From contig CAWKAG010000042.1 in NCBI GenBank assembly GCA_963847455.1, positions 27,161 to 91,160 on the forward strand: a stretch of 64,000 nt of DNA, read 5' to 3'. Below the pieces are notes generated by a model that saw only the letters and a list, made by a program, of their open reading frames with translations, was not told the DNA's origin and did no database searches. Of this stretch, positions 1 through 64,000 are shown one piece after another (position 1 is the stretch's first letter; the number at the start of each line of letters is the position of its first letter). The stretch is from an uncultured Acidimicrobiia bacterium (GTDB lineage: Bacteria > Actinomycetota > Acidimicrobiia > Spongiisociales > JAENVV01). The position numbers and the translations under genes were made by a program.

Positions 1-2700
1 CCTACCGATTTCTGAACATCACCTGGAATGGCATCCTCGACCGGCCAGCCCGGTTGGCAGCCGCCCTGGCGGACAACCTGGCCGAGCCAGGCCAACTCGA
101 GCGCGTTGGCGCCACTCGAACCAGACGAACTATGGGAAACCCGCCAGGAGATTGTCGGCATCATCGATCGATACGAACAGGAGAAACGCCGATTGGGGGT
201 GGCTGACTTCGGCGACCTGATATTCCGAGCCAATCAACTCGTCAGCGGATACCCTGATCTCGCCACCCGCATCCGCGACCGTTATGACGCCGTCTACCTC
301 GACGAGTACCAGGACACCAACCCTGCCCAGCGAGAACTGCTCCGAACGTTGTTCGGCGGCGGGTTCCCGATCACGGCAGTCGGAGATGCCGATCAGACCA
401 TCTATGAGTGGCGCGGCGCCTCGCTGGCCAACTTCGCGGGCTTCGGCGAGCACTTCCCGCTCGGTGACGGATCACCCGCCCCGACCTATCCGCTGACCCT
501 CAACCGACGTTCCGGCCAAGCCATCCTCGACCTCGCCAATCGGGTTCGTGAGGAACTCGGCGAGGTAAGTGATCCTCTCCGAGCCCTCGACGGCGCCGAG
601 CCGGCCGTGGTCACCGTGCGATGGGAAGGCAACGCGGTCGAAGAAGCCGACTTCATTGCCGAGCAGGTTCTGGCGCTGCACGAGGGACAGGCAGTCGCCT
701 GGCGGGATATGGCGGTGCTCTTCAGGAAGAACAAAGACATCGAAGCGGTACGTGGAGCGCTCGAGGATCATGGCATCCCCGTCGAAGTGGCCAACCTGGG
801 AGGGCTGCTAGGAATCCCCGAGGTTGCCGACGTGTTCGCCTGGCTGCGGCTGCTCGACGACCCATCCGACGAACCCGCCTTTATCCGGGTCGCCATGGGC
901 AGCCGGTACCGCTTGGGTATGCACGACCTTAAGCCCCTGTCCCGCTGGGTCAGGGACCAACCCGAAATCGGTCGGTCGATGATCGAAGCACTCGATCAAC
1001 TCATTCCACCCGACCCCGACCAGGTCTCAGAAAGCGATCTGCGGGTTGACGAGTTGGACGAACGAACCGTCGACGCTCTGATCCACCTACATGGCGCCTA
1101 CCGTCAACTTCTCGAAGCGGCCCAGGGCGTCAACCTTATCGAGTTGGTCCGCCAGATTCTTGCTCGGACCGGAGCCTGGCCCGAGGTCGCCGCTATGCCA
1201 GCCGCCGCCCGCCAATCAGCCAGGCTCAACCTCTACCGATTCCTCGACCTCGCCGAAGAATGGAGCCCCCTCGAGGGCCGACCATCCCTTCGAGCGTTTG
1301 TGGATTACCTGATGCTCATGGTCGAAGAACAAACCGAAGAACTCGACACTGCCCGGCTGTCCGGCGAAGACGCCGTGGCGCTCTTGACGGTGCACCGCTC
1401 CAAGGGACTCGAATGGGATGCTGTGTTCGTGCCCGCCCTGTACGAGAAAAACTTCCCGAGTTCATCGATGGTGTCAGATGACCCCTACAAGCACCCGTAC
1501 ATGCTGCCGTACGAACTGCGCCTTGACCGTCATACGCTACCGCCGTTGACGGCCGATATGCCAGAAAAGGAGCGCAAGGACCTGCTCCGGCAACGGGATC
1601 TCGACCAGGAATGGAGGATCGCTTACGTGGCGGTTACCCGGGCACGTCGATGGCTAACTCTGACCGGGGCGACCTGGCACGGCACCACCGAAGTCCGCAA
1701 AACCGAGGGCAAACCCTCTCCGCTGTTCGACCTGGCCGCAAACCTGCCCAACGTGGTCGACCTCGGCAAAGTTGAGGATGCGCCTCGACCCGAGACCTTG
1801 CGACGACTGCCTTTGGCTGGCTCTCCCGACCCGACATTTTCAGACGGATGGGACGGAGCGCTCCGATCGACGCTCGCCGACCCGACGTGGGCCGGGGACC
1901 AGGCCGACCAGATCGGGGTCCGGGCGACCTACGATCAAGCTGTGTCAGATTTCCAACAAATGCTGTTCGAGCTTCCTGGCGAACCGGACCGTCAAGGTAC
2001 CGCCAGCCAGGCGAGTACATCAGTGACATCGCTCGTCACGTACGCAACCTGCCCGAAACGCTACTACTGGTCCGAAGTCGATCGTCTCCCCCGACGCCCG
2101 TCCTCGGCCGCCCGGCGCGGCGTAGACGTGCACCGCAAGATCGAACTTCATCAGCGCGGCGCCGTCCCCTTCGACGACGTCACCGACGACTTGTACGACG
2201 TACCCGAAACTGGACCTTCCGACGTGCTCGGCGCCTTCCGGGTATTCGAGCAGTCCCGCTTTTCCGATCGGGCCGCCCGCTTCATCGAAGCACCATTCGA
2301 ATTCGTACACGACGACCTGCGGATTCGCGGCCGGATCGATGCTGTCTACGAAAACGAGCCGGGCCAGTGGGAGATCGTCGATTTCAAGTCAGGGCGGCCA
2401 TCGAACAACCCCGCCATGATCGTCCAGTTGCAGGCGTATGCCGTTGCCATCGACCAGGGCTCCTTAGGCCCAACCGCCCCGGTAGAAATGCGAGCGACCT
2501 TCGCCTATCTCGGGGGCGGGGCGCTCACGGAGAAATCCGAAGCCGTCAACGACGACTGGATGGAATCGGCTCGGGATCGACTCACCGAGATCGCCACCGG
2601 AATCGGATCGGCCACGTTCGACCCGACGCCTTCGGATGCCTGCCACGGATGTGACTTCTTGCGGTTCTGTCCTGAAGGCAAGGCGTTCGTAGCTCGTTAG
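1..2700 (+). CDS. UvrD/REP-family helicase fused to a C-terminal PD-(D/E)XK nuclease (AdnB/AddA-like); 5' end outside the window; apparent +1 frameshift near nt 102
   Basis: Helicase motifs LDEYQDTN, VGDADQTIYEWRGA, LNRRS, LTVHRSKGLEWD, YVAVTRAR. Nuclease motif GRIDAVY...IVDFKSG with Cys pattern CPKRY...CHGCDFLRFC. Frame +1 has a TGA at 13-15, while frame +3 reads YRFLNITWNGILDRPARLAAALADNLAEPGQLE up to ~101. Confidence 0.9.
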
Positions 2701-3152
2701 ACGAGTTTGCCCTGGAGTGTTTCAAGGATCAATGTCACGGGACCATCGTTGAGCAACGCCACCTCCATGGCCGCCCCAAACTCTCCGCTGGCTACCCGCA
2801 CACCGTGACCGGCAACTCCTGAAGCGAGACGGTCGATCAGCTCCGCCGCCACCGCCGGATCACCCGCATCGGTAAACGACGGTCGGTTGCCCTTACGGGT
2901 CATGCCATAGAGCGTGAACTGGCTGACTAAAAGTAGCTCGCCACCGGTATCGAGCAGCGACCGGTTCATTTTGCCCTCCTCATCGGAAAAAACCCGCAGC
3001 GCCACCAGCTTGTCGGCGAGCACCTCTGCGTCGCGTTCCGTATCCCCATGAGTGGTTCCCGCAAGCACAAGTAGCCCACCCGAAATAGATCCCACTACCC
3101 GGTCCCCGACGACCACCGAAGCCCGCTTCACCCGCTGAACCACCAACCGCAT
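2697..3152 (-). CDS. dtd: D-aminoacyl-tRNA deacylase
   Basis: MRLVVQRV N-terminus, SQFTL motif, NDGPVT motif. Confidence 0.97.
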   Translation of the reverse strand: MRLVVQRVKRASVVVGDRVVGSISGGLLVLAGTTHGDTERDAEVLADKLVALRVFSDEEGKMNRSLLDTGGELLLVSQFTLYGMTRKGNRPSFTDAGDPAVAAELIDRLASGVAGHGVRVASGEFGAAMEVALLNDGPVTLILETLQGKLV

Positions 3153-3183
3153 CGTGGCACCCTACCGGACCTAGGATGCGCTT

Positions 3184-3738
3184 ATGCCCCAGCGTTGTTC
3201 ATGGGTTCCCGACGATGACTCTCTCTATGTCGACTATCACGACCGCGAATGGGGCGTCCCCGTTCACGACGATCGCACCCTGTTCGAGTTCCTCATCCTG
3301 GAAGGGGCCCAGGCCGGCCTCAGCTGGCGCACCATTCTGGGTCGTCGAGACGGGTATCGGCGGGCGTTCGCGCAGTTTGACCCGGTGGTCGTCGCCCGTT
3401 TCACCCCCGACGACCACGCGCGCCTCATGACCGATCCTGGCATCATTCGCAACCGGCTCAAAGTGGCGGGCGCCACCAAAAACGCCATCGGGTTCCTTGA
3501 CGTCCAGGCTGAATACGGATCGTTCAGCGACTACCTCTGGTCGTGGACGGACGGCCAGGTCATCGTGAACCGTCCTCGATCATCGGAAGAGCTTCCAGCC
3601 AGGACCAACCTGTCCGAGCAACTGTCAGCCGACCTGAAGCGGCGAGGCTTCACGTTCGTCGGTCCAACGATAATGTACGCCTACCTGCAAGCGATAGGCG
3701 TCGTGGACGATCATGCGGCCAACTGTTTTCGTGCGTAA
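3184..3738 (+). CDS. tag: DNA-3-methyladenine glycosylase I
   Basis: RCSW...YHDREWG, LEGAQAGLSW, IIRNRLK, GFTFVGPT, DH...CF. Confidence 0.96.
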   Translation: MPQRCSWVPDDDSLYVDYHDREWGVPVHDDRTLFEFLILEGAQAGLSWRTILGRRDGYRRAFAQFDPVVVARFTPDDHARLMTDPGIIRNRLKVAGATKNAIGFLDVQAEYGSFSDYLWSWTDGQVIVNRPRSSEELPARTNLSEQLSADLKRRGFTFVGPTIMYAYLQAIGVVDDHAANCFRA

Positions 3739-3747
3739 GATCGCCAC

Positions 3748-6072
3748 ATGGTTTTTGATAGAGCGTTGCCCAATAATCCGCGATGGCCAGGGACTCCTGG
3801 CCGTCCAACCGTGCTCCTTACCGACGCCTCTAGCCAACTCGAAGAGAAGCTGATTGCCGGGTGGGCGGCCCGTCACGGAGAGAACTACGAAACCATTCGC
3901 ATTCCCCCATCGCGAAGGCGGCGCCCCGGCACGAGGCCCGACCCCCGTCTCGAAGCCCGTCTCGGAAGAGACGACGATCCGCTGATCGTCCCGGTGCGGG
4001 TCGTGTGGCAGGCAGCCGATCGGGACGGAACCCGTTCGGTTCGTATCAGCGACTTACTCAAGTTCGGCGATCCACGCGACCCGAACATCCTCCGACAGCA
4101 GTTGTTCTTGCGGAGGTTCCCGGATCGCTGCCAAATCGTGCTCGGCGAGCCGGCTGGCGCCGCGGTGCTGCGCGAAGCGTGGAAAGCCTCGGATGATGTC
4201 GTCGCCTTGCGTGAATTTGTGGCCCGCCGCGCCTGGTTGACCCTCGAACGTGCCGAACGTCGCGTCCGCGGGAACCGGTACAAGGTTCCCAAGTTCCTGA
4301 CCGAAGAGATCGTCAGAACCGGCTCATTCCGCGATGGCATCTCACGCCTGAGCACCGAAACGGGCAAGGCGTATGCGTCAGTACACAAAGAAGCCCTGAA
4401 CAATCTGCGGGAAATCGCTGCGTCACATTCGCCACTCGTGATCGACCTGGCCGCCAACTTGATCAACCGGCTCTACCGACAGGGCTATGGGTCTATCAAC
4501 TACGACGCCGCCCACCTCAACCGGCTCTACCAACTCGGCGAGCAGCATCCACTCATCTTCCTGCCGTCTCACAAAAGCCAGTTGGACCGACTGATGCTCC
4601 AATACATCCTTTGGGAGAACGACCGTCCGCCGAACCACACCGCGGGTGGTATCAACATGAACTTCTTCCCGATCGGCCAAATCATCCGTCGGTCCGGAGT
4701 CTTCTTCATCCGACGGACGTTCAAAGACAAGCCGATCTACAAGTTTGCTCTCCGGTCCTACATTGACTTCCTCATCGAAAAACGATTCCCGATCGAGTGG
4801 TATCTTGAGGGAGGTCGGAGTCGCTCCGGCAAGCTACTCCCACCGAAGTTCGGCATGCTCAGCTACGTCACGGATTCCTATCTCCGCAACAAGGCCGAAG
4901 ACATCATCCTGTTGCCCGTCTCGATCGCCTACGACCAGATCCAGGACGTCGCCGACTACGCCAGAGAGCAACGTGGCGAAGCCAAGCAAGGCGAGAGCAT
5001 CTCATGGGTCGTGCATGCCATTGCTCAATTGCGCCGTCGGCATGGCAACGTGTACGTCCGGTTCGGCGAACCGGTGTCGCTCGCCAAGGCGCTGCCCGCC
5101 GGCACGACCGATTCTGACGAGAAGTCGATCGCCATCCAGAAGGTCGCGTTTGAGGTGATGGTGCAGATCGGGCGGGTTACGCCTATCTCGCCAACGGCCG
5201 GAGTGTGCATCGCCCTTCTCAGCCGACCCAATACTGCTCGCAGCGCCCAAGAAATCCGGGATTCGCTGGCCGAACTGGCCGAGTTTGTCATCCGCCGCCG
5301 GTTACCGATCACCGAACGGGTTCTCCTCGACGGTACGGAACAGGTAGTCGAGGTCCTCGAGCGGCTCGTCGAGCACGATATCGTCACTCGCGTGGATGGT
5401 GGAAGCACCGCCGTGTATCAAATCGGCGCCGATCAACATCTCTCGGCCGCCTATTACCGCAATGTCGTGATCCACTTCTTCGTGAACTCGGCAATCGCCG
5501 AGTTAGCCCTGCAGCGAGTCTCAGCCGAGCAACCAGCTGATCCGCTCACAATGTTTTGGGATGAGGCGATGGCGATTCGAGACTTGCTCAAGTTCGAGTT
5601 CTTCTTCGCTGCCAAGGAGGACTATCAGGCCGAAATCGGCGCCGAACTCGGGTACTTTGATCCGGACTGGGCGGCCGTCGTGAGTCGCGGGAACGCCGAT
5701 GAAGTCCTTCGGGCGATCCGCCCAACGATGAGCACGTGGGTGCTCGCTCCGTTCCTCGAGTCCTACGCCGTGGTCGCCGAGGTCCTCAGCTCGCTGCCGG
5801 CCACCGTTGACGACAAGACTTTCATGGCTCAGGCAATCGGTCTCGGGAAGAGCTACCAATCGCAGGGCAAGATCACCGCCGCCGAATCAGTGTCTCAGGT
5901 GTTCTTCAAGACCGCTCTCGATCTGGCGAGAAACCGGGGCCTGGCCGGGGAACGGGCGGAATCGATCGACGAGCCGTCGCTGGCGAGTCGACGAAAAGAG
6001 TTCGTTGACGAAATCGACGATCTGCTGAACCGGATCCGGACGATCGCCGCCCTCAAGGACGCCAGCGCCTAG
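3748..6072 (+). CDS. plsB: glycerol-3-phosphate O-acyltransferase (PlsB family)
   Basis: HKSQLD (HX4D), GVFFIRR, YLEGGRSRSGK, LPVSIAYD. Confidence 0.92.
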   Translation: MVFDRALPNNPRWPGTPGRPTVLLTDASSQLEEKLIAGWAARHGENYETIRIPPSRRRRPGTRPDPRLEARLGRDDDPLIVPVRVVWQAADRDGTRSVRISDLLKFGDPRDPNILRQQLFLRRFPDRCQIVLGEPAGAAVLREAWKASDDVVALREFVARRAWLTLERAERRVRGNRYKVPKFLTEEIVRTGSFRDGISRLSTETGKAYASVHKEALNNLREIAASHSPLVIDLAANLINRLYRQGYGSINYDAAHLNRLYQLGEQHPLIFLPSHKSQLDRLMLQYILWENDRPPNHTAGGINMNFFPIGQIIRRSGVFFIRRTFKDKPIYKFALRSYIDFLIEKRFPIEWYLEGGRSRSGKLLPPKFGMLSYVTDSYLRNKAEDIILLPVSIAYDQIQDVADYAREQRGEAKQGESISWVVHAIAQLRRRHGNVYVRFGEPVSLAKALPAGTTDSDEKSIAIQKVAFEVMVQIGRVTPISPTAGVCIALLSRPNTARSAQEIRDSLAELAEFVIRRRLPITERVLLDGTEQVVEVLERLVEHDIVTRVDGGSTAVYQIGADQHLSAAYYRNVVIHFFVNSAIAELALQRVSAEQPADPLTMFWDEAMAIRDLLKFEFFFAAKEDYQAEIGAELGYFDPDWAAVVSRGNADEVLRAIRPTMSTWVLAPFLESYAVVAEVLSSLPATVDDKTFMAQAIGLGKSYQSQGKITAAESVSQVFFKTALDLARNRGLAGERAESIDEPSLASRRKEFVDEIDDLLNRIRTIAALKDASA

Positions 6073-6082
6073 CAAGCCCTGG

Positions 6083-6904
6083 CTACGGAGCCATCGTCGA
6101 ATACGAGGCGTAGTGATGAATCGCCACGCCTCCATAGCCGCCGGCCCCCGTGAAAGCGGCCTCCACTTTGGCGAGCTCGGCCGCCATGGCCGCCGAACCC
6201 TCCTCGTAGAACGTGACCTTGTCGACCGAAACTGCTCCGGTTTCGACCCCAACGACCACTCGCTTCGACAACTGCGAGCCGAGCGCAACTTCAAAACCGG
6301 CCAGGTCGACGATCCCATCAACACCCTCGGCGTGATCACGATACGCCATGACGACTATCCCGTCGGTGGTGGCCAGCGTCTGTTCGACAAGCGTTTTCCC
6401 CTTGGTCCGGTACTCGTCGAGATCCCACCAGAACGGCACCGCCACCAACATCTCGGTTGATCCCGCCGCCGACGTGGCCGCCTTCACGTTCTTCAGGTAG
6501 GAGGAGATGAGCCGGGAACGTTTGCGGGTGTTCGACCAGTCGGCGAGCAGATATGGTTCAACATCAGCAACGATGCCGTCAAATTGCCCGAAGCCGACCA
6601 CTTCGTTCGTCCAATTGACCCAGGCCGAGCGATTCTTGGCCCAGCTGGCGTCTCCGGCGACAGCCCAGACCCGGAGTCCCAGGTACTGGGCGTCGGCGAT
6701 GAACGGCGCATACCGGGCATCGGAAGAGAAGCCCGGCGGTGCGCTGAGATACAAGTCGGTTACGCCGCGGCTGGTCGCAAACTCAATCACGCCATCAACC
6801 GGGCCGTCCCAAACCCACATCGCCCGATCCGACGATGCTCCGGCGGGAACCGCCAGAGCCATCATGAGTCCAACGAGTGCGGACGTAACCAACCTGTATT
6901 TCAT
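6083..6904 (-). CDS. secreted protein, probable glycoside hydrolase-like TIM barrel
   Basis: Signal peptide, then RAMWVW, FDGIVADVEPY, VMAYRD, VGVET, TFYEEG, AIHHY. The fold is inferred from motif spacing. Confidence 0.6.
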   Translation of the reverse strand: MKYRLVTSALVGLMMALAVPAGASSDRAMWVWDGPVDGVIEFATSRGVTDLYLSAPPGFSSDARYAPFIADAQYLGLRVWAVAGDASWAKNRSAWVNWTNEVVGFGQFDGIVADVEPYLLADWSNTRKRSRLISSYLKNVKAATSAAGSTEMLVAVPFWWDLDEYRTKGKTLVEQTLATTDGIVVMAYRDHAEGVDGIVDLAGFEVALGSQLSKRVVVGVETGAVSVDKVTFYEEGSAAMAAELAKVEAAFTGAGGYGGVAIHHYASYSTMAP

Positions 6905-6986
6905 TCAGAAGCCCCCATAGCTCGACGTTGACCCTAGGCACCGATACCCGAAACATAAAGGAGCAACCTAGGTTCACTCTATGTGA

Positions 6987-8348
6987 CTAGTCCTCGAGCG
7001 AACCAACCTGGTCCGCGGATGGCTCAGCTCAGCAGAACCACGGCTCAGTCAGCCGTGGCCTCCCTTCAAAACTCCCTATTTCAAGCGATTCGGGAGGTAG
7101 TTCGGCAGCTTCGAGAGCCATGGCAAACAGATCGTGAATAATGTCTGACGGTTCGGCATTTGACCGCGTAGAGTGGTCGACGTGCTCGGAGTAGCGAGTC
7201 ACCAACTTCTCGGCACGAGGGTCCATCGCCGCCCATTCATAGGTCAGAAGGTCATGGTCGTAGGCCCCGAGGTAAGGGGTCAACTCGGGTCGCTTGAGGA
7301 GTACGGAACCTTCGGGGATGAGCAGTTTGATCGTGAATTGGATCGGGTCCGTCGGCAGGTCGTACTCGGCAACAAACCGGAACATGTCAACGACATCTTC
7401 GGCAGTGGTCCAAGGCGTAAACGGCAACCAGGAAGGGCGAATGTCGATCCCGACCGATCGCATGATTTCGACAGCTTCGGCCATGTCGTGGCGATCGTGC
7501 CCCTTGTCGAGGATGGTCAGGACATCATCGTTCATCGACTCAAAAGCAGAAACAGCAAACACGACCCCGGCGGCACTCACCCGGTCCCACAGGGTCCGAT
7601 GTTTCAAGATGTGTTCGACCTTCACGGTGATATCGAAGGTCAGATCGGGAAACTGCCGGTGCGCCTCTTCGAGAATCCTCATGGCATGGTGCGGCCCGTT
7701 GAAGAAGTCAGGGTCGCCAAACGTGATGTGCTCGGCCCCCATGCCAACCAGTTGAGCGATGTCGTCGAGAATGACGTCGGCACCCACCACCCGGAACAAC
7801 CCGTCGTAGATTGCCGGGATCGGACAGTGACCACATCGATGCCGGCACCCGTGGCTCGCCTCGACGTATCCGACGACGCGTTCGTGTCCGGCACTTTCCA
7901 TTTTGGCGTACCGGTCGAGCGGCGGCAGCAGGTCGCGGGCGGGAAGCAGAAACGACGACTTGACGAGGTCGCTCGAAACCCCGGAGTCGAGCGTATTGGC
8001 CCAGGATGCCAGCGCCGTTTCGTACTCGCCGACAATAATCCGATCTGCGACCTGTCCGAGCGTCACCGCCTGGCTCATGCCGGCATAGAGGCCGTAGAGA
8101 CATACGGGTTTGTCGGGGAAACGTGCCTTGATCCGGCTGGCCACATCGATGGCAAGCCGCATAGCGGTATGCATCGGCACAGAAAAAGCCACCGCGTCAG
8201 CCCACTCGACGTCGTTCCAGTCAATCGGATCGATCGCCAGGTCCCCGGCCCGTACTTCGTGACCGTCGCCGCGAAGCACGGCGGCGGGCGAGGCGACATG
8301 AAGCGGCTGATGACCCAGCTCATAGGTTGAAATCAGGAGGGCTTTCAC
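6987..8348 (-). CDS. CUAEP-tail B12-binding-type radical SAM selenoprotein (Sec encoded by UGA at 7029-7031)
   Basis: CxxxCxxC (GCRHRCGHCP) and an N-terminal B12-binding-like domain. The ORF-track stop reads through as TEPWFC-U-AEPSADQVGSLED-TAG, with TAG at 6987-6989, matching the CUAEP/CCAEP-tail family signature. Confidence 0.9.
6998..7016 (-). promoter_or_regulatory. bacterial SECIS-like hairpin
   Basis: Minus strand reads UGA-GCUGAGCCAUCC-GCGGACC-AGGUU-GGUUCGC: a 7-bp stem (one G-U) starting 12 nt after the UGA, with an AGGUU loop resembling the AGGUCU loop of the E. coli fdhF SECIS. Confidence 0.8.
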
Positions 8349-8378
8349 CCGCCTAGCCTATCGCCCTAGGCTCCCAAC

Positions 8379-9134
8379 ATGGCCGAAGCAGTCTTCTTCA
8401 AGGGATCCAGGGGTGACGAACTCGCCGGGATCTTCCACCGACCCTCTGGGGACATCAAGGCCGGGCTGGTCATGGCGCACTGCTTCACATGCTCCAAAGA
8501 CCTGTCCGCTTCCAGCCGCATGGCTAAGGCACTCGCCCGGGAAGGGTATGCAGTACTGCGCTTCGACTTCACCGGACTCGGCGAATCTGAGGGGTCGTTT
8601 GAGTCCTCGACATTCGTAGCGAACGTTGGTGACCTCACTCGGGCCGCCCTCTGGCTGATCGACCAGGGCTTCGGACCGTGCGGCATGATCGGGCACAGTC
8701 TCGGCGGGGCAGCAACCCTCGTGGCTGCCAGCCGGATCCGGCCGGTACGCTCGGTTGCGACCATCGGTGCACCCTCGACCGCCAAGCACGTCTTGCATCT
8801 GATCTCGCCCGAAACCCGCGTTCAGGCTGAGGCCGAAGGATGCGCCTACGGGACTATTGGGGGACGGGAGTTTCCGATCTCCTACCAATTCCTCGCCGAC
8901 CTCGAACATTATGACGAGGACGCCGCCCTCAAGAAGCTGGATCGACCGCTGCTCGTGCTGCACTCGCCGGGTGACGAAACCGTGCCGGTGAGCGAGGGTG
9001 AGCGAATCTTCGCAGTGGCTAAGCAACCGAAGGCATTTGCTCCTTTGTTGGCTGCCGATCACCTACTGACCGGGCCGTCCGACGCGGCGCAGGCGTCTAA
9101 ACTTCTCGTTGACTGGTTCGACAGGACGTTGTGA
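8379..9134 (+). CDS. alpha/beta hydrolase resembling the hydrolase module of hydrolase-OsmC fusion proteins
   Basis: AHCFTCSKD, LRFDFTGLGESEG, GHSLGG nucleophile, HSPGD, ADHLL. Confidence 0.88.
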   Translation: MAEAVFFKGSRGDELAGIFHRPSGDIKAGLVMAHCFTCSKDLSASSRMAKALAREGYAVLRFDFTGLGESEGSFESSTFVANVGDLTRAALWLIDQGFGPCGMIGHSLGGAATLVAASRIRPVRSVATIGAPSTAKHVLHLISPETRVQAEAEGCAYGTIGGREFPISYQFLADLEHYDEDAALKKLDRPLLVLHSPGDETVPVSEGERIFAVAKQPKAFAPLLAADHLLTGPSDAAQASKLLVDWFDRTL

Positions 9135-9490
9135 TGGGATTCGATTTCGTCGAAGAGCAAATCCGATTGGCTACTGAACGAGGTGACTTCGACAACTTGC
9201 CAGGAGCCGGCAAGCCGATCGAAGGACTCTCGCGTACCTACGATCCGAACTGGTGGGCTCAGGACTTCCTCAAGCGACTCGCTACCGAGGACCAAAACCG
9301 AGAGCACTCAGCCGAACTTGAGCGAAAGCTGACCAGAGTGTGGGGTATGGAAAATGAAGGTATGGTTCGAACCGCCGTCCGGGACCTCAACGCCGAAGCC
9401 GGGTCCGAAAGATTCGACATTGACGCAGTCCTGGTGAGCTGGCGCAAGTTCCGGGCGTCGCTACGACCACGAGGTGACCGGACATTATGA
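9134..9490 (+). CDS. DUF1992 (DnaJC28-like domain) protein
   Basis: VEEQIRLATERGDFDNLPGAGKPI...WW. Confidence 0.8.
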   Translation: MGFDFVEEQIRLATERGDFDNLPGAGKPIEGLSRTYDPNWWAQDFLKRLATEDQNREHSAELERKLTRVWGMENEGMVRTAVRDLNAEAGSERFDIDAVLVSWRKFRASLRPRGDRTL

Positions 9491-9507
9491 CGGGCGTTCG
9501 GTAAATC

Positions 9508-9840
9508 GTGGACATCGCCTGCATCTGCGGAGAAACCAACGCCCTGCACGGCGATCAGATCGGCGGGACCATACGATTGACGTGTGACAGCTGCGGGCAC
9601 AGCTGGACCAGGAACCCGGCATCGGTTTGCGGCAATTGCGGAAGCCAGGATCTCCAAACCGTCCCTCTTGCCATCGTCGAGAAGGGACGCGGCACCCAAT
9701 TATCCGTAGTTGGCGTTCGATCGGTTTCGCTCTGTTCGTCGTGTGACGAGCAGCGCCTGCGCGAGTATCACGACCATCGACCCAACCCGTTGATGCCAGA
9801 CGAACTCCCGAACGTAGCTCCCGGGGAGCGATTGAAATGA
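9508..9840 (+). CDS. small multi-CxxC (double zinc-ribbon-like) protein
   Basis: CIC, CDSC, CGNC, CSSC in 110 aa; its stop overlaps the next start (ATGA). Confidence 0.75.
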   Translation: MDIACICGETNALHGDQIGGTIRLTCDSCGHSWTRNPASVCGNCGSQDLQTVPLAIVEKGRGTQLSVVGVRSVSLCSSCDEQRLREYHDHRPNPLMPDELPNVAPGERLK

Positions 9841-10112
9841 CCGAACCAGGCCCCGACTGGCTGCTCATCATCAACCGGGTGGTCGGCACGGCCCTTTGGG
9901 TGCCGGCCCTGGTCTTCTATGGCGTGTCGGGTCTGATTGCCCCACTCCTCGGTGTCCTCGCTCTGTGGGTCGTAGGAGCGGTCTGGTTGGGTATCGGCGC
10001 TCGCTGGTGGCATCAACGCAGCCTGCTGTACGCCGCCTCGCCGGCTCTTGCACTGGCGACCTGGATGCTGATCGTGTACCTCGGGGATCGTTTCTTGGGG
10101 TGGACAGCCTGA
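9837..10112 (+). CDS. small integral membrane protein
   Basis: Three hydrophobic segments; coupled to the upstream gene. Confidence 0.75.
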   Translation: MTEPGPDWLLIINRVVGTALWVPALVFYGVSGLIAPLLGVLALWVVGAVWLGIGARWWHQRSLLYAASPALALATWMLIVYLGDRFLGWTA

Positions 10113-10150
10113 CCGATTTTGTGTCACACCCCTGGCCTAGCCTGACCAGC

Positions 10151-12913
10151 ATGCACCCGGCACCACCCGCCAGCCTTGGTCGCGGCATTGTCATCGACGA
10201 TGGCGCCCCCGCTCCCGAGCACTGGTCATCGTGCGACCGGGTGATTATCGATGCCGCCGCTCTCGCAGCTCCGTCGAAGACCATCGCCCGACTTGCGGTA
10301 GCGTGGGCAGAGCGCACACCATTGGTCATCGAGTTCCAGGTGCCCGTCGAGACGCTACGCACCACCGAAGTCAACCAAGAGGAGCCCTACACACTTCCTG
10401 CCTCGTTCGAGTTCGCAAAGGAACGACTCCAGTTCCTCGTGTGGGCCAACAACTACGACGGACGCCACGAAGGAGACCCGATCTGGTGGCATGCTCGCAA
10501 GGCGGAACGACTAGGCGCCGGACCCGGGTTGACCACCGACGTCGTGCTGCCTGATGGTCGAGCAGCCTGGTGTGATGGTGGGCCGCGCGGGCCGGTGGAA
10601 GTAGACGACCTGATCGTCCACCGCGAGTCGATCGAGTTGGGATCGCTCAACACCTCCCCCGCCCGGCCGCGTTCAACTGCCCACGGACTCGCTACCGACC
10701 AGACTGCCGCCGTCAACCATGCCGCCGGACCGGCCAGAATCATTGCACCTGCCGGATCTGGCAAGACAAGGACATTGACGGCCCGGCTCACCCATCTGAT
10801 TCGAGATCGCTGGGTCGAGCCTGAGCTCATCACCGCGGTGGCCTACAACGCCAAGGCGGCCAGGGAAATGACCGAAAGACTCGACGGCGCTACCACCTCC
10901 GTCCGCACCATCCACTCCCTGGCATATGCGATCGTGAGGACAGCGCTCGGTGAGGTCACGATGCTGAACGAGCGCGACCAGCGGTCGATCCTGGCGCCCA
11001 TGATCCCTGCTCAGCCGGTCCAGAATCGTGACATCACCGCTCCCTACCTTGAGGCACTCACCAGTGTGCGGATCGGCCTTATTGAGCCATCGATCGTCGA
11101 AGAGCAGCGTGACGACGCTCCCGGGTTCGCCGAGGTCTACGAGAAATATCGACAGGAGCTGAAGCATCGCAACGCGCTCGACTTCGACGAACAGATCTAC
11201 CAGGCCATCCAGATCCTCCTCACGAACCCACAACTGCGTCAGCGGGTCCGCAGCTCGGCCCGACATCTGCTTGTCGACGAGTTTCAGGACCTGACGCCCG
11301 CCTATCTCCTGCTACTCAGGCTGATCGCGGCTCCTGCCTACCAACTCTTCGGCGTCGGGGACGACGATCAGGTGATCTACGGCTACGCCGGTGCAGATCC
11401 GTCCTTCCTCATCGATTTCGACGACCTGTTCCCCGGCGCGGGTCACTATGCCCTTGAGACAAACTATCGCTCACCAGCAGTCGTGGTCGAGGCGGCCAAA
11501 CACCTGCTGAGCTACAACGACCGCCGGATTCCCAAGTCCATCCTATCCCCGGCAGCCATATCCCCGCCCGACTTGCGCGTCGAGAATGCCCAGTCGAGCG
11601 TCCAGGGAACAGTCGCCGCCGACATCATCAACGAATGGCTGGTCGATCACCAACCGGGCCAGATAGCGGTTCTCAGTCGGGTAAACCATGCGCTGCTCCC
11701 GGTGCAAGCGATTCTTACCGAACGCGGCATTCCGCACAACGCCCCGGTTGGTGCCGACTTCTTGCGGAGGACCGCGGTCCGGGCCTTTCTCGCGTACCTC
11801 CGACTCGGCCTCTCCCCCGAGGTCATGAGCCGCGATGACCTGCGCGAGGTACTCGGTCGACCGCCGCGACGGATGACGCGGGTGGCGTCGTCGCTGATTT
11901 CAAGCCGGCGACGATGGAGCCTCGGCGAGCTTGCCGCAGCCTCGGGTCGACTGGAAGACAGATTTCAAGACCGTTTTGACGAGTTCGTGGGCGATCTCGA
12001 AACGGTCGCCAATGCTGCACTCGGATCGACGAGCGAAGTCGTCGAAGCGGTCCGCAAGTCGGTGGGACTCGACCGGGCGGCCATGCTGCTGGATCAGTCC
12101 CGAAAGGTACCGGACCGATCAGGACACCAGGACGACCTCGACGCCATCAGCCAACTCGCCGACCTCTACCCGGATCCTGTTGCCTTCCAATCCAAGCTGG
12201 AATCGCTGCTCGCTGCTGAGGGTTCGCCTTCTGGCGTCATGCTTTCAACCATCCACAAAGTAAAGGGAGCCGAGTGGCCGTGCGTCCTGGTCTACCACGT
12301 GACCGAGGGCGTACTCCCCCATCAATTGGCCGATGACGAAGAGGAGGAGCGCCGGGTTTTTCATGTGGCGATGACCCGCGGAATCGAATCCGTTGCGATA
12401 GTCGGGGATCAGAGCCGCCCTTCTCCCTTTATCGCCGAAATGTCAGGAACCGCCAAACGCAAACCGAAGGGAAAGCCTGGGACGACAAGCCGCCGGCCCG
12501 TACCACCGGCCACCGGAGGGATCGCACCGAGCGTGGGCGATCGGCTCCGTTGGGGAGGCTATGACGGTACCGTGCAGGAGTTCACAACCGAGGGCACGGT
12601 CATCGAATTGGAAACGGGAGCTCGCTTGACGGTGCCGTGGCGCGAGCGGGTTCGAGTCGGATCGATCTCCGCACCACTGGCGAGACCGACCGTGGACGCC
12701 GACCCGGTGCTTGTCACAGCGCTGAAACAGTGGCGGACCGAAACGGCCCGAGCCCAGAATGTTCCGGCGTACATCGTGCTCACCGACAAACACCTCATCG
12801 GGATTGCTACCAGACGGCCCACCACCATCGAAGAACTGCTCGACTGCCCGGGAATTGGGTCGACCAAGGCCGAGACCTACGGCGAAGCGATCCTCGAAGC
12901 CATCGAGGGATAG
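10151..12913 (+). CDS. UvrD-family ATP-dependent helicase with C-terminal HRDC domain (UvrD2-like)
   Basis: APAGSGKT, VDEFQD, VGDDDQ, TIHKVKGAEW, HVAMTRG; HRDC LKQWR...VPAYIV...GIG..K...YG. Start ATG 7 nt after TAGCCT. Confidence 0.92.
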   Translation: MHPAPPASLGRGIVIDDGAPAPEHWSSCDRVIIDAAALAAPSKTIARLAVAWAERTPLVIEFQVPVETLRTTEVNQEEPYTLPASFEFAKERLQFLVWANNYDGRHEGDPIWWHARKAERLGAGPGLTTDVVLPDGRAAWCDGGPRGPVEVDDLIVHRESIELGSLNTSPARPRSTAHGLATDQTAAVNHAAGPARIIAPAGSGKTRTLTARLTHLIRDRWVEPELITAVAYNAKAAREMTERLDGATTSVRTIHSLAYAIVRTALGEVTMLNERDQRSILAPMIPAQPVQNRDITAPYLEALTSVRIGLIEPSIVEEQRDDAPGFAEVYEKYRQELKHRNALDFDEQIYQAIQILLTNPQLRQRVRSSARHLLVDEFQDLTPAYLLLLRLIAAPAYQLFGVGDDDQVIYGYAGADPSFLIDFDDLFPGAGHYALETNYRSPAVVVEAAKHLLSYNDRRIPKSILSPAAISPPDLRVENAQSSVQGTVAADIINEWLVDHQPGQIAVLSRVNHALLPVQAILTERGIPHNAPVGADFLRRTAVRAFLAYLRLGLSPEVMSRDDLREVLGRPPRRMTRVASSLISSRRRWSLGELAAASGRLEDRFQDRFDEFVGDLETVANAALGSTSEVVEAVRKSVGLDRAAMLLDQSRKVPDRSGHQDDLDAISQLADLYPDPVAFQSKLESLLAAEGSPSGVMLSTIHKVKGAEWPCVLVYHVTEGVLPHQLADDEEEERRVFHVAMTRGIESVAIVGDQSRPSPFIAEMSGTAKRKPKGKPGTTSRRPVPPATGGIAPSVGDRLRWGGYDGTVQEFTTEGTVIELETGARLTVPWRERVRVGSISAPLARPTVDADPVLVTALKQWRTETARAQNVPAYIVLTDKHLIGIATRRPTTIEELLDCPGIGSTKAETYGEAILEAIEG

Positions 12914-12941
12914 CTCCCACGGCCCGATTGGAGTACCGACT

Positions 12942-13664
12942 GTGACCGACAACCTGGAAGTAGCTCGCAACCTGCTCGCTGACGCGAGGAACGTCGTGTC
13001 GTTCTCAGGCGCCGGATTGTCCGCCGAGTCGGGTATCGCCACCTTTCGAGACCCGGACGGCGTCTGGAAGCAGGTTGATCCCACCGTGTACGCATCGGCG
13101 CACGGATTCCAGGCCCAGCCAACGGAGGTGTCCGACTGGTATGCAGCCCGTCGACGCACCCTGGCGGGTAGCACCCCCAACGACGCCCATTATGCGCTCG
13201 CCCGGTCAGGTTGGCATAGTCACATAACCCAGAATGTGGACAATCTCCTTGAGCGGGCCGGCGCCCGCAATGTCGTGCACCTGCATGGGACCCTCGACTC
13301 GGATCGTTGTCACGCCAACTGTGGGTATGTCATGGGTGTCGATCTTGCCCAACCGCCTGCACTCGGCACCTGTCCAAACTGTGGTGCGATGCTGAGACCC
13401 AACGTCGTGTGGTTCGGCGAGATGCTTCCACCATCGGCCTGGGGGGCCGCTGAATCTGCCATACGGAGCGCCGACGTCGCTGTAGTCATTGGTACCAGCG
13501 CCGAGGTGTGGCCGGCCGCCGGATTGATCGCCGAAGCCAAACAGGTGATCAGCGTGAACACCGAACCTACTTTTACCGGCCGACGGGCAACCATAGAACT
13601 CATTGGATCAGCGGCAACCGTCGTGCCGAAGCTGCTTACCTCGGCCGGCCCGAATACTCTGTAA
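12942..13664 (+). CDS. cobB: NAD-dependent protein deacylase (sirtuin, CobB type)
   Basis: GAGLSAESGIATFR, WYAARR (YxxR), TQNVDNL, LHG, CHANC/CPNC, GTSAEV. Start GTG follows GGAG. Confidence 0.92.
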   Translation: MTDNLEVARNLLADARNVVSFSGAGLSAESGIATFRDPDGVWKQVDPTVYASAHGFQAQPTEVSDWYAARRRTLAGSTPNDAHYALARSGWHSHITQNVDNLLERAGARNVVHLHGTLDSDRCHANCGYVMGVDLAQPPALGTCPNCGAMLRPNVVWFGEMLPPSAWGAAESAIRSADVAVVIGTSAEVWPAAGLIAEAKQVISVNTEPTFTGRRATIELIGSAATVVPKLLTSAGPNTL

Positions 13665-14745
13665 GTTCATACGGACGCACAATGCCCACTGGTTCTCCTC
13701 CGGCAACCACGACCGCGTTGAAATCGCGTGAACCGAGCACGCTGAGCATCTGACCAACGCTCGTTCCGCTTTCGACAATCTCAGCGGTTCGTACGGCAAC
13801 CATCGCATCACGAACTTGCGGTGTCGTAGCCGGGTCCACCGCCGATCGGTGCAGGACTCCGAGTACCTCTCCCCACGGACCCATAACTGGAAGGACTTCT
13901 TCGTCTCCGAAGTCGACGGTATCAATGCTGGCGGCTGGCGAAATGTAGGCACCGACCCGCCGCATCACCCGATCGACGGGAAGTTCGAGTAGGTCGTTGT
14001 CGGTGAATGGCTGGGAGTAGGCAACGCTGGCCGCTCCGAACAATATCCATCCAATGAACCCGATCCACAAACCATCAAAGCCCAGCCAGCCAAATAGGAC
14101 GAGACCGGTCAGCATGACAACTGCTCCGAGCGCCTGACCAGCCCGGGCGGCCACGCGGGTTGCCTGAACGCGGTTCCCGGTCGCTTTCCACACGGCCGAG
14201 CGCAAGACTCTGCCCCCGTCGAGTGGGATACCCGGCAGGAGATTCGTGACCGCCAGCCAGATATTGATCCACCCAACCCACCGCAAGGTTGGATTGAGAA
14301 CCGCTGACGAGGTGAGGTTGGTGGCGGCCAGGAAGAGCACGCCCATCGCCGCAGACGAAATTGGCCCGGAGGCGGCGATCAAGAATTCGTCTCCGGGTGT
14401 TCGGGCCTCATGAGCAAGTTCTGATACGCCACCGAAAACCATGAGCCTGATCCGCTTAACTGGCACGCCCCGTCGGATAGCCACGACGGAGTGGGATACC
14501 TCGTGCAGCAATACGCCGACCCCGAACATGGCAGCACCAAATGCTCCAGCCGCCCACCCCGAAACACCTGCGTCCAGATTGCGCTGCAAACTCCAGGTGA
14601 GTAGCCCCATGATGGCCACCCAGGAGAAGCCCGCGCTTAGCGGGATACCGAAAATCCGGCCCAGATAGATGTCACGACGCCTGGGTTGACTGGTGGGCGG
14701 TAACGGCGGCGGGGTGGCCGCCTCGCTCCCGGAGGGACTGTGCAT
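13636..14745 (-). CDS. site-2 protease (M50) with C-terminal CBS-like pair
   Basis: HEVSH zinc motif, ASGP, NLLPGIPLDGG, several TM segments. Confidence 0.92.
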   Translation of the reverse strand: MHSPSGSEAATPPPLPPTSQPRRRDIYLGRIFGIPLSAGFSWVAIMGLLTWSLQRNLDAGVSGWAAGAFGAAMFGVGVLLHEVSHSVVAIRRGVPVKRIRLMVFGGVSELAHEARTPGDEFLIAASGPISSAAMGVLFLAATNLTSSAVLNPTLRWVGWINIWLAVTNLLPGIPLDGGRVLRSAVWKATGNRVQATRVAARAGQALGAVVMLTGLVLFGWLGFDGLWIGFIGWILFGAASVAYSQPFTDNDLLELPVDRVMRRVGAYISPAASIDTVDFGDEEVLPVMGPWGEVLGVLHRSAVDPATTPQVRDAMVAVRTAEIVESGTSVGQMLSVLGSRDFNAVVVAGGEPVGIVRPYELTEYSGRPR

Positions 14746-14771
14746 GCCGATAGCCTACGCGCAACGGCTGC

Positions 14772-16010
14772 CTACTCCGGACGTTCATCCATCTCGGACA
14801 TGTCTGTTAGCTCGGGCATATCCGGGGTCCCATCATCTAAGGCGGCTGCGTAAGCTCCGGCGAGCGGTGCCGCAGATAGGCCATGCAAGATCACACTGAG
14901 CAGCACCGTGAACGAAACAACTGTAAGCGTAAGCTGACTTAGCACGGCCTCCTCCTCCAGCGATTCGGCGGCGAGCAGGACGAAGACGACCGACGCAATT
15001 CCTCGTGGACCGAACCAGGCGATCATGGCAACGGTCACAGGCCGCAGCTTCGATCCGATCAAGGCAATGGCGACCGGTACCGCCCGAATGACCGTGAGCG
15101 AAAGAAGCGCATACCCAACGATTGGCCAGGTCAGGTTCCCCAAGGCCACCGGCACCGCTACGGCTCCAAAAGCGAGGAACGAGAGCAAGGTGAGCAAACG
15201 CCCTTCGTTGTCGGTGAACGCAAACAGGGTTGAGCACAGTTCACGCGCCCGGCTGCCCAGAACCATTCCGGCAACGAACACCGCCACAAAACCGGACGCC
15301 CCGACGGTTTCAGCTGCGGCGAAGGTCGCCAGCGCTAAGCCGAGCGTGCCAATCCTCGTACCCATGGTGTCAGACCAACCTCGTCTCGTGGACCCGACCA
15401 ATGATGCTGCGCCGAGGCGTCCGGCGAGTATCCCGACAGTCACGCCTACGATGATGGACGCCAGGGCCGACGCCACACCTTCTGCGCCCGTTTCCATAGA
15501 GACCGCGAACGCAATGGCAGCGGTGAGAGCCGGCACGGCCAGACCGTCGTTGAGTCCTGACTCGACGCTGAGCGATTGGCGAACAAAGACGGGCACCCGC
15601 TTGTCGCTAACGACTGCTTCGCCGAGCGCCGCGTCTGTCGGGGCAAGCATCACGGCACACAACGCCGCCGCACCCCACGATCCCAGCAGGGGTCGCCCGA
15701 CCAGCAGACCAAGTCCGATCGTCAACGGCAACCCGATGAGAAGGAGCCGCACCGGGATATGAAGACGTTCTCGAACAACCTGCAAATCCACCCGGGCGGC
15801 ATCGGAGAAAAGAACCAGGGCCAGGGTGACCTCGAGGAGACTCTCTATCAGTGACGTCGAAATTCCGCTGAACCACGGCGACCAAGCCAGCAACATTCCC
15901 GCCCCAACAAAAATAATCGGGGGCGTAATCAGCCCTGGCTCGAGGCGTTTCGCCACCAGCGAGAAGCCGAACACCAGACTGGCTATGAGCAGAAGTGAAA
16001 CGCTATCCAT
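14772..16010 (-). CDS. CPA1-family cation:proton antiporter
   Basis: APTDAAL, ESGLNDG, WFGPRGIAS, LHGLSA. Confidence 0.92.
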   Translation of the reverse strand: MDSVSLLLIASLVFGFSLVAKRLEPGLITPPIIFVGAGMLLAWSPWFSGISTSLIESLLEVTLALVLFSDAARVDLQVVRERLHIPVRLLLIGLPLTIGLGLLVGRPLLGSWGAAALCAVMLAPTDAALGEAVVSDKRVPVFVRQSLSVESGLNDGLAVPALTAAIAFAVSMETGAEGVASALASIIVGVTVGILAGRLGAASLVGSTRRGWSDTMGTRIGTLGLALATFAAAETVGASGFVAVFVAGMVLGSRARELCSTLFAFTDNEGRLLTLLSFLAFGAVAVPVALGNLTWPIVGYALLSLTVIRAVPVAIALIGSKLRPVTVAMIAWFGPRGIASVVFVLLAAESLEEEAVLSQLTLTVVSFTVLLSVILHGLSAAPLAGAYAAALDDGTPDMPELTDMSEMDERPE

Positions 16011-16125
16011 GTCGGCAACCTACCGGAGCGAGAGAGTCAGACCACTGAAGGCGGCACCAACTTCCTAGACCAGCCAGCTACGCTAAGCGTCGCTTCAGCG
16101 ACTTAGTACGACTACAGAGGGTCCG

Positions 16126-17208
16126 ATGGCCAAACTCGATCCGCTCTTTCGGGGGCTCCATCAACAAGGGGGCTCGGACCTCCACCTTGTCTCCGGCCAG
16201 GTGCCGATTATGCGCATCCACGGTGATCTAGTTCGCGTCAAATCTGAACCACTCAATGATCAAACCGTCAGGGCCCTGCTGCGCGAGATCACCCCACCGG
16301 CCATCTGGGAGATGTTTGAAGAGACAGGCGACGTCGACTTCGGCTACGAAGTTGCCGGCCTGGCACGATTCCGCGCCAACCTCTTCGTACAAAAGAGTGG
16401 CGCGGCAGGCGTATTTCGTTTGATCCCCGAGGAGATCCTCACCTGCGACCAACTGAACCTTCCTCCACAGGTTCGCAACCTGGCGCAACTCCACAAAGGC
16501 CTGGTGCTCGTAACCGGGCCGACCGGATCGGGTAAATCAACCACATTGGCTGCCATCATCGACGAGGCCAACAAAACCCGCAACGATCACATTCTTACGA
16601 TCGAAGACCCGGTGGAGTTCGTCCACAAAAGCCGCATGTCGCTGGTCAATCACCGTGAGGTCGGCAGCCACACCCGCTCGTTCGCCGCAGCCCTAAGGGC
16701 CGCACTGCGAGAAGACCCTGATGTAATTCTGGTCGGCGAGATGCGCGACCTGGAAACCATCCGCCTGGCGATCGAAGCCGCCGCGACTGGCCACCTCGTG
16801 TTTGGAACCTTGCACACCAACAACGCTGCCAAAACTGTGGACCGTATCATTGAGGTTTTCCCGGCTGATGAACAAGAGCAGATTCGCTCAACACTGGCGG
16901 ACTCGCTCAAGGCCGTCGTAGCCCAGACGTTATTCCGAACCATTGACACACCGGGACGGGTGGCAGCGCTCGAGATCATGATCTGCACCCCTGCGATTGG
17001 CAACCTGATCAGGGAAGGCAAGACGTTCCAGATCCCATCGCTCATGCAGACCGGCCGATCTGGAGGCATGCAAACACTTGATCATGCGATCCTCGAACTT
17101 CTCAACGCCAAGCGAATCGATCCGGAAACAGCCGTCGAACGTGCCATCAACACGGAATTGATCCTGCCGTTCCTACCGGCAGGACATCCAGCCAAACAGG
17201 CGACATGA
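16126..17208 (+). CDS. pilT: type IV pilus retraction ATPase PilT
   Basis: SDLHL, GPTGSGKSTT, TIEDPVE, ALREDPD, GHLVFGTLH, AIGNLIRE, GMQT. Confidence 0.95.
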   Translation: MAKLDPLFRGLHQQGGSDLHLVSGQVPIMRIHGDLVRVKSEPLNDQTVRALLREITPPAIWEMFEETGDVDFGYEVAGLARFRANLFVQKSGAAGVFRLIPEEILTCDQLNLPPQVRNLAQLHKGLVLVTGPTGSGKSTTLAAIIDEANKTRNDHILTIEDPVEFVHKSRMSLVNHREVGSHTRSFAAALRAALREDPDVILVGEMRDLETIRLAIEAAATGHLVFGTLHTNNAAKTVDRIIEVFPADEQEQIRSTLADSLKAVVAQTLFRTIDTPGRVAALEIMICTPAIGNLIREGKTFQIPSLMQTGRSGGMQTLDHAILELLNAKRIDPETAVERAINTELILPFLPAGHPAKQAT

Positions 17209-17660
17209 ACGATTACCGGGTAGCCAAACTCGAGGCGCCAGCCTCGTTTTACCTCACCAATTCGAAAGTGATCCGCGGCACCGTGTTCTTGGCGGAGTTC
17301 TCGGCAACCCACAGCGGACCCGAAACCATTCTGGACCTGGTTGGCTCGATGGAGCCGATGCTCCCGATGCTCGATCTCTCCGGCCGGTTCGTGCTGCTGG
17401 GCCGCAGCCAGATCGTCGCAGTCCAGACTTCCCCCGAGTTGGCAGGAGCCCAGAACGTCATGAGTCAGGTCACCGCCCAGATTGAGACCGCCGGCGGACA
17501 CACGTTCATGGGAGACCTGCACGTCCCGACGGGATTTGGCGATCGCATATCTGACGCATTCAACGGAACCTTCGAGTGGCACGCCATGAAGACTGGATCG
17601 GCAGTGACGTGGCTGAGTAGGCGCCACATCGTTAAGGCACGAACCGACACCCCTGAATAG
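17205..17660 (+). CDS. hypothetical protein with an internally duplicated small beta domain (DUF6812-like)
   Basis: Two similar halves (GTVFL...ETILDL...MLP / GDLHV...RISDAFN); overlaps the pilT stop. Confidence 0.7.
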   Translation: MNDYRVAKLEAPASFYLTNSKVIRGTVFLAEFSATHSGPETILDLVGSMEPMLPMLDLSGRFVLLGRSQIVAVQTSPELAGAQNVMSQVTAQIETAGGHTFMGDLHVPTGFGDRISDAFNGTFEWHAMKTGSAVTWLSRRHIVKARTDTPE

Positions 17661-17725
17661 GTGATGGCCGGGGTCGCCGACCAAAGTCCCACCAAAAGCC
17701 ACCCCGTGTCTAACGTGAGACGATA

Positions 17726-18166
17726 ATGGAAGCTCTACACATCAAGAAGCAGCCGGTGCCCGCCACCCTCTACCTGGTCGACGGAGCCGTTGATGCCGGC
17801 ACGATCTTCCTCGCCCAACAGTCCGTCCATCGCAGCGGAGCCGAAACGATCGGGGAACTTTTGACGGACGATCATGAACCGATGCTGCCCTTCCGTATCC
17901 GTGGCGAACGCTTTCAACTGATCGGCAAGGCAGGAATTGCGGCGATCCGGGCAGTGTCGGGGGCCGAACCGATCGGATTCTACGGCAAGGCCCATGCTGT
18001 GATCGAACTCGTGGGTGGCCACCGATTCGACGGTCAGCTACTTTTCGAAGAAGGGCACGGGAAGCGCATCTCCGATGCCCTCAAAGAGCCGTGGGTGAGG
18101 TTGGAAACTCAAGCTGGTCTGGTCTGGGCCAACCGCCCGCATATCTTGCGGATCGAAACCCGCTGA
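17726..18166 (+). CDS. paralog of the preceding gene (DUF6812-like tandem domain)
   Basis: GTIFLAQQSVHRSGAETIGELL aligns with GTVFLAEFSATHSGPETILDLV; KRISDAL aligns with DRISDAF. Confidence 0.7.
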   Translation: MEALHIKKQPVPATLYLVDGAVDAGTIFLAQQSVHRSGAETIGELLTDDHEPMLPFRIRGERFQLIGKAGIAAIRAVSGAEPIGFYGKAHAVIELVGGHRFDGQLLFEEGHGKRISDALKEPWVRLETQAGLVWANRPHILRIETR

Positions 18167-18167
18167 A

Positions 18168-18797
18168 CTATTTCTTGGCAGCTTCGTAGTACGGATCGGT
18201 TCCGGACGCATGATCGGTGACATCTTCGACGGCCAGTAGCTCTGGGATAGCATCCTTGAGAATCCGTTCGATCCCTTGCTTCAGGGTTACCGATGCCATC
18301 CCGCAGCCCTGGCAGCCACCCATGAGCTGCAAATACGCCGTCCGGTCATCGACAGATACAAGCTTGGCCGCTCCGCCATGCCCGGCAATCGCCGGGTTCA
18401 CCTGGCGCTCGATCACTTGCTGCACCTTGTCGGCGAGGGGGCCAACCAGATCTCCAGGAATGCTATCGGTGTTCATCAGCGGGGTGGCCGGTTGATTCGG
18501 ATTGTCGATCGCCAGCGCAGGGTTCGCCGGATCGGACCCGAGCGAAAGCGTCGCCCCATCGAGGTTTTCGGTGTCCTTCTTCGGAATCAACACCGAGAGC
18601 TCGCCGTAGCTATACCGCTCGTCGGTATCCTTCTGGTCAGAAACCGGCATGAAGCTGAGTTCATACACAAACTGCGGGCCTTTGATCCCGGTGATTTCGA
18701 TAAAGAGGGCGAGTTCGTGCTCGGACTCTTCGCCATCGCGTATCTCTATGATTTTTCCGACTGCGTCTTCCGTGATCGAAAGCGGTTGGGTGCTCAC
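18168..18797 (-). CDS. nfuA: Fe-S cluster carrier NfuA (degenerate A-type domain plus NifU-C domain)
   Basis: VNPAIAGHGG, GGCQGC, TLKQGIE, DVTDH..G.DPYY. GTG start after GGAG. Confidence 0.92.
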   Translation of the reverse strand: MSTQPLSITEDAVGKIIEIRDGEESEHELALFIEITGIKGPQFVYELSFMPVSDQKDTDERYSYGELSVLIPKKDTENLDGATLSLGSDPANPALAIDNPNQPATPLMNTDSIPGDLVGPLADKVQQVIERQVNPAIAGHGGAAKLVSVDDRTAYLQLMGGCQGCGMASVTLKQGIERILKDAIPELLAVEDVTDHASGTDPYYEAAKK

Positions 18798-18874
18798 GTG
18801 AATCTCCACTGTCCGTGTCCGCGCATGTTAGTTCAGATTTCATCTTCGTCATCCCCACCTACCATCATGGGCCT

Positions 18875-20108
18875 ATGGAGCGGGTAGCCATCATCCTCCC
18901 TTCGGAGACCTATCGGGCGAAAGCGTTCGTTGAGGCGGCGCGTGATCTCGGAGTCCAACTCACCGTCGTTTCAGAAAAGCGACAGCTACTCCTGAGCGAA
19001 GCGGAATTCTTACAGATCGATCTCGCCAGCCCCATGCAGGCTGCCGCCGACATCGTAGAACGCCATACGGCAACACCATTCGCCGCCATCATTCCCGTTG
19101 ACGACCAGGGAGTACTCGTGGCTGCCTACGCCGCCCACGATCTCGGTTTGGCCCACAACCATCCGGCCGCGGTAGCCACCACGCGCGAAAAGGCCATGCT
19201 CCGACGGGCCCTGCGGGACAAAGTCCCTCAGCCGCCTTTCGTCGTCGTCGAGCGTTCAGCGGATGCCGCCGAGGTCGCGGCAGGACTTAAAATGCCACTC
19301 GTCATCAAACCGCTCAGCCTGGCGGCTTCACAGGGTGTCATCCGGGTTGACACGCCACACGAGGCACCGGCCGCCGTAGCGCGAATTCGTCGGATCCTGG
19401 CGTGCAGCGACCGAAATCCCAACGAGCCACTCCTCTTCGAGCGGTTCGTCCCCGGCGACGAAGTTGCGGTCGAAGGAGTTCTGGTCAAAGGGGCGCTGAA
19501 GATCCTGGCGGTGCTGGACAAACCTGATCCGCTCGACGGCCCCTATTTCGAGGAGTCGATCTACGTCACGCCGTCGCGTCACCACCCCGAGATACTCGCC
19601 GAGGTAGCCCGGGTAACCCAGCTGGCCATCGATGCGATCGGGCTCACCGAGGGACCGGTGCACGCGGAGCTACGGATCGATGGATCCTTCGTCCGACTGA
19701 TCGAGCTTGCGGCACGCCCGATCGGGGGCTTATGCGGCGAAGCGCTGCAATTCGGACTCCTCGGGACAAGTCTGGAAACCATGCTCCTGCCGCGCCGCCC
19801 TTGGCATGCGCATCCCCGAGATCCGGCCGTATCACCCTTCGTCTGGCGTCATGATGCTTCCAACACCGACCAGCGGAACCTTCCGGGGGGTGTCGGGTGG
19901 CGCCCAGGCCCTTGCCGTCGGTGGCATCACAAAACTGACGGTCAGCGTCCCGGTGGGCGAGCCGGTCGAATCGTGGCCAGAAGGCAACCGCTACCTCGGC
20001 TTCTTGTTCGCGACGGGCCAGACCCCCGCCGAAGTTGAACATGCGCTGCGAACTGCCTTTGCGCTCCTCACTATCGAGATAGACGAGCGCCCCACCGAAT
20101 CCGCTTAG
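18875..20108 (+). CDS. ATP-grasp domain protein, split by a +1 frameshift at ~19790
   Basis: VIKPLSLAASQGV, FVPGDEVAVEG, HAELR, IELAARPIGG. Removing one C in CTG-C-CGC joins it to RAALGM...WPEGNRYLGFLFA and gives ~410 aa. Confidence 0.85.
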
Positions 20109-21168
20109 GAGGCGATCGATGGATACTCGATCGGTCCGAGACCCAGGGAGCGTATGGTGCCATGATCAGCTCGGCAATCTCTAACATCACCGACTCATAG
20201 TTAACCCGCCAGCCCGCGAAATCCATCCACGCCTGATCTCGGTCATCGACAACCGGAAGTGCATCAGCGACCAACCGGTCAAGTGCCTCCTCAAACTCGA
20301 CCCTGGTTAGCGCTATCGGGTCGCCGTACTGAGGGTCGGGATCGTACGCAATCCCGAACACATCGGCGATCCGCCTGAGGGTTATGAAGCCCGCCCTGAT
20401 AACGATCCTTCCGCCGGGGCTTGGTTCGCGAACGAGCGAGGTTTGTGCGAGAGCGGCCGCGTCGAGCGCAGTACCTGCAGCAGTTATCCAGGACAGGCCC
20501 ATCTGCGGCGAACGCAAGAAGTTCAAGGCCGGAAACGTCGTGTGGGATTCCTGCACCTCGGCGAACCACTGCTCCCAGGCAGCCCACTCCTGATCCAGGT
20601 TTTCAATCCAACCGATTCGATGGAATCGCAACAGGAACTCCGCCGCACTCGGAGGCGTGCCGGCGCGAACCTCCATCAGCGTGACCATTGACTCGCGCTG
20701 GGCGAACGAGGCATAGAGCGACGGCAGGAACGTGATGAGTAGGGCGACGAGTCCCAGTCCAAGGGCGGCCTCCGAGAACGCCAACGCGTGTTCGATCGTC
20801 GATGCTACGGGGGTAAACCCCAACGTCAGCAGGCTGGAGCCCGATGCTGCAAAAGCGTCGGCCCACGAGTAGTCACCTACGGCCTTGAACATCGCCGTGT
20901 ATCCGGCTCCCACTACAACGACCCAAACGAGTGGCATGAATACCAAGGTGATCGGGGTAAACAAAGCCATTACGCCGTCGCGAGCTTCGAATGACCGCCG
21001 CTCATTGGCGAGAAGCCGGAAGAACTTGCCGGACGCTCCGAAGATCATGCCGGTCAGCCAGGATTGTGCCGCCCGGGGCAACACCACCGTTCGAATCGCC
21101 GATATCAACGTCGCAACCACCAGGAACGATCCGACGAAGAAAAGCAAAACCGACCCGAGCGTGACCAC
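20071..21168 (-). CDS. membrane protein with a potassium-channel-like TM-pore-TM segment
   Basis: SGSSLLTLGF pore-like motif flanked by TM helices, followed by a soluble C-terminal domain. Confidence 0.7.
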   Translation of the reverse strand: MVTLGSVLLFFVGSFLVVATLISAIRTVVLPRAAQSWLTGMIFGASGKFFRLLANERRSFEARDGVMALFTPITLVFMPLVWVVVVGAGYTAMFKAVGDYSWADAFAASGSSLLTLGFTPVASTIEHALAFSEAALGLGLVALLITFLPSLYASFAQRESMVTLMEVRAGTPPSAAEFLLRFHRIGWIENLDQEWAAWEQWFAEVQESHTTFPALNFLRSPQMGLSWITAAGTALDAAALAQTSLVREPSPGGRIVIRAGFITLRRIADVFGIAYDPDPQYGDPIALTRVEFEEALDRLVADALPVVDDRDQAWMDFAGWRVNYESVMLEIAELIMAPYAPWVSDRSSIHRSPPKRIRWGARLSR

Positions 21169-21201
21169 CCCGGGATCCTAGGCGGCTAACGTTGCACCCC
21201 G

Positions 21202-22683
21202 ATGTTGCACCAACGGTCAAGCGGAGTTCTCCTCCATCCAACGTCCCTCCCGGGCCAGTACGGGGTCGGCGACGTCGGTCCAGCTGCCTACCGGTGGGTG
21301 GACACTCTCGTGGCGATGGGCTGCACCCATTGGCAGGTCCTTCCCCTCGGTCCAACAGGCTACGGCGACTCGCCCTATCAATGCTTCTCCTCGTTCGCTG
21401 GCAACCCGCTCCTGATCAGCCCCGATCTTCTGATCGAAGCCGGGCTGCTGACCGCCCCGTTGGCAACGCCAGCCTTCCCGGCCGGTTCCGTGGATTACGG
21501 CCCGACCATCGAGTGGAAGACGGAACTGCTAGCCAGCGCCTTCCAGACGTTCGTCGATAAACCTGACGCGGAGTTGGCGGCGGATTTCGAGTCTTTTCTT
21601 TCCGCAGAGAGCTCCTGGTTGGACGACTTCTCGCTGTTCATGGTGATCAAAGCCAATCAGGGCGGCGGGGCCTTCACCGACTGGGCGGCACCTTTTCGAG
21701 ATCGCCACCCAGCTGCCATCGCCGAGGTGCGACAGCAGTACGCAACCGACCTGAGGCGAGTCGCGTTCTGGCAGTTCCTGTTCTTCAAGCAATGGGCAGA
21801 ATTGCACACCTATGCCTCTTCGCAGGGAATCGGAATCATTGGCGATCTACCCATTTTCGTCTCGGCCGATTCAGCCGACGTGTGGGCGAAACGTGAACTC
21901 TTCGAACTAGACGAAGCCGGAAAAGCAACGTTGGTAGCCGGAGTCCCCCCGGATTATTTCTCGGTCACCGGTCAACTGTGGGGCAACCCCCAATACCGGT
22001 GGGAGGTGCACCAGGAGCAAAGTTTCAGCTGGTGGATGCAACGTCTCACGGCCACGCTCCGCTTCGTCGACCTCGTCCGCATCGATCACTTCCGGGCCTT
22101 TGCCGACTACTGGGAGATTCCCGCCGGCAGTCCGACGGCCGAGACTGGGCGATGGGTTGATGGCCCCGGCGAAGCGTTCTTCAACACGGTCGCCGAACAT
22201 CTACCCGAAATGCCGATCATCGCTGAGGACCTGGGTGAGATCTCCCAGGCGGTCTTCGACTTGCGCGACCAGTTCCAGCTGCCGGGGATGAAGATCCTCC
22301 AATTCGCGTTCGACGGCGACGTGGACAACCCGTTCCTCCCGCACCACTTCCCGGAGAACTGTGTCGTCTACACCGGCACGCACGACAACGACACGACGGT
22401 GGGCTGGTGGATGGCATCCGACGAGGAGACCCGTCACCAGGTGCGGTTGTACTTGAGCATCGATGGGTCCGACATCGCTTGGGATCTCATCGCGGCAGGC
22501 TGGTATTCCCGCGCGGCGCTGGCTATTGCCCCACTGCAAGACTTGCTGCGGTTGGACACGACTGCCCGGATGAATGTACCGGGAGAACCCGCCGGGAACT
22601 GGAGCTGGCGGATGGCCGACGACCGGGTCCCGGACCACGTGATCGAGTCAATGCGAGATTTGAACGCCCAAACCGGTCGTTGA
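21202..22683 (+). CDS. malQ: 4-alpha-glucanotransferase (amylomaltase, GH77)
   Basis: LHPTSLP, SPY, GVPPDYFS.TGQLWGNP, RIDHFR, AEDLG, YTGTHDNDT. Confidence 0.97.
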   Translation: MLHQRSSGVLLHPTSLPGQYGVGDVGPAAYRWVDTLVAMGCTHWQVLPLGPTGYGDSPYQCFSSFAGNPLLISPDLLIEAGLLTAPLATPAFPAGSVDYGPTIEWKTELLASAFQTFVDKPDAELAADFESFLSAESSWLDDFSLFMVIKANQGGGAFTDWAAPFRDRHPAAIAEVRQQYATDLRRVAFWQFLFFKQWAELHTYASSQGIGIIGDLPIFVSADSADVWAKRELFELDEAGKATLVAGVPPDYFSVTGQLWGNPQYRWEVHQEQSFSWWMQRLTATLRFVDLVRIDHFRAFADYWEIPAGSPTAETGRWVDGPGEAFFNTVAEHLPEMPIIAEDLGEISQAVFDLRDQFQLPGMKILQFAFDGDVDNPFLPHHFPENCVVYTGTHDNDTTVGWWMASDEETRHQVRLYLSIDGSDIAWDLIAAGWYSRAALAIAPLQDLLRLDTTARMNVPGEPAGNWSWRMADDRVPDHVIESMRDLNAQTGR

Positions 22684-22694
22684 CGAAACCCGGC

Positions 22695-23777
22695 TCACAG
22701 CGACAGAACTCCCTGGATATCTTCCATGCGGCGCATGCGCCGCTTGGTGATCTCGGACGAGCCATCAAGTAGCGCAGTGGTTTCTTTGAGAACGGTCGGA
22801 ATATCGAAGAGTTCCACCATCGGGTCCGACGTTGGCCGCCCACCGCCCACCGTGGTCCTCCAGGCGGTCATATCACCGGTAACGCCATTCATGAGCGCCT
22901 CAACCGCTATCAACCCGAGCCGACCCGCCAGCATCCGATCGTGGAACGAGGGAGCGCCTCCCCGAACAATATGACCCAGAACCGCACCACGGATATCGAT
23001 GTTGGCGTCGCGTAGACGCAGGTCGACCTCCGATACGAGACGGTCGGTCGGGATACCCACTCCCTCGGCCTTGATAATCAGCACGAGTCGTTTGGCTCGT
23101 TCGGTTGCAAGATTGCGGTGAATGAGATCCGCAATCGACTCGATGATTTCGTCGTCGGGAGTCTGATGCTCCGGCAGAAGCACGGCGTCGGCAGCCGAGG
23201 CAACCGCCGCCGACATGGCGAGGTACCCCGACTGGCGACCCATGACTTCGACGATGAACGCCCGCTTCAAGGACTGCGCTGTGTCCGATATTCGATCGCA
23301 AGCTTCGACAATTGTGTTGAGGGCTGTGTCCACGCCAATCGCATCCGATGTACAGCCGATATCGTTATCGATCGATGCTGGGATCGCCACCACCGGGATG
23401 GGCGACTCAATGGCGAGATGATGTGCTCCGGCGACCGATCCGTTGCCACCGATGACCACAAGCCCCCGAACGCCAAGACTCTGGAGGCGGTGCGACGCTT
23501 GTTCACGACCCTCGGGCGCCATAAACCGGGCGCTCCTTGCCGACCCGAGCATCGTTCCGCCCTTGTTGCCCTCTGATTGGAGGGCCCCAATCGGGGCCAG
23601 TCCCCAACTCACGGCCCGGGTGAGCTGGCGAAATCGGCCCTCGATAAGACCGTCGTAGCCACGTTCGACCCCGAGTACTCGCACGTTACGGGCCGACGCC
23701 ACCTTCACGACCGCACGAATGGCGGCGTTCATTCCTGGTGCATCCCCACCTGAAGTGAGGACCGCGATCGTATCCAT
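22695..23777 (-). CDS. pfkA: 6-phosphofructokinase
   Basis: TSGGDAPGMNAA, GGTMLGSAR, GGNGS, IDNDI, EVMGR, LGHIVRGG. Confidence 0.94.
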   Translation of the reverse strand: MDTIAVLTSGGDAPGMNAAIRAVVKVASARNVRVLGVERGYDGLIEGRFRQLTRAVSWGLAPIGALQSEGNKGGTMLGSARSARFMAPEGREQASHRLQSLGVRGLVVIGGNGSVAGAHHLAIESPIPVVAIPASIDNDIGCTSDAIGVDTALNTIVEACDRISDTAQSLKRAFIVEVMGRQSGYLAMSAAVASAADAVLLPEHQTPDDEIIESIADLIHRNLATERAKRLVLIIKAEGVGIPTDRLVSEVDLRLRDANIDIRGAVLGHIVRGGAPSFHDRMLAGRLGLIAVEALMNGVTGDMTAWRTTVGGGRPTSDPMVELFDIPTVLKETTALLDGSSEITKRRMRRMEDIQGVLSL

Positions 23778-23825
23778 GGCCGAAAGCATAGACCGGCCGA
23801 TTTGAATGCTCAGTACAGTGGCAGC

Positions 23826-25037
23826 GTGCGGTCGGTCTCCTTTCTCATAGCTGCAGCTGCGTTGGCAGCCTGTACCTCCGTTGCCGGCCCGGTCACCACG
23901 GCGGCGCCGCCGGTCTCCGCCACCACTCGCTCGGGGGCTGCCGCCTCCGATGCCGAGCGGGCGTTTCTTGAGTCACTACCGGGCTATATCGTGACGTACG
24001 ACACGGGGCCGACGGTGTACTCGCCTGCGGGTGTGCCGTTGTTCGAGCTAGCTGGAGCCATTCCCGGCGCACAGCCAACCTTTTCGGGCGAGGGCTCGCT
24101 CGCATGGACTGCCAGTGACGGGGTCACCCAATTCATACGGATCAGGAGCTCCGATGGCTCGATGATCGACCTACCACCCCCGATGATTCCGTTCTACTAC
24201 TACTGGAGCCCCGACGGCACATCCCTGGCATTTCTCGGCAACGGCCCCGACGGACAGGTCGAAATCGCGATCGCGGACCGAGTTGGAGCGATCATTCTCA
24301 AAGACGGCGGCACGACCTATTTCTTCGATTGGGCGCCGGATGGGACGGCTATTGCTGCTCATGTCTCCGGCGAGACGTTGCGTATCTACCCGCTCGATTC
24401 CGATCAAATCGACGTGGCTGTGAGTCCTAACTTTGGTTCACCGCAGTGGTCGCCGGACGGGATCACCTGGTTGGCAAACGGGGGATCTCTGTCGGCGTCC
24501 GAGAGCGCGAGCGCTCTCCAAACGACCCAAACGCTCCTGGTCGGTGACCCAACCGGTGATCCGACCGAGATCACCCAAGTCGAGGCATCTGCCAGTTTTG
24601 CGTCGAGCGCTGGTCGGGTGGCGGTACTAGATGGCCTACCCGTTGGCTCGCTCAGGGTGATCGAAGGGGACCAGGTGGCGGAAGTCGGCCAGAACATCGG
24701 CGCCTATCAATGGAGTCCAGATGGGTCTGCGCTCGCCTTGCTGCAGTTCTTTCCCCAAGAGGAACTAGCCCGATGGCTCGTATGGACGGGCGATGAGATC
24801 GTTGCTTTCGACCGTTTCCTGCCGACCCCCCAATTCATGAGTACGTACCTTCCCTTTTGGGACCAGTACATGCGGAGCCAAACAATCTGGTCGCCTGACG
24901 GTACCGCTTTCGTATATTCGGCCGCCACCCCGAGCGGATTTGAAATCCTCGTGCAGCCGGTCGGGGCTGGTCGCCCGTCAATCGCTATCGCGACGGGTGG
25001 GTTCGCTTCCTGGGGGCCTGTTAGTTTCGCACCATGA
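23826..25037 (+). CDS. lipoprotein with TolB-like WSPDG beta-propeller repeats
   Basis: LAAC lipobox; repeated WSPDG/WAPDG motifs. Confidence 0.8.
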   Translation: MRSVSFLIAAAALAACTSVAGPVTTAAPPVSATTRSGAAASDAERAFLESLPGYIVTYDTGPTVYSPAGVPLFELAGAIPGAQPTFSGEGSLAWTASDGVTQFIRIRSSDGSMIDLPPPMIPFYYYWSPDGTSLAFLGNGPDGQVEIAIADRVGAIILKDGGTTYFFDWAPDGTAIAAHVSGETLRIYPLDSDQIDVAVSPNFGSPQWSPDGITWLANGGSLSASESASALQTTQTLLVGDPTGDPTEITQVEASASFASSAGRVAVLDGLPVGSLRVIEGDQVAEVGQNIGAYQWSPDGSALALLQFFPQEELARWLVWTGDEIVAFDRFLPTPQFMSTYLPFWDQYMRSQTIWSPDGTAFVYSAATPSGFEILVQPVGAGRPSIAIATGGFASWGPVSFAP

Positions 25038-26983
25038 GTAACCAAATCACATCAGAGGACCTGTGGGCGATCAAACGGGTGGGTGCCCCCTCGACCGCCG
25101 CCAATGGCCGGGGCGTCTTTCCGGTCACGACCTTTGATATCACCACGGACGAAAGCCTCACCCGGCTCTACTCAATCCCGGATTCTCGCCCGCTCACCAG
25201 TGGAGTATCTGCCACGAACGCGGTGATCAGCCACTCCGGGGACACCGTGGCCTTTCTGAGGAAGGTCAACGACGTCAACCAGGTCCACATCATGCCGATG
25301 GATGGCGGGGAGTCCGAATCACTCACGGATTTCCCACTCGGTGCCCAGGGCATGAAATGGCTGCCGGACGGGTCCGGGTTGATCGTGGCCGTTGCGGTGT
25401 TCGGGAACGATCCGGACCGCACTGAGGCAGTCATCAAAGAACGCTCCGAATCGAAGGTGACCGCCAGAGCTACTGAGTATTCCTTTTATCGCTTTTGGGA
25501 TACCTGGCTGACTGATGGCTACGTTACGCACCTGTTCCGGGTAGACCTGGACGGCTCGACGATCGACCTCACCCCGGACCTCAAAGCGTTCATCAGCCTC
25601 GCCTCGGCGGTCCCGGTTACGGCCGACTTTGATGTCTCACCTGATGGCCGCCGAGTTGTCCTAAGCGCGGCCTCGCTTGACTACGGCTCAATGATCCGAC
25701 CGAGGTATGAACTGTGGTCGATATCGACGGATTCCGGCGCCGAACCCGTACGACTCACCCCCGATAACCCCGGGGACGACATCCAGCCGGTGTTTCTCGC
25801 CGATGGCCGCATCGTGTTCGGCGCCTCCACCGAAATGGACTACTACGGAACGCCCGTCCATCTGACCTTGCTCGACGCCGACGCCCAAACGCCCCTGGCT
25901 GGCGATTGGGACCTATCGCCATCGGCGTGGATCCCAACACCCGACGGAGAATCAGTATTGGCGATAGCCGAAGCTTCCGTCAGGACCCGCGCCTACGTGG
26001 TTCCCCTGGACGGGTCCGGACCCCGTCCTATCGAAAGTGACGGGTCCGTTTCGAGCCCTTCGGCCACGAGCGACCATCTTTACCTGCTCCAGCAGTCGTT
26101 GTCCCGGCCCCCGGAACTCGTCAGGACCGATTGGAGAGGACCGAGCTTTGAGCAAGTCACCACCGTCAACGCCACGTTGCTCGATCACCTGAACCTGGGC
26201 CGGGTTGAGAACACGACGTTCACGGGAGCGAACGACGACGCCGTCCAGATGTTCATCATCTACCCGCCAGACTTTGACAAAAACCTGACCTATCCCCTCG
26301 TCCATATGATTCATGGTGGCCCTCACGGAAGCTTCGGCGATGTGTGGCATCAGCGGTGGAACGCCCATGCGTTCGCGGCTCCGGGTTATGTCGTGGCGAT
26401 GGTGAACTTTCACGGTTCGTCGTCGTTTGGTCACGCCTTCACCGGGTCCATCTCCGGCGCCTGGGGGGATCTTCCTGCCACGGATATTCTGGCTGCCACC
26501 GACGCCCTCATCGACCGAGGGTTCATCGACCCCGACCGAATGGCTATCACCGGCGGTTCCTATGGCGGCTATCTCACGACCTGGCTGGCCACCCAGACCA
26601 ATCGATTCACCTGCGCCATCGCCCATGCGGCCGTCACCAACCTCGCGGCGATGTACGCCACCGACTGGAGCACCGGCTTGGGACGGGCCGCTGGTGCAGA
26701 ACCGTGGGACGACCCGATCCGCAACGCTCGCTGGAGCCCATCGGCGCACTATGCGGGTTACGAGACTCCGACCCTGGTGATCCATGGGGAGCAGGATTAC
26801 CGGGTTCCCGTCGGCCAGGGCCTCGAGCTGTACGGCATTCTGAAGGCAAAAGGTGTCGACGCCCGCTTGATCTATTTCCCGGACGAGAACCACTGGATCC
26901 TCAAACCCAACAACTCCATCTACTGGTACTCAGAAGTCCATGCATGGTTGGATCGCTATCTGAGGTCAGACAATGCTCGATGA
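25034..26983 (+). CDS. S9 family (acylaminoacyl/dipeptidyl) peptidase
   Basis: IHGGP, GGSYGG, HGEQDYRV, DENHWI. Confidence 0.94.
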   Translation: MSNQITSEDLWAIKRVGAPSTAANGRGVFPVTTFDITTDESLTRLYSIPDSRPLTSGVSATNAVISHSGDTVAFLRKVNDVNQVHIMPMDGGESESLTDFPLGAQGMKWLPDGSGLIVAVAVFGNDPDRTEAVIKERSESKVTARATEYSFYRFWDTWLTDGYVTHLFRVDLDGSTIDLTPDLKAFISLASAVPVTADFDVSPDGRRVVLSAASLDYGSMIRPRYELWSISTDSGAEPVRLTPDNPGDDIQPVFLADGRIVFGASTEMDYYGTPVHLTLLDADAQTPLAGDWDLSPSAWIPTPDGESVLAIAEASVRTRAYVVPLDGSGPRPIESDGSVSSPSATSDHLYLLQQSLSRPPELVRTDWRGPSFEQVTTVNATLLDHLNLGRVENTTFTGANDDAVQMFIIYPPDFDKNLTYPLVHMIHGGPHGSFGDVWHQRWNAHAFAAPGYVVAMVNFHGSSSFGHAFTGSISGAWGDLPATDILAATDALIDRGFIDPDRMAITGGSYGGYLTTWLATQTNRFTCAIAHAAVTNLAAMYATDWSTGLGRAAGAEPWDDPIRNARWSPSAHYAGYETPTLVIHGEQDYRVPVGQGLELYGILKAKGVDARLIYFPDENHWILKPNNSIYWYSEVHAWLDRYLRSDNAR

Positions 26984-27617
26984 CCCAACTACGGCCGTCG
27001 TTCTGGCCGGTGGCGATGCCGTCCACCTCGATCAGATCGAAGACATCCCAGCTGACGCCTACGTGATTGCTGCCGACTCGGGCCTGGATCAAGCCCGTCG
27101 TCTCGATCTCATGGTCGACCTCATTGTCGGCGACCTCGACTCGGTATCAGCCAGGGCCTTGGCGGAGGCAGAGGGTATCCCCATCGAGCAGTATCCGACC
27201 GATAAGAACTTCACCGACTTGGAGTTGGCACTCGATGCCGCAGTCCGACTGGACGCCGATCGGGTCATCGTGCTGGGCGGGCATGGTGGTCGACTGGATC
27301 ACTTCATGGGCAATGCTGCCGTGCTCACTGCACCACACCTGAGACATCGACGCGTCGAGTGGCTGGCCGGTTATGCCCATGTGTACGTCGTCAATCGGTG
27401 GACTCAGCTCCATGGATCGGTCGGAGCAACGGTGAGCCTGCTTGCCGTCGGCGGCCCCGCCACAGGTGTCGTGACCCAGGGTTTGCGTTGGCCGTTGGAG
27501 TCCGAGATGTTGGAGACGTGGCAGGCCCGTGGACTCTCGAACGAGTTCAGCTCGCCGGTGGCCACCGTCAACCTGACGTCAGGCACGCTCCTGGCGGTCA
27601 TCCCGGGTGCAATTTAG
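26973..27617 (+). CDS. thiN: thiamine pyrophosphokinase
   Basis: AADSG, GDLDS, KNFTDLELA, GGRLDH, GLRWPL, GLSNE. Confidence 0.92.
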   Translation: MLDDPTTAVVLAGGDAVHLDQIEDIPADAYVIAADSGLDQARRLDLMVDLIVGDLDSVSARALAEAEGIPIEQYPTDKNFTDLELALDAAVRLDADRVIVLGGHGGRLDHFMGNAAVLTAPHLRHRRVEWLAGYAHVYVVNRWTQLHGSVGATVSLLAVGGPATGVVTQGLRWPLESEMLETWQARGLSNEFSSPVATVNLTSGTLLAVIPGAI

Positions 27618-27627
27618 CGTCGTCTCG

Positions 27628-28500
27628 CTAACGAACAACACAAGCCTCTTCGTTGGCAAGCAACGGACGAACGAGCGCCCGCCACGTCTCGCCTGCAGAG
27701 TTATAGAACGTGGCGGAGTCAGCTTCATCAAACAGGTCCACTGCCTCGGCCAGGTCGTCGCCGCCGATCTCGAAGCACCGTACATCGTTGAATACGTCCG
27801 GGGCATCTGCGATATTGCTGAAGGGCCAGTCCACGACCGTGTTGAGTTCCTCGGCAGGGCCACTCGGCGACAAGACCACCTGGAGTCGCTCGATTGCGGC
27901 CTCCGACGATTCGCCTCCCCGACCTGCTTCGATCACGTCAGCCAGTGCCTGGAACTCAGCAACATCGTCGTCGCCTGATTCGATTCCGAAGGCATAAATC
28001 GAATATCGGCTCGTGGTCCCATCAGCATGATGGAGCACAAACACGCTGGTGTCGGCATCGGCCACCGTCTGGTTGGCAGACTCGTTCGATCCTTCGGTCA
28101 CCCGCACGAGTTCGGTGTTGCTGATGGCTTCGAGCACGGCTGACATCTGTGTCTGATTGAGCTGAACCTTCTGGAATCGGACGAGTTGCCGGCCGGGATA
28201 CTCAAGCGTCGTCGGACCCTCCGAATACAGCTCGCCTCCGGCGGTCAGCACGTAACGGGGTGCTCGCCCGACGTTGTATTCGACCGGGACAAAACCTCCA
28301 ACGGACAGCCACTCGAGGAGGACCGCATCAGGGTTGTTCGGGACTTCGAAACCCCAGATATTGGCGTCCGGGTCCGAGGGTTGCGTCGTGGGCGTGTCGT
28401 CTCCGACCGGCGAAGGATTTGGTTGCCCAACCTCGCCACCTCCACAAGCCGCCAGGGCGACCAAAAATACCAACACGAGAGCACCATAAGAACGAGTCAT
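27628..28500 (-). CDS. uncharacterised lipoprotein
   Basis: LAAC lipobox; GGFVP and C-terminal VRPLL..E..C. Confidence 0.75.
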   Translation of the reverse strand: MTRSYGALVLVFLVALAACGGGEVGQPNPSPVGDDTPTTQPSDPDANIWGFEVPNNPDAVLLEWLSVGGFVPVEYNVGRAPRYVLTAGGELYSEGPTTLEYPGRQLVRFQKVQLNQTQMSAVLEAISNTELVRVTEGSNESANQTVADADTSVFVLHHADGTTSRYSIYAFGIESGDDDVAEFQALADVIEAGRGGESSEAAIERLQVVLSPSGPAEELNTVVDWPFSNIADAPDVFNDVRCFEIGGDDLAEAVDLFDEADSATFYNSAGETWRALVRPLLANEEACVVR

Positions 28501-28534
28501 GGTTGTGTGACGCAAGACGCTTCGATTCGGTTCC

Positions 28535-29728
28535 TTAGGAACGCGGGACATCTTTCCAGGGAAGGTCCTTGTCGACGCGCGGCTCACCCGGCAACCCGAG
28601 TACCCGCTCCCCGAGAATGTTCTTCATGACTTCCGAAGTCCCGCCTTCAATGCTATTCGCCCTGGCTCGCAGGAAGGCCCGCTGGGCGGTCTGCCCGCCC
28701 GCCCCGGCTAGGGATGGCCGGTGGTGCGTATACCCGCCCGGTAGGACCAGGCCATCGGGTCCCAGCAGCTCAAGCGTGAACTCGGTTATCCGTTTGTTCA
28801 AATCCGCCCAGTGCAGTTTTCCGGTTGATCCTTCGGGGCCGGGAACGCCCTTCTTGCGGTGGTCAGAAGCCCGCATGTTCGTTAGTCGCATCGCCTCAGC
28901 TTCCACCCAGAGACTGATCAGCTTGTCCCGCTTCACCTGGTCGGTGACTCCCATTTCGTTGAAAACCCGGATCGCGTCTCCGATGGCTCCCGATCCGCGT
29001 GGGGTCACGTTCGAGCCGATGGCGACTCGTTCGTTCATGAGCGTGGTGAGCGTGAGCCGCCAACCGTCGCCGACTTCGCCCACCCGGTTGCTATCGGGAA
29101 TCCGGGCGTCCGTGAAGTAGACCTCATTGAACTCGGCTTCGCCGGTGATTTGATAGAGCGGTCGCACCTCTACTCCTGGAGCGTCCATCTCCGCAATAAA
29201 GTAGGTCAGCCCCTGATGTTTCGGCACATCAGGATCGGTACGGGTAACGAGCATGCCCCATTTAGAGACATGGGCGAGCGTCGTCCACACCTTTTGTCCG
29301 TTGACGACCCACTCGTCGCCATCGCGCACCGCCCGCATTGACAACGAGGCGACATCCGAACCCGAGCCGGGCTCCGAGAACATCTGACACCAGATTTCCT
29401 CTGCCGTGTACATGGGCCTGAGCCATCGTTCCTTCTGCTCGTCCGAGCCATGCGCGGAGAGAACCGGCCCACCCATTCCAATTCCGAGCAGGTTGACCTG
29501 GTAGTTCGAAAAGGATGCGCCTTCGCTGCGGAGCCTGGCGATGATGTCCTTCTGGTATTTGGGGCTTATCCCGAGGCCGCCAAACCCTTCCGAGAAATGG
29601 ACCCAAGCAAGTCCCAGGTCATACATGGCTCCCCAGAACTCAGGGCCCTCACGTTCGGGAGTCCCGGCGAGCAGTTGATCGATACGTTCGTCGACGAGAG
29701 ATTGGACGTCAGCTGTTCCGGTCGACAT
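28535..29728 (-). CDS. acyl-CoA dehydrogenase
   Basis: WCQMFSEPGSGSD, NGQKVWT, SIEGGTSEV. Confidence 0.95.
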   Translation of the reverse strand: MSTGTADVQSLVDERIDQLLAGTPEREGPEFWGAMYDLGLAWVHFSEGFGGLGISPKYQKDIIARLRSEGASFSNYQVNLLGIGMGGPVLSAHGSDEQKERWLRPMYTAEEIWCQMFSEPGSGSDVASLSMRAVRDGDEWVVNGQKVWTTLAHVSKWGMLVTRTDPDVPKHQGLTYFIAEMDAPGVEVRPLYQITGEAEFNEVYFTDARIPDSNRVGEVGDGWRLTLTTLMNERVAIGSNVTPRGSGAIGDAIRVFNEMGVTDQVKRDKLISLWVEAEAMRLTNMRASDHRKKGVPGPEGSTGKLHWADLNKRITEFTLELLGPDGLVLPGGYTHHRPSLAGAGGQTAQRAFLRARANSIEGGTSEVMKNILGERVLGLPGEPRVDKDLPWKDVPRS

Positions 29729-29730
29729 GG

Positions 29731-30636
29731 CTATCCCTTGAGAGCCTTGAACAGCAAGGCCATCTCTTCATTGTTACTCAAGGGCACAATGTAGGAGTCG
29801 ATATCCTGGATCGTGTCCAGATTGGCGTGGATGTCTTCCACGCTCGGGACTACGTCCTTGCCAGCAAACCAGCCATCGTTGACCCCAAGGAAGATGCGGG
29901 CGTAACGACCACCTCCGACCGAGAACACCTGATGGGTGAGCGTGCACGTCTCCGAGGCAAGGTAAACCACCAAAGGAGTCACCTGCTCGGGATGGACCAT
30001 ATCGGCAAGCGGCCCCAATAGGTCTTCCGTCATGCGGGTCTTGGCGACCGGCGCGATCGTATTGACCTTGATGTTGTATTTGACGCCTTCGATAGCCATG
30101 ACTGATGCCATCCCCATCAAGCCGGCTTTGGCGGCTCCGTAGTTGACCTGGCCGAAGTTGCCGAACAATCCCGACGGCGAGGACGTATTGATAATCCGTC
30201 CGTAACCGCGCTCCTTCATGAGCGCGAATGCTGGCTGGGCTACATAGAAGGCGCCCTTGAGATGCACATCGAGCACCGCATCGATCTGTTCTGTGGTCAT
30301 CTTGGCAAACGACGTATCGCGCAAGATCCCGGCGTTGTTCACCAGGATGTCGACCTGCCCGAAAGCATCGATCGCGGTTTGCACGATGGCGGCGCCACCG
30401 TCGGGCGATGAGACTGAATCGTAGTTGGCAACGGCTTCGCCACCGGCGCCTGCGATCTCCGCAACGACGGCGTCGGCCGCCATCGCCGAACCGCCAGAAC
30501 CATCAACGGAACCGCCTAGATCATTGACTACGACCCGGGCGCCCCGGCGGGCGAACTCGAGGGCGTAGGTTCGGCCGAGACCGCCGCCGGCTCCGGTGAC
30601 TACGGCGACCCGGTTATCAAAGGTGATGTCGGACAT
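29731..30636 (-). CDS. SDR family 3-hydroxyacyl-CoA dehydrogenase (peroxisomal MFE-like)
   Basis: TGAGGGLG, VVVNDLGG, NNAGILRD, NYGAAK. Confidence 0.92.
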   Translation of the reverse strand: MSDITFDNRVAVVTGAGGGLGRTYALEFARRGARVVVNDLGGSVDGSGGSAMAADAVVAEIAGAGGEAVANYDSVSSPDGGAAIVQTAIDAFGQVDILVNNAGILRDTSFAKMTTEQIDAVLDVHLKGAFYVAQPAFALMKERGYGRIINTSSPSGLFGNFGQVNYGAAKAGLMGMASVMAIEGVKYNIKVNTIAPVAKTRMTEDLLGPLADMVHPEQVTPLVVYLASETCTLTHQVFSVGGGRYARIFLGVNDGWFAGKDVVPSVEDIHANLDTIQDIDSYIVPLSNNEEMALLFKALKG

Positions 30637-30728
30637 ACGACTGTGGCTCCGATTTCGACGACTCCCACAGCTTAGCCACGGCCAGTTAACCGCCGTTCAC
30701 TCCCGGTCGGCTCCGGCCAAAGCCGCTC

Positions 30729-31100
30729 CTAAAGGAAGCGGATGGTCATCGGGTAGCGGTACGCCACGCCTTCGCCGGCCCGCACCCCTGCAATGACAGC
30801 CAGCACCAGGTCGGCAATGAGGACGAGGGGAAACAAGATGAACCCAATGATGACGAGCATAAGGATCGCGGAGATCACCAGGTAGATGAACATGCTGATC
30901 TGGAAGTTGAGTGACTCTTTGGCCTGCTCGGCGATCACCGTCGATTCGTCCTTCTTCATGAACCAGATGACCGCTGGTCCAATAAAGCCTGGGATTCCTA
31001 CGAGAACCGAGAGCGTTGAGAAATGCGACCACATCGACCAATCACGTTCCTCCTTGGTCATGGTGATAGCAGGCGAGATGTCAGGTTCGTTTATGTCCAT
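30729..31100 (-). CDS. DUF4870 (Tic20-like) membrane protein
   Basis: WSMWSH...KESLNFQI...YRYP. Confidence 0.85.
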   Translation of the reverse strand: MDINEPDISPAITMTKEERDWSMWSHFSTLSVLVGIPGFIGPAVIWFMKKDESTVIAEQAKESLNFQISMFIYLVISAILMLVIIGFILFPLVLIADLVLAVIAGVRAGEGVAYRYPMTIRFL

Positions 31101-31205
31101 GACCATAAAACCTACACCGTCTAAAACGGTTCCGAAGATATCCGACGAATCGCCAGCGAAGTAAATAGGCTGAGCGGTAATCAAGACCGAGGAGCGGGAA
31201 CGTCA

Positions 31206-31640
31206 ATGGCCCATTTCAAACGCAAAAGCGACAAGATCGCCCATATCCAGTCCATCCCGCTGTTCAGCAAGCTGTCGCAAAAGGAACTCGCAGAAGTAGC
31301 CCGCCATTGCGAAGAAATCCAGGTGAAATCGAAACAGGTTCTGGCCAATGAGGGCAAACCAGGGTCAGAGTGCTTCATAGTTGTCTCAGGCGAGATCACC
31401 ATTCGACGCAACAACCGAAAACTGGCGACGATCGGCGCGGGAGGGATTGCCGGGGAAATGGCTCTACTCGACGAAAGCCCGCGATCGGCCACCTTGATTA
31501 CGAGCGCTGATTCGGATTTGTTGGTCTTCAGCCGACGTGACTTCCGGTTGCTACTCGACGAACTGCCGAGTGTGTCGCGCAAGCTGCTCGCCACGTTGTC
31601 CGAGCGCCTCCGCGACACCGACAAAGCCTGGGTTGGCTAG
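31206..31640 (+). CDS. stand-alone cyclic nucleotide-binding domain protein
   Basis: IPLFSKL, GEMALL...RSAT phosphate-binding cassette. Confidence 0.9.
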   Translation: MAHFKRKSDKIAHIQSIPLFSKLSQKELAEVARHCEEIQVKSKQVLANEGKPGSECFIVVSGEITIRRNNRKLATIGAGGIAGEMALLDESPRSATLITSADSDLLVFSRRDFRLLLDELPSVSRKLLATLSERLRDTDKAWVG

Positions 31641-31650
31641 ACACCCCAAC

Positions 31651-31680
31651 AGGTAGGGGCCCCATGGAGGCCCCCTACCT
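31651..31680. terminator. hairpin between convergent genes (probable terminator)
   Basis: AGGTAGGGG...CCCCTACCT inverted repeat. Confidence 0.65.
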
Positions 31681-31702
31681 TCACAACCGATCAGTCGGTC
31701 GG

Positions 31703-33490
31703 TTACTTCTTCTTGTAGATATCGGCCAGCACATAGCCGTACTTGTCGTGCACCACGTTGCGCTTCACTTTCAGGGTCGGGGTAATCTCGCCTCCCTCGA
31801 TGGTGAAGTCGGCGGGCAGAATGCGGAACTCTTTGATCGCTTCCGCTTTCGATACAGCTCCGTTGGCTTCGCTGATCGCTTCCTGGATAGCTTCTCGCAG
31901 CTGCGCGTCATCGATAAAGTCTTGAACCTCACCGTCCTTCTCATGCTGGCCCTTCCAGCGCACGAACTCTTCCGGGTCGATAGTGACCATCACCGCAATG
32001 AACGGCTGCGCGTCGCCAACGACGACGCACTGACTCACAAGCGGGTGGGCTCGCAACCGGTCCTCAAGCACGGCGGGGGCAACGTTCTTGCCGCCTGCCG
32101 TGACGATGATTTCCTTCTTGCGGCCAGTGATCCGCAGGAACCCCTCGTCGTCAAGAGCCCCGATGTCGCCGGTGTGGAACCAACCATCGACGATCGACTC
32201 GGAGGTGGCCGCGTCGTTGTTCCAGTAACCCGAGAACACGTGGTCGCCGGCGATCAGAACCTCTCCGTCCTCCCCGATTCGGATCGACACACCAGAAATC
32301 GGCTTGCCAACGGTGCCGATCTTCATCGCGCCGTCCCGGTTCAGGGTTGACCCGGCCGATGTTTCCGTCAGGCCGTATCCCTCGTACACCTTGATGCCGA
32401 TGCCCGAGTAGAAGTGTCCGAGGCGGTCACCGAGGGGCGCACCACCAGAGATGGCGTGCGTGGCCCGTCCGCCCAGCGCAGTTCGGATCTTGGAGTAGAC
32501 GAGTTTGTCGAAAATCGCATGCTTGATCTTGGTGACGATGCCGACGGAACCCGTTTCGGTCTCTCGAGCAAAGTCAATGGCCGTCTGGGCAGCGGTGTCG
32601 AAGATCTTGCCCTTGCCATCATCAGCTGCCCGAGCGGCCGAGCTGTTGTAGACCTTTTCGAAAACGCGCGGTACCGAAAAGATCCAGGTTGGCTTGACCA
32701 TCTGGAGCTCTTCCATGAGTTGCGGGATGCCTGTCGAGAACGCGATCTTCGAACCGACGTTCACTGATCCGACCTGTACGAGCCGGGCAAAGATGTGCGC
32801 CAACGGCAAGAACATCAGGGTTGATGCGCCTGGATACAAGACATCTTTTGCATCTTCGGCGACGTTACGGGTGATGAACACGAAGTTGCGGTGCGTCAGG
32901 TGACAACCCTTCGGCAGGCCGGTCGTGCCCGACGTGTAGACCAGGGTGGCGAGGTCGGATTGATCAACCGAGGCACCTCTGGCCATGACGTCGTCATCGG
33001 ATATGGCCGCGCCAGATGCGACAAGCCCATCAAGGCCGCCGGAGTCGATGGAGTACACGTTCTCAACGGTGCCCAGCGTTCCGGCTCGCTCGTTGAATAC
33101 CTCGACCAGGTGATCGTTCTCGCAAACGATCGCCGTGGCTCCCGAGTCTTTGACGATCCACTCAACCTGTTCGGCAGACGATGTCTCGTAGATCGTGACG
33201 GTTGCGGCGCCAGCTGCCCATATGGCGTAGTCGACCTCTGTGAATTCGCGACGGGTCGAAGAGAACAGGCACACTCGGTCACCTTTTTGAACACCAGCGG
33301 CTATGAAGCCAGCTGCGATCCGCCGAACCCGCTCTGCCAGCTCCTTCGTCGAGACGTCGACAAAACCTGATCCGTCTCGATACGCCAGAGCGGCGCGATT
33401 GGGGTGAGCTTTCTCAGCTGCCCACAAGCCGTCCGGTACTGTCTCACCCGGGTCAATCTGGACCGCGGCTGGACTTGAGTATTCTTGCAT
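31703..33490 (-). CDS. long-chain fatty acid--CoA ligase (FadD15-like)
   Basis: YTSGTTGLPKG, EGYGLTE, WFHTGDIG, GRKKE, TPTLKVKR. ATG after GGAGG. Confidence 0.94.
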   Translation of the reverse strand: MQEYSSPAAVQIDPGETVPDGLWAAEKAHPNRAALAYRDGSGFVDVSTKELAERVRRIAAGFIAAGVQKGDRVCLFSSTRREFTEVDYAIWAAGAATVTIYETSSAEQVEWIVKDSGATAIVCENDHLVEVFNERAGTLGTVENVYSIDSGGLDGLVASGAAISDDDVMARGASVDQSDLATLVYTSGTTGLPKGCHLTHRNFVFITRNVAEDAKDVLYPGASTLMFLPLAHIFARLVQVGSVNVGSKIAFSTGIPQLMEELQMVKPTWIFSVPRVFEKVYNSSAARAADDGKGKIFDTAAQTAIDFARETETGSVGIVTKIKHAIFDKLVYSKIRTALGGRATHAISGGAPLGDRLGHFYSGIGIKVYEGYGLTETSAGSTLNRDGAMKIGTVGKPISGVSIRIGEDGEVLIAGDHVFSGYWNNDAATSESIVDGWFHTGDIGALDDEGFLRITGRKKEIIVTAGGKNVAPAVLEDRLRAHPLVSQCVVVGDAQPFIAVMVTIDPEEFVRWKGQHEKDGEVQDFIDDAQLREAIQEAISEANGAVSKAEAIKEFRILPADFTIEGGEITPTLKVKRNVVHDKYGYVLADIYKKK

Positions 33491-33561
33491 TATTCCTCCG
33501 GCTAAATGGTGAGCTGTATGTTTTATCGTAGTCGCCCCCGATAGAGACCGTCCACGCTCGG

Positions 33562-34704
33562 TCAAGCGATCACACCGCTAGCCCGGAAGCTCGCAATCGT
33601 TGCCGCATCGATTCCCAACTCGCCGAGCAAAGCATCAGAATCAGCGCCAAACTCGGGGGGCTTCGTGGGTGAATCTGCCACCGTTCTACCGAATCGAGGA
33701 GCCGGAGCGGGCTGCACGATGCCGCCCACTTCGATGAACGTCCCCCTTTCAACATTGTGAGGATGGGTAGCCGCTTCACCGAGGGCAAGTACCGGCGCCA
33801 CACAGGCATCGGTACCCTCGAAGACGGTCATCCACTCAGCACGGGAGCGTTCTCGAAACCGGGCGGCAAAGATACTCGCTAACACCGGCCAGGCTGCCCG
33901 ATCGTGTTGACCGGGCAGTTCGGAGCCGGTCAGGCCTAGCCCTTCGATCAACGCCTCATAGAACGCTGGTTCGATGGCGCCGACCGCCATGTAGCCCCCA
34001 TCAGCCGTCTCGTAGGTGTCGTACCAGGGGGCACCCGAATCGAGGATATTGACGCCCTTGTTGTTCAAGTCCCACATGCCGGTTGCGGCCATGCCATGCA
34101 TCATCGTCGAGAGCACCGCCGACCCGTCGGTCATGGCGGCGTCGATCACCTGACCGAGACCCGACTCCCGAGATTCGAGTAGTCCACAGACAACACCGAA
34201 CGCCAGCAGCAGGCCGCCACCCCCAAAATCACCGATGAGATTGAGTGGCGGCACTGGCCGGTCGCCGACCCTTCCAATCGCACCCAATACTCCTGTCACG
34301 GCGATGTAATCGATGTCGTGGCCGGCGGTCGCGCTCAACGGTCCGACCTGGCCCCACCCGGTCATCCGGCCGTAAACCAAACCCGGATTCCGTTCCCAAC
34401 AAGCATCCGGACCGACCCCCAACCGTTCGGCTACCCCGGGCCGGAAACCTTCAATCAGGCCGTCAGCCGTCTCGACCAGCTTCATGATGATTTCGGTGCC
34501 CTCGGGGTCCTTGAGATCGATAGCGACGGTCCGTCGGCCCCGGTTGAGTACTTGCTGGGACCGACGGGCGAGATCCGTTTGCCCGTCGACCCGATCGACG
34601 ACGATTACTTCGGCGCCCATGTCGGCCAGCATCATGCCGCAAAAGGGCGTTGGCCCGATCCCGGCCAGTTCTACAATTCGGTAGCCGACCAGTGGACCGC
34701 TCAC
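33562..34704 (-). CDS. alpha-methylacyl-CoA racemase / CaiB-BaiF family III CoA-transferase
   Basis: LADMGAEV, EGFRPGV, GHDIDY, NLIGDFGGG. Confidence 0.9.
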   Translation of the reverse strand: MSGPLVGYRIVELAGIGPTPFCGMMLADMGAEVIVVDRVDGQTDLARRSQQVLNRGRRTVAIDLKDPEGTEIIMKLVETADGLIEGFRPGVAERLGVGPDACWERNPGLVYGRMTGWGQVGPLSATAGHDIDYIAVTGVLGAIGRVGDRPVPPLNLIGDFGGGGLLLAFGVVCGLLESRESGLGQVIDAAMTDGSAVLSTMMHGMAATGMWDLNNKGVNILDSGAPWYDTYETADGGYMAVGAIEPAFYEALIEGLGLTGSELPGQHDRAAWPVLASIFAARFRERSRAEWMTVFEGTDACVAPVLALGEAATHPHNVERGTFIEVGGIVQPAPAPRFGRTVADSPTKPPEFGADSDALLGELGIDAATIASFRASGVIA

Positions 34705-35516
34705 CGACTAGATACCCGATCAGCTGCTTCGGCGAGGCGGGCCGCCCTCCGGAACAGGATCGGCGCTTGTTCGGCGTGGGTGAGCACGTAGGGCTCGTTG
34801 TTTTCGATGGCCCCGACGACCATATCAGCCACCTCTTCGACGGTGACAACTCCCCCAACCAGATTGGCCGTGACCTCGGGGGGGGACGCATCATTGCGGA
34901 GCTCGACCGGCCGCATGCGCGACGAGTTCTCACTGATCGGCGTGTCTACCACCATCGGGCAGAGCACCGTTACCCCGATCCCGTGCGGGGCTAGTTCCCG
35001 GCGAAGAGACTCCGAGAGACCAACAACTGCGAACTTTGACGCGCAGTACACGCTGAGGTTCTCCATACCGATCAGACCGCTCATCGACGCCGTGTTGACG
35101 ATGTGGCCCGAGCCCCGACCGATCATGGCCGGCACGAACGCCCGGAGGCCATTCACCACGCCCTGGAAGTTGACCCCCATCGTGAAGTCCCAGTCGGCGA
35201 CTGTGGCACTGACAAACGGCCCGAACACGGCCACCCCCGCATTGTTGAACAAGAGGTCACACCCGCCGAGTTCTCCTTCCACAAAGTCAGCGAACGCCGC
35301 CAGCGACTCAGGGTCCGTGACGTCGGTAACCCGTCCGTGGGCGGCGATTCCTTCGGCTGCCATCTCGGAAACTCGGCCGTCGACGGCGTCGGCGTCGAGA
35401 TCCGCCAGCACGACCGTCGCTCCAAGTCGTCCGAGCTTGCGACCAATGCCGAGACCAATGCCGCTCGCTCCGCCGGTGACTACCGCAGTTTGACCTTCGA
35501 ACATCTTGACCTCCAT
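34701..35516 (-). CDS. SDR family oxidoreductase
   Basis: TGGASGIG, NNAG, YCASK. Confidence 0.92.
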   Translation of the reverse strand: MEVKMFEGQTAVVTGGASGIGLGIGRKLGRLGATVVLADLDADAVDGRVSEMAAEGIAAHGRVTDVTDPESLAAFADFVEGELGGCDLLFNNAGVAVFGPFVSATVADWDFTMGVNFQGVVNGLRAFVPAMIGRGSGHIVNTASMSGLIGMENLSVYCASKFAVVGLSESLRRELAPHGIGVTVLCPMVVDTPISENSSRMRPVELRNDASPPEVTANLVGGVVTVEEVADMVVGAIENNEPYVLTHAEQAPILFRRAARLAEAADRVSSR

Positions 35517-35575
35517 CGACAACCGACGCTAGCCGACGCGCGGGGTATCAACTAGCGTCCCGGAGGGAGGCAACC

Positions 35576-36301
35576 ATGGATGACTTTTCAGGAAAAACGG
35601 TCCTGGTGACCGGATCAGCCAGCGGTATCGGCGAGGCCGTCGCCCGCGGTTTCGCCGCGGCGGGAGCGTCGGTTGTCATCAACTCGGTGACGTCGCGTGA
35701 GCGCGGCACGAAGGTTGCCGAATCATTACCTTCGGCGATCTACATCCAGGCGGACATAACCGACGAGGACGACTGCGTCAGAGTGGTCACTGGCGCCACC
35801 GAAACGTTCGGAAGTGTCGACGTTCTCGTGAACAATGCCGGATTCACCAAGGTCATCCCGTACCGCGACCTGGACGCCGCTACCGACGAGATCTGGGACC
35901 GAATCTGGCGAACCAACGTGATGGGAACCTGGTACATGTCACGAGCTGCAGCCAAAGTCATGACGTCGGGCAGTTCGATCATCAATATCACGTCCGTAGC
36001 CGGACTGCGGGCGATGGGTTCGTCGATCCCGTACGGGACCTCCAAAGCTGCCTTGAACCAGATGACCGTGTTCCTCGCCAAGGCTCTCGGGCCAGACATT
36101 CGAGTCAACGCGGTCGCTCCCGGCCTGATCGACACGGACTGGACGGCCGACTGGGACGAGATCCGGAGCACCGTTCAAAAGAGCTCACCCCTACGGCGCT
36201 CCGGCCAACCTGAGGAGGTTGCGGAGGCCTGCCTGGGGATTGCTAGGTCCACCTACATGACTGGCGTCGTCGTCAAACTCGACGGCGGCCTAACGCTCTG
36301 A
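35576..36301 (+). CDS. SDR family oxidoreductase
   Basis: TGSASGIG, NNAG, YGTSK. Confidence 0.92.
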   Translation: MDDFSGKTVLVTGSASGIGEAVARGFAAAGASVVINSVTSRERGTKVAESLPSAIYIQADITDEDDCVRVVTGATETFGSVDVLVNNAGFTKVIPYRDLDAATDEIWDRIWRTNVMGTWYMSRAAAKVMTSGSSIINITSVAGLRAMGSSIPYGTSKAALNQMTVFLAKALGPDIRVNAVAPGLIDTDWTADWDEIRSTVQKSSPLRRSGQPEEVAEACLGIARSTYMTGVVVKLDGGLTL

Positions 36302-36305
36302 CCGG

Positions 36306-37472
36306 CTATGCGGGAGCCGGCTTACCTTCGTCGTCGACGGGAGGAGCGGGAGGTTTGCGGCGCGAAACCATGCCGTCGTCCGTAAGGCGAGAGGCAACCA
36401 CCTCATGCTCCTGGAAGTAGGCGGAAATGAACGCCTGCATAATGGCGACCAGCGGCAGGGCGACGATCGCTCCGAGCGCGCCCATCAACGAGATACCCGC
36501 CAGCACCGCGGCGAACCCGATCGCTGGGTGAAGCGACATCGTCGAAGCCGTAATCCGGGGGGCCAGGAAAAGGTTCTCGAACTGCTGGTATAGGACGAGA
36601 ACCACCAGGACCGCAACAGCCTGGCGCCAGTCGGTTAACAAGCCGATCGCAACGGGCAATGACGCGCCGATAAACGCCCCGACCGCAGGAATGAACTGTG
36701 AGATTACGCCGACCCAGATACCGAGCGACAGTGGATTCGGAAGCCCGATTATCGCCAGCGCCACCCAGGTGAAGATCGAACTGACCAGCGCCAACATCAA
36801 CCGGCTGTAGACGTAGCCGCCGGTCTTGTCGATCGCCAACTCCCAGATCCGCATCACCTCGGCCTGGCGCTCACCTTCGAAGCGAGAGAACAATTTCCGA
36901 CGGATGTTCGGCCCGTCAGCCAGCAAATAGTAGGTAAACAGGAGCACCGACAAGACCTGCACGATGAAGTTGCCAATGAACGAACCGGCTCCTACAACCC
37001 GAAACAGCACGTCGTCGACGTAGCCCGACGCGTTGTCGGCCAGACCGGTTGCCCACCCGAGGATCGTGTCTCCGGTGAGCTGAATGTCGAACTGTTCGTC
37101 CGCAAAGTCAATCGCCGACTCAACGAAGACCGGAAGTCGTTCCGAGAGGACGCCAATCTGCGTTGCAACCGGAGGGATCATGATCGCCACAAAACCGAAG
37201 ATGAAGCTGACCAGGATCATGAAGACCGCAAACGTGGCCAGTGGGCGCTTCCAACCCCGCCGAACCAGGCGGACGACAGCCGGCTCGAGGGCAAAGCTCA
37301 AGAACAGAGCGACAAACAGGGCCAGAAGGATTGACCGGATCTGGACAAGCACCCACAGTCCGGCCGCGATGGCCAGGATCGTGAATACCGCAACGGCCGC
37401 AGCCCGGGGCACCCAGGAAGGCATGTCCTCAAGACGACCGACCTCAACTGTGGGTTCCGTTGGATTCTGCAC
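36306..37472 (-). CDS. AI-2E family (PerM-like) transporter
   Basis: Multi-TM protein; QQFENLFLAPRI, LHP. Confidence 0.9.
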   Translation of the reverse strand: MQNPTEPTVEVGRLEDMPSWVPRAAAVAVFTILAIAAGLWVLVQIRSILLALFVALFLSFALEPAVVRLVRRGWKRPLATFAVFMILVSFIFGFVAIMIPPVATQIGVLSERLPVFVESAIDFADEQFDIQLTGDTILGWATGLADNASGYVDDVLFRVVGAGSFIGNFIVQVLSVLLFTYYLLADGPNIRRKLFSRFEGERQAEVMRIWELAIDKTGGYVYSRLMLALVSSIFTWVALAIIGLPNPLSLGIWVGVISQFIPAVGAFIGASLPVAIGLLTDWRQAVAVLVVLVLYQQFENLFLAPRITASTMSLHPAIGFAAVLAGISLMGALGAIVALPLVAIMQAFISAYFQEHEVVASRLTDDGMVSRRKPPAPPVDDEGKPAPA

Positions 37473-37508
37473 GACTGCAACCCTAGTTCGCCACCAGCAG
37501 GCGTCTTG

Positions 37509-38384
37509 TCACTTCTCGATCGGCGCTCCGACGAGATTCCCCCACTCGGTCCATGACCCGTCGTAGTTCCGTACGTTCTTGTGACCAAGCAACTGCGTGA
37601 GTACAAACCAGGTGTGCGAGGATCGTTCACCGATTCGGCAATAAGCGATGATGTCGTCATCGAGACCGAGTCCCAGTTCATCGTGATAGATGGCCTTCAG
37701 GTCATCGGCCGATTTGAAGGTCCCATCGTCGTTGGCGGCGGCCTTCCAGGGTTTTGATGCAGCCCCCGGGATGTGCCCTCCCCGCATCGCCCCTTCCTGG
37801 GGGTAGTCGGGCATGTGGAGCTTCTCACCCGAGAATTCTTCGGGAGATCGAACGTCGACGAGCGGGCCGGATTTTTCAAGATGCGCCATGACATCATCGC
37901 GAAAGGCACGAATGGGAGCGTCATCACGGTCCGGAACCGGATATGAGGTGGGCGTGATGTCGGTTTCGTCAGTGGTCATCGGTCGGCCCTCGGCGACCCA
38001 CTTCATTCGGCCGCCATTCATCAACCGGGTATCGCTATGTCCGAAGAGACTGAAGACCCAGAGAGCATATGCGGCCCACCAGTTGAAGTTGTCTCCGTAG
38101 AAAACCACTGTGGTCTGTGGACCGATTCCCTTGCGTCCGACCATCTCGGCGAAACGCTCGGCGTCGAGGTAGTCGCGTACGAGCGGGTCGTTCAAGTCAT
38201 CATGCCAGTCGATCTTGACCGAGCCCGGGATGTGGCCGGTCAAATAGAGCAGAACATCTTCGTCCGTTTCAACTACCACCACATCCGGGTCGTCTAAATG
38301 ATCTGCAACCCACTGAGTCGAGACCAGTTTGGACGGATTGAAGTACTGCTGGTGTTCAGCGCTCGGGTCGGCAGATACGGTCAT
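37509..38384 (-). CDS. thiosulfate sulfurtransferase (double rhodanese, SseA/CysA-like)
   Basis: GHIPG twice, YCRIGERS active site, YDGSWTEW. Confidence 0.94.
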
Positions 38385-38459
38385 CGTTGTTCCTTGTCTC
38401 GGCGGTCGCCATTAACACTACCCCCATAGGAGAAATTCATCTAGCCGGTTTCAGAGCGT

Positions 38460-39083
38460 CTATCCGGCCGCCACGAGCCGCACCACTTCGGCGTCGGTCA
38501 CCTGGACAAAATCGCGGTACCACTCACCGACCGACCGGAAGCTCAGTGGAACAAGCGGGCAAACCAGGTCGTCGACCAACGGTCTGATCATGGCGACTGC
38601 TTGAGCTCCAGCCACGGGAACGGCTGCAATGATTCGATCGGGACGTTGCGACCGAACCGCTTCGATAGCGACCCGCATCGTTGCCCCGGTGGCCAGCCCG
38701 TCGTCAACGATGACCACGCACCTGCCTGAGAAAGACGAATCGCGCACCCCGTACGCTTCAACTCTCCGATCGAGTTCTCGACGCTCGCTCCGAATGACCT
38801 GCTCGACTTCCTCATCCGCGATGGACGATGCAACCGAGGCGTTGAGAACCCGAAAACCACCTGAGGCAATGGCTCCGAAGGCCAACTCCGGATGGGTAGG
38901 GACTCCGAGTTTCCGGACAAGCAGCAGGTCAAGCGGGACTTTTAGAGCCGAGGCAACTTCGGCCGCACAGACGGCGCCCCCACGCGGCAACCCGACAACG
39001 ACAGTGTCGGCGGGAAGATTCAGGTTCACGATCGCCTGACTCAGAACCTGACCGGCCTCCCGACGATTGCGATACCGATCCAT
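38460..39083 (-). CDS. phosphoribosyltransferase-family protein
   Basis: GLPRGG, VRKLGVP, IVDDGLATG. Confidence 0.9.
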   Translation of the reverse strand: MDRYRNRREAGQVLSQAIVNLNLPADTVVVGLPRGGAVCAAEVASALKVPLDLLLVRKLGVPTHPELAFGAIASGGFRVLNASVASSIADEEVEQVIRSERRELDRRVEAYGVRDSSFSGRCVVIVDDGLATGATMRVAIEAVRSQRPDRIIAAVPVAGAQAVAMIRPLVDDLVCPLVPLSFRSVGEWYRDFVQVTDAEVVRLVAAG

Positions 39084-39168
39084 GTCTCAAGTCAACCACG
39101 GCCACGTGCCAAAAGCCCGATCGCGGGAGGTTGAATCGTAACCAACGATCGAGACGTAAACTGTCGCC

Positions 39169-39624
39169 ATGAGTTATCCAGCCAAGCTACAAAGAATCGT
39201 TGACCTTTTCGCGAGCGCTCCCAAGGACATCCGCATTCAGGCACTGCTCGACTACTCCAACCGGGTTCCGCCGCTACCTCCTCGGTATGCCGACAACCGC
39301 GACAATCTCGAACAAGTACACGAATGCCAAAGTCCGTTCTTTCTCGCAACCGAGGTCGATGAATCAGGGGCGGTGACCATGTTCTTCGAATCACCTCCCG
39401 AAGCACCAACCGTGCGCGGCTACGCCGGCATCCTGGCTGAGGGCCTCAACGGCGAGCAAGCCTCCGCTGTGCTCGAGCTTCCCAATGATTTCTACTACGG
39501 CATGGGCCTTGAAGACATCGTGACCCCGCAGCGCTTACGAGGCATGGGGGCGATCGTTGCCCGACTCAAGCGGCAAGTGGCCGACCAGATGACGGGAAGT
39601 GTCGACGAATCGGGCGAGGTGTGA
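39169..39624 (+). CDS. sufE: SufE family sulfur acceptor
   Basis: VHECQSP, APTVRG, RLRG. Confidence 0.88.
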   Translation: MSYPAKLQRIVDLFASAPKDIRIQALLDYSNRVPPLPPRYADNRDNLEQVHECQSPFFLATEVDESGAVTMFFESPPEAPTVRGYAGILAEGLNGEQASAVLELPNDFYYGMGLEDIVTPQRLRGMGAIVARLKRQVADQMTGSVDESGEV

Positions 39625-39625
39625 C

Positions 39626-40387
39626 ATGAATTTGTCAGACAAATCGGTGATTGTCACGGGTGGTGCCTCGGGTCTCGGCGCAGCTACCGCTCGCCGGGCC
39701 GCCGCCGGTGGGGCACGGGTCGTCATCGTGGACCTTCAGGACGACCAGGGTGATGCTCTGGCCGTCGACTTGGACGGCGCCTACGTGCACGCCGACGTGA
39801 CCGACGAAGCCCAGTTTCAGGCGGCGGTGGACGCGGCCGTGGAGATGGCCCCGCTGTTCGGCCTCGTCAACTGCGCAGGTATCGCCCCACCGTCCCGGAC
39901 ACTCAACCGGGATGGAATCCCCCATGACCTCGGCCTGTTCCAGAAGGTGGTCGAGATCAACTTGATCGGCACCTTCAACGCGATCCGTTTGGCTTCCGCA
40001 GCGATGGCCAAAAACGAACCGCAGGAGGCGAATGAGCGGGGCGCCATCGTCAATACTGCTTCCGTGGCCGCCTACGACGGCCAGGTCGGCCAGGCGGCCT
40101 ACTCGGCCTCAAAGGGCGGCATTGTCGGTATGACGCTCCCGATCGCTCGCGATCTGTCGGCAGTTGGGATCCGGGTTAACACGATCGCTCCGGGGATTAT
40201 CGATACACCGTTGTTGGCCGGGCTCCCCGAACCGGCTCGCCAGTCACTGGCGGAGCAGGTTCTCCATCCCAAGCGCCTCGGTCAGCCGTCGGAGTACGCC
40301 GAACTCGCCTGGCTCCTCCTCAGCCACTCCTACATGAATGGAGAAAGCATCCGCATGGATGGCGGCATCCGGATGGCACCCAAGTAA
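39626..40387 (+). CDS. type II 3-hydroxyacyl-CoA dehydrogenase (HSD10-like SDR)
   Basis: TGGASGLG, VNCAGI, GQAAYSASK, RMDGGIRM. Confidence 0.92.
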   Translation: MNLSDKSVIVTGGASGLGAATARRAAAGGARVVIVDLQDDQGDALAVDLDGAYVHADVTDEAQFQAAVDAAVEMAPLFGLVNCAGIAPPSRTLNRDGIPHDLGLFQKVVEINLIGTFNAIRLASAAMAKNEPQEANERGAIVNTASVAAYDGQVGQAAYSASKGGIVGMTLPIARDLSAVGIRVNTIAPGIIDTPLLAGLPEPARQSLAEQVLHPKRLGQPSEYAELAWLLLSHSYMNGESIRMDGGIRMAPK

Positions 40388-40390
40388 CCC

Positions 40391-41161
40391 ATGGGCCGGC
40401 CAATTGGGATCTTTGACTCCGGCCTTGGCGGACTCTCCGTACTGCGTTACGCCAAGGAGCGTTTCCCGGACGAAACGTTTATTTACCTGGCCGATCAGCG
40501 ACGCGCCCCCTACGGTGATCGCAGTCGCGACGAAATCTTCGCCTACACGGACCTCGCCGTAAATCGGCTCATCGAACTCGATGTCAAAGGGGTCGTCATT
40601 GCCTGCAATACCGCCAGTGACGTGGCACTCGAACGTATGCGCGAGATCCACCCTGACCTTCCCTTCGTCGGCATCGAGCCGGCCGTCAAACCGGCCGTAG
40701 CTGCGAGCCAAAACGGCATCGTGGGTGTCCTCGCCACAACCGGGACCATCACCGGATCCAGGCTCAGATCGCTCATCAGCAAGTACGCAGGGGCGAGTAC
40801 CGTCCTCACCCAGGCTTGTCCTGGTTTGGTGGAACTAATCGAGGACGGTCTCGGCGACAGCAAGCAAGCCGAAGCGTTACTGCGCGAATACGTCACCCCG
40901 CTCGTGGCAGCCGGAGCCGACACCCTGGTGATCGGCTGCACGCACTACTCGTTCGTGGCCGACCGCATAAGTGAGATCGCCGGACCGACGGTCCGGATCA
41001 TCGATCCGGCAGACGCCGTCGCCAAACAAATCGGTCGGGCCATTCCCATCGATGGAACGGCCGGCGTAACCCGTTATGAGACCTCCGGGGACGCAGTTCG
41101 CATGCGGCGACAACTCCAAGAGATGTTCGACGAGGAGTCTGCGGTTTATCCGTCCCCTTGA
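40391..41161 (+). CDS. murI: glutamate racemase
   Basis: FDSGLGGLSV, ACNTAS, GCTHY. Confidence 0.96.
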   Translation: MGRPIGIFDSGLGGLSVLRYAKERFPDETFIYLADQRRAPYGDRSRDEIFAYTDLAVNRLIELDVKGVVIACNTASDVALERMREIHPDLPFVGIEPAVKPAVAASQNGIVGVLATTGTITGSRLRSLISKYAGASTVLTQACPGLVELIEDGLGDSKQAEALLREYVTPLVAAGADTLVIGCTHYSFVADRISEIAGPTVRIIDPADAVAKQIGRAIPIDGTAGVTRYETSGDAVRMRRQLQEMFDEESAVYPSP

Positions 41162-41454
41162 ACGGTGCGGATGTATTGAACCAAGCCGCGGATCTGTTCT
41201 TCGGTGAGCTGATTACGAAACGATGGCATTCTCGCCCGGCCATTCGTGATCGCCGTGAGTAGCGATTCATCGGGCTTCGTCTCTGCATCGGATCCCGGTC
41301 CGAGAGCCGGGCCGACGCCTCCGCCCATGCTGATGCCGTGACAACGCGCGCAAGCTTGCTCGAAAACCTCCGGTGCGGTGGCGTTTGGATCAACCGACGA
41401 GCAAGCTGCAGTCAAAAGCAGAATCGTCACGAGCAACAAGGCGAGGCGCAACAT
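41146..41454 (-). CDS. small c-type cytochrome lipoprotein
   Basis: TAAC lipobox, CARCH heme motif, distal MP. Start 7 nt after TACAAT. Confidence 0.88.
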   Translation of the reverse strand: MLRLALLLVTILLLTAACSSVDPNATAPEVFEQACARCHGISMGGGVGPALGPGSDAETKPDESLLTAITNGRARMPSFRNQLTEEQIRGLVQYIRTVQGDG

Positions 41455-41533
41455 CCGGTGGATTGTAGTTTCGGTGTTCGCGCACAAAGACCCGGCATGC
41501 TCCCAGCGGCGGGTCGCTAAAGTCTCAGGTCGC

Positions 41534-42445
41534 ATGTCTGACTCAGATAAATCAAGAATTCCCGTGGTTGTCACCGGATTTGTAATGGGAGCCGCCGATC
41601 TGGTTCCTGGCGTTTCGGGAGGCACTATCGCGCTCGTGTTCGGGATCTATGATCGCCTGCTGGCGGCTATCACGTCATTCAACCTGACCAACCTTCGAGT
41701 GCTCCTGAAGGGTGAAGGACGAAACTTCGCCCGCGCCACCAGCCTCCCGTTCGTCCTTACGTTGGGATTGGGAATCGGCACAGCCATCATTGCCCTGTCC
41801 GAACCTCTTGGCCGCTTGCTCGACGACGCCAACGGACGCATCGTCCTCTTCTCGTTCTTCTTCGGTCTGGTAATCGCCTCGGTCTATGTGATTGGTCGAC
41901 GGGTGAGTTGGATGACCCCGACGCGGATCGCCTTCACGCTTGGTGTCCTGGCTGGTCTGGTAATTGTGCAACTCACCCCGACGACGGGATCGGCGGCCCC
42001 GCTGGCCCTCTTCGCATCGGGAGCGATTGCAATTTGTGCGATGGTCCTCCCGGGTATCTCCGGCTCGTTCATCCTCGTAATCCTCGGCCAGTACGACAAC
42101 GTCCTTGACGCCGTCCGGGAGCGCAACATCGGAACCGTGCTCATCTTCGGTGCCGGGACCGTGGTGGGATTAGCTCTATTCGCTCGACTTCTTCAAAGGC
42201 TCCTCGCCCGCCACCATGACTTGACTATGGCGGTTCTCGCCGGGTTTATGGGCGGCTCGCTTTGGAAGATCTGGCCGTGGCGAACCTGTGTGACCCTCGG
42301 GCCGGACGGCCACTGTTTGACCGACGCATTGAGCTCCCCAACACTCGATAGTTATGCACTTTTGGGGGCGATTCTGGCACTTGTTGGCGCCGGCGTAGTG
42401 GTGTTGGTTGACCACTTAGGGCGCGCACCAAATAGAACCGCTTGA
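41534..42445 (+). CDS. DUF368 family membrane protein (undecaprenyl-phosphate recycling family)
   Basis: GAADLVPGVSGGT and MVLPGISGS repeats. Confidence 0.9.
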   Translation: MSDSDKSRIPVVVTGFVMGAADLVPGVSGGTIALVFGIYDRLLAAITSFNLTNLRVLLKGEGRNFARATSLPFVLTLGLGIGTAIIALSEPLGRLLDDANGRIVLFSFFFGLVIASVYVIGRRVSWMTPTRIAFTLGVLAGLVIVQLTPTTGSAAPLALFASGAIAICAMVLPGISGSFILVILGQYDNVLDAVRERNIGTVLIFGAGTVVGLALFARLLQRLLARHHDLTMAVLAGFMGGSLWKIWPWRTCVTLGPDGHCLTDALSSPTLDSYALLGAILALVGAGVVVLVDHLGRAPNRTA

Positions 42446-42471
42446 CACCGCGCGATACACCCCGATACGAT
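42442..42471 (+). promoter_or_regulatory. near-consensus sigma70/SigA promoter
   Basis: TTGACA (42442-42447), 18-nt spacer, TACGAT (42466-42471). No convincing CDS downstream. Confidence 0.8.
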
Positions 42472-42477
42472 GACCAG

Positions 42478-42619
42478 GCACCGGAGCAATCCGGATGCGA
42501 CCCCCAAAAAGGGCGAGCAGTTGAGCACGGTCTTACCCTGGCGCCGTACTCGCTACGACTCTCGCTTAGCTCCTTCGGGAGTAGAGGCTCCGGAACCCCC
42601 AACCGGAGCCTCATTTTTT
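42478..42619 (+). ncRNA. putative ~140-nt structured small RNA of unknown family
   Basis: Bounded by the promoter and terminator. Contains CCGGA-GCAA-TCCGG, a long GCGAG...CTCGC interrupted stem, and GCTCC-TTCG-GGAGT. Confidence 0.75.
42584..42619 (+). terminator. intrinsic terminator
   Basis: GAGGCTCCGG-AACCCCCAA-CCGGAGCCTC-A-TTTTTT (perfect 10-bp stem plus U tract). Confidence 0.88.
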
Positions 42620-42827
42620 AACCTGTCATCGATGACCGATGACGGACTTCGTTTTCGGGGTCACGAATCGAGCCGACGGGCACCGGATTGTCGCCCCACT
42701 TGGGACGGCCAAACAGAATCGCATGAGCGATGTCTTCAGCGTCTACCCAGTAATCCCCGGCGGCGATCCGTTCTGCCAGATCGTCGAGCCGCCGATTCCA
42801 CCACGTCGTTGAGTCCTTCTTGTGCAC
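42618..42827 (-). CDS. small FlgM-like (anti-sigma28 C-terminal motif) protein, 69 aa
   Basis: RLDDLAERIAAGDYWVDAEDIAHAIL matches the FlgM C-terminal pattern (I..G.Y.VD...IA). GTG start 6 nt after GCCGATAC. Confidence 0.7.
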   Translation of the reverse strand: MHKKDSTTWWNRRLDDLAERIAAGDYWVDAEDIAHAILFGRPKWGDNPVPVGSIRDPENEVRHRSSMTG

Positions 42828-42833
42828 CCTTAG

Positions 42834-42861
42834 GTATCGGCAGCGACATGGCTGTAATTGA
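42834..42861 (-). promoter_or_regulatory. sigma28 (FliA/WhiG/SigD)-type promoter candidate
   Basis: Minus strand TCAA-N16-GCCGATAC, against the consensus TAAA-N15/16-GCCGATAA. Confidence 0.6.
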
Positions 42862-42876
42862 GGAAAACCCTCAGGT

Positions 42877-43167
42877 TTAGCTACGTTCCCAGCGACCCTC
42901 ACGCATTACCGCCACGGCAACGATCTCCGGATCTACTTCATACTCGCCAGCTTGAATCAATCCACGCAGCTCACCAAGCAGGGCCTTGCGCTCCTCAGGG
43001 GTGGCCATGGGAGACAAGTGAGGACCGTCAAAAGGATCGACGATCGAAAACGGATCGGCCCCCAACAACTGGTCGGCTGGCATGGGGTTGGCTGGCGTCT
43101 GGCTGGCCGACTTGGCTTCGGCCGCAACATCACTTACCGAATTCTCGTCGCTATCTGAAGCCCCCAT
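42877..43167 (-). CDS. second FlgM-like protein, ~96 aa
   Basis: Low-complexity N-terminus, then ERKALLGELRGLIQAGEYEVDPEIVAVAVM. ATG lies 7 nt after TAGGAT; the start could instead be the internal MATPEE. Confidence 0.65.
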   Translation of the reverse strand: MGASDSDENSVSDVAAEAKSASQTPANPMPADQLLGADPFSIVDPFDGPHLSPMATPEERKALLGELRGLIQAGEYEVDPEIVAVAVMREGRWERS

Positions 43168-43301
43168 GAGGAATATCCTACCCACGGGTCGAGGATTCAC
43201 CTAGTAAAAAACAACCGGCGCCCGGCTAACGCAACGAGCCTTGACAGGCAGTTCCGTACGTTCTGGCTACGCCGAACCCTGGTTGGCTGTACCCTTGACC
43301 C

Positions 43302-44309
43302 ATGACTATTGGAGTACTCGGGGCAGGTTCATGGGGAACCGCAGTGGCAGCGTTGGCAGCAGCAAAAAACGACACACTCCTGTGGGCGCGCCGACCCGAT
43401 GTCGCCGATGCCATCAACCGCGATCATGTCAACCCGTCATACATCAGCGAGTTCCCGCTTCCCGAACCGCTCGTGGCTAGTTCCGATATTCACAAAGTCG
43501 CGGGCAACTGCGAGGTGCTGATCATTGGCGTGCCTTCGCACGGATTTCGCAGCATTCTCGAAATTGCGGCTGGATCGATCCCCGAGTCCGTCCCGATTCT
43601 TTCCCTGACCAAAGGGATCGAGGCCGGGACGCTGATGCGTATGACCGAGGTCATCGCCGACGTCCTGCCCAACCACCCGCGCGATCAGATCGGCGTCCTG
43701 TCTGGTCCAAACCTCGCCAAGGAGATCATGGCCGGCCAACCCGCCGCCACCGTAATCGCGTTGCCAGACCTCAACCTCGCTGAAGAGGTTCAGACCCGAT
43801 TCATGACTCCGACATTCCGGGTATACACCAACCCCGACGTAGTCGGGTGCGAGATCGCCGGAGCTTGCAAGAACGTCATGGCGATTGCTTCGGGAATGGT
43901 CTCAGGTCTCGGCTTCGGCGACAACACCCGGGCCGCCCTCATAACGAGAGCTCTCGCCGAACTCGTCAGACTCGGCATTGCGGTCGGCGGCAATCCGCTC
44001 ACCTTCGGCGGATTGGCCGGCGTCGGTGATCTGGTGGCAACGTGTTACTCATCCCAGAGCCGCAACTATACGGTCGGGCATGGTCTCGGGGAAGGCAAAC
44101 CACTCGACGACATCATTGCCGAAATGAACATGGTGGCTGAAGGCGTCAAATCCACGGCTGGCGTTCTCGCTCTGGCCGACAAGGCCAACGTCGAAATGCC
44201 GATCGCCGTTGAAGTCGGGCGGGTCTTGTACGAGGGCGCCGACCCGAAATCGTCGATGATGGCGCTGATGGGGCGAACCGCCAAGTCCGAAGGACACGGG
44301 ATCTTTTAA
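43302..44309 (+). CDS. gpsA: NAD(P)H-dependent glycerol-3-phosphate dehydrogenase
   Basis: GAGSWGT, SGPNLAKE, KNVMAIA, GDLVATC...SRN. Confidence 0.96.
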   Translation: MTIGVLGAGSWGTAVAALAAAKNDTLLWARRPDVADAINRDHVNPSYISEFPLPEPLVASSDIHKVAGNCEVLIIGVPSHGFRSILEIAAGSIPESVPILSLTKGIEAGTLMRMTEVIADVLPNHPRDQIGVLSGPNLAKEIMAGQPAATVIALPDLNLAEEVQTRFMTPTFRVYTNPDVVGCEIAGACKNVMAIASGMVSGLGFGDNTRAALITRALAELVRLGIAVGGNPLTFGGLAGVGDLVATCYSSQSRNYTVGHGLGEGKPLDDIIAEMNMVAEGVKSTAGVLALADKANVEMPIAVEVGRVLYEGADPKSSMMALMGRTAKSEGHGIF

Positions 44310-44371
44310 GCACCGGACACCATCCTGATGCCAGTCGCCGAATAGTTGCCGGAGACCAACAAAATCTCCTT

Positions 44372-46891
44372 CTAGTTACCAACCACAATCGTGGCGCCCG
44401 TGGCCGGGTCTTTGTCGAGGACCAACAAATCTTCGATCCGGTCTTTCATGTCGGGCACGTGGCTGACGATCACGACCAGTCGATCATCATGCCCCGCCAC
44501 CAACGATTCGATTCCGGCCATCGCCAGGTCGAGATGCTCGGCATCAAGCGATCCGAACCCTTCGTCGAGGAAGAACGAATCAAGCCGACCACTACCGCGA
44601 GACACCATCTCGGCGAGCGCCAGGGCGAGGGCTAGTGACGCAAGAAATGTCTCCCCTCCCGAGAGCGTCGAGGATTTCCTCACCTGTTCGGCCGCGTTCA
44701 GATCGAGAATGTTGAAGTCACCATCATCGGAGAAGCGGTAGCGGCCCCCGGAAAGCTGTTCGAATTGCTCGGACGACACCCGGCCCAGTTCGGCCCGCTC
44801 CTCTTCGAGGAGATAGCCAAGGAATGCGGCCGGACGAAGGTCCTTGGCGAGATCATCGTACAGGTCAGCAACCGTTTGCCTGGCGATGATCTGTGCATCG
44901 AGGTCGGCCGCCTGAGCGAGGCGCTCATTGCGAACATCGACTTCGCGCTGGGCTGCCGCCACCGCCGCGACTGCATTGGAAAGCGCCTTCCCAAAGTCGT
45001 CATCTGGCGAGAGACCGAGTGCTTCCATAGCCTCAGCTCGAAGCCGGGTGGCTTCGGCAAGACGAGCAACCGCCGCTTCCCGGGTATCCAACGCCTGCTT
45101 CTGTCGTTCCACCCAGACCTCTCGCACCGAAGCCAGGAGTTGCTCAGTGTCGGTCGCCTCGAGCAGGTCGTCGTGCTCAACCGCCAACTGAGACGCCAGC
45201 CTCGACACGGTCAACGTCAGATTTCGCAGGCCCGCTTCGGCTTGATCCACCTGTTTCTGGCCATTGTCGACTTCGGCATCCGCTTCCCTCTTGGTGGCTT
45301 CGAGACTCTTCATCCGAGCCTCGACCGCCAGGAGGCGTTCCTCGATCTCAGCGAGTCGCTCTACCGGCTTTTTGCCGAGGATTGCGACCAGCGCCTGCTC
45401 GATTTCTTCCACCAACGCAGACGCCTTTTCGGAAGCTTGTTTGGCTTCAGCGGCCACCGCTTCGATGTCGGCTAGAGATTTCTCGGCACTGTTCACGGCT
45501 TCGGTCACGGTGGCCGACTCGGCAAGGGCAGCCTTCTCGGCGGCCGCAGATTCCGCCAACTCGCTCCGTGCTTTGTCCCTGGCCTTTTCAAGTTTCGCCA
45601 GGGCCGTTCCTGCCTTGCTCGGGGCAGGTACCGCGGCGACTGGTTGGGCGCAAACCGGACACTCGCCATCGGCAACGAGTCCTGCCCGTAAGGTCGCAGC
45701 CATTTCGGCGTGGCGCCCCTCGTGGAGCGCCTCGTCGGCGGCCGCCAGCGCCACGGTCGCGGAAGCTGTTTTCTCGACCAGAGCAGTGGCTTTGGCGACG
45801 AGCTTCTCAGCCTCCTTGGTGGTCTTCTTGACGAGCGCGACAGCTACTTCGACTTTGGCGACGGCGTCGGTGTGTCTCACCGATTCACGCTCCGCACCGG
45901 CCCGAGCATCGGCCAACCGGGTCACCTGCTGACGGGCCACGGCTAGCTGCGCTTCGTCACCGACGGATTCCAGAACGTCGAGGCGCTCCTGACGGGCAGC
46001 GTTTATCGCCGCGCCGGCTTCCCGAGCGCGCGCTTTGGCGGCGACCAATTCGGATATTCTCACGCCGTGATCCTTGAGGATCTTCTGGCTTTCACCGCTG
46101 TCGGGCATCCGTTCGGCGAGCACTTTCAACGCCGCGGTCTGTTCGCCCGCCCGGTCGATCTCCGTCTGAGCAGCCTTGCGGACGGCCTCGGCGGATTCGA
46201 CGACCGGTTCACGTTCTACAAGCGTGTTGAGCCGTTCAGTCGATGTCACGAGAACTTCGGCAGCCCGAACTGCGAGGGCTTTCACATTGTCCAGGTCAGC
46301 CTTGCGACGGCCGAACTCTTCGAGGTCTCGTTTGGCCTCGTCCCGGATCCGCTTGGCGACGGACTCCATGACATCCACCTTGTCGAGGCCGAACACGCCT
46401 TTGAGTACTTTGTCGCGCTCGGTACTCGTCGCCTTGAGAAAGTCTGAGAAACGACCCTGCGCCAACATCACCGAACGATTGAACCCATCGAAATCGACTC
46501 CGAGAATCTCCTCGATCCGCTCATCAACCGGGCCTTTCTGCAAGATCGTTTCAAGCGGCTCGCCGTCGGGATCATTCGGGTCTACCCGGTACAAGGCGTG
46601 GGCGCTCTGGCCGGTTCTGCGCAAGGCTCGGACCGATTTCCAACGTACGCCCTCGACGTCGAAGACAAACTCAACCTTGCCGACGTCGGCCCGTTGATGA
46701 ATGAGCGACTTCTGATTGGACTTCTCGGTCGGCGTCTTCCCGTACAGAGACAGGCAAATCGCGTCAAGGATCGACGACTTCCCGGATCCGATCGGGCCGA
46801 CGATCCCCACCAGGTGGCGATCGGTCCAGTCGATTTCGATCTCGCTGGCGTAAGACCGGAACCCGTCCAGGCGCAAGGTGACCGGTCTCAT
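44372..46891 (-). CDS. sbcC: SbcC/Rad50 SMC-like ATPase
   Basis: GPIGSGKS, Q-loop LAQG, coiled coil with CPVC zinc hook, LSGGE, FLDEGFGSLD. Confidence 0.94.
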   Translation of the reverse strand: MRPVTLRLDGFRSYASEIEIDWTDRHLVGIVGPIGSGKSSILDAICLSLYGKTPTEKSNQKSLIHQRADVGKVEFVFDVEGVRWKSVRALRRTGQSAHALYRVDPNDPDGEPLETILQKGPVDERIEEILGVDFDGFNRSVMLAQGRFSDFLKATSTERDKVLKGVFGLDKVDVMESVAKRIRDEAKRDLEEFGRRKADLDNVKALAVRAAEVLVTSTERLNTLVEREPVVESAEAVRKAAQTEIDRAGEQTAALKVLAERMPDSGESQKILKDHGVRISELVAAKARAREAGAAINAARQERLDVLESVGDEAQLAVARQQVTRLADARAGAERESVRHTDAVAKVEVAVALVKKTTKEAEKLVAKATALVEKTASATVALAAADEALHEGRHAEMAATLRAGLVADGECPVCAQPVAAVPAPSKAGTALAKLEKARDKARSELAESAAAEKAALAESATVTEAVNSAEKSLADIEAVAAEAKQASEKASALVEEIEQALVAILGKKPVERLAEIEERLLAVEARMKSLEATKREADAEVDNGQKQVDQAEAGLRNLTLTVSRLASQLAVEHDDLLEATDTEQLLASVREVWVERQKQALDTREAAVARLAEATRLRAEAMEALGLSPDDDFGKALSNAVAAVAAAQREVDVRNERLAQAADLDAQIIARQTVADLYDDLAKDLRPAAFLGYLLEEERAELGRVSSEQFEQLSGGRYRFSDDGDFNILDLNAAEQVRKSSTLSGGETFLASLALALALAEMVSRGSGRLDSFFLDEGFGSLDAEHLDLAMAGIESLVAGHDDRLVVIVSHVPDMKDRIEDLLVLDKDPATGATIVVGN

Positions 46892-48054
46892 TCCTGGCGC
46901 CCGGCTTCGTCGAGGACCGTGCGGAAGGCGCCCAACAACTCGTCACGCGGTTCGGACCCGGTGCGTTCGATGACAAAATCCCGGTAGAGCTCGTCCCAGG
47001 CCAACCCGGACCGCGAGGGACGGTCCACTTCGGCGCGCGCATAGCTAGCGGACACTTTGACGAGGAACGGGAAGTGTTGACGAGCCCGATCTGCCAGGCC
47101 CGGATCAGGTCCGTCCGTTTCAACAGTGAGATCAACAAAAGCATCCACCAGGTCAGTACGTTCGGCCAACTCTTCCCACCGACCCGTCGCTCGGATGAGC
47201 CTTCGGCCACCCGAGAGATCAACCGATCTTGTCGAAGCCGGTAGGCCCGCGTCCGCTTCCACGATCACGACTCGTTTTTGTTCACCGGCCTCGCCAAAAT
47301 CGAGCTCCAATAACGATCCGGCGTACTCAGCAGGCACCTGGGCACCCGGCACCGGTTGGGGAGCATGGATATGTCCCATCGCCACGTAACTCAAAGACGT
47401 TGGCACAGCTTGGGAAGTCGCCGAATAGGCCTCGCCCATGTGCAGCGCCCTTTCCCCTCTTGGACGGCCATGGCCGCCGACCTTGGCACCGGTCACCATG
47501 AAATGGGCGACCAGCAGGGCTACCCCATCGGTCCCAGCCAATTCCGACGCCCGGCCGGCATAGGCCGTTGTGATCTGGCGAACCCGATCGGCATAGGAGC
47601 CGTACCAGGTGCCCATCTCTTCCATGAAGTCGACCACCCGGCCTTCGCGTAAGAACGGGAAACAGCCGATCGCCGCGTCACCGTTTCGGGTGGTGACCGT
47701 CAGAACCCCGCCGTCCTCGGGTCGTTTGACGTCGCCAACCAGCCGAACCCCGCGAGGCGCCATCAGCGGATCGAGGACCTCGAACAGGGCAGCTGAATCG
47801 TGGTTTCCGGCAACGGCCACGACGGGTCGGGTGCCGTCGGCCGAAAGATCCGTCAGGGTTTCCACGACGAGCGACAAGGCTTCCATCGGTGGAGCGGCCC
47901 GATCGAACAAGTCACCAGACACAATCACCAAATCCACGTCTTGGGCGTCGGCAACCTGAACTACCTCGGCGAGGACCTCACGATATTCGTCCATGCGGTC
48001 GTATCGGCCGAGCTTCTTGCCGACATGCCAGTCGGAGGTGTGCAGGATCTTCAC
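46888..48054 (-). CDS. sbcD: SbcD/Mre11 nuclease
   Basis: HTSDWHVG, GDLFD, GNHD, GHIH. Confidence 0.95.
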   Translation of the reverse strand: MKILHTSDWHVGKKLGRYDRMDEYREVLAEVVQVADAQDVDLVIVSGDLFDRAAPPMEALSLVVETLTDLSADGTRPVVAVAGNHDSAALFEVLDPLMAPRGVRLVGDVKRPEDGGVLTVTTRNGDAAIGCFPFLREGRVVDFMEEMGTWYGSYADRVRQITTAYAGRASELAGTDGVALLVAHFMVTGAKVGGHGRPRGERALHMGEAYSATSQAVPTSLSYVAMGHIHAPQPVPGAQVPAEYAGSLLELDFGEAGEQKRVVIVEADAGLPASTRSVDLSGGRRLIRATGRWEELAERTDLVDAFVDLTVETDGPDPGLADRARQHFPFLVKVSASYARAEVDRPSRSGLAWDELYRDFVIERTGSEPRDELLGAFRTVLDEAGRQE

Positions 48055-48057
48055 TGG

Positions 48058-49773
48058 CTAGAGCCCGGCAAAAGGATCGACGTCCTCGCTCACTTCCTCG
48101 CGGCGAGTCGCCCACGGCGGGAATGGGAAGTTGACCACCAGAGGCACCGGTATCGCCGGTTGAGAAATCACCATGGTGCCCGGCTTGAGCAGGCGCGCCC
48201 TGGCCCTCGTCGAAGGAAGCATCCATCCGTATTCCGATCGTTCTGCTTCGGCCGCATCCAAACGGCCCGCCACCCGGATCGCCGCGTTCTCCATCACCTC
48301 TTGGGCGATACGCGACGCGGTCTGCTGGGCGCCAACGAGCAGCACACCCAGGGACCGTCCTCGCTGGGCGATGTCAATGAGCATGTCCTTGAGCGGAGAG
48401 TTGCCTTCCCGGGGCGCATACTTATTCAGCTCATCGAGCACCACCACCGACAGGGGGAGGCGCTGACCGGTCTGTTCTTTTTCGGCAAACGTTTCCTGAA
48501 GCAGCGCACCGACAACGAACCGCTGCGCAAGGTCATGCAACGACTGGATCGCCACTACGGTGACCTGGGCCGCGCCCCGATCGATCCGGTTCGAGTCCCC
48601 GGCCCGGATCAGTTCACCGAGGCGGGATTGGGCCGCATACAGACGTCGCATGAACGCCGATACTGTGCCGCCCTGTACGCGCCCCGACCAGGTCCGGTCG
48701 GGCTCTTCGCCATCGGGCGGATCAAGGTACTCCTCGAGAGCCGCGACCAGGCTGGGCAGGTCTTCGATGACCCGCTCCCCCGGCTCGACCTTGACTTCTG
48801 CGCCTCGTTTCCATCCGCCGATGGGTGGTTGACGGATAACAACGGCTCCTGGACGTCCAACGACATCGACCGCCCATCTTTGGAGCTGGGAACGCACTCG
48901 CTCTTCCACAAATGAGAGTTGGTTGCGGCTATCTCCTGCGTCGGTGAACAGAAAGCGGAGAAGGCCCTCGTCGATAAACTCACGAGGCGTCCAGGCGAAC
49001 GGTTGGACGCCTTCCTGGCGACCCGCCACGTCGGGCAAGAGGACATCGCCGGATCTTTTCCGGGGGGGCGCCCAGAACGCAACCGAGGGGAACGGGGTTG
49101 GTTCAACGCCGAGTGCTTCCCATTTCTGGCGGGCTTCGTCATCGAAGAGTGCATTGGGCTTGTCGAGCCAGAGCAGGTCCTCGCCTTTGACGTTGAAGAC
49201 GAGCACTCGCATGTTGACGCCCGACTCACCGACGATGTCGCGGCGACCAGTCAGCATGCGGAGAAAGAACAGGGCAAACGAAGTTTTGGTGGCCACGCCG
49301 GAAATTCCGGAAATCGACATGTGCCCACCCTTGCGACCGTCGAAGAAATCAAGATCTACATAGAGCGGTTGATTGTCACGGCCGATGCCAACCGGCAGCG
49401 GGCGGCCCATCTCATCGGCATACAGGGCTTTGTCTCTCGCTTCGCCGCTTGCCCGCTCCACCAGTTCACCAGGGTCGGGCGAGACCCACACCTCCGGGTC
49501 GACCCGGGTCACCTGAATCTGAGCCGACCGCACCTTCTGGGCCGGCAGAATGCCGTGTTCGGCGATACGGAACGTATCGGATTCATAAGAAGCACCTTCA
49601 TAGACAGCTTCGGATTCGGTGACGATGCCATACGTGGCAATCTCGCCGGCTTGGGGAACCTGAGTGCGGACCACGACCAGATCGTCAAGTTGCAGGTACT
49701 CCGCATCATCGAGAACGACGCGAAACACCTGGGTTGATGTCTTTTCGGTTCCAACCACGCGCCCGACGCTCAT
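48058..49773 (-). CDS. herA: HerA-family ATPase/translocase
   Basis: N-terminal HAS-barrel-like region, atypical Walker A SGISGVATKT, Walker B VLDELNKY, RGRSLG...QQ motif. Confidence 0.88.
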   Translation of the reverse strand: MSVGRVVGTEKTSTQVFRVVLDDAEYLQLDDLVVVRTQVPQAGEIATYGIVTESEAVYEGASYESDTFRIAEHGILPAQKVRSAQIQVTRVDPEVWVSPDPGELVERASGEARDKALYADEMGRPLPVGIGRDNQPLYVDLDFFDGRKGGHMSISGISGVATKTSFALFFLRMLTGRRDIVGESGVNMRVLVFNVKGEDLLWLDKPNALFDDEARQKWEALGVEPTPFPSVAFWAPPRKRSGDVLLPDVAGRQEGVQPFAWTPREFIDEGLLRFLFTDAGDSRNQLSFVEERVRSQLQRWAVDVVGRPGAVVIRQPPIGGWKRGAEVKVEPGERVIEDLPSLVAALEEYLDPPDGEEPDRTWSGRVQGGTVSAFMRRLYAAQSRLGELIRAGDSNRIDRGAAQVTVVAIQSLHDLAQRFVVGALLQETFAEKEQTGQRLPLSVVVLDELNKYAPREGNSPLKDMLIDIAQRGRSLGVLLVGAQQTASRIAQEVMENAAIRVAGRLDAAEAERSEYGWMLPSTRARARLLKPGTMVISQPAIPVPLVVNFPFPPWATRREEVSEDVDPFAGL

Positions 49774-50720
49774 GCAGCTCCGTCTGTCGACTGACCAATA
49801 CTTTCCCGGAGGGCACGATAGACCAATCCCGGGTCGCCCAAGTTGCGGCGTAGCTCCCGTTCCAAAGCACCGATCGGTACGAGGTTCTGAGGGGCCCGTG
49901 GGTCGATATGCAACGGTGGAGCGGTCTGGGGCAACAAGAGGGTGGCGACATCGGCGTAGAAGGTCGCCTGTTCAATCCCGAGCGACGCAGCTACTTCACA
50001 TCGGACGACTCCCGACCAGGTGTGGCCTCCCGGAATGTCGGCCAGTTTCAAATACCACGAGTACTTCTGAAACATGACGCCGTCCATAAGGAAGATTGGC
50101 GTTCTGTTTCCAGCGGACAGGCGCCGAACGGTTTCGGTTTCTTCCAGCGGAAGATAGTTCACGCGATGCGTCTTGATGAACCCGATGACCGACTGGGGCT
50201 TGGTTTCGTAGACCGGTCCGTCGGCAATGACAAGGTGGCCTTCGGCCGCCAGCTGCGAGGACAGTTCTGCTTCTGCCTTGCGCATCCGTCCATGGAAGTA
50301 ACGAATCAGCTCGGCTGGATCCTCGCCGGCTACCGAAACGGGTTCGTATCGCAGGTTGCCGGCCGCGGGTACCTCGACGACACGGCCTGACCCGACTACC
50401 GCAAGTCGCTCGATCCTCACGTTGCCGAAAGTGGCACGCGGTATCGTGCGATCCCAATGGGTCGCTCCTACGCCGAGCGATCCGCACAGGCCGGGGATGG
50501 GGCCTTCCGGCTCGTCGAGCGTAAGACGGGCATCGACTCTTCGCACTCCGTCGACAAAACACATCGCTTCTACTGACTCAGCTGCCGACGCGTCTGGCTG
50601 GTGCGGTGCCCAGGAGCTGGTCTCGACGTTGACATCGATAACCGACTCGCTTGGAGCGAGCGCCGGATCGTGTTCGATCGGTGCTCCATATTCGGGTGCC
50701 CAGTTCTCTACATACAGCAT
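49770..50720 (-). CDS. nurA: NurA-family nuclease
   Basis: FVDGVRR, IADGP, IGFIKTH, PQNLVPIGALE. Its stop overlaps the herA start. Confidence 0.82.
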   Translation of the reverse strand: MLYVENWAPEYGAPIEHDPALAPSESVIDVNVETSSWAPHQPDASAAESVEAMCFVDGVRRVDARLTLDEPEGPIPGLCGSLGVGATHWDRTIPRATFGNVRIERLAVVGSGRVVEVPAAGNLRYEPVSVAGEDPAELIRYFHGRMRKAEAELSSQLAAEGHLVIADGPVYETKPQSVIGFIKTHRVNYLPLEETETVRRLSAGNRTPIFLMDGVMFQKYSWYLKLADIPGGHTWSGVVRCEVAASLGIEQATFYADVATLLLPQTAPPLHIDPRAPQNLVPIGALERELRRNLGDPGLVYRALRESIGQSTDGAA

Positions 50721-50811
50721 GGCGCCGATCGTAACGGTCCGGTGTGACAGATTCGGGTTTCCTGGTGACGCTGAGTCCAGTGCGGCTCTCCGGGACTATC
50801 GGCCGCGATGC

Positions 50812-52053
50812 CTAACGCTGCGGCACGAGGCGGTACACACCCTGGGAAGTTGACAGGTAAAGCTCCCCGTCGGCGCCCTCCCCAAACGACGACACCTGGC
50901 TAAACGGCCCGCCAAGCTGGTCGGTGTAGTCGGTGACCTGACCCGGGTCGGACAGCTCAAACCCGCGCACATAGCCTCCGCAATAGTCGGAGAAGAAATA
51001 GGTCCCAACCAACTCGGGGATGGCGGCACCCCGGTAGACGATCCCGCCGGTGATGGAACACGAGCCGGCATCGGCATGCGATACCTCGACCACCGGCAAG
51101 GTTAGACCCGAGCTATCACAACCTGTCGCCGGACTGAAGCAATGCAATCCTTCGGTGATAGGCCAACCCAGGTTTGCTCCGGCGTCCTCCATCGACACGA
51201 TATCGACTTCTTCATACTGATTCTGACCGACATCTCCAATGATCATCGAACCGCTGGCTTCGTCGATCCAGAACCGCCAGGGATTGCGGAGCCCCCACAG
51301 CCAGATTTCGGGAGTGGCGTCGGAGCGGTCCACAAACGGATTATCAGGAGGTATCGAGTAGCCCGCCTGGTCCGTGACCTCCAATCGCACGATCGAACCC
51401 AGCATCGAAGTGAGATCCTGGCCGTTTCCGTACCGGTCCCCACTGCCGCCGCCGTCTCCTAGACCCACATAGAGGTAGCCCGCTGAGTCGAACTGAACCA
51501 TGCCCCCATTGTGGTTTCCGGCCGGTTGCTCGACCGCCAGAATACTCTGCTCGGTCTCTCGATCCGCGACGTTATCAACGACGGAGAAGCTCGAGACCTG
51601 GGTGTTACCTACCCGGTCCGAATAGTGGACGATGAGCAAGCTCCCCTCGGGATAGCCCGGATGGAACGCCGCTCCGAGCAGTCCGCGTTCGCCGCTATCG
51701 AGCACCTTGTCGCTGAGATCGAGCACCGTATCTCCACTATCCATCGACACAATCAATCCGGACTTGTCAGCCACGTAGGTTTGGGATCCAGACGAGAAAA
51801 CCAGAATCGGGAAACCAAGGTCGAGGTCGACGCGTTCGAGCGATAAGCCGGTCAGCGGCGCCAGCGGTGCCGTCGTGGTCGCCCGGGAGGAAGGGGAAGT
51901 CGTGTCCGTTGACCTCTCGATAGGCGCGACCGGCGCGGCCGCCGGGAGCGAGGTGCTCGGAACCGGGGCGAGTTCACTCGTCGAACAGGCACCAAGCAGT
52001 AGCGTCGAAACTACGACCATGGACCAACGCGAGCGCGTGAGTGCGCGCGCCAC
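50812..52053 (-). CDS. PQQ-dependent soluble glucose/sorbosone dehydrogenase-family lipoprotein
   Basis: LGAC lipobox, ERGLLG, NHNGG, GLRNPWR, SITGG. Confidence 0.9.
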   Translation of the reverse strand: MARALTRSRWSMVVVSTLLLGACSTSELAPVPSTSLPAAAPVAPIERSTDTTSPSSRATTTAPLAPLTGLSLERVDLDLGFPILVFSSGSQTYVADKSGLIVSMDSGDTVLDLSDKVLDSGERGLLGAAFHPGYPEGSLLIVHYSDRVGNTQVSSFSVVDNVADRETEQSILAVEQPAGNHNGGMVQFDSAGYLYVGLGDGGGSGDRYGNGQDLTSMLGSIVRLEVTDQAGYSIPPDNPFVDRSDATPEIWLWGLRNPWRFWIDEASGSMIIGDVGQNQYEEVDIVSMEDAGANLGWPITEGLHCFSPATGCDSSGLTLPVVEVSHADAGSCSITGGIVYRGAAIPELVGTYFFSDYCGGYVRGFELSDPGQVTDYTDQLGGPFSQVSSFGEGADGELYLSTSQGVYRLVPQR

Positions 52054-52055
52054 GG

Positions 52056-54365
52056 CTACCAACCGCTGGAACCGCCGCCGCCACCACCGCCGCCAAATCC
52101 ACCCCCACCACCAAAACCACCGAAACCGCCCGATGACCCGCCCCAGGAGGATCCCCACGAGGACGAGCCAGACGAGCTTCCGCCCCCTCCGAATCCACCG
52201 CCACCGCCGAATCCGCCGAACCACGAGTTGGTGTCCTGCGACCAGGAACGGTCCTGATAGATCGGTTCCCATCCGCGGCCATGGCCGGTGCCACCCGTGA
52301 TGATCCACCGGTAGTACAACAGCGTGAATGGATCGAAGCTCCGCAACGATCCAGGGATGATCTCGCCGGTCCAGCTGTCCCGACCTCGACGGGTGCCACT
52401 GTGAGCAAGTTCGGGGGCGTATCGATCGGCATCCTCGATCCCACCTCTTGCCAGGGCTTGCCGCTGCGCCGCATAGGCGACGGCGAAAGCACGTGGACCC
52501 CGGGGGTCCGAGGCGCCAAAGGCGGCGGCTACGTCGGCGTAGGCGCCGGCCAGGCCGAGCTTGGCAAGCGCCTCGCGGGCTTCCGTCCATTTCCGCAACG
52601 CCACACTGGACTCAAGCGAGATTGCGAGGAGCGCGGCGACGGTCTTGCGAGTATCCGTATCGAGCCCCTGGGCGGCGAGGCCGTCAGAGAGTTCGTGGAA
52701 TGCCTCAATGGCCCGATCTCCCCGGTCCAGCAAAGCGGCCGCAATGGCTACTGGAAGGTTGAGCGAGTCGGCTTGAGCTCGAACCTCGGCAATCTCGGAC
52801 TCCGTGCGGAGTCCAGCCATTGCGAACTCGACGCTCATCTCGGCATCATTCCCGAGGCGTTTGGCTTCGCCGTAGGCAGCCAGGAATTCGTCGACCGAGT
52901 CGTTGTTCATCAAGATGAAGGCAGCCACCGCCGGAACCGATAGACCATCCTGCTTCAGCTGTGATTTCTCCAACTTCTCGAGAACGACTTCGTAGCGAGC
53001 AAGCGCCGCCTCGGCGTCGTCTTCGAGGTCGACCAGAGCTGCGGACACGGCCGGGCGCGCCTCGTTCTCATCGAGGCGATCGCGGATCAGTTTCAGTCGG
53101 GTGGCCTTGTCGGCAGCGGTCACATAGGCGGAGTCCACCTCGTTGACGGAGTCAAGAATCGGCGCTCCAGGGATCAACACCGGGCCGGCCTGCACCAGTC
53201 GCTCGCCCAGGTCGTTGACGATCACCGGACCGATCGGAGTGGTGACGGCACGATGAATCAACCGGCGAGCCGTCCTGGTTCGTTCGTGGGCGACCCGATA
53301 GGGACGCAGTGAGGAAACCAACCGCTTGAGTTCTTCGGACTTCAAGCTGAACTGGTCGTCGTGGGTGGTGGCGATCGCTTCGGTGACGGACGCCTGGAGG
53401 GCATCTTCTAGAAGTTGCTGCTCGCCGGTGATAGCCAGTTCCAGCGGCATCTCCCGCTCAGCAGCCACCCGGTCTTCATGGAGAACTTCCAGCAAGCCGG
53501 CCGACCAGGCGGCAGCCAATGCGTCGCCGTCGCCTGCCTGACCTTCCATGACCGCCTCCAGTGCCGAAACCACCGGCAGCGTCTCAGCGCTGGGAGCTTC
53601 CACCGGGCGCAGCTCAAACAGCTCGTCGCGCAGTGCCAGCTCATGTCCATAGGGGGTCAGACCTTCGAGAATCGTGTCGACTTCAGCTTCCTGGCGCCGT
53701 TTCCGAGATGATGAGACGAGGAGGTTCTTCTTCCGAAACTCGCTCGACACGAAAAAGCCACCCGCGATCAAGATGAGGCCCAAAACTGGACTCAACGAAC
53801 CAAGACCCGAACCTGGATTGGGAAGGCTCGGTGAGGGATCAAATCCGGGAATCTCGGTCGGCGTATCCGTGCCCTGGCCGGTGTCGCTGAACGTCGCAAC
53901 CAGTCCGGCCACGATCGCCGAAATTCCCCCGTCAAAGTCGCCTGCTGCGAATGAGCTGTTGCCAAGGCCGGCAATGAAATCCGGATCGGACAGGCTGATT
54001 CCGGGGCCCGTCTCCACCGCGGTGATGCGCTGATCGAGGGCCACTAGCACCACGATGCCGTCATCGACGCCGGAACTTCCCACTCCCCATGTGTTGCCGA
54101 TCTCCTGGGCCAAGGCGTTGGGATCATCCGCCGACTGGACGATAACGATGGCAATCTCGTGACCGTAGTTGTTGATCACGCCATCAACGAGCCGTTCCAG
54201 ATTGGCATCGTCACGGATGATTCCGGCGGTGTCGGTTACCCACCCGTCACAGGTGATGCCGTCAACGGCCGGACATTCGACGGTTTGCGCGCCAGCCGCG
54301 CCACTGATTGGCAGCGAAGCGATAAGAAGAAACAGTACGGGGATGAGACGTCGAGCCCTGGTCAT
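52056..54365 (-). CDS. TPM-domain membrane protein with a long helical region and Gly-rich tail
   Basis: Signal peptide, VTDTAG...WGVG...DGIVVLV (TPM), one TM helix, C-terminal GGFGGGGG...SSGW. Confidence 0.8.
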   Translation of the reverse strand: MTRARRLIPVLFLLIASLPISGAAGAQTVECPAVDGITCDGWVTDTAGIIRDDANLERLVDGVINNYGHEIAIVIVQSADDPNALAQEIGNTWGVGSSGVDDGIVVLVALDQRITAVETGPGISLSDPDFIAGLGNSSFAAGDFDGGISAIVAGLVATFSDTGQGTDTPTEIPGFDPSPSLPNPGSGLGSLSPVLGLILIAGGFFVSSEFRKKNLLVSSSRKRRQEAEVDTILEGLTPYGHELALRDELFELRPVEAPSAETLPVVSALEAVMEGQAGDGDALAAAWSAGLLEVLHEDRVAAEREMPLELAITGEQQLLEDALQASVTEAIATTHDDQFSLKSEELKRLVSSLRPYRVAHERTRTARRLIHRAVTTPIGPVIVNDLGERLVQAGPVLIPGAPILDSVNEVDSAYVTAADKATRLKLIRDRLDENEARPAVSAALVDLEDDAEAALARYEVVLEKLEKSQLKQDGLSVPAVAAFILMNNDSVDEFLAAYGEAKRLGNDAEMSVEFAMAGLRTESEIAEVRAQADSLNLPVAIAAALLDRGDRAIEAFHELSDGLAAQGLDTDTRKTVAALLAISLESSVALRKWTEAREALAKLGLAGAYADVAAAFGASDPRGPRAFAVAYAAQRQALARGGIEDADRYAPELAHSGTRRGRDSWTGEIIPGSLRSFDPFTLLYYRWIITGGTGHGRGWEPIYQDRSWSQDTNSWFGGFGGGGGFGGGGSSSGSSSWGSSWGGSSGGFGGFGGGGGFGGGGGGGGSSGW

Positions 54366-54475
54366 GGCTCAGAGACTACCGGCGAAGCCCACCTATCTGG
54401 GCCGAGGAAAACTACCGATCATCCGTTGTTCGACGAAGTGGTCCTCTACGCTTGGCCGCCGAACGAGGAGCCGGG

Positions 54476-55822
54476 TTGAGCAATATCGTGAAGAACGACA
54501 AGAAGACCATCTTCGGATGGGCCATGTACGACTGGGCGAACTCCGCGTACGCGACCACGTCTGGAGCCATCGTGGCTCCGTTCTTCACTGGTTCAATCGT
54601 CCCAGAAGATGGCTACTGGGGTATGACGGGTGGCGCGATCTGGTCGTTCCTCGTGGCTGGCGGAGCCTTCGTTCTTTTCCTCATCATGCCGATCCTGGGG
54701 GCGATGGCAGACTTCTCGTCGGCCAAGCGTGCGTATCTCAGGGTGTTTGCGTTTCTCGGAGCCGGCTTCACGTTCGCCATTTTCTTTGTCCCGTCGGGCT
54801 CGGTGCCCCTGTTCCTGCTCGTCTTCATCGTCTCCCAGGTCGGCTTCGTCGCCGCCAACGTCTTCTACGACGGGTACCTGCCGATCATCGCCACCGATGA
54901 AACGATCGACCGGGTGTCATCGAAAGGGTTCGCTCTTGGCTACATCGGCGGCGGAATCTATGTGCTGTTTGCGTTCATCCTCATCGTTCTCGCCGATCAG
55001 GAAGTGATCGGTCTGAGCCTCGACATGGCAACCCGCATCTCCATCGCCGGCGCCGGCGTGTGGTGGGTTCTCTTCACGATCTACGCCCTGAAACGGTTTC
55101 CCAGCGACGGCGTATCCCAGCCGATACCGGCCAAGTATGCCGGGCAACCCGACCTCGTGGCCTATGCCAGAATCGGTCTGGCTCGGACCATCAAAACCGG
55201 GATCCGATTGCGCCAGTTCCCGCAACTTCTGCTCTTCATTGTGGCTTTCATGTTCTACAACGACGGCACCCAAACCGTGATCAACATTTCCGGGGCCTAT
55301 GCCGAAGACACTCTTAACCTGTCGCTTCAGGAAGTCATCATCGCTTTCCTGATCGTTCAGTTCATCGCCTTTGGCGGCGCCTACGCTTTTGGGTGGATTT
55401 CCGGGAAGATCAACCCGAAACGAGCGATCCTTTTCAATCTGGTCATCTGGGTCGGGCTGGCGGTTAGCGCCTACTTCCTGCCAGAAGGTGAAGCTGTCCC
55501 CTTCTTCATGCTCGCCGCGGTCGTAGGATTTGTTCTTGGCGGGGTCCAAGCGTTGTCTCGCAGTTTGTACGGCACGATGATTCCAGAAGAAGCCGCCGCT
55601 GAGTTCTACGGGTTCTTCTCGGTCTTCTCGAAGTTCTCGGCCATCTGGGGACCGTTGCTGTTCGGCATCGTTACCGCCCAAACCGGAAGTGGCCGCAACG
55701 GCATCATATCGGTGGCAGCATTCTTCATCATCGGCGGTTTCCTACTGACCCGCGTCGACGTAGACGAGGCCAGAGCCAGCAAGGAACGGTGGCACTTCGA
55801 AGGCGCCGACGTCGACGCCTAG
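54476..55822 (+). CDS. MFS transporter (UMF1/Atg22-like)
   Basis: WAMYDWANS, VFYDGYL, QALSRS. TTG start after GAGGAG. Confidence 0.9.
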   Translation: MSNIVKNDKKTIFGWAMYDWANSAYATTSGAIVAPFFTGSIVPEDGYWGMTGGAIWSFLVAGGAFVLFLIMPILGAMADFSSAKRAYLRVFAFLGAGFTFAIFFVPSGSVPLFLLVFIVSQVGFVAANVFYDGYLPIIATDETIDRVSSKGFALGYIGGGIYVLFAFILIVLADQEVIGLSLDMATRISIAGAGVWWVLFTIYALKRFPSDGVSQPIPAKYAGQPDLVAYARIGLARTIKTGIRLRQFPQLLLFIVAFMFYNDGTQTVINISGAYAEDTLNLSLQEVIIAFLIVQFIAFGGAYAFGWISGKINPKRAILFNLVIWVGLAVSAYFLPEGEAVPFFMLAAVVGFVLGGVQALSRSLYGTMIPEEAAAEFYGFFSVFSKFSAIWGPLLFGIVTAQTGSGRNGIISVAAFFIIGGFLLTRVDVDEARASKERWHFEGADVDA

Positions 55823-56030
55823 AGGCAAGCGATCTGCCCGAGGTCACACCTCCGCACGGTGCGCCGGAGCGCGACTGTGTAGGCTCGAAATCGAGCTCCA
55901 CAACCCGGCCCGGTGACGCTTCTTCAGACAATGTGGGCTGAGGAAGATGTCGCAACGAACACCGTCGTTCTTGTCGTGCCCCGAGAGGACAGAAGTTTCG
56001 AAGGTACGTCAGGCTGAGTTAGGAGAGCCC

Positions 56031-56429
56031 ATGTTCGCAAACACCCCGCTACACCCCGTCCTTCCCGCGTCTGACCTGGATCGCGCCAGGCAGTGGTACT
56101 CGGACAAACTGGGTCTCGAACCTGTCAGCGAAGACGTCTTCGGCGATCTCCACTACGAAGTCGGCGGCGGGGCGTTCCTCGTCTACCGCTCTGAACTCGC
56201 AGGCACGAACCAGGCGACCGCAGCAGGATTCCAGCTGGAGGACTTCGATTCGGTGGTCGCCCAACTCCGTGCCCGCGGCGTGATCTTCCAGGATGTCGAC
56301 TTCGGTGAGGCGGGTTCGTCGGTCGATGGCGTAATCGCCACCCCAGATGGCAAAGCCGCCTGGTTCAAGGACAGCGAGGGCAACACCTTCGCACTCTCAA
56401 CGAAACGAGCGAATTCGAACGAGTCGTAG
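56031..56429 (+). CDS. VOC/glyoxalase family protein
   Basis: DLDRARQWY...LGL, AWFKDSEGN. AGGAG RBS. Confidence 0.88.
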   Translation: MFANTPLHPVLPASDLDRARQWYSDKLGLEPVSEDVFGDLHYEVGGGAFLVYRSELAGTNQATAAGFQLEDFDSVVAQLRARGVIFQDVDFGEAGSSVDGVIATPDGKAAWFKDSEGNTFALSTKRANSNES

Positions 56430-56449
56430 ACCGTTGACGTTCGGAGCCG

Positions 56450-56932
56450 TCAGTGCGGAGCCGGTAACGCCTTGCGATGCGTGACCGTTGCCTCGCCATG
56501 GATCGGCAGGAAGCCCAACCCCTCATAGAAAGTCGCGCTACGTTGATCGACCGTTCGCAGTTGAATTGTCGCCATTTCACTGGCAGAAGCTGCAGATTCA
56601 ATCGCCGCTACCAGGTGGGTTCCAACCCCTCGTCTTCGGGCATTGCTCAGCACGTAGAGACGCCGAATGCGACCGACATCTGGGCGATTCTCGTACGGGT
56701 CGATATTGAGCCCGCCGATGCCCGCCATTCGGTCACCAATCCAGGCAGCCAACAGAATCTCTCCCGGTTTGGCGAAACGATTGGCTCCAGATCGCCACTC
56801 GTCGATCAGGCGGGTGAGTGCGCCGAACCCGGTTTGAAGAGCATCGTGGTGAAGCGCCTCGAAGTCCGGAGTATCGGGTGACATCACGTTATCGACCCTG
56901 AGGCAGACCACGGTCTCGTCACCGGCTGGCAT
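56450..56932 (-). CDS. GNAT family N-acetyltransferase
   Basis: RRLYV...RRRGVG, FYEGLGF. Confidence 0.88.
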   Translation of the reverse strand: MPAGDETVVCLRVDNVMSPDTPDFEALHHDALQTGFGALTRLIDEWRSGANRFAKPGEILLAAWIGDRMAGIGGLNIDPYENRPDVGRIRRLYVLSNARRRGVGTHLVAAIESAASASEMATIQLRTVDQRSATFYEGLGFLPIHGEATVTHRKALPAPH

Positions 56933-58056
56933 CAGCCGGCGGGATCAAGAATCGGGAAGTCAGACGGGACCGAGCAACCGCCTGGAGCGATCAAGTCGGC
57001 GATCGTGTAGCTGGCGCCGTAAGCGATCGAATCACCGGCCATGCCAACGCAGTAGTGACGTCCGTCGGCCATGACCGCCAATAGCAGAGCAGAATCCTGT
57101 TCGATCTGCACACCAATTATCCCTGGCGCTAGGTCGTCGACGGATGGTTGCCAGCCGTCGATTAGTCCGAGGCGAACCATCCCGTCGAGTTCTTCGGTTC
57201 CGAAGGCGCCGTCGGTCGCGCGGGAACGTGCAACTGCAGCCTGGACGCTACGGAGATCTTCCTGAAGCCGGGTGGGATCAGTCGGGTCCTGGCCTTCTAA
57301 GAAAGCGAAGTACTCGGCTTGAGATATGGTGTTCGTCGGGCGCACAATCGGATCCGACGCCCCCGACCACCGATACGTGAAGGAGAGTTCGGCAGAGTCC
57401 GCGTCGCTTCCTACTACGCCGGTTCCGCCCAGGATCAGTCCGTCGCCGTTGACCCACCACGAAAACCCCCGGGGCTCAGGAGCTGCATACTCAAAGGCCG
57501 CCTGACCGTCGAACTCTCCCGGGCCGACGAGGAGGAAGTCGCCGATGCGAAAATCGAAGGGCTCCATGTTCTGTGCGGCGATCGCGCCTGGTTCAAAGAA
57601 ACCGTCGGCCAGTGCCGCAAACGTGGTGCTGGCCTCTACCAGGGCACCGTCGGGGGTCGGACCAAACCTCGCCCATACCTCGCCGCCGACCAAGACAACC
57701 TCGATATCGTCCCCATCGGCGATCCCAAGAATGTGCCCGGCCAGAGGGTCGCGCTGGTAGGTATATACCGCCTCTTGATCGATCCCGGCGCCGACCATCC
57801 GGTAGGTCACCTCATATTGTTCGACCTCCAGGCGGCCAAAAATGTCAAACGCAGCAAGGTCGAGAGTTTCGGGGAGATCCACCGGCGACACCGCAACCAC
57901 CGTTGAGCTTGGAGAGCCATTCGACGGACCCGACAGTGCGATCGGGATTTCTAGTGGCGGAAGCGTCACAGCCGTGCTTTCCACGGCGACCTCAGCCCCG
58001 CAGGCCGACGCAAGAAACGTCAGCACCAGACCTACCACCATCCCCCATCGCAACAT
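56932..58056 (-). CDS. uncharacterised lipoprotein
   Basis: ASAC lipobox-like signal; start 6 nt after TACACT. Confidence 0.7.
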   Translation of the reverse strand: MLRWGMVVGLVLTFLASACGAEVAVESTAVTLPPLEIPIALSGPSNGSPSSTVVAVSPVDLPETLDLAAFDIFGRLEVEQYEVTYRMVGAGIDQEAVYTYQRDPLAGHILGIADGDDIEVVLVGGEVWARFGPTPDGALVEASTTFAALADGFFEPGAIAAQNMEPFDFRIGDFLLVGPGEFDGQAAFEYAAPEPRGFSWWVNGDGLILGGTGVVGSDADSAELSFTYRWSGASDPIVRPTNTISQAEYFAFLEGQDPTDPTRLQEDLRSVQAAVARSRATDGAFGTEELDGMVRLGLIDGWQPSVDDLAPGIIGVQIEQDSALLLAVMADGRHYCVGMAGDSIAYGASYTIADLIAPGGCSVPSDFPILDPAG

Positions 58057-58113
58057 CCCGGCAGTGTAAATGATCAAGTGCTACATCGGGCCGTGGTGGC
58101 TACGATGCAGGGC

Positions 58114-58584
58114 ATGAACGACGAAGAACCGACACCCACCGATGACGAACTCGGACTCGACCCATCTGACGGCATCGACCTCACGGACACCGAGGTTATG
58201 CCACTCGAATCCGAAGAGCCGACCGAGGTAGAAACTCCAGTTGAAGAAACTGCCGTAGCGCCCGTCACTCCAACGACGGTCTACAAGGGCTCCGGCTTCC
58301 GTTGGTCGATGCTATTCGGCGCCCTACTCCTGGCGGTCGTGATCATCCTGGTCTTCCAGAATACCCAGACCACGAGGTTCGATTTCTTGCAGTGGAGCAT
58401 CGAAGCTCCATTGGCTGCACTGCTGTTGGGCACCACCCTCATCGCAGTCATCATCGATGAAATCGTGGGGTACGTGATCCGGATTCGGCGGCGACGTGTC
58501 AAGCGCCAACTGGCCGAACTCAAAGAACTCAAGGCACAGCTCGAACCACCGAAGGAACGCCGCTTCGGCAAGAAATCGACATGA
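58114..58584 (+). CDS. LapA/DUF1049 family membrane protein
   Basis: TM-FQNT...FL.W...PL-TM pattern; acidic N-terminus, basic C-terminus. Confidence 0.8.
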   Translation: MNDEEPTPTDDELGLDPSDGIDLTDTEVMPLESEEPTEVETPVEETAVAPVTPTTVYKGSGFRWSMLFGALLLAVVIILVFQNTQTTRFDFLQWSIEAPLAALLLGTTLIAVIIDEIVGYVIRIRRRRVKRQLAELKELKAQLEPPKERRFGKKST

Positions 58585-59930
58585 GCGAACGCCTCGTAGT
58601 CATCGGCGGCGATGCCGCCGGAATGTCAGCCGCGTCCCAAGCGCGCCGCCGACGCGATGCCGACGATCTGGTGATCGACGTCTTCGAGATGACCCAACGC
58701 GTCAGCTACTCGGCCTGCGGCGAACCCTATTACGTATCGGGCGACGTACCCCGAATCGAGCAGCTGATCGCCCGAACGCCGGCCCAGTTCGCCCAACAGG
58801 ACATTTCCGTCCATCTCGGCCATGAAGTGACCGAAATCGACATCGACGACCGGGTCGTCACCGTCCGAAGTGACCGCGAGACCCGGGATGTCCCGTTCGA
58901 CCAACTGGTCTACGCGACGGGCGCTCGACCGATTCGGCCGCCGATGGAAGGCATCGACCTCGACGGCGTATTCCACGTGAAGACCCTCGACGACGCCGAG
59001 GCGATCAGATTGGCGGCGGAGAGCGCAAAGACCGCCGTGGTTGTCGGCGGCGGCTACATCGGATTGGAGATGGCCGAAGCCTTCCAGGTACGAGGCCTGA
59101 CAACCCATCTCGTCACGTCGGGAACGGTCGTCATGAACCGATCACTCGACGAGGATCTCGGCGCCAAAATCACCGCGGGAATGCGTGAACGTGGTATCGA
59201 GGTGTATCCGGGACACCGGGTGAAATGCCTGGCAGACAAGGAAGGACACGTTCGGGGCGTCGAAGTTGGTGAAGCGGTCCTGGAAGCTGACCTCGTCGTG
59301 CTGGCACTTGGCACCCGTCCGGTTTCAGAACTTGCCGCCGAAGCGGGTATCCGGATCGGCCCGACCGGGGCGGTCCACGTCAACAACCGACAGCAGACAT
59401 CCGTTGAGGGAATCTGGGCCGCCGGGGACTGCGCAGAGGCCCTCCACCGGCTAACTGGCCGACCAGCCAACGTGCATCTCGGAACGGTTGCGAACAAACA
59501 GGGGCGGGTCGCCGGTATCAACATCGGTGGCGAAGATGCAACGTTCCCTGGCATCTTGGGAACGGCGATCACGAAAGTTCTGGACATCGAAATCGCCCGT
59601 ACCGGTCTGTCCCAGCAAGAAGCAGACGAAGCAGGTATCGACGCCGTTACCGCTACCACCGAGTCGACGACGATGGCCGGCTACTGGCCGGCTTCCGCCG
59701 ATATGACGCTGAAGGTGACCGCCGAGCGAGGGACCGGTCGGCTGCTCGGAGCCCAGATCGTCGGGGGCGGGACCGCCGGCAAGCGTATTGATACGCTGGC
59801 CACCGGCATTTGGAACAATATGGACGGGCTCTCGTTCTCCATGATGGACCTTTCTTATGCGCCACCGTTCTCCGGTACCTGGGATCCCGTGCTCGTGGCT
59901 GCCAGACGCGCCTACGAAAAAGCGATATGA
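58581..59930 (+). CDS. CoA-disulfide reductase / NADH oxidase-family flavoprotein
   Basis: GGDAAG, SYSACG active Cys, GGGYIG, AAGD, YAPPFS. Confidence 0.9.
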   Translation: MSERLVVIGGDAAGMSAASQARRRRDADDLVIDVFEMTQRVSYSACGEPYYVSGDVPRIEQLIARTPAQFAQQDISVHLGHEVTEIDIDDRVVTVRSDRETRDVPFDQLVYATGARPIRPPMEGIDLDGVFHVKTLDDAEAIRLAAESAKTAVVVGGGYIGLEMAEAFQVRGLTTHLVTSGTVVMNRSLDEDLGAKITAGMRERGIEVYPGHRVKCLADKEGHVRGVEVGEAVLEADLVVLALGTRPVSELAAEAGIRIGPTGAVHVNNRQQTSVEGIWAAGDCAEALHRLTGRPANVHLGTVANKQGRVAGINIGGEDATFPGILGTAITKVLDIEIARTGLSQQEADEAGIDAVTATTESTTMAGYWPASADMTLKVTAERGTGRLLGAQIVGGGTAGKRIDTLATGIWNNMDGLSFSMMDLSYAPPFSGTWDPVLVAARRAYEKAI

Positions 59931-60817
59931 GAGCAGCCCGCCTGGCGCTCGCAGGGCTGGTGGCATTAGGAGGGTGTGCCGGATTAACCACCCGATCGTC
60001 CGTCGAGACCGGTCTGCCACTCGACGAAGCCTCGCCATCGTCAGCAGCCGAGTTCGTTGCTCCCCAACCACCCGCAGGTGCCCGGTTGGCAGACGTGCTA
60101 TCCGTGCAGGATGGCGACTCGATCCGGGTAGAGCTTGATGGACGGGAAGAGCGCGTTCGGTTGATCGGAATCAACACGCCCGAGCAAGGTGAGTGTTTCG
60201 GGGATGAAGCACGGACGCTTCTGGCAGACCTGGTAGCCGGCCAACAGGTGTCAGTCAGCACCGATGTCGACGCCTATGACCAGTACGGCCGAATCCTCGG
60301 ATATGTGTGGATCGACGACCTCTTCGTCAACGCCGAGTTGGTGCTCGAGGGCGCCGCCCTCTCCAGGGATTACGAACCCAATACGACCCTCCAGTCGTTC
60401 CTCGATGATGCCGAGCGCATCGCTCAGGAGGCCGGAAGTGGCATGTGGTCAGCGACGGCCTGCGGGTCAACCGAGCAATTCGACATAACGATCACGGCCA
60501 TAAACGCTGACGCAGCGGGGCGCGACAACGAGAATCGCAACGGCGAGTGGATCACGATCACTTCGTCCAGTTCAACCGAAATCGACTTAACGGGGTGGAC
60601 GATCAAGGACGAGTCATCGGTACATCGGTACACCTTTGCCGACGGCGTCCATCTTGCTCCAGGAGCATCACTCGTGCTGTTCACGGGTTGCGGTGAGGAC
60701 CAGCCGCCCGAGTACTATTGGTGCGACGACACCCCGGTCTGGGACAATTCGGGCGACACCGGCTTCCTGCTCGATCCCAACGGGACGATCGTCAGCCAGT
60801 ACGGTTACGAAGGCTGA
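59927..60817 (+). CDS. thermonuclease (SNase) plus lamin-tail domain lipoprotein
   Basis: LGGC lipobox, DGDS, RLIGINTPE, DQYGR.L.Y; LTD motifs EWITI, LTGW, WDNSGD. Confidence 0.9.
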   Translation: MRAARLALAGLVALGGCAGLTTRSSVETGLPLDEASPSSAAEFVAPQPPAGARLADVLSVQDGDSIRVELDGREERVRLIGINTPEQGECFGDEARTLLADLVAGQQVSVSTDVDAYDQYGRILGYVWIDDLFVNAELVLEGAALSRDYEPNTTLQSFLDDAERIAQEAGSGMWSATACGSTEQFDITITAINADAAGRDNENRNGEWITITSSSSTEIDLTGWTIKDESSVHRYTFADGVHLAPGASLVLFTGCGEDQPPEYYWCDDTPVWDNSGDTGFLLDPNGTIVSQYGYEG

Positions 60818-60861
60818 TCTACTCCCCCGGACTCATTACCGGACATCGGGTACGAATGAGC

Positions 60862-60875
60862 TGGTATATATACCA
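60862..60875. promoter_or_regulatory. perfect 14-bp palindrome, candidate operator
   Basis: TGGTATATATACCA, 30 nt upstream of the ATG at 60906. Confidence 0.45.
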
Positions 60876-60905
60876 ACCACCAACCAACGAAGGGACGATC
60901 GACGA

Positions 60906-61331
60906 ATGGCGATCATGGACACGATCAAGAATATGTTCGGCAAAGCGAAGAATGTTGCGGCCGAAGCAGCTGAGAGCGCTGGCGATGCTGTCGAAAAGGC
61001 AAAAGATATGGCAGAAGACCTTGGCGACGGTGTCGGAGACATGGTCGAAGGTGCCATGGACAAGGCAGAAGGCGCTCTTGGCAAAGCCAAAGATGCCGCC
61101 GGGGACATGGTCGATAAGGCCAAGGACAGTGCCGGGGACATGGTTGACAAGGTCAAGGGTGGAGCAGGCGAAGCTGCCGATGCGGCCAAGGACGCCGCCG
61201 GTGAAGCGACCGAAGCCGTTAGCGACGTAGCTGGCGACGCCACCGAAGCGGTCAGCGACGCAGCCGAGTCTGCTACCGAAACCGTATCTGATGTAGCCGA
61301 CGAGGCTGCTGAGAAGCTCGACGGGGCATAA
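60906..61331 (+). CDS. LEA-like hydrophilic repeat protein
   Basis: 11-residue repeats (AKDAAGDMVDK/AKDSAGDMVDK; ATEAVSDVAGD/ATEAVSDAAES); rich in A, D, E and K. Confidence 0.8.
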   Translation: MAIMDTIKNMFGKAKNVAAEAAESAGDAVEKAKDMAEDLGDGVGDMVEGAMDKAEGALGKAKDAAGDMVDKAKDSAGDMVDKVKGGAGEAADAAKDAAGEATEAVSDVAGDATEAVSDAAESATETVSDVADEAAEKLDGA

Positions 61332-61352
61332 CCTCGCCGGTTCAACGTGAAA

Positions 61353-61377
61353 ATGGGGACGGCTTGGCCGTCCCCAT
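61353..61377 (+). terminator. hairpin downstream of the LEA-like gene
   Basis: ATGGGGACGGC-TTG-GCCGTCCCCAT, an 11-bp stem with a weak U tract. Confidence 0.7.
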
Positions 61378-61413
61378 CTCGCGTATGACCGCCAACTCCG
61401 ATTAAGACACGAC

Positions 61414-62088
61414 GTGAACCCCAACGACCTGCTCAATGACATAGCCCGCGACGAGTGGGCCGACCCCGTGCCGACAGCCGCGAAGGCTGCGCACGCACTA
61501 CTGGCGCTGACCGGTCAATCGTGGGCCGAGGAGGGAGTGGCGGCAGCCCAAGCGCTTCGGAAACGGCGCCCGGACCAACCGCTGCTGTTGGCAGTCACCG
61601 AGGTTGCCATGGATTTGAACGCCGTCAGGACCGCAGCCGCCCTGGAAGTCATCATCGGCCGCCTCGAAGACCCGCGCTGGTCGATGGACCTGGCTTACGA
61701 AGCCGCCCGTTATCAGCGCCTCGGCGTTCTTTCTCTCGGTGCGGGCACCAGAACCGTTCTGCGAGGCGTGACCGAATCTGCCAGCCCCGAACTCCTGACC
61801 TCCAGCCGGGCAATCCGTCGCGGCCTCCTTGAATTCATTGCGCCCGTCACGTTGGCGGCGGCCGAAACCGCCGACTGCCTCCTCCTACCCGTGATCGCCC
61901 GCCACACCGACCGGATGTGGACGACCGGTCCATTCGCCCGAATCGCCCATGCCTCGCTGGCAAACGGCAAGGCCGTGCTGCCGATTATTCATCCTCTGGC
62001 CGAATTGTCACCACTCAGTCGACAGGCGTTCCGTCCGGCCGCCTACGTAACTGATATTGTCGTTGAGCGAGAGGATCCAACCAGCTGA
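61414..62088 (+). CDS. hypothetical protein, possibly a degenerate eIF-2B/ribose-bisphosphate isomerase-like fold
   Basis: Fills the gap between genes on the same strand; helical N-terminus with RRPDQP, then an alpha/beta region. The fold call is weak. Confidence 0.55.
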   Translation: MNPNDLLNDIARDEWADPVPTAAKAAHALLALTGQSWAEEGVAAAQALRKRRPDQPLLLAVTEVAMDLNAVRTAAALEVIIGRLEDPRWSMDLAYEAARYQRLGVLSLGAGTRTVLRGVTESASPELLTSSRAIRRGLLEFIAPVTLAAAETADCLLLPVIARHTDRMWTTGPFARIAHASLANGKAVLPIIHPLAELSPLSRQAFRPAAYVTDIVVEREDPTS

Positions 62089-62142
62089 GAGCGTTGCTCG
62101 TCGCCACTAGGGTGTCGGCAACAGACACACGGAGAAGGATCC

Positions 62143-63333
62143 ATGGGCCGCATTTCCCAACGCATCGCCGCCATCGAACCATCGGCGACGGTTTCCATCA
62201 CCGCCACCGCCAAGGCAATGAAAGCGGCGGGGATTCCCGTAATCGGGTTCGGGGCCGGCGAACCGGACTTCCCGACTCCCGACTACATCGTTGAGGCTGC
62301 CATTGCAGCTTGTCGTGACCCCAAGAACCACAAGTACACGGCCGCTCCTGGCCTGCCCGAACTGCGCGAGGCCATCGCCGACAAGACGCTCCGTCACTCG
62401 GGCCTGGAGCTCGAGTCGAGCCAGGTTCTCGTGACCAACGGCGGGAAAATGGCGGTCTTTGAGGCGTTCGCCACCCTGCTGGACCCGGGTGATGAGGTGC
62501 TGATGCCCACCCCCTATTGGGTTACCTACCCTGAAGCCATCCGGATGGCAGGCGGGGTCCCGGTCAACGTGCCCACCGACGCAGCGACCGGATTCAAGGT
62601 GACGGTCGACATGCTCGAAAAGCATCTCACGCCGCAAACAAAGATCCTTCTGTTTGTTTCGCCATCGAACCCCACTGGTGCTGTGTATCAACCAGACGAG
62701 GTGGAGGCGCTTGGCAAGTGGGCAGCCGAACGGGGACTCTGGGTTCTTACCGACGAAATCTATGAACACCTCGTCTACGGCGGCGCCGTCTTCTCGTCGA
62801 TGCCCACCCTCGTGCCGGAGATTCGCGATCGGTGCGTAATTGTGAACGGCGTGGCCAAGACCTACGCCATGACGGGGTGGCGGGTTGGTTGGATGGCCGG
62901 CCCCAAGGACGTCATCAAAGCAGCCTCCAACATGCAGTCGCACGCGACAAGCAACGTCGACAATATCGCCCAGCGGGCCGCCCTGGCGGCAGTCAGCGGA
63001 CCGCTCGACGCAGTGGTGATGATGCGCGAGGCCTTTGACCACCGACGACGAACCATGGTGCGAATGCTCAACGAAATCGACGGTGTTACCTGCCTGGAGC
63101 CGGAAGGAGCGTTCTACGCGTTCCCCAACTTCGAGGGGGTATTGGGCCGGTCCATCGGTGGCAACCAGGTGCAGACCACCCTTGACGTGGCGGCCGCCAT
63201 CCTTGATGTCGCCCAGGTTGCCCTTGTGCCTGGCGAAGCATTCGGTGCTCCCGGCTACGTACGGATGTCCTACGCGCTGGGGGATAGTGACCTGGTCGAA
63301 GGCATTGAGAGGATGGCTCAAGCGCTGTCCTGA
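62143..63333 (+). CDS. class I PLP-dependent (aspartate) aminotransferase
   Basis: [29 protein letters not shown]. Confidence 0.95.
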
Positions 63334-63395
63334 TGTCCGGCTGAGACGTTCGCCACCGCCACTACAATTCGCGGCCGCTAGGCGAGGTCGCAACA

Positions 63396-64000
63396 GTGTC
63401 GGTATCAGGGAACAGTGCACGGGCCATGATCCTGGTTGAACCGCGCCGTTTCACTCCCACCCGACTCAACGTCGCCGAGATGGAGGTTGGCGGTTGGCTG
63501 GCCGTCGAAGCGACCGGGCTTTCCGGGGTCGACGTTCAGGCCTGGGAAGGCACCAGTCGATTCGTCAAGTATCCACTCATTCCCGGCCATGAGGTCGTGG
63601 GGCGAATCGCCGACTCCATGACGGATTTTGGTATCCCGGTAGGTACCCGGGTTGTCGTCGAAAGCTCCATCCGATGCGGTGCATGCCGCCGGTGTATGAA
63701 CAATGTCTCATCGTGTAGTTTTCGCCGACCGATCAACGCCTACGGGCAACTGCCGTCGACGGAGAGCCCGGCTTTGTGGGGTGGATTCGCCGAATTGATG
63801 TACCTCGACCCGGGTTCCCGACTCCACGTAGTGTCCGACGATGTCCCGGCAGTTGTCTCTGCGTTCGCACACCCTTTGGCGGCGGGATTCACCTGGGCGG
63901 TCGAGGTACCTGAATTGGAAGCCGGCGAGAACATACTGATCATGGGACCAGGCCCTCGTGGGCTTTCTGCCCTGGTCGCAGCCAAGGCCGCAGGAGCAGG
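63396..64000 (+). CDS. zinc-binding MDR-family dehydrogenase, truncated by the window end (absent from the ORF track)
   Basis: Manual translation from GTG 63396: ...EATGLSGVD...IPGHEVVG...CGACRRC...C...GGFAE...MGPGPRG, open to the end. Confidence 0.88.
   Translation, partial: MSVSGNSARAMILVEPRRFTPTRLNVAEMEVGGWLAVEATGLSGVDVQAWEGTSRFVKYPLIPGHEVVGRIADSMTDFGIPVGTRVVVESSIRCGACRRCMNNVSSCSFRRPINAYGQLPSTESPALWGGFAELMYLDPGSRLHVVSDDVPAVVSAFAHPLAAGFTWAVEVPELEAGENILIMGPGPRGLSALVAAKAAGA

What the first reader, a model, noticed from the sequence alone, without database searches (positions are those of the whole stretch)
6987..8348. Radical SAM selenoprotein with a Cys-Sec C-terminal tail, truncated by standard ORF calling
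Seen in sequence: the gene continues past the called stop as TGG TTC TGC TGA GCT GAG CCA (W-F-C-UGA-A-E-P) to a TAG 14 codons later. A GCGGACC/AGGUU/GGUUCGC hairpin starts 12 nt after the UGA, inside the coding tail. Established: bacterial Sec insertion needs such a downstream SECIS, and a CUAEP/CCAEP-tail radical SAM family exists with Cys or Sec at this position. To my knowledge its reaction is unknown. Inference: a vicinal Cys-Sec pair on a C-terminal arm of a B12-type radical SAM enzyme could act as a redox arm, metal ligand or methyl/metalloid acceptor. It also implies Sec machinery in this actinobacterium, although no selA/B/C/D gene is in the window.
Basis: partly seen in the sequence, partly recalled or inferred. 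Interest (0 to 1): 0.82.

Follow-up and report, generated by a model that had tools for sequence, protein, structure and literature searches.

The report
Known radical SAM selenoprotein, correctly spotted
This gene is a normal member of an already catalogued family of radical SAM enzymes that carry a cysteine-selenocysteine pair near their end, so the apparent stop codon is read as selenocysteine; what the enzyme makes is still unknown.

Summary
The minus-strand gene 8348..6987 reads ...TEPWFC-UGA-AEPSADQVGSLED-TAG, and a 7-bp hairpin starts 12 nt after the UGA.

The UGA is almost certainly selenocysteine.
- Of 46 orthologs, 33 have TGA and 13 have TGT/TGC at that codon, and E442 and P443 are invariant beyond it.
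- The hairpin is kept with compensatory changes in TGA genes only: 224/231 cells pair, against 34/91 in Cys genes.
- The genome has selA, selB, tRNA-Sec and a Sec-containing selD.

The protein passes the curated NCBIfam model NF040546, "CUAEP/CCAEP-tail radical SAM (seleno)protein", at 531.8 bits against a cut-off of 500. The finding is therefore correct but already known. Databases commonly truncate these proteins at WFC.

Function is unknown in print. The closest characterised relative is ArsL, whose C-terminal cysteines hold As(III) for C-As bond formation. My best guess, about 0.35, is an ArsL-like reaction in which the Cys-Sec arm holds a soft atom.

One added lead: an L-amino-acid-ligase-type ATP-grasp gene lies directly upstream in 17 of 32 genomes that have both genes. 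In this window it lies about 10.5 kb away and is frameshifted.

The parts
6987..8348 (-). Full selenoprotein gene: 453 codons plus the TAG stop. Table 11 calls only 7029..8348 (439 aa).
   Evidence: NF040546 at 531.8 bits, cut-off 500. It is the single copy in the genome, with 1 in-frame TGA.
8346..8348 (-). GTG start codon
   Evidence: 36 of the 37 published full-length orthologs listed begin with M, V or L at the aligned position, followed by ..LL.STYELG; L034 reads A there.
8007..8336 (-). N-terminal Rossmann-like domain (B12-binding-like), residues 5-114. It contains the family-invariant P58-M59-H60-T61-A62.
   Evidence: Pfam PF02310 at 28.5 bits, below its gathering score of 32.1. Invariant columns. 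Fold matches AprD4, OxsB and TsrM.
7374..7859 (-). Radical SAM core domain, residues 164-325
   Evidence: Pfam PF04055 at 50.4 bits.
7824..7847 (-). CxxxCxxC motif (C168, C172, C175) for the [4Fe-4S]/SAM cluster
   Evidence: Translates to CRHRCGHC. The three Cys are invariant in 46 of 46 orthologs.
7029..7034 (-). TGC TGA = Cys439-Sec440, the vicinal C-U pair
   Evidence: C439 is present in 46 of 46 orthologs. Position 440 is TGA in 33 and TGT/TGC in 13.
6998..7016 (-). SECIS-type hairpin: 7-bp stem GCGGACC/GGUUCGC with 5-nt loop AGGUU, 12 nt after the UGA
   Evidence: 96.9% of cells pair, 4 of 7 pairs show compensatory changes, and 0 of 500 shuffles match. Cys-type orthologs pair in 34 of 91 cells.
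6990..7028 (-). 13-codon tail AEPSADQVGSLED translated after the Sec codon
   Evidence: E442 and P443 are conserved in 46 of 46 orthologs and Q447 in 45 of 46. The first and third codons vary synonymously among relatives.
6987..6989 (-). True stop codon, TAG
18815..20108 (+). L-amino-acid-ligase-type ATP-grasp gene, a candidate functional partner. In this assembly it is split between two reading frames near 19782-19789.
   Evidence: Two matches in different frames. Pfam ATP-grasp_4 and ATPgrasp_N in one ORF and LAL_C2 in the other. Its ortholog lies directly upstream of the radical SAM gene in 17 of 32 genomes that have both.
18168..18809 (-). NfuA-like Fe-S carrier gene, divergent from the ATP-grasp gene
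   Evidence: Pfam NifU. NfuA models score below their cut-offs. It sits beside the ATP-grasp gene in all 10 of the 21 loci where that gene is in view.

Best explanation
Identity (confidence about 0.95): the gene encodes a 453-residue member of the curated CUAEP/CCAEP-tail radical SAM (seleno)protein family, NF040546.

Decoding (confidence about 0.95):
- Codon 440 (UGA) is read as selenocysteine, not stop.
- The 7-bp hairpin 12 nt downstream, inside the coding tail, acts as the bacterial SECIS.
- It recruits SelB with Sec-tRNA(Sec), and translation ends 13 codons later at TAG.
- Binding of the hairpin by SelB is inferred, not shown.

Chemistry (inferred, confidence about 0.35): the enzyme works like its closest characterised relative, ArsL.
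- The [4Fe-4S] cluster on C168/C172/C175 cleaves SAM.
- The conserved C-terminal arm ...LTEPWF-C-U-AEP holds a soft, thiophilic substrate atom on its vicinal Cys-Sec pair and presents it to the SAM-derived carbon. In ArsL that carbon is the 3-amino-3-carboxypropyl group, so a carbon-heteroatom bond forms.
- The product would be a methionine-shaped amino acid that the linked L-amino-acid-ligase-type ATP-grasp enzyme could then join to another amino acid.
- Which atom is held (As, Se, S or a metal) is not known.

The single confidence figure below is for the whole statement.
For: Sec decoding:
- The protein scores 531.8 bits on NF040546 (cut-off 500), aligned over 4-449 of the protein and 2-467 of 468 model positions.
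- 47 ortholog loci were examined and 46 carry the motif; L061 is cut by a contig end. 33 have TGA and 13 have TGT/TGC at codon 440. C439, E442 and P443 are 46 of 46 and Q447 is 45 of 46.
- All 8 genomes of the genus have TGA.
- Codons after the UGA vary synonymously (GCT/GCG/GCA and CCA/CCT/CCC/CCG).
- Stem statistics on 33 TGA genes: 96.9% of cells pair, 38 cells show double changes, 0 of 500 shuffles match, and slid controls give 35-62%. RNAalifold finds the same stem.
- Direct count: TGA genes pair in 224 of 231 cells and 27 of 33 stems are perfect. Cys genes pair in 34 of 91 cells and 0 of 13 stems are perfect. With the 8 unpublished genomes left out the TGA figures are 170 of 175 and 21 of 25.
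- Thermomicrobium roseum, from another phylum, has WFC-TGA-AEP and a hairpin at the same 12-nt offset.
- Sec machinery in the genome: selA 407 bits, selB 332 bits, selD 389 bits with U at GAGUACK, and tRNA-Sec 76 bits with anticodon tca.
- The protein tree needs at least 5 Sec/Cys switches, of which well-supported branches force at least 2.

ArsL-like chemistry:
- The ArsL model NF040542 is by far the second-best hit, at 278.7 bits and E 1e-82. The next family scores 41 bits.
- Identity to a Pseudomonas amygdali ArsL is 31.8% over residues 1-382.
- ArsL also ends in a vicinal Cys pair (RCCLKC), which binds As(III) and is needed for C-As bond formation (passages read; Discussion read).
- No auxiliary-cluster Cys set is conserved. 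The only invariant Cys are the CxxxCxxC triad and C439.

ATP-grasp partner:
- In the phylum sample, 32 of 34 genomes with the radical SAM gene have the ATP-grasp gene, against 11 of 367 without it.
- In 17 of those 32 it lies no more than 110 nt upstream on the same strand, across families f15, f22, f29, f60 and f65. Leaving out unpublished genomes, the count is 16 of 27.
- Within family f22 the split is 10 with both, 1 with the radical SAM gene only, 2 with the ATP-grasp gene only and 13 with neither.
- The closest solved relative of the ATP-grasp protein is an L-amino acid ligase, 3vot, at E 7e-31.
Against: Sec decoding:
- There is no direct evidence of selenium in the protein, and no RNA run was listed.
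- No Rfam family matches the hairpin.
- One relative with the TGA form, G008 (98% complete), gave no selA hit at E <= 1e-40.

ArsL-like chemistry:
- The ArsL model is not passed (278.7 against a cut-off of 450), and its match stops at residue 386, so the two tails are analogous rather than aligned.
- This family has two invariant chalcogen positions where ArsL has three Cys.
- The tail is acidic (E435, E442) where ArsL's is basic (KRCCLKC).
- The family-invariant PMHTA motif is VPLFDS in ArsL.
- No ars gene cluster recurred in the 21 neighbourhoods compared, unlike arsQ-arsL-arsM-arsN1.

ATP-grasp partner:
- In the window's own order the ATP-grasp gene is present in 39 of 41 genomes, including 11 of the 12 that lack the radical SAM gene. 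It does not depend on the radical SAM gene.
- In this window it is about 10.5 kb away, on the other strand, and frameshifted.
- T. roseum has none within 8 kb.
- Related genomes are not independent observations.

Structure:
- Model confidence for residues 441-453 is about 50 or lower, and the coordinates could not be read. The distance between the arm and the cluster was therefore not measured.
Confidence: 0.55

Rival explanations
1. Redox arm. The enzyme does canonical 5'-deoxyadenosyl radical chemistry. The C-terminal Cys-Sec pair acts like the GCUG tail of mammalian thioredoxin reductase, or like the C-terminal cysteines of ribonucleotide reductases. It donates a hydrogen atom and an electron to a substrate or product radical, closes to a selenenylsulfide, and is reduced again by a thioredoxin-type protein.
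For: - A vicinal C-U pair sits on a C-terminal extension that the model places with lower confidence than the core (pLDDT about 74 for 431-440, about 50 beyond).
- Cys replaces Sec at least 2-5 times on the tree, as is usual for redox selenoproteins.
- The best structural neighbour is AprD4, a radical SAM 1,2-diol dehydratase, by PDB title.
- The tail has two, not three, chalcogen positions and acidic flanks, unlike the As(III)-binding tail of ArsL.
- The thioredoxin reductase and RNR precedents are recalled, not taken from a call.
Against: - The closest characterised relative by sequence uses its tail to bind substrate, not for redox.
- No thioredoxin-like or reductase gene recurs beside the gene in the 21 neighbourhoods compared.
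- Nothing here tests redox activity.
Confidence: 0.25
2. Sulfur or selenium carrier. The Cys-Sec pair carries a sulfane sulfur or selenium atom as a persulfide or perselenide. That atom is inserted into a substrate carbon radical, in the manner of the methylthiotransferases MiaB and RimO.
For: - MiaB and RimO are among the structural matches (TM 0.55-0.64), and their PDB titles name polysulfide bridges.
- An NfuA-like Fe-S carrier gene always sits beside the linked ATP-grasp gene.
Against: - No conserved N-terminal Cys triad for an auxiliary cluster exists.
- Sequence similarity to RimO is marginal, at 21.5 bits.
- No cysteine desulfurase or rhodanese gene recurs nearby.
Confidence: 0.1
3. Cobalamin-dependent methyltransferase. 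The N-terminal domain binds cobalamin, and the enzyme methylates a carbon or a metalloid held by the tail.
For: - The domain architecture and fold match cobalamin-dependent enzymes such as OxsB, TsrM, MgmA, CysS and TokK.
- There are weak hits to B12-binding radical SAM families.
Against: - The Pfam B12-binding hit is below its gathering score.
- Those families score no more than 41 bits, against 279 for ArsL.
- The ArsL preprint has no occurrence of 'cobalamin' or 'B12' in its text.
- The top structural hit, AprD4, names no cobalamin in its PDB title.
Confidence: 0.07
4. The TGA is a real stop. The protein ends at WFC, and the hairpin is a transcript-end or regulatory structure.
For: - Standard gene callers make this call, and 72 of the 120 best database relatives are stored that way.
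- Sec insertion is never fully efficient, so some truncated product is likely (established knowledge, recalled).
Against: - Amino-acid conservation continues in frame past the TGA (E442 and P443 in 46 of 46).
- Cys codons replace TGA in 13 of 46 orthologs.
- The covarying stem occurs only in TGA genes.
- No T run follows the stem.
- A full Sec machinery is present.
Confidence: 0.03

Closest known systems
NCBIfam NF040546, CUAEP/CCAEP-tail radical SAM (seleno)protein
   Same: The protein passes the curated cut-off (531.8 against 500). It has the CxxxCxxC motif, the N-terminal Rossmann-like domain and the C-[U/C]-A-E-P tail. NCBI already gives this name to a protein cluster 91% identical to it (P0003). 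It is a member.
   Different: Nothing of note. The family's reaction is uncharacterised: the only paper found that names it calls it 'uncharacterized'.
ArsL (NF040542, RCCLKC-tail radical SAM protein; arsinothricin biosynthesis)
   Same: It is the nearest characterised relative, at 278.7 bits on the model and 31.8% identity over residues 1-382. It shares the domain order and a C-terminal vicinal Cys pair. In ArsL that pair binds the substrate As(III).
   Different: - The cut-off of 450 is not met.
- ArsL's tail has three Cys and basic flanks, against C-U with acidic flanks here.
- About 40-50 extra residues precede the tail in this family.
- There is no arsQ/arsM/arsN context (against 77).
- PMHTA is invariant here and absent from ArsL.
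- No Sec form of ArsL was seen in the calls made.
Radical SAM enzymes with an N-terminal B12-binding-like domain (AprD4, OxsB, TsrM, MgmA, CysS, TokK)
   Same: The overall fold matches: Foldseek E 6e-19 to 1e-11, TM 0.58-0.68.
   Different: Sequence identity is 13-18%. None has a C-terminal Cys-Sec arm. Cobalamin binding by this family is untested.
Other 'CU' selenoproteins: HgcA, the SAO-locus proteins and MerT-type proteins (Haft preprint); the GCUG tail of thioredoxin reductase (recalled)
   Same: All have a vicinal Cys-Sec dipeptide. [quoted passage not shown]
   Different: The folds and contexts are unrelated. The comparison concerns the dipeptide only.
Bacterial SECIS elements (the fdhF type)
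   Same: A stem-loop lies immediately 3' of the UGA, inside the reading frame, with G/U in the apical loop (AGGUU, AGUUC, AGUUG). Its position is fixed at 12 nt in 33 of 33 genes. The comparison with fdhF is recalled.
   Different: No Rfam model matches it. Binding by SelB is not shown.

Membership tests
NF040546 CUAEP/CCAEP-tail radical SAM (seleno)protein | Whole-protein score at or above the curated cut-off of 500 bits | tested here: met
   531.8 bits, E 1.4e-159, model positions 2-467 of 468. 524.8 bits in the genome search.
NF040546 CUAEP/CCAEP-tail radical SAM (seleno)protein | C-terminal C-[U/C]-A-E-P motif | tested here: met
   WFC-UGA-AEP at 7040..7020. The motif is shared by 46 of 47 ortholog loci.
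NF040546 CUAEP/CCAEP-tail radical SAM (seleno)protein | Radical SAM CxxxCxxC cluster motif | tested here: met
   CRHRCGHC at 7847..7824. Pfam PF04055 at 50.4 bits.
Bacterial selenoprotein gene | In-frame UGA aligned with Cys in homologs, with conservation continuing downstream | tested here: met
   33 TGA and 13 Cys codons among 46 orthologs. E442 and P443 are 46 of 46.
Bacterial selenoprotein gene | SECIS stem-loop just downstream of the UGA, supported by covariation | tested here: met
   96.9% of cells pair, 4 of 7 pairs show double changes, 0 of 500 shuffles match. Absent from the Cys forms.
Bacterial selenoprotein gene | selA, selB, selC (tRNA-Sec) and selD in the same genome | tested here: met
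   The genome is a draft, 86% complete with 3.7% contamination, and these genes lie on other contigs. selA was also found in 6 of the 7 other genomes of the genus.
Bacterial selenoprotein gene | Selenium shown in the protein (75Se labelling or MS) | not testable with these tools
   Needs an experiment. No RNA or proteome data were available.
ArsL (NF040542) | Score at or above the curated cut-off of 450 bits | tested here: not met
   278.7 bits.
ArsL (NF040542) | RCCLKC tail with three Cys that bind As(III) | tested here: not met
   The tail is WFCUAEP. No third invariant Cys exists in the family.
ArsL (NF040542) | Arsenic gene context (arsQ, arsM, arsN) | tested here: not met
   None appears among the recurring neighbours in 21 loci. 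Compare.
ArsL (NF040542) | SAM cleaved at the C-gamma-S bond (3-amino-3-carboxypropyl transfer) | not testable with these tools
   Needs an enzyme assay.
Cobalamin-dependent (class B) radical SAM enzymes | B12-binding domain and bound cobalamin | tested here: inconclusive
   Pfam PF02310 scores 28.5, below its gathering score of 32.1. The fold resembles both cobalamin-binding members and AprD4. Binding itself cannot be tested here.

The most novel reading that the evidence does not exclude
The CUAEP/CCAEP radical SAM enzyme and the L-amino-acid-ligase-type ATP-grasp enzyme, with DUF169 in some lineages, form an undescribed pathway. It is widespread in Actinomycetota and also present in Thermomicrobium. 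An ArsL-type transfer of the 3-amino-3-carboxypropyl group of SAM onto a soft atom held by the Cys-Sec clamp makes a methionine-shaped amino acid containing selenium, arsenic or another heteroatom. The ligase then builds that amino acid into a dipeptide.
Probability: 0.15. Interest if true: 0.75.

Novelty: already known. Interest (0 to 1): 0.35.

Why it matters
For annotation, this is one more case in which standard gene calling cuts off the residue most likely to matter for catalysis. 72 of the 120 nearest database entries, and the RefSeq entry of a cultured species, end at WFC.

For biology, the family is very large: 7992 of the 8000 scored database clusters had E <= 1e-20. It is found in about a twelfth of the sampled genomes of its phylum (34 of 401), and it has no known reaction.

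ArsL has now been characterised, which gives the family a concrete, testable model: a chalcogen clamp on a C-terminal arm feeding an unusual SAM-cleaving active site.

The ATP-grasp ligase linkage found here, and the presence of the gene in the culturable Thermomicrobium roseum DSM 5159, give practical routes to testing that model.

The locus also shows clearly how a SECIS inside a reading frame shapes the protein. The residues after Q447 are conserved as G-[S/P]-[L/F] mainly in Sec forms, where they encode the 3' arm of the stem.

Tried and rejected
- Wider distribution: the search for related loci on genome contigs gave no answer twice. Distribution outside the phylum therefore rests only on one plasmid-collection hit, T. 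roseum.
- Rfam: the scan of 6850-7150 at E <= 10 gave no SECIS family, only four chance-level hits.
- Solved structures: by sequence, only weak Elp3 matches appeared (E 2e-4). No ArsL or CUAEP structure was found.
The alignment did.
- selA as a discriminator: selA is present in 37 of 41 relatives whether the gene is Sec- or Cys-type, so it does not separate the two forms.
- Immediate neighbours in the window: the 273-aa secreted-looking protein at 6083..6904, the alpha/beta hydrolase at 8379..9134, PlsB and the UvrD-like helicases are not conserved partners across the 21 loci.
- ABC-2 exporter genes: they lie downstream in 7 loci of the window's order only, which I read as local synteny.
- DUF169: nothing useful was found in print.
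- Sequencing runs: no RNA holder was listed.
  - Only assembled contigs could be laid. One contig, possibly the source sample, matches 6900-8961 with 0 differences.
  - Other runs cover the tail bin at low depth, with no listed difference among the rows shown (103 rows were not shown).
  - No indel was listed at the ATP-grasp frameshift. This neither confirms nor refutes the frameshift.
- Model coordinates: they were not readable, so the distance from the arm to the cluster was not measured.
- Complex prediction was not used, because no claim of binding is made.
- Supplementary files of the ArsL papers (alignments, Figures S3, S7 and S9) were not seen. They may show whether the authors compared this sister family.
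Full report
**Observation.** The gene lies on the minus strand. Table 11 gives an ORF 7029..8348 of 439 aa that starts at GTG and ends at TGA. On the minus strand the end reads TGG TTC TGC TGA GCT GAG CCA TCC GCGGACC AGGTT GGTTCGC TCG AGG ACT AG. With TGA read as U, the frame runs on for 13 codons (AEPSADQVGSLED) to TAG at 6989..6987, giving 453 residues. Folded alone, the region is only mildly more stable than shuffles (z -1.97; 6 of 200 shuffles fold as well), and the single-sequence optimum is a different pairing. The case for the hairpin therefore rests on comparison.

**Is the UGA selenocysteine?** I collected orthologs with the family model: 41 genomes related to the window's genome and 401 genomes sampled across its phylum. 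Of 47 loci, 46 carry the tail motif; L061 is cut by a contig end. 33 have TGA and 13 have TGT or TGC at the same codon. In a 46-row alignment:
- C439 is invariant, and position 440 is U in 33 rows and C in 13;
- E442 and P443 are invariant, and Q447 is 45 of 46;
- the only other invariant cysteines are the CxxxCxxC triad.

All eight genomes of the window's genus have TGA, so it is not an assembly error. Codons just after the UGA change synonymously among relatives.

**The hairpin.** The 33 TGA genes align without gaps over 57 nt. The stem (columns 25-31 with 37-43) pairs in 96.9% of cells. Four of its seven pairs show changes on both sides (38 cells), and 0 of 500 shuffles reach the observed covariation. 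Sliding the partner by 1-3 columns drops pairing to 35-62%. RNAalifold predicts the same stem independently. Counted directly:
- TGA genes pair in 224 of 231 cells, with 27 of 33 stems perfect;
- the 13 Cys-codon genes pair in 34 of 91 cells, with no perfect stem;
- leaving out the eight loci from unpublished genomes gives 170 of 175 cells and 21 of 25 stems.

The stem has no T run after it and is not scored as a terminator. Thermomicrobium roseum, from a different phylum, has WFC-TGA-AEP and a GGACCC/GGGUCC hairpin at the same offset. A protein tree built without the tail columns needs at least five Sec/Cys switches. Well-supported branches force at least two.

**Machinery.** The window has no tRNA gene. 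The draft genome is 86% complete, with 3.7% contamination and 84 contigs. It holds:
- selA (407 bits) and selB (332 bits) side by side on contig C61;
- selD (389 bits) on C58, with one in-frame TGA that falls at the active-site position (SHGAGUACK);
- a second selD fragment at the edge of C32;
- a tRNA-Sec on C32 (76 bits; ARAGORN anticodon tca).

selA is found in 37 of 41 relatives, whether their gene is Sec- or Cys-type. One exception is G008, which has the TGA form and is 98% complete but gave no selA hit at E <= 1e-40. I could not explain this.

**What it is.** The full protein scores 531.8 bits on NCBIfam NF040546, "CUAEP/CCAEP-tail radical SAM (seleno)protein" (cut-off 500). The second-best hit is NF040542, ArsL, at 278.7 bits (cut-off 450, not met). 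Nothing else exceeds 41 bits. Pfam finds Radical_SAM and a sub-threshold B12-binding domain.
- An AlphaFold2 model built on 33 orthologs is confident (pLDDT 91.3, pTM 0.90). Confidence falls to about 74 for residues 431-440 and to about 50 or lower beyond that.
- Its best structural matches are AprD4, OxsB, MgmA, TsrM, CysS and MiaB/RimO. No close relative has a solved structure by sequence.
- In the large protein collection, 7992 of 8000 scored candidates had E <= 1e-20. NCBI already names close relatives with the family name (91% identity, Acidimicrobiia). Of the 120 best hits, 72 end at W[FY]C and 48 read CC[AS]EP.
- The RefSeq protein of T. roseum also stops at WFC.

The finding is therefore right, and the family is already curated as a selenoprotein. 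In the paper library, one preprint names the family, in one sentence, as uncharacterised and as one of the few 'CU' selenoproteins (I read only the passages found). A 2026 review's selenoprotein table lists other radical SAM selenoproteins in the passages I saw. A library-wide search for 'NF040546' returned only the preprint, not that review.

**Surroundings.** In the window the gene is followed, on the same strand, by a 273-aa protein with a signal-peptide-like start and no family. It faces an alpha/beta hydrolase, and PlsB and two UvrD-like helicases lie nearby. Clustering ORFs from 21 loci, each taken with about 8 kb of flank on either side where the contig allows, showed that none of these is a general partner.

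One gene does recur: an ATP-grasp enzyme with L-amino-acid-ligase domains (PF13535, PF18130, PF18603). Its closest solved relative is the ligase 3vot.
- In the phylum sample, 32 of 34 genomes with the radical SAM gene have it, against 11 of 367 without it.
- The positions in those 32 genomes break down as follows.

| Position of the ATP-grasp gene | Genomes |
|---|---|
| No more than 110 nt upstream, same strand (families f15, f22, f29, f60, f65) | 17 |
| About 0.5 kb upstream | 1 |
| 1-1.7 kb away | 2 |
| 3 kb away, other strand | 1 |
| 10-183 kb away | 5 |
| On another contig | 6 |

- Leaving out unpublished genomes, 16 of 27 are directly adjacent.
- An NfuA-like gene is always divergent from the ATP-grasp gene, and DUF169 follows or precedes the radical SAM gene in five loci.

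Three observations count against a strict partnership.
- In the window's order the ATP-grasp gene is in 39 of 41 genomes, including 11 of the 12 without the radical SAM gene.
- In the window it lies about 10.5 kb away at 18815..20108, on the other strand, and is split between two frames near 19782-19789. The seven other genomes of the genus have it intact.
- T. roseum has none within 8 kb.

**How it probably works.** ArsL cleaves SAM at the C-gamma-S bond and joins the 3-amino-3-carboxypropyl group to As(III). Its C-terminal RCCLKC cysteines bind the arsenic and are required for product formation but not for SAM cleavage. A recent preprint proposes an electrophilic Fe-C species that the bound arsenic attacks.

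The CUAEP family is ArsL's sister by sequence and also ends in a vicinal chalcogen pair on a C-terminal extension. I therefore take an ArsL-like mechanism as the best single guess, at about 0.35: the Cys-Sec clamp holds a soft atom and presents it to the SAM-derived carbon. The linked amino-acid ligase fits an amino-acid product. From memory, the 3vot ligase prefers methionine-like N-terminal substrates; I did not check this.

The differences from ArsL are real:
- two conserved chalcogen positions instead of three;
- acidic rather than basic flanks;
- an extra 40-50 residues before the tail;
- a family-specific invariant PMHTA motif;
- no arsenic genes nearby.

The substrate atom is therefore probably not arsenite. 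A redox-arm role (about 0.25), a sulfur or selenium carrier role (about 0.1) and cobalamin-dependent methylation (about 0.07) are not excluded.

**Verdict.** The observation and interpretation are confirmed. The gene is an ordinary member of a known, curated selenoprotein family of unknown reaction. The residual value lies in the covariation-backed SECIS, the measured extent of truncated annotations, the ATP-grasp ligase lead, and a culturable organism in which to test them.

Noticed in passing
window 18815..20108 (+), break near 19782-19789: The L-amino-acid-ligase-type ATP-grasp gene is split between two reading frames in this assembly. The N-terminal and central domains lie in ORF 18815..20038, and the LAL_C2 domain lies in ORF 19707..20108. 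The seven other genomes of the genus have a single intact match. This is either an assembly indel or a recent pseudogene.
   Followed up: partly
L010 (G000 contig C58, 3578-4507, minus strand): The genome's selD is itself a selenoprotein gene, with an in-frame TGA at the active-site position (SHGAGUACK). A second, partial selD copy sits at the edge of contig C32, the contig that carries tRNA-Sec.
   Followed up: partly
L094 (NC_011961.1, Thermomicrobium roseum megaplasmid), locus 7932-9440: [quoted passage not shown] The next codon is TGA, followed in frame by AEPLEDPSG... and a hairpin. The annotation of a cultured strain is therefore truncated before the Sec residue. Its neighbours are a divergent PLP aminotransferase, an MFS transporter and a large GNAT acetyltransferase.
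   Followed up: partly
G008 (same family as the window's genome): This genome, 98% complete, has the TGA form of the gene but gave no selA match at E <= 1e-40.
   Followed up: no
G000 contigs C28 (about 33.7-35.0 kb) and C51 (about 32.4-33.8 kb): Two contigs carry an EF-Tu-like GTPase hit preceded by a tRNA-like hit. The tRNA-like hits have identical scores (33.8 bits each). This suggests a duplicated region, strain mixture or contamination in the draft genome.
   Followed up: no
window 6083..6904 (-): A 273-aa protein lies directly downstream of the selenoprotein gene. It has a signal-peptide-like N-terminus and no Pfam or NCBIfam match. It is conserved next to the gene in only one other locus (L068).
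   Followed up: partly
ATP-grasp matches in G226, G326, G034, G023 and G032: Several ATP-grasp matches that extend further towards the N-terminus than usual include 1-2 in-frame TGA codons. This is probably read-through upstream of the true start, but it was not examined.
   Followed up: no
window 16668..17111: Summed contig depth in three metagenome runs jumps here, to as much as 43.6 against about 2 elsewhere, with many loose ends. The stretch lies in a PilT/T2SSE-type ATPase gene and is probably shared by many organisms in those samples.
   Followed up: no
L082-L085 and L078 (loci from other families of the phylum): A DUF169 (PF02596) gene sits immediately downstream of the radical SAM gene in four loci and upstream of the ATP-grasp gene in one. 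The window's genome has its only DUF169 gene on another contig (C25).
   Followed up: partly

Follow-up and report, generated by a model that had tools for sequence, protein, structure and literature searches.

Positions 42442 to 42619 of the forward strand of the window (the whole 64,000-nt stretch of DNA analyzed here, from an uncultured Acidimicrobiia bacterium) are, as judged from sequence, a self-standing gene that encodes a structured small RNA (sRNA) of ~140 nt and is equipped with a putative strong housekeeping-type promoter and an intrinsic terminator of its own. The family to which the RNA belongs is uncatalogued and occurs across several families of one Acidimicrobiia order. Its mode of action is best read, with modest confidence, as 6C-like: a base-pairing sRNA whose C-rich loops would pair with mRNAs. 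The preliminary description of this DNA had proposed a stand-alone, promoter-to-terminator structured RNA, and this proposal holds up in the conservation of the unit, in covariation, and in what appears to be a conserved promoter; the generic hallmarks of a trans-acting sRNA gene (own promoter, intrinsic terminator, covarying conserved structure, and noncoding character) are all predicted to be present.

The putative promoter (42442 to 42471, + strand) is of the sigma-70 type, with a −35 hexamer TTGACA at 42442 to 42447, an 18-nt spacer, and a −10 hexamer TACGAT at 42466 to 42471; the hexamers match the consensus at 10 of 12 positions and place the predicted transcription start at about 42477 to 42479 (+). 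Because this was the one promoter-like site found between 41500 and 43500, where 0.8 would be expected, such a site says little by itself. Across eight genomes of the genus, the hexamers are invariant and the spacer is variable, and in 25 of 26 type-A orthologs, from four families (3/3 in genus g1 of family f1, 6/6 in f6, 15/15 in f7, 1/1 in f8, and 0/1 in f3), a sequence of the form TTGAC-N17/18-TAnnnT lies 29 to 47 nt 5′ of the model start. A sigma-28-type promoter was also considered and was dropped, since every family has hexamers of the sigma-70 type. An upstream gene for a PF04018 membrane protein ends in a stop codon that overlaps the −35 hexamer. In genus g5, the unit is inverted between the same two flanking genes and is preceded by a conserved TGGACG-N17-TA(A/G)CAT, an arrangement that fits a self-contained cassette. 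From these features we infer that the gene is transcribed. Metatranscriptome run X20 contains one 306-nt contig over 42490 to 42793, which crosses the terminator; as it carries neither strand, ends, nor level and could reflect DNA carry-over, we counted it neither for nor against expression.

Every element named in the preliminary description (promoter, hairpins, C-rich motif, and terminator) was recovered at its position in a sequence check, and the minimum free energy fold of 42474 to 42619 (+) consists of exactly the helices that follow (−65.2 kcal/mol; z = −4.31; 1 of 200 shuffled sequences folds as well); the fold of the opposite strand stands out less (z = −2.19). Four separate hairpins in a row make up the + strand fold. 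The 5′ hairpin, GCA-CCGGA-[GCAA]-UCCGG-A-UGC (42478 to 42498, +), shows within the genus a C-to-U change that yields a G-U pair and a loss of the bulged A; in other families this position is taken by a hairpin unrelated in sequence, and the helix stands outside the covariation count. Then comes a C-rich linker, ACCCCCAA (42500 to 42507, +), with AAA after it; the linker is unpaired in the fold and has counterparts in f1, f6, f7, and f8 orthologs as a CCCC(C)AA-type stretch 5′ of the long hairpin. This long, interrupted hairpin (42513 to 42565, +), seen in both the fold and the covariation, is built from a basal stem (GCGAG.AGU / ACU.CUCGC), a middle stem (GAG / CUC, 42523 to 42525 with 42549 to 42551), and an apical stem (ACGG / CCGU, 42527 to 42530 with 42544 to 42547), and it closes on a 13-nt apical loop, UCUUACCCUGGCG (42531 to 42543, +). 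Within that loop lies the family signature, CCCUGGC (42536 to 42542, +), which is apical in all 19 individual folds and whose three C's, two G's, and final C are each present in 45 of 45 aligned sequences (the U in 44). The short hairpin GCUCC-[UUCG]-GGAGU (42569 to 42582, +) has different stems and loops in orthologs from f7, f8, g4, and g5, is missing in f6, and was kept outside the formal pair count. The unit ends in an intrinsic terminator (42584 to 42619, +), in which a hairpin at 42584 to 42612 with a 10-bp stem (GAGGCUCCGG / CCGGAGCCUC) is followed by A and U6; its loop, AACCCCCAA (42594 to 42602, +), holds five C's, and the C-run is conserved in 42 to 45 of the 45 sequences.

The unit forms a conserved island: identity across the eight genomes of the genus is 98 to 99% over 42486 to 42585, versus ~55 to 85% in most flanking segments (per 50 nt), and the 190-nt unit retains 94 to 99% identity in 7/7 other genomes of the genus, with flanks at 71 to 90%. 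Covariation, which the preliminary description had put forward as a check, is evident in the stems: among 45 sequences from f1, f3, f6, f7, and f8, 22 of 28 pairs are changed on both sides (239 cells), a count from an alignment fitted to the model, which favors structure. Paired cells amount to 90.0%, versus 38.6 to 46.2% for slid partners, and the covariation score is 0.514, versus 0.03 to 0.13; on four of five measures, none of 500 shuffles reached the observed value, and on the fifth, the number of pairs with changes on both sides, one of 500 did so. In the same 45 sequences, changes on both sides affect 8/8 pairs of helix 1, 6/7 pairs of helix 3, and 6/11 pairs of helix 4 (the terminator), in which 98.6% of cells are paired. 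The strand is indicated by 72 G-U cells versus 37 A-C cells, which point to the + strand, and the promoter and the U-tract agree. Stem sequences are replaced around invariant loops, and loop and linker lengths vary between families.

Among 151 genomes of the order, covariance-model search found the family in 47; it was not found in 114 genomes that represent other families of the class. This genome holds two paralogs, of which the second lies just beyond the window, at a distance of 24 kb. The same two loops recur in the type-B paralog and in those of f6, which occupy unrelated loci. For type B, the first MAFFT alignment gave the terminator as the sole consensus structure, so the structure of model R2 was set by hand from single-sequence folds. 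A loose pattern scan of genome_contigs returned at least 119 stretches, and among the 80 loci listed R1 confirmed one; this locus (L085) is labeled as an Acidimicrobiia MAG and is the same place as in our genome G006. The scan carries no information on how the family is distributed. The two paralogs, the spread over several families, and the third exposed element at the CCCUGGC apex all lay beyond the view of the preliminary description.

That description had recognized no known RNA class, and searches of Rfam 15 agree: no family reaches its gathering score in the whole window, and at E ≤ 10 the region from 42300 to 42750 yields chance-level matches only (a snoRNA, and a raiA-hairpin match of 13.3 bits on the terminator). 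Paralogs and orthologs return nothing from Rfam beyond sub-threshold 6C. On the same absence of Rfam matches, tRNA, tmRNA, SRP, and RNase P were rejected. The loose likeness to Ms1 (6S) suggested at the outset found no support: neither 6S nor Ms1 matches at gathering score in the window or at E ≤ 10 within 42300 to 42750, and the fold is not rod-like, in contrast to the long rod of those RNAs, whose central bubble mimics open promoter DNA. A riboswitch or other cis leader was rejected as well, given that the downstream genes run against the RNA, both in this genome and in 23 of the 24 that have the syntenic neighbor; as originally described, no same-strand gene follows, the next genes being convergent.

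Among known RNAs, the closest comparison is with the actinobacterial 6C sRNA of Actinomycetes (Rfam RF01066; B11 in mycobacteria and cgb_03605 in Corynebacterium glutamicum), which pairs without a chaperone. The family shares with 6C its character as a stand-alone Actinomycetota sRNA with a housekeeping-type promoter; a layout in which a variable 5′ hairpin precedes two further hairpins, the second of them the terminator, with C-runs exposed in their loops; a similar setting of the terminator loop (CUCUACCCCCUUG in f7 orthologs, cucUCCCCCCcug in the 6C consensus); and a weak two-way similarity of models. Family model R3 finds a 6C RNA as its best match in 7/7 loci with a 6C match, at 17.7 to 24.5 bits versus ≤16.5 for the next (six of these loci exceed the Rfam cut-off and one, at 44.2 bits, falls just below it). 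In the other direction, RF01066 scores highest among family members on the type-B copy of G020, at 37.1 bits, followed by two f7 orthologs at 32.5 and 32.2 bits; all three are below the gathering score of 47 bits, which the known 6C of C. glutamicum, run as a control, also fails to reach; the window RNA has no 6C match even at E ≤ 10. RF01066 exceeds its cut-off in 0 of the 151 genomes of the order, and one of its seven sub-threshold matches there falls on this family.

C-rich loops of 6C act on G-rich mRNA sites (PMC6486639), and 6C is defined, as quoted in PMC5014011, by two stem-loops, a total of ~80 nt, and at least six conserved cytosines per loop. In the window RNA, the terminator loop has five C's and the apical loop three consecutive C's; its first conserved loop carries CCCUGGC, in place of the six C's of 6C; and at ~140 nt with four or five helices, against ~75 to 90 nt for 6C, it adds extra helices, among them the UUCG hairpin, and the single-stranded ACCCCCAA. 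Gene neighborhoods differ too: tblastn of the five window neighbors against the seven 6C-match loci gave no significant match, and no relatives of orf94, orf107, murI, PF04018, or gpsA turned up there. The resemblance to 6C noted in the preliminary description thus stands as a working analogy, through the unpaired C-rich motifs and the weak reciprocal similarity, but fails on the 6C score and on the loop definition; the features in common (a hairpin and a C-rich loop) are simple and could be convergent. RsaE/RoxS-type sRNAs, which come from Bacillota and target Shine-Dalgarno regions, likewise display exposed C-rich motifs two or three times over on hairpin loops and linkers, and they pair with G-rich mRNA sites independently of a chaperone, as the window RNA would; no Rfam family of that type matched the window.

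Two small genes follow the RNA on the opposite strand, and both resemble FlgM. The nearer, orf94 (42618 to 42902, −), is convergent with the RNA and scores 20 bits against PF04316 (cut-off, 25) and 16 bits against TIGR03824; it probably begins downstream of the GTG listed as its start, and its stop codon directly adjoins the RNA, 1 nt from the 3′ end. Seven of eight of its homolog fragments match FlgM at E < 0.01, with one over the cut-off. Upstream of orf94 lies orf107 (42877 to 43200, −), at 19.7 bits against PF04316, whose homolog fragments (f6, f7, and f8) exceed the Pfam cut-off in 7/8 cases and are syntenic in all three families. The RNA is tail-to-tail with two FlgM-like genes in 23 genomes and lies within ~170 nt of the matched part of orf94 in 24 of the 25 genomes with an orf94 match (23 convergent and one co-directional; the 24 include the unpublished genome G025). 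In the f7 genomes of g13 and g35, the RNA is present and orf94 was not found with this query. The upstream gene varies by family, being PF04018 in f1 and murI in f6. This genome also encodes a sigma factor of the FliA/WhiG family (273.6 bits, over the curated cut-off); flagellin was not found in the 86%-complete assembly.

In the base-pairing reading, the covarying stems would serve to display three conserved, unpaired, pyrimidine- or C-rich elements: the linker ACCCCCAA, the CCCUGGC apical loop, and the CCCCC terminator loop. These would pair with G-rich, single-stranded mRNA sites, typically around ribosome-binding sites, and by analogy with chaperone-free 6C, whose loops repress translation by pairing of this kind, such pairing may alter the translation or stability of the mRNA. 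Our target scans, which were crude in dispensing with gene calls and with a model of accessibility, found no enrichment of exact 8-mer complements before candidate starts (7/87 versus 9/87 and 24/285 versus 27/285 for the reverse-complement control) and no evident target site among 13- to 16-mers with two to three mismatches; judged by duplex energy, the elements pair with the orf107-orf94 mRNA no better than shuffled versions do. CCCUGGC, which is invariant and not a plain C-run, would suit a protein-binding site equally well.

Such a site is the core of one alternative, in which the CCCUGGC apex, with or without the C-rich loops, docks or sequesters an RNA-binding protein, perhaps one linked to the FlgM-like proteins or to the WhiG/FliA-type sigma factor. 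Speaking for it are a 7-mer that is identical in 44 to 45 of the 45 sequences and set in the same hairpin in every paralog, the conserved synteny with two FlgM-like genes, and the presence of the FliA/WhiG-family sigma factor in a genome lacking a detected flagellin; we nevertheless hold it to be unlikely, as nothing implicates an RNA-binding protein, RNA binding is not known for FlgM-like proteins, the repeated multisite layout of CsrB-type sponges is missing, and the fold is unlike 6S or Ms1. About as doubtful is a cis-antisense role toward the convergent FlgM-like operon, in which the stability of the anti-sigma mRNA would depend on loop-loop kissing or on a duplex, and trans targets may coexist. 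It resembles type I toxin-antitoxin pairs of Bacillus with 3′-overlapping convergent antisense RNAs (RatA/txpA and SR4/bsrG): here, too, an sRNA gene is tail-to-tail with a small protein gene, so that a 3′ overlap of the two transcripts would be expected. Transcription of orf94-orf107 must continue into the sRNA terminator, read as its reverse complement, and the loop of the resulting 3′ hairpin of the mRNA, UUGGGGGUU, would be the exact complement of AACCCCCAA. The 1-nt distance between the sRNA 3′ end and the orf94 stop codon, the largely convergent pairing with orf94, the FlgM-family membership of both neighbors, and the single RNA-library contig that spans the junction are all in keeping with this role. 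Yet the neighbor is a FlgM-like soluble protein and not a hydrophobic toxin peptide; the overlap is lost in g5, because the RNA is inverted there and co-directional with orf94; paralogs of type B and f6 keep both loops at loci without such a neighbor; the RNA occurs in g13 and g35 without an orf94 match by this query; and convergent genes often share a two-way terminator, for which regulation is not required.

Two further explanations would deny the unit a regulatory RNA of its own. That it is a 3′ untranslated region or terminator structure of the upstream PF04018 gene, or of orf94 on the other strand, is very unlikely: the −35 hexamer does overlap the PF04018 stop codon and the terminator can serve both convergent genes, but the promoter is kept in all but one of the 26 orthologs, the upstream gene is not the same in f1 and f6, the unit is inverted in g5, G-U cells outnumber A-C cells on the + strand, and ~90 nt of conserved structure 5′ of the terminator go far beyond the needs of termination. 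To a small protein-coding gene, for which open frames exist on the + strand (42442 to 42621 and 42470 to 42880), we give hardly any credence: a 1-nt indel in the unit within the genus breaks the frame, the codon positions are nearly equally invariant, substitutions between families track base pairing and not codons, and the overlapping 136-aa frame has no Pfam match and runs antisense through orf94.

A 6C-like base-pairing sRNA remains our preferred reading. What we describe is a new RNA family and not a new principle. Acidimicrobiia are abundant in sediments and waters and are almost uncultured, and a full-text search of the literature for 6C and terminator-bearing sRNAs found no regulatory RNA described for them; the covariance model of the family now allows this RNA to be annotated. 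Strongly conserved sRNAs with near-consensus promoters are usually abundant global regulators. A bolder proposal, which we regard as tentative and improbable, is that the sRNA and the two FlgM-like anti-sigma genes form a conserved module, in which the CCCCC loop kisses its GGGGG complement in the 3′-terminal hairpin of the anti-sigma mRNA or the RNA binds the proteins, and that the family is at the same time a deep-branching, enlarged relative of 6C. Were the module real, control of an alternative sigma factor would involve an abundant sRNA, in an organism that has a WhiG/FliA-type sigma factor and whose 86%-complete assembly yielded no flagellin; were the family a deep-branching 6C relative, sRNAs with C-rich loops would predate the split between Acidimicrobiia and Actinomycetes. 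Beyond a possible link between an sRNA and FlgM-like anti-sigma genes, the family would, if the analogy with 6C holds, extend chaperone-free pairing through C-rich loops, so far documented for 6C in Actinomycetes, to a second class of the phylum.

On the plus strand of the window, the gene for the ~140-nt structured RNA (here termed type A) extends from promoter to terminator over 42442–42619, and every element claimed for it in the preliminary description is present in the sequence exactly where it had been placed: a −35 TTGACA (42442–42447) and, 18 nt from it, a −10 TACGAT (42466–42471); a 5′ hairpin with a GCAA loop (42478–42498); the motif ACCCCCAA (42500–42507); a long, interrupted hairpin (42513–42565); a UUCG hairpin (42569–42582); and a 10-bp terminator with the loop AACCCCCAA, followed by an A and six T and ending at 42619. 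The minimum-free-energy fold of 42474–42619 recovers the listed helices (−65.2 kcal/mol; z = −4.31; an equally good fold in 1 of 200 shuffles), and the opposite strand has a less distinctive fold (z = −2.19). The lone promoter-like site found in 2 kb matches chance expectation (0.8 from shuffles), such that the case for the RNA rests on conservation.

Within the genus, a 190-nt unit occurs as a single copy in all seven of the other genomes at 94 to 99% identity, and the flanking 3 kb is 71 to 90% identical. In a sliding count over 42436–42635, identity per 50 nt is 0.92, 0.98, 0.99, and 0.91, with most flanking 50-nt windows at about 0.55 to 0.85. The promoter hexamers are unchanged and the spacer between them varies; pairing in the 5′ hairpin survives both the loss of one nucleotide and a C-to-U substitution. 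A protein-coding reading was rejected, as the 1-nt indel in this hairpin breaks both overlapping open frames; the overlapping 136-aa frame has no Pfam match. That the RNA would be made in its own right, as a primary transcript, is best supported by the promoter form TTGAC(A/G/C)-N17/18-TA(G/C)(G/C)(A/G)T, which 25 of 26 type A orthologs have 29 to 47 nt ahead of where the model begins (3/3 in genus g1 of family f1, 6/6 in f6, 15/15 in f7, 1/1 in f8, and 0/1 in f3; families f1 to f12 make up the order of the source genome). As a gene, the window RNA is solidly supported.

The preliminary description had proposed an unannotated RNA loosely recalling 6C or Ms1. The scan that it suggested (6C, Ms1, and 6S) was run with Rfam 15, and across the 64 kb of the window no family reached its gathering score; at E ≤ 10, 42300–42750 returned only chance-level matches. 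To the extent that covariance models can tell, membership in 6C, 6S, Ms1, SRP, tmRNA, RNase P, and the riboswitches is thus excluded. In the literature searched, no paper linked Acidimicrobiia with 6C, none was relevant to small RNAs with a terminator in this class, and a broader search likewise yielded nothing pertinent. We rate the RNA family as new and the kind of RNA as already known.

A covariance model built from the genus sequences plus two weak matches (R1) detects three kinds of relatives within f1: orthologs in genus g5, one ortholog in g2, and a second related RNA (type B), which carries the motif CUUUCCCUGGCAUCGA and the terminator GGCUCCGG-UUACCCCCCUUA-CCGGAGCC. In type B, a long hairpin bears CUUUCCCUGGCA at its apex, a conserved stretch GUCCCGCAAC is present, and the terminator loop is UUACCCCCCUUA; the flanking genes are MscS-like on one side and of the IF-2B family on the other. 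Used as a DNA query, type B is recovered in 16 of 21 f1 genomes; in the source genome (G000, where the window spans C42:27161–91160), it occupies C42:93474–93663 on the minus strand (locus L148, 1499–1649), ~2.3 kb past the end of the window and at a distance of 24 kb from the window RNA, a spacing also seen in G002, G004, and G008. Single-sequence folds of types A and B place CCC(U/C)GGC at the apex of the long hairpin and a C-rich loop in the terminator in 19 of 19 cases.

A type B model whose structure was set by hand (R2) matches 47 of the 151 genomes of the order (f1, 17/18; f6, 6/7; f7, 16/18; f5, 2/2, a count resting on the unpublished genomes G025 and G036; f4, 3/19; f3, 1/2; f8, 1/7), with no match in f2, f9, f10, f11, or f12. 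At least one of the f4 matches (L219) is a terminator alone. The sequences from f6, f7, and f8 are closer to type A than to type B, sharing with it CCCC(C)AA ahead of the long hairpin, an apex with CCCUGGCGCCG, and a terminator loop such as CUCUACCCCCUUG; they usually also contain an extra short hairpin. A broader model (R3), applied across the class, matches 13 of 151 genomes, all in f1, f4, f6, and f7, and 0 of 114 genomes of families f13 onward; searches of more than 40 genomes were run with stricter filters, so weak family members may be missed. With filters off, R3 places type A also in g4 (G010:C253:1195–1322), g5, and g2, and detects a clear member in f4 (G090). Three f6 genomes (genus g12) encode a third paralog type (L200, 301–397; L201, 301–404, minus strand; L203, 301–397) whose apex is again UUUUCCCUGGCGCCG and whose terminator loop contains CCCCC, with other stems and no TTGAC-type promoter match. 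The type A promoter expression likewise finds none of 16 type B genes and none of the 3 f6 paralogs, which have either other promoter forms or a −10 lying across the search cut. As a separate observation, C-rich-loop terminator hairpins matched by the family models in f4 adjoin glycine riboswitch aptamers (L206, 94–182, 68.9 bits; L219, 1–85, 59.1 bits; both minus strand).

The structure was evaluated in an alignment of 45 sequences (16 type B from f1, 3 type A from the genus, 6 type A and 3 paralogs from f6, 15 from f7, and 1 each from f8 and f3), leaving out antisense terminator matches and partial rows. Standard pairs fill 90.0% of 1,236 cells, versus 38.6 to 46.2% when partners are slid by 1 to 3 columns; both sides change in 22 of 28 pairs (239 cells), and the covariation score is 0.514, versus 0.03 to 0.13 for slid partners. 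On four of five measures, none of 500 shuffles attains the value seen in the alignment, and 1 of 500 does so for the number of pairs changed on both sides. Such pairs amount to 8/8 in the basal stem, 6/7 in the apical part, and 6/11 in the terminator. Because the alignment had been fitted to the model, it favors the structure; nonetheless, the slid controls, together with stems that are rewritten wholesale (for example, GCGAG/CUCGC, GGGUC/GACCC, and CAUAGG/UCUAUG), argue that the signal is real. G-U cells outnumber A-C cells (72 versus 37), which fits the plus strand being functional. Stems change and loops stay fixed: in CCCUGGC, the three C, two G, and last C are each present in 45/45 sequences and the U in 44/45, and the terminator-loop C-run is conserved in 42 to 45 of 45. 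Read by eye from alignments, other families also have the 5′ and UUCG hairpins, with different sequences.

With respect to 6C (RF01066), no genome among the 151 of the order exceeds the cut-off, which is weak evidence because the known Corynebacterium glutamicum 6C also fell below it in a control. The best subthreshold match in the order (37.1 bits) is the type B RNA of G020, the other six falling elsewhere; two orthologs from f7 reach 32.5 and 32.2 bits, their extra hairpin and terminator aligning to the two hairpins of 6C. Conversely, in all seven loci of other Actinomycetota with a 6C match (six over the Rfam cut-off, one just under at 44.2 bits), the best R3 match is the 6C RNA itself (17.7 to 24.5 bits, versus ≤16.5 for the next best); these loci share no neighbor genes with the window RNA. 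Under the published definition given in PMC5014011 (two loops of at least six C each, ~80 nt in total), the window RNA is a nonmember; by analogy, it resembles 6C in design and would work like one. Separately, the best RF01066 match in the source genome (27.8 bits, subthreshold) is a two-hairpin element at C46:6222–6292 on the plus strand (L169, 1501–1571), with a C-rich first loop (AACUCCCCACUCCCU) and a terminator at its end, which may be a further C-rich-loop small RNA.

The gene upstream of the RNA varies (a PF04018 membrane-protein gene in f1, whose stop codon in the window overlaps the −35 hexamer; murI in f6). Downstream lie two minus-strand FlgM-like genes, orf94 (42618–42902) and orf107 (42877–43200), and, beyond them, gpsA. 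The RNA occurs within ~170 nt of the matched part of orf94 in 24 of the 25 genomes with an orf94 match (one being the unpublished G025), tail-to-tail in 23 and codirectional in 1 (G011, genus g5); the 25th match (G152) is weak and inside a 503-aa frame. In g5, the RNA cassette is inverted between the same two flanking genes (L009, 1428–1590, minus; L010, 1445–1605, plus), preceded by a conserved TGGACG-N17-TA(A/G)CAT, and its C-run (CCCCCCU) sits in the loop of the first hairpin. Also in this region, two minus-strand terminator-like hairpins with T-runs (43212–43228 and 43370–43393) lie in and beside the divergent orf107-gpsA region; one immediately precedes the listed start of orf107 and so could be a leader or attenuator. 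Tandem SbcC-like (839 aa) and SbcD-like (388 aa) nuclease genes at 44372–48054 (minus strand) look like ordinary housekeeping genes.

On balance, we lean toward predicting that the window RNA is a trans-acting base-pairing small RNA that would use its three exposed C-rich elements as pairing seeds; crude motif and duplex scans for mRNA targets were negative. Of the two serious rivals, one, raised by the tail-to-tail arrangement, is that the RNA acts in cis as an antisense regulator of the FlgM-like operon; we consider it unlikely, and it is compatible with trans targets. The other, in our estimate equally improbable, is a protein-binding role, for which the invariant CCCUGGC could be the protein site.

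Both FlgM-like proteins have the C-terminal FlgM motif and score below cut-offs in the window (orf94, PF04316 20.0 bits and TIGR03824 16.1 bits; orf107, 19.7 and 21.2 bits; PF04316 cut-off, 25 bits). Among homolog fragments from other families (16 of 17 scanned, one with a stop codon being dropped), 7 of 8 of the orf107 type exceed the Pfam cut-off, and 7 of 8 of the orf94 type match FlgM at E < 0.01, 1 of these over the cut-off. The source genome encodes a FliA/WhiG-family sigma factor (C63:21139–21807; 273.6 bits, over the curated cut-off), and no flagellin was found in its 86%-complete assembly; orf94 and orf107 may encode orphan anti-sigma factors belonging to a nonflagellar sigma-28 system. 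What most merits follow-up is that the RNA gene is so consistently paired with these two genes.
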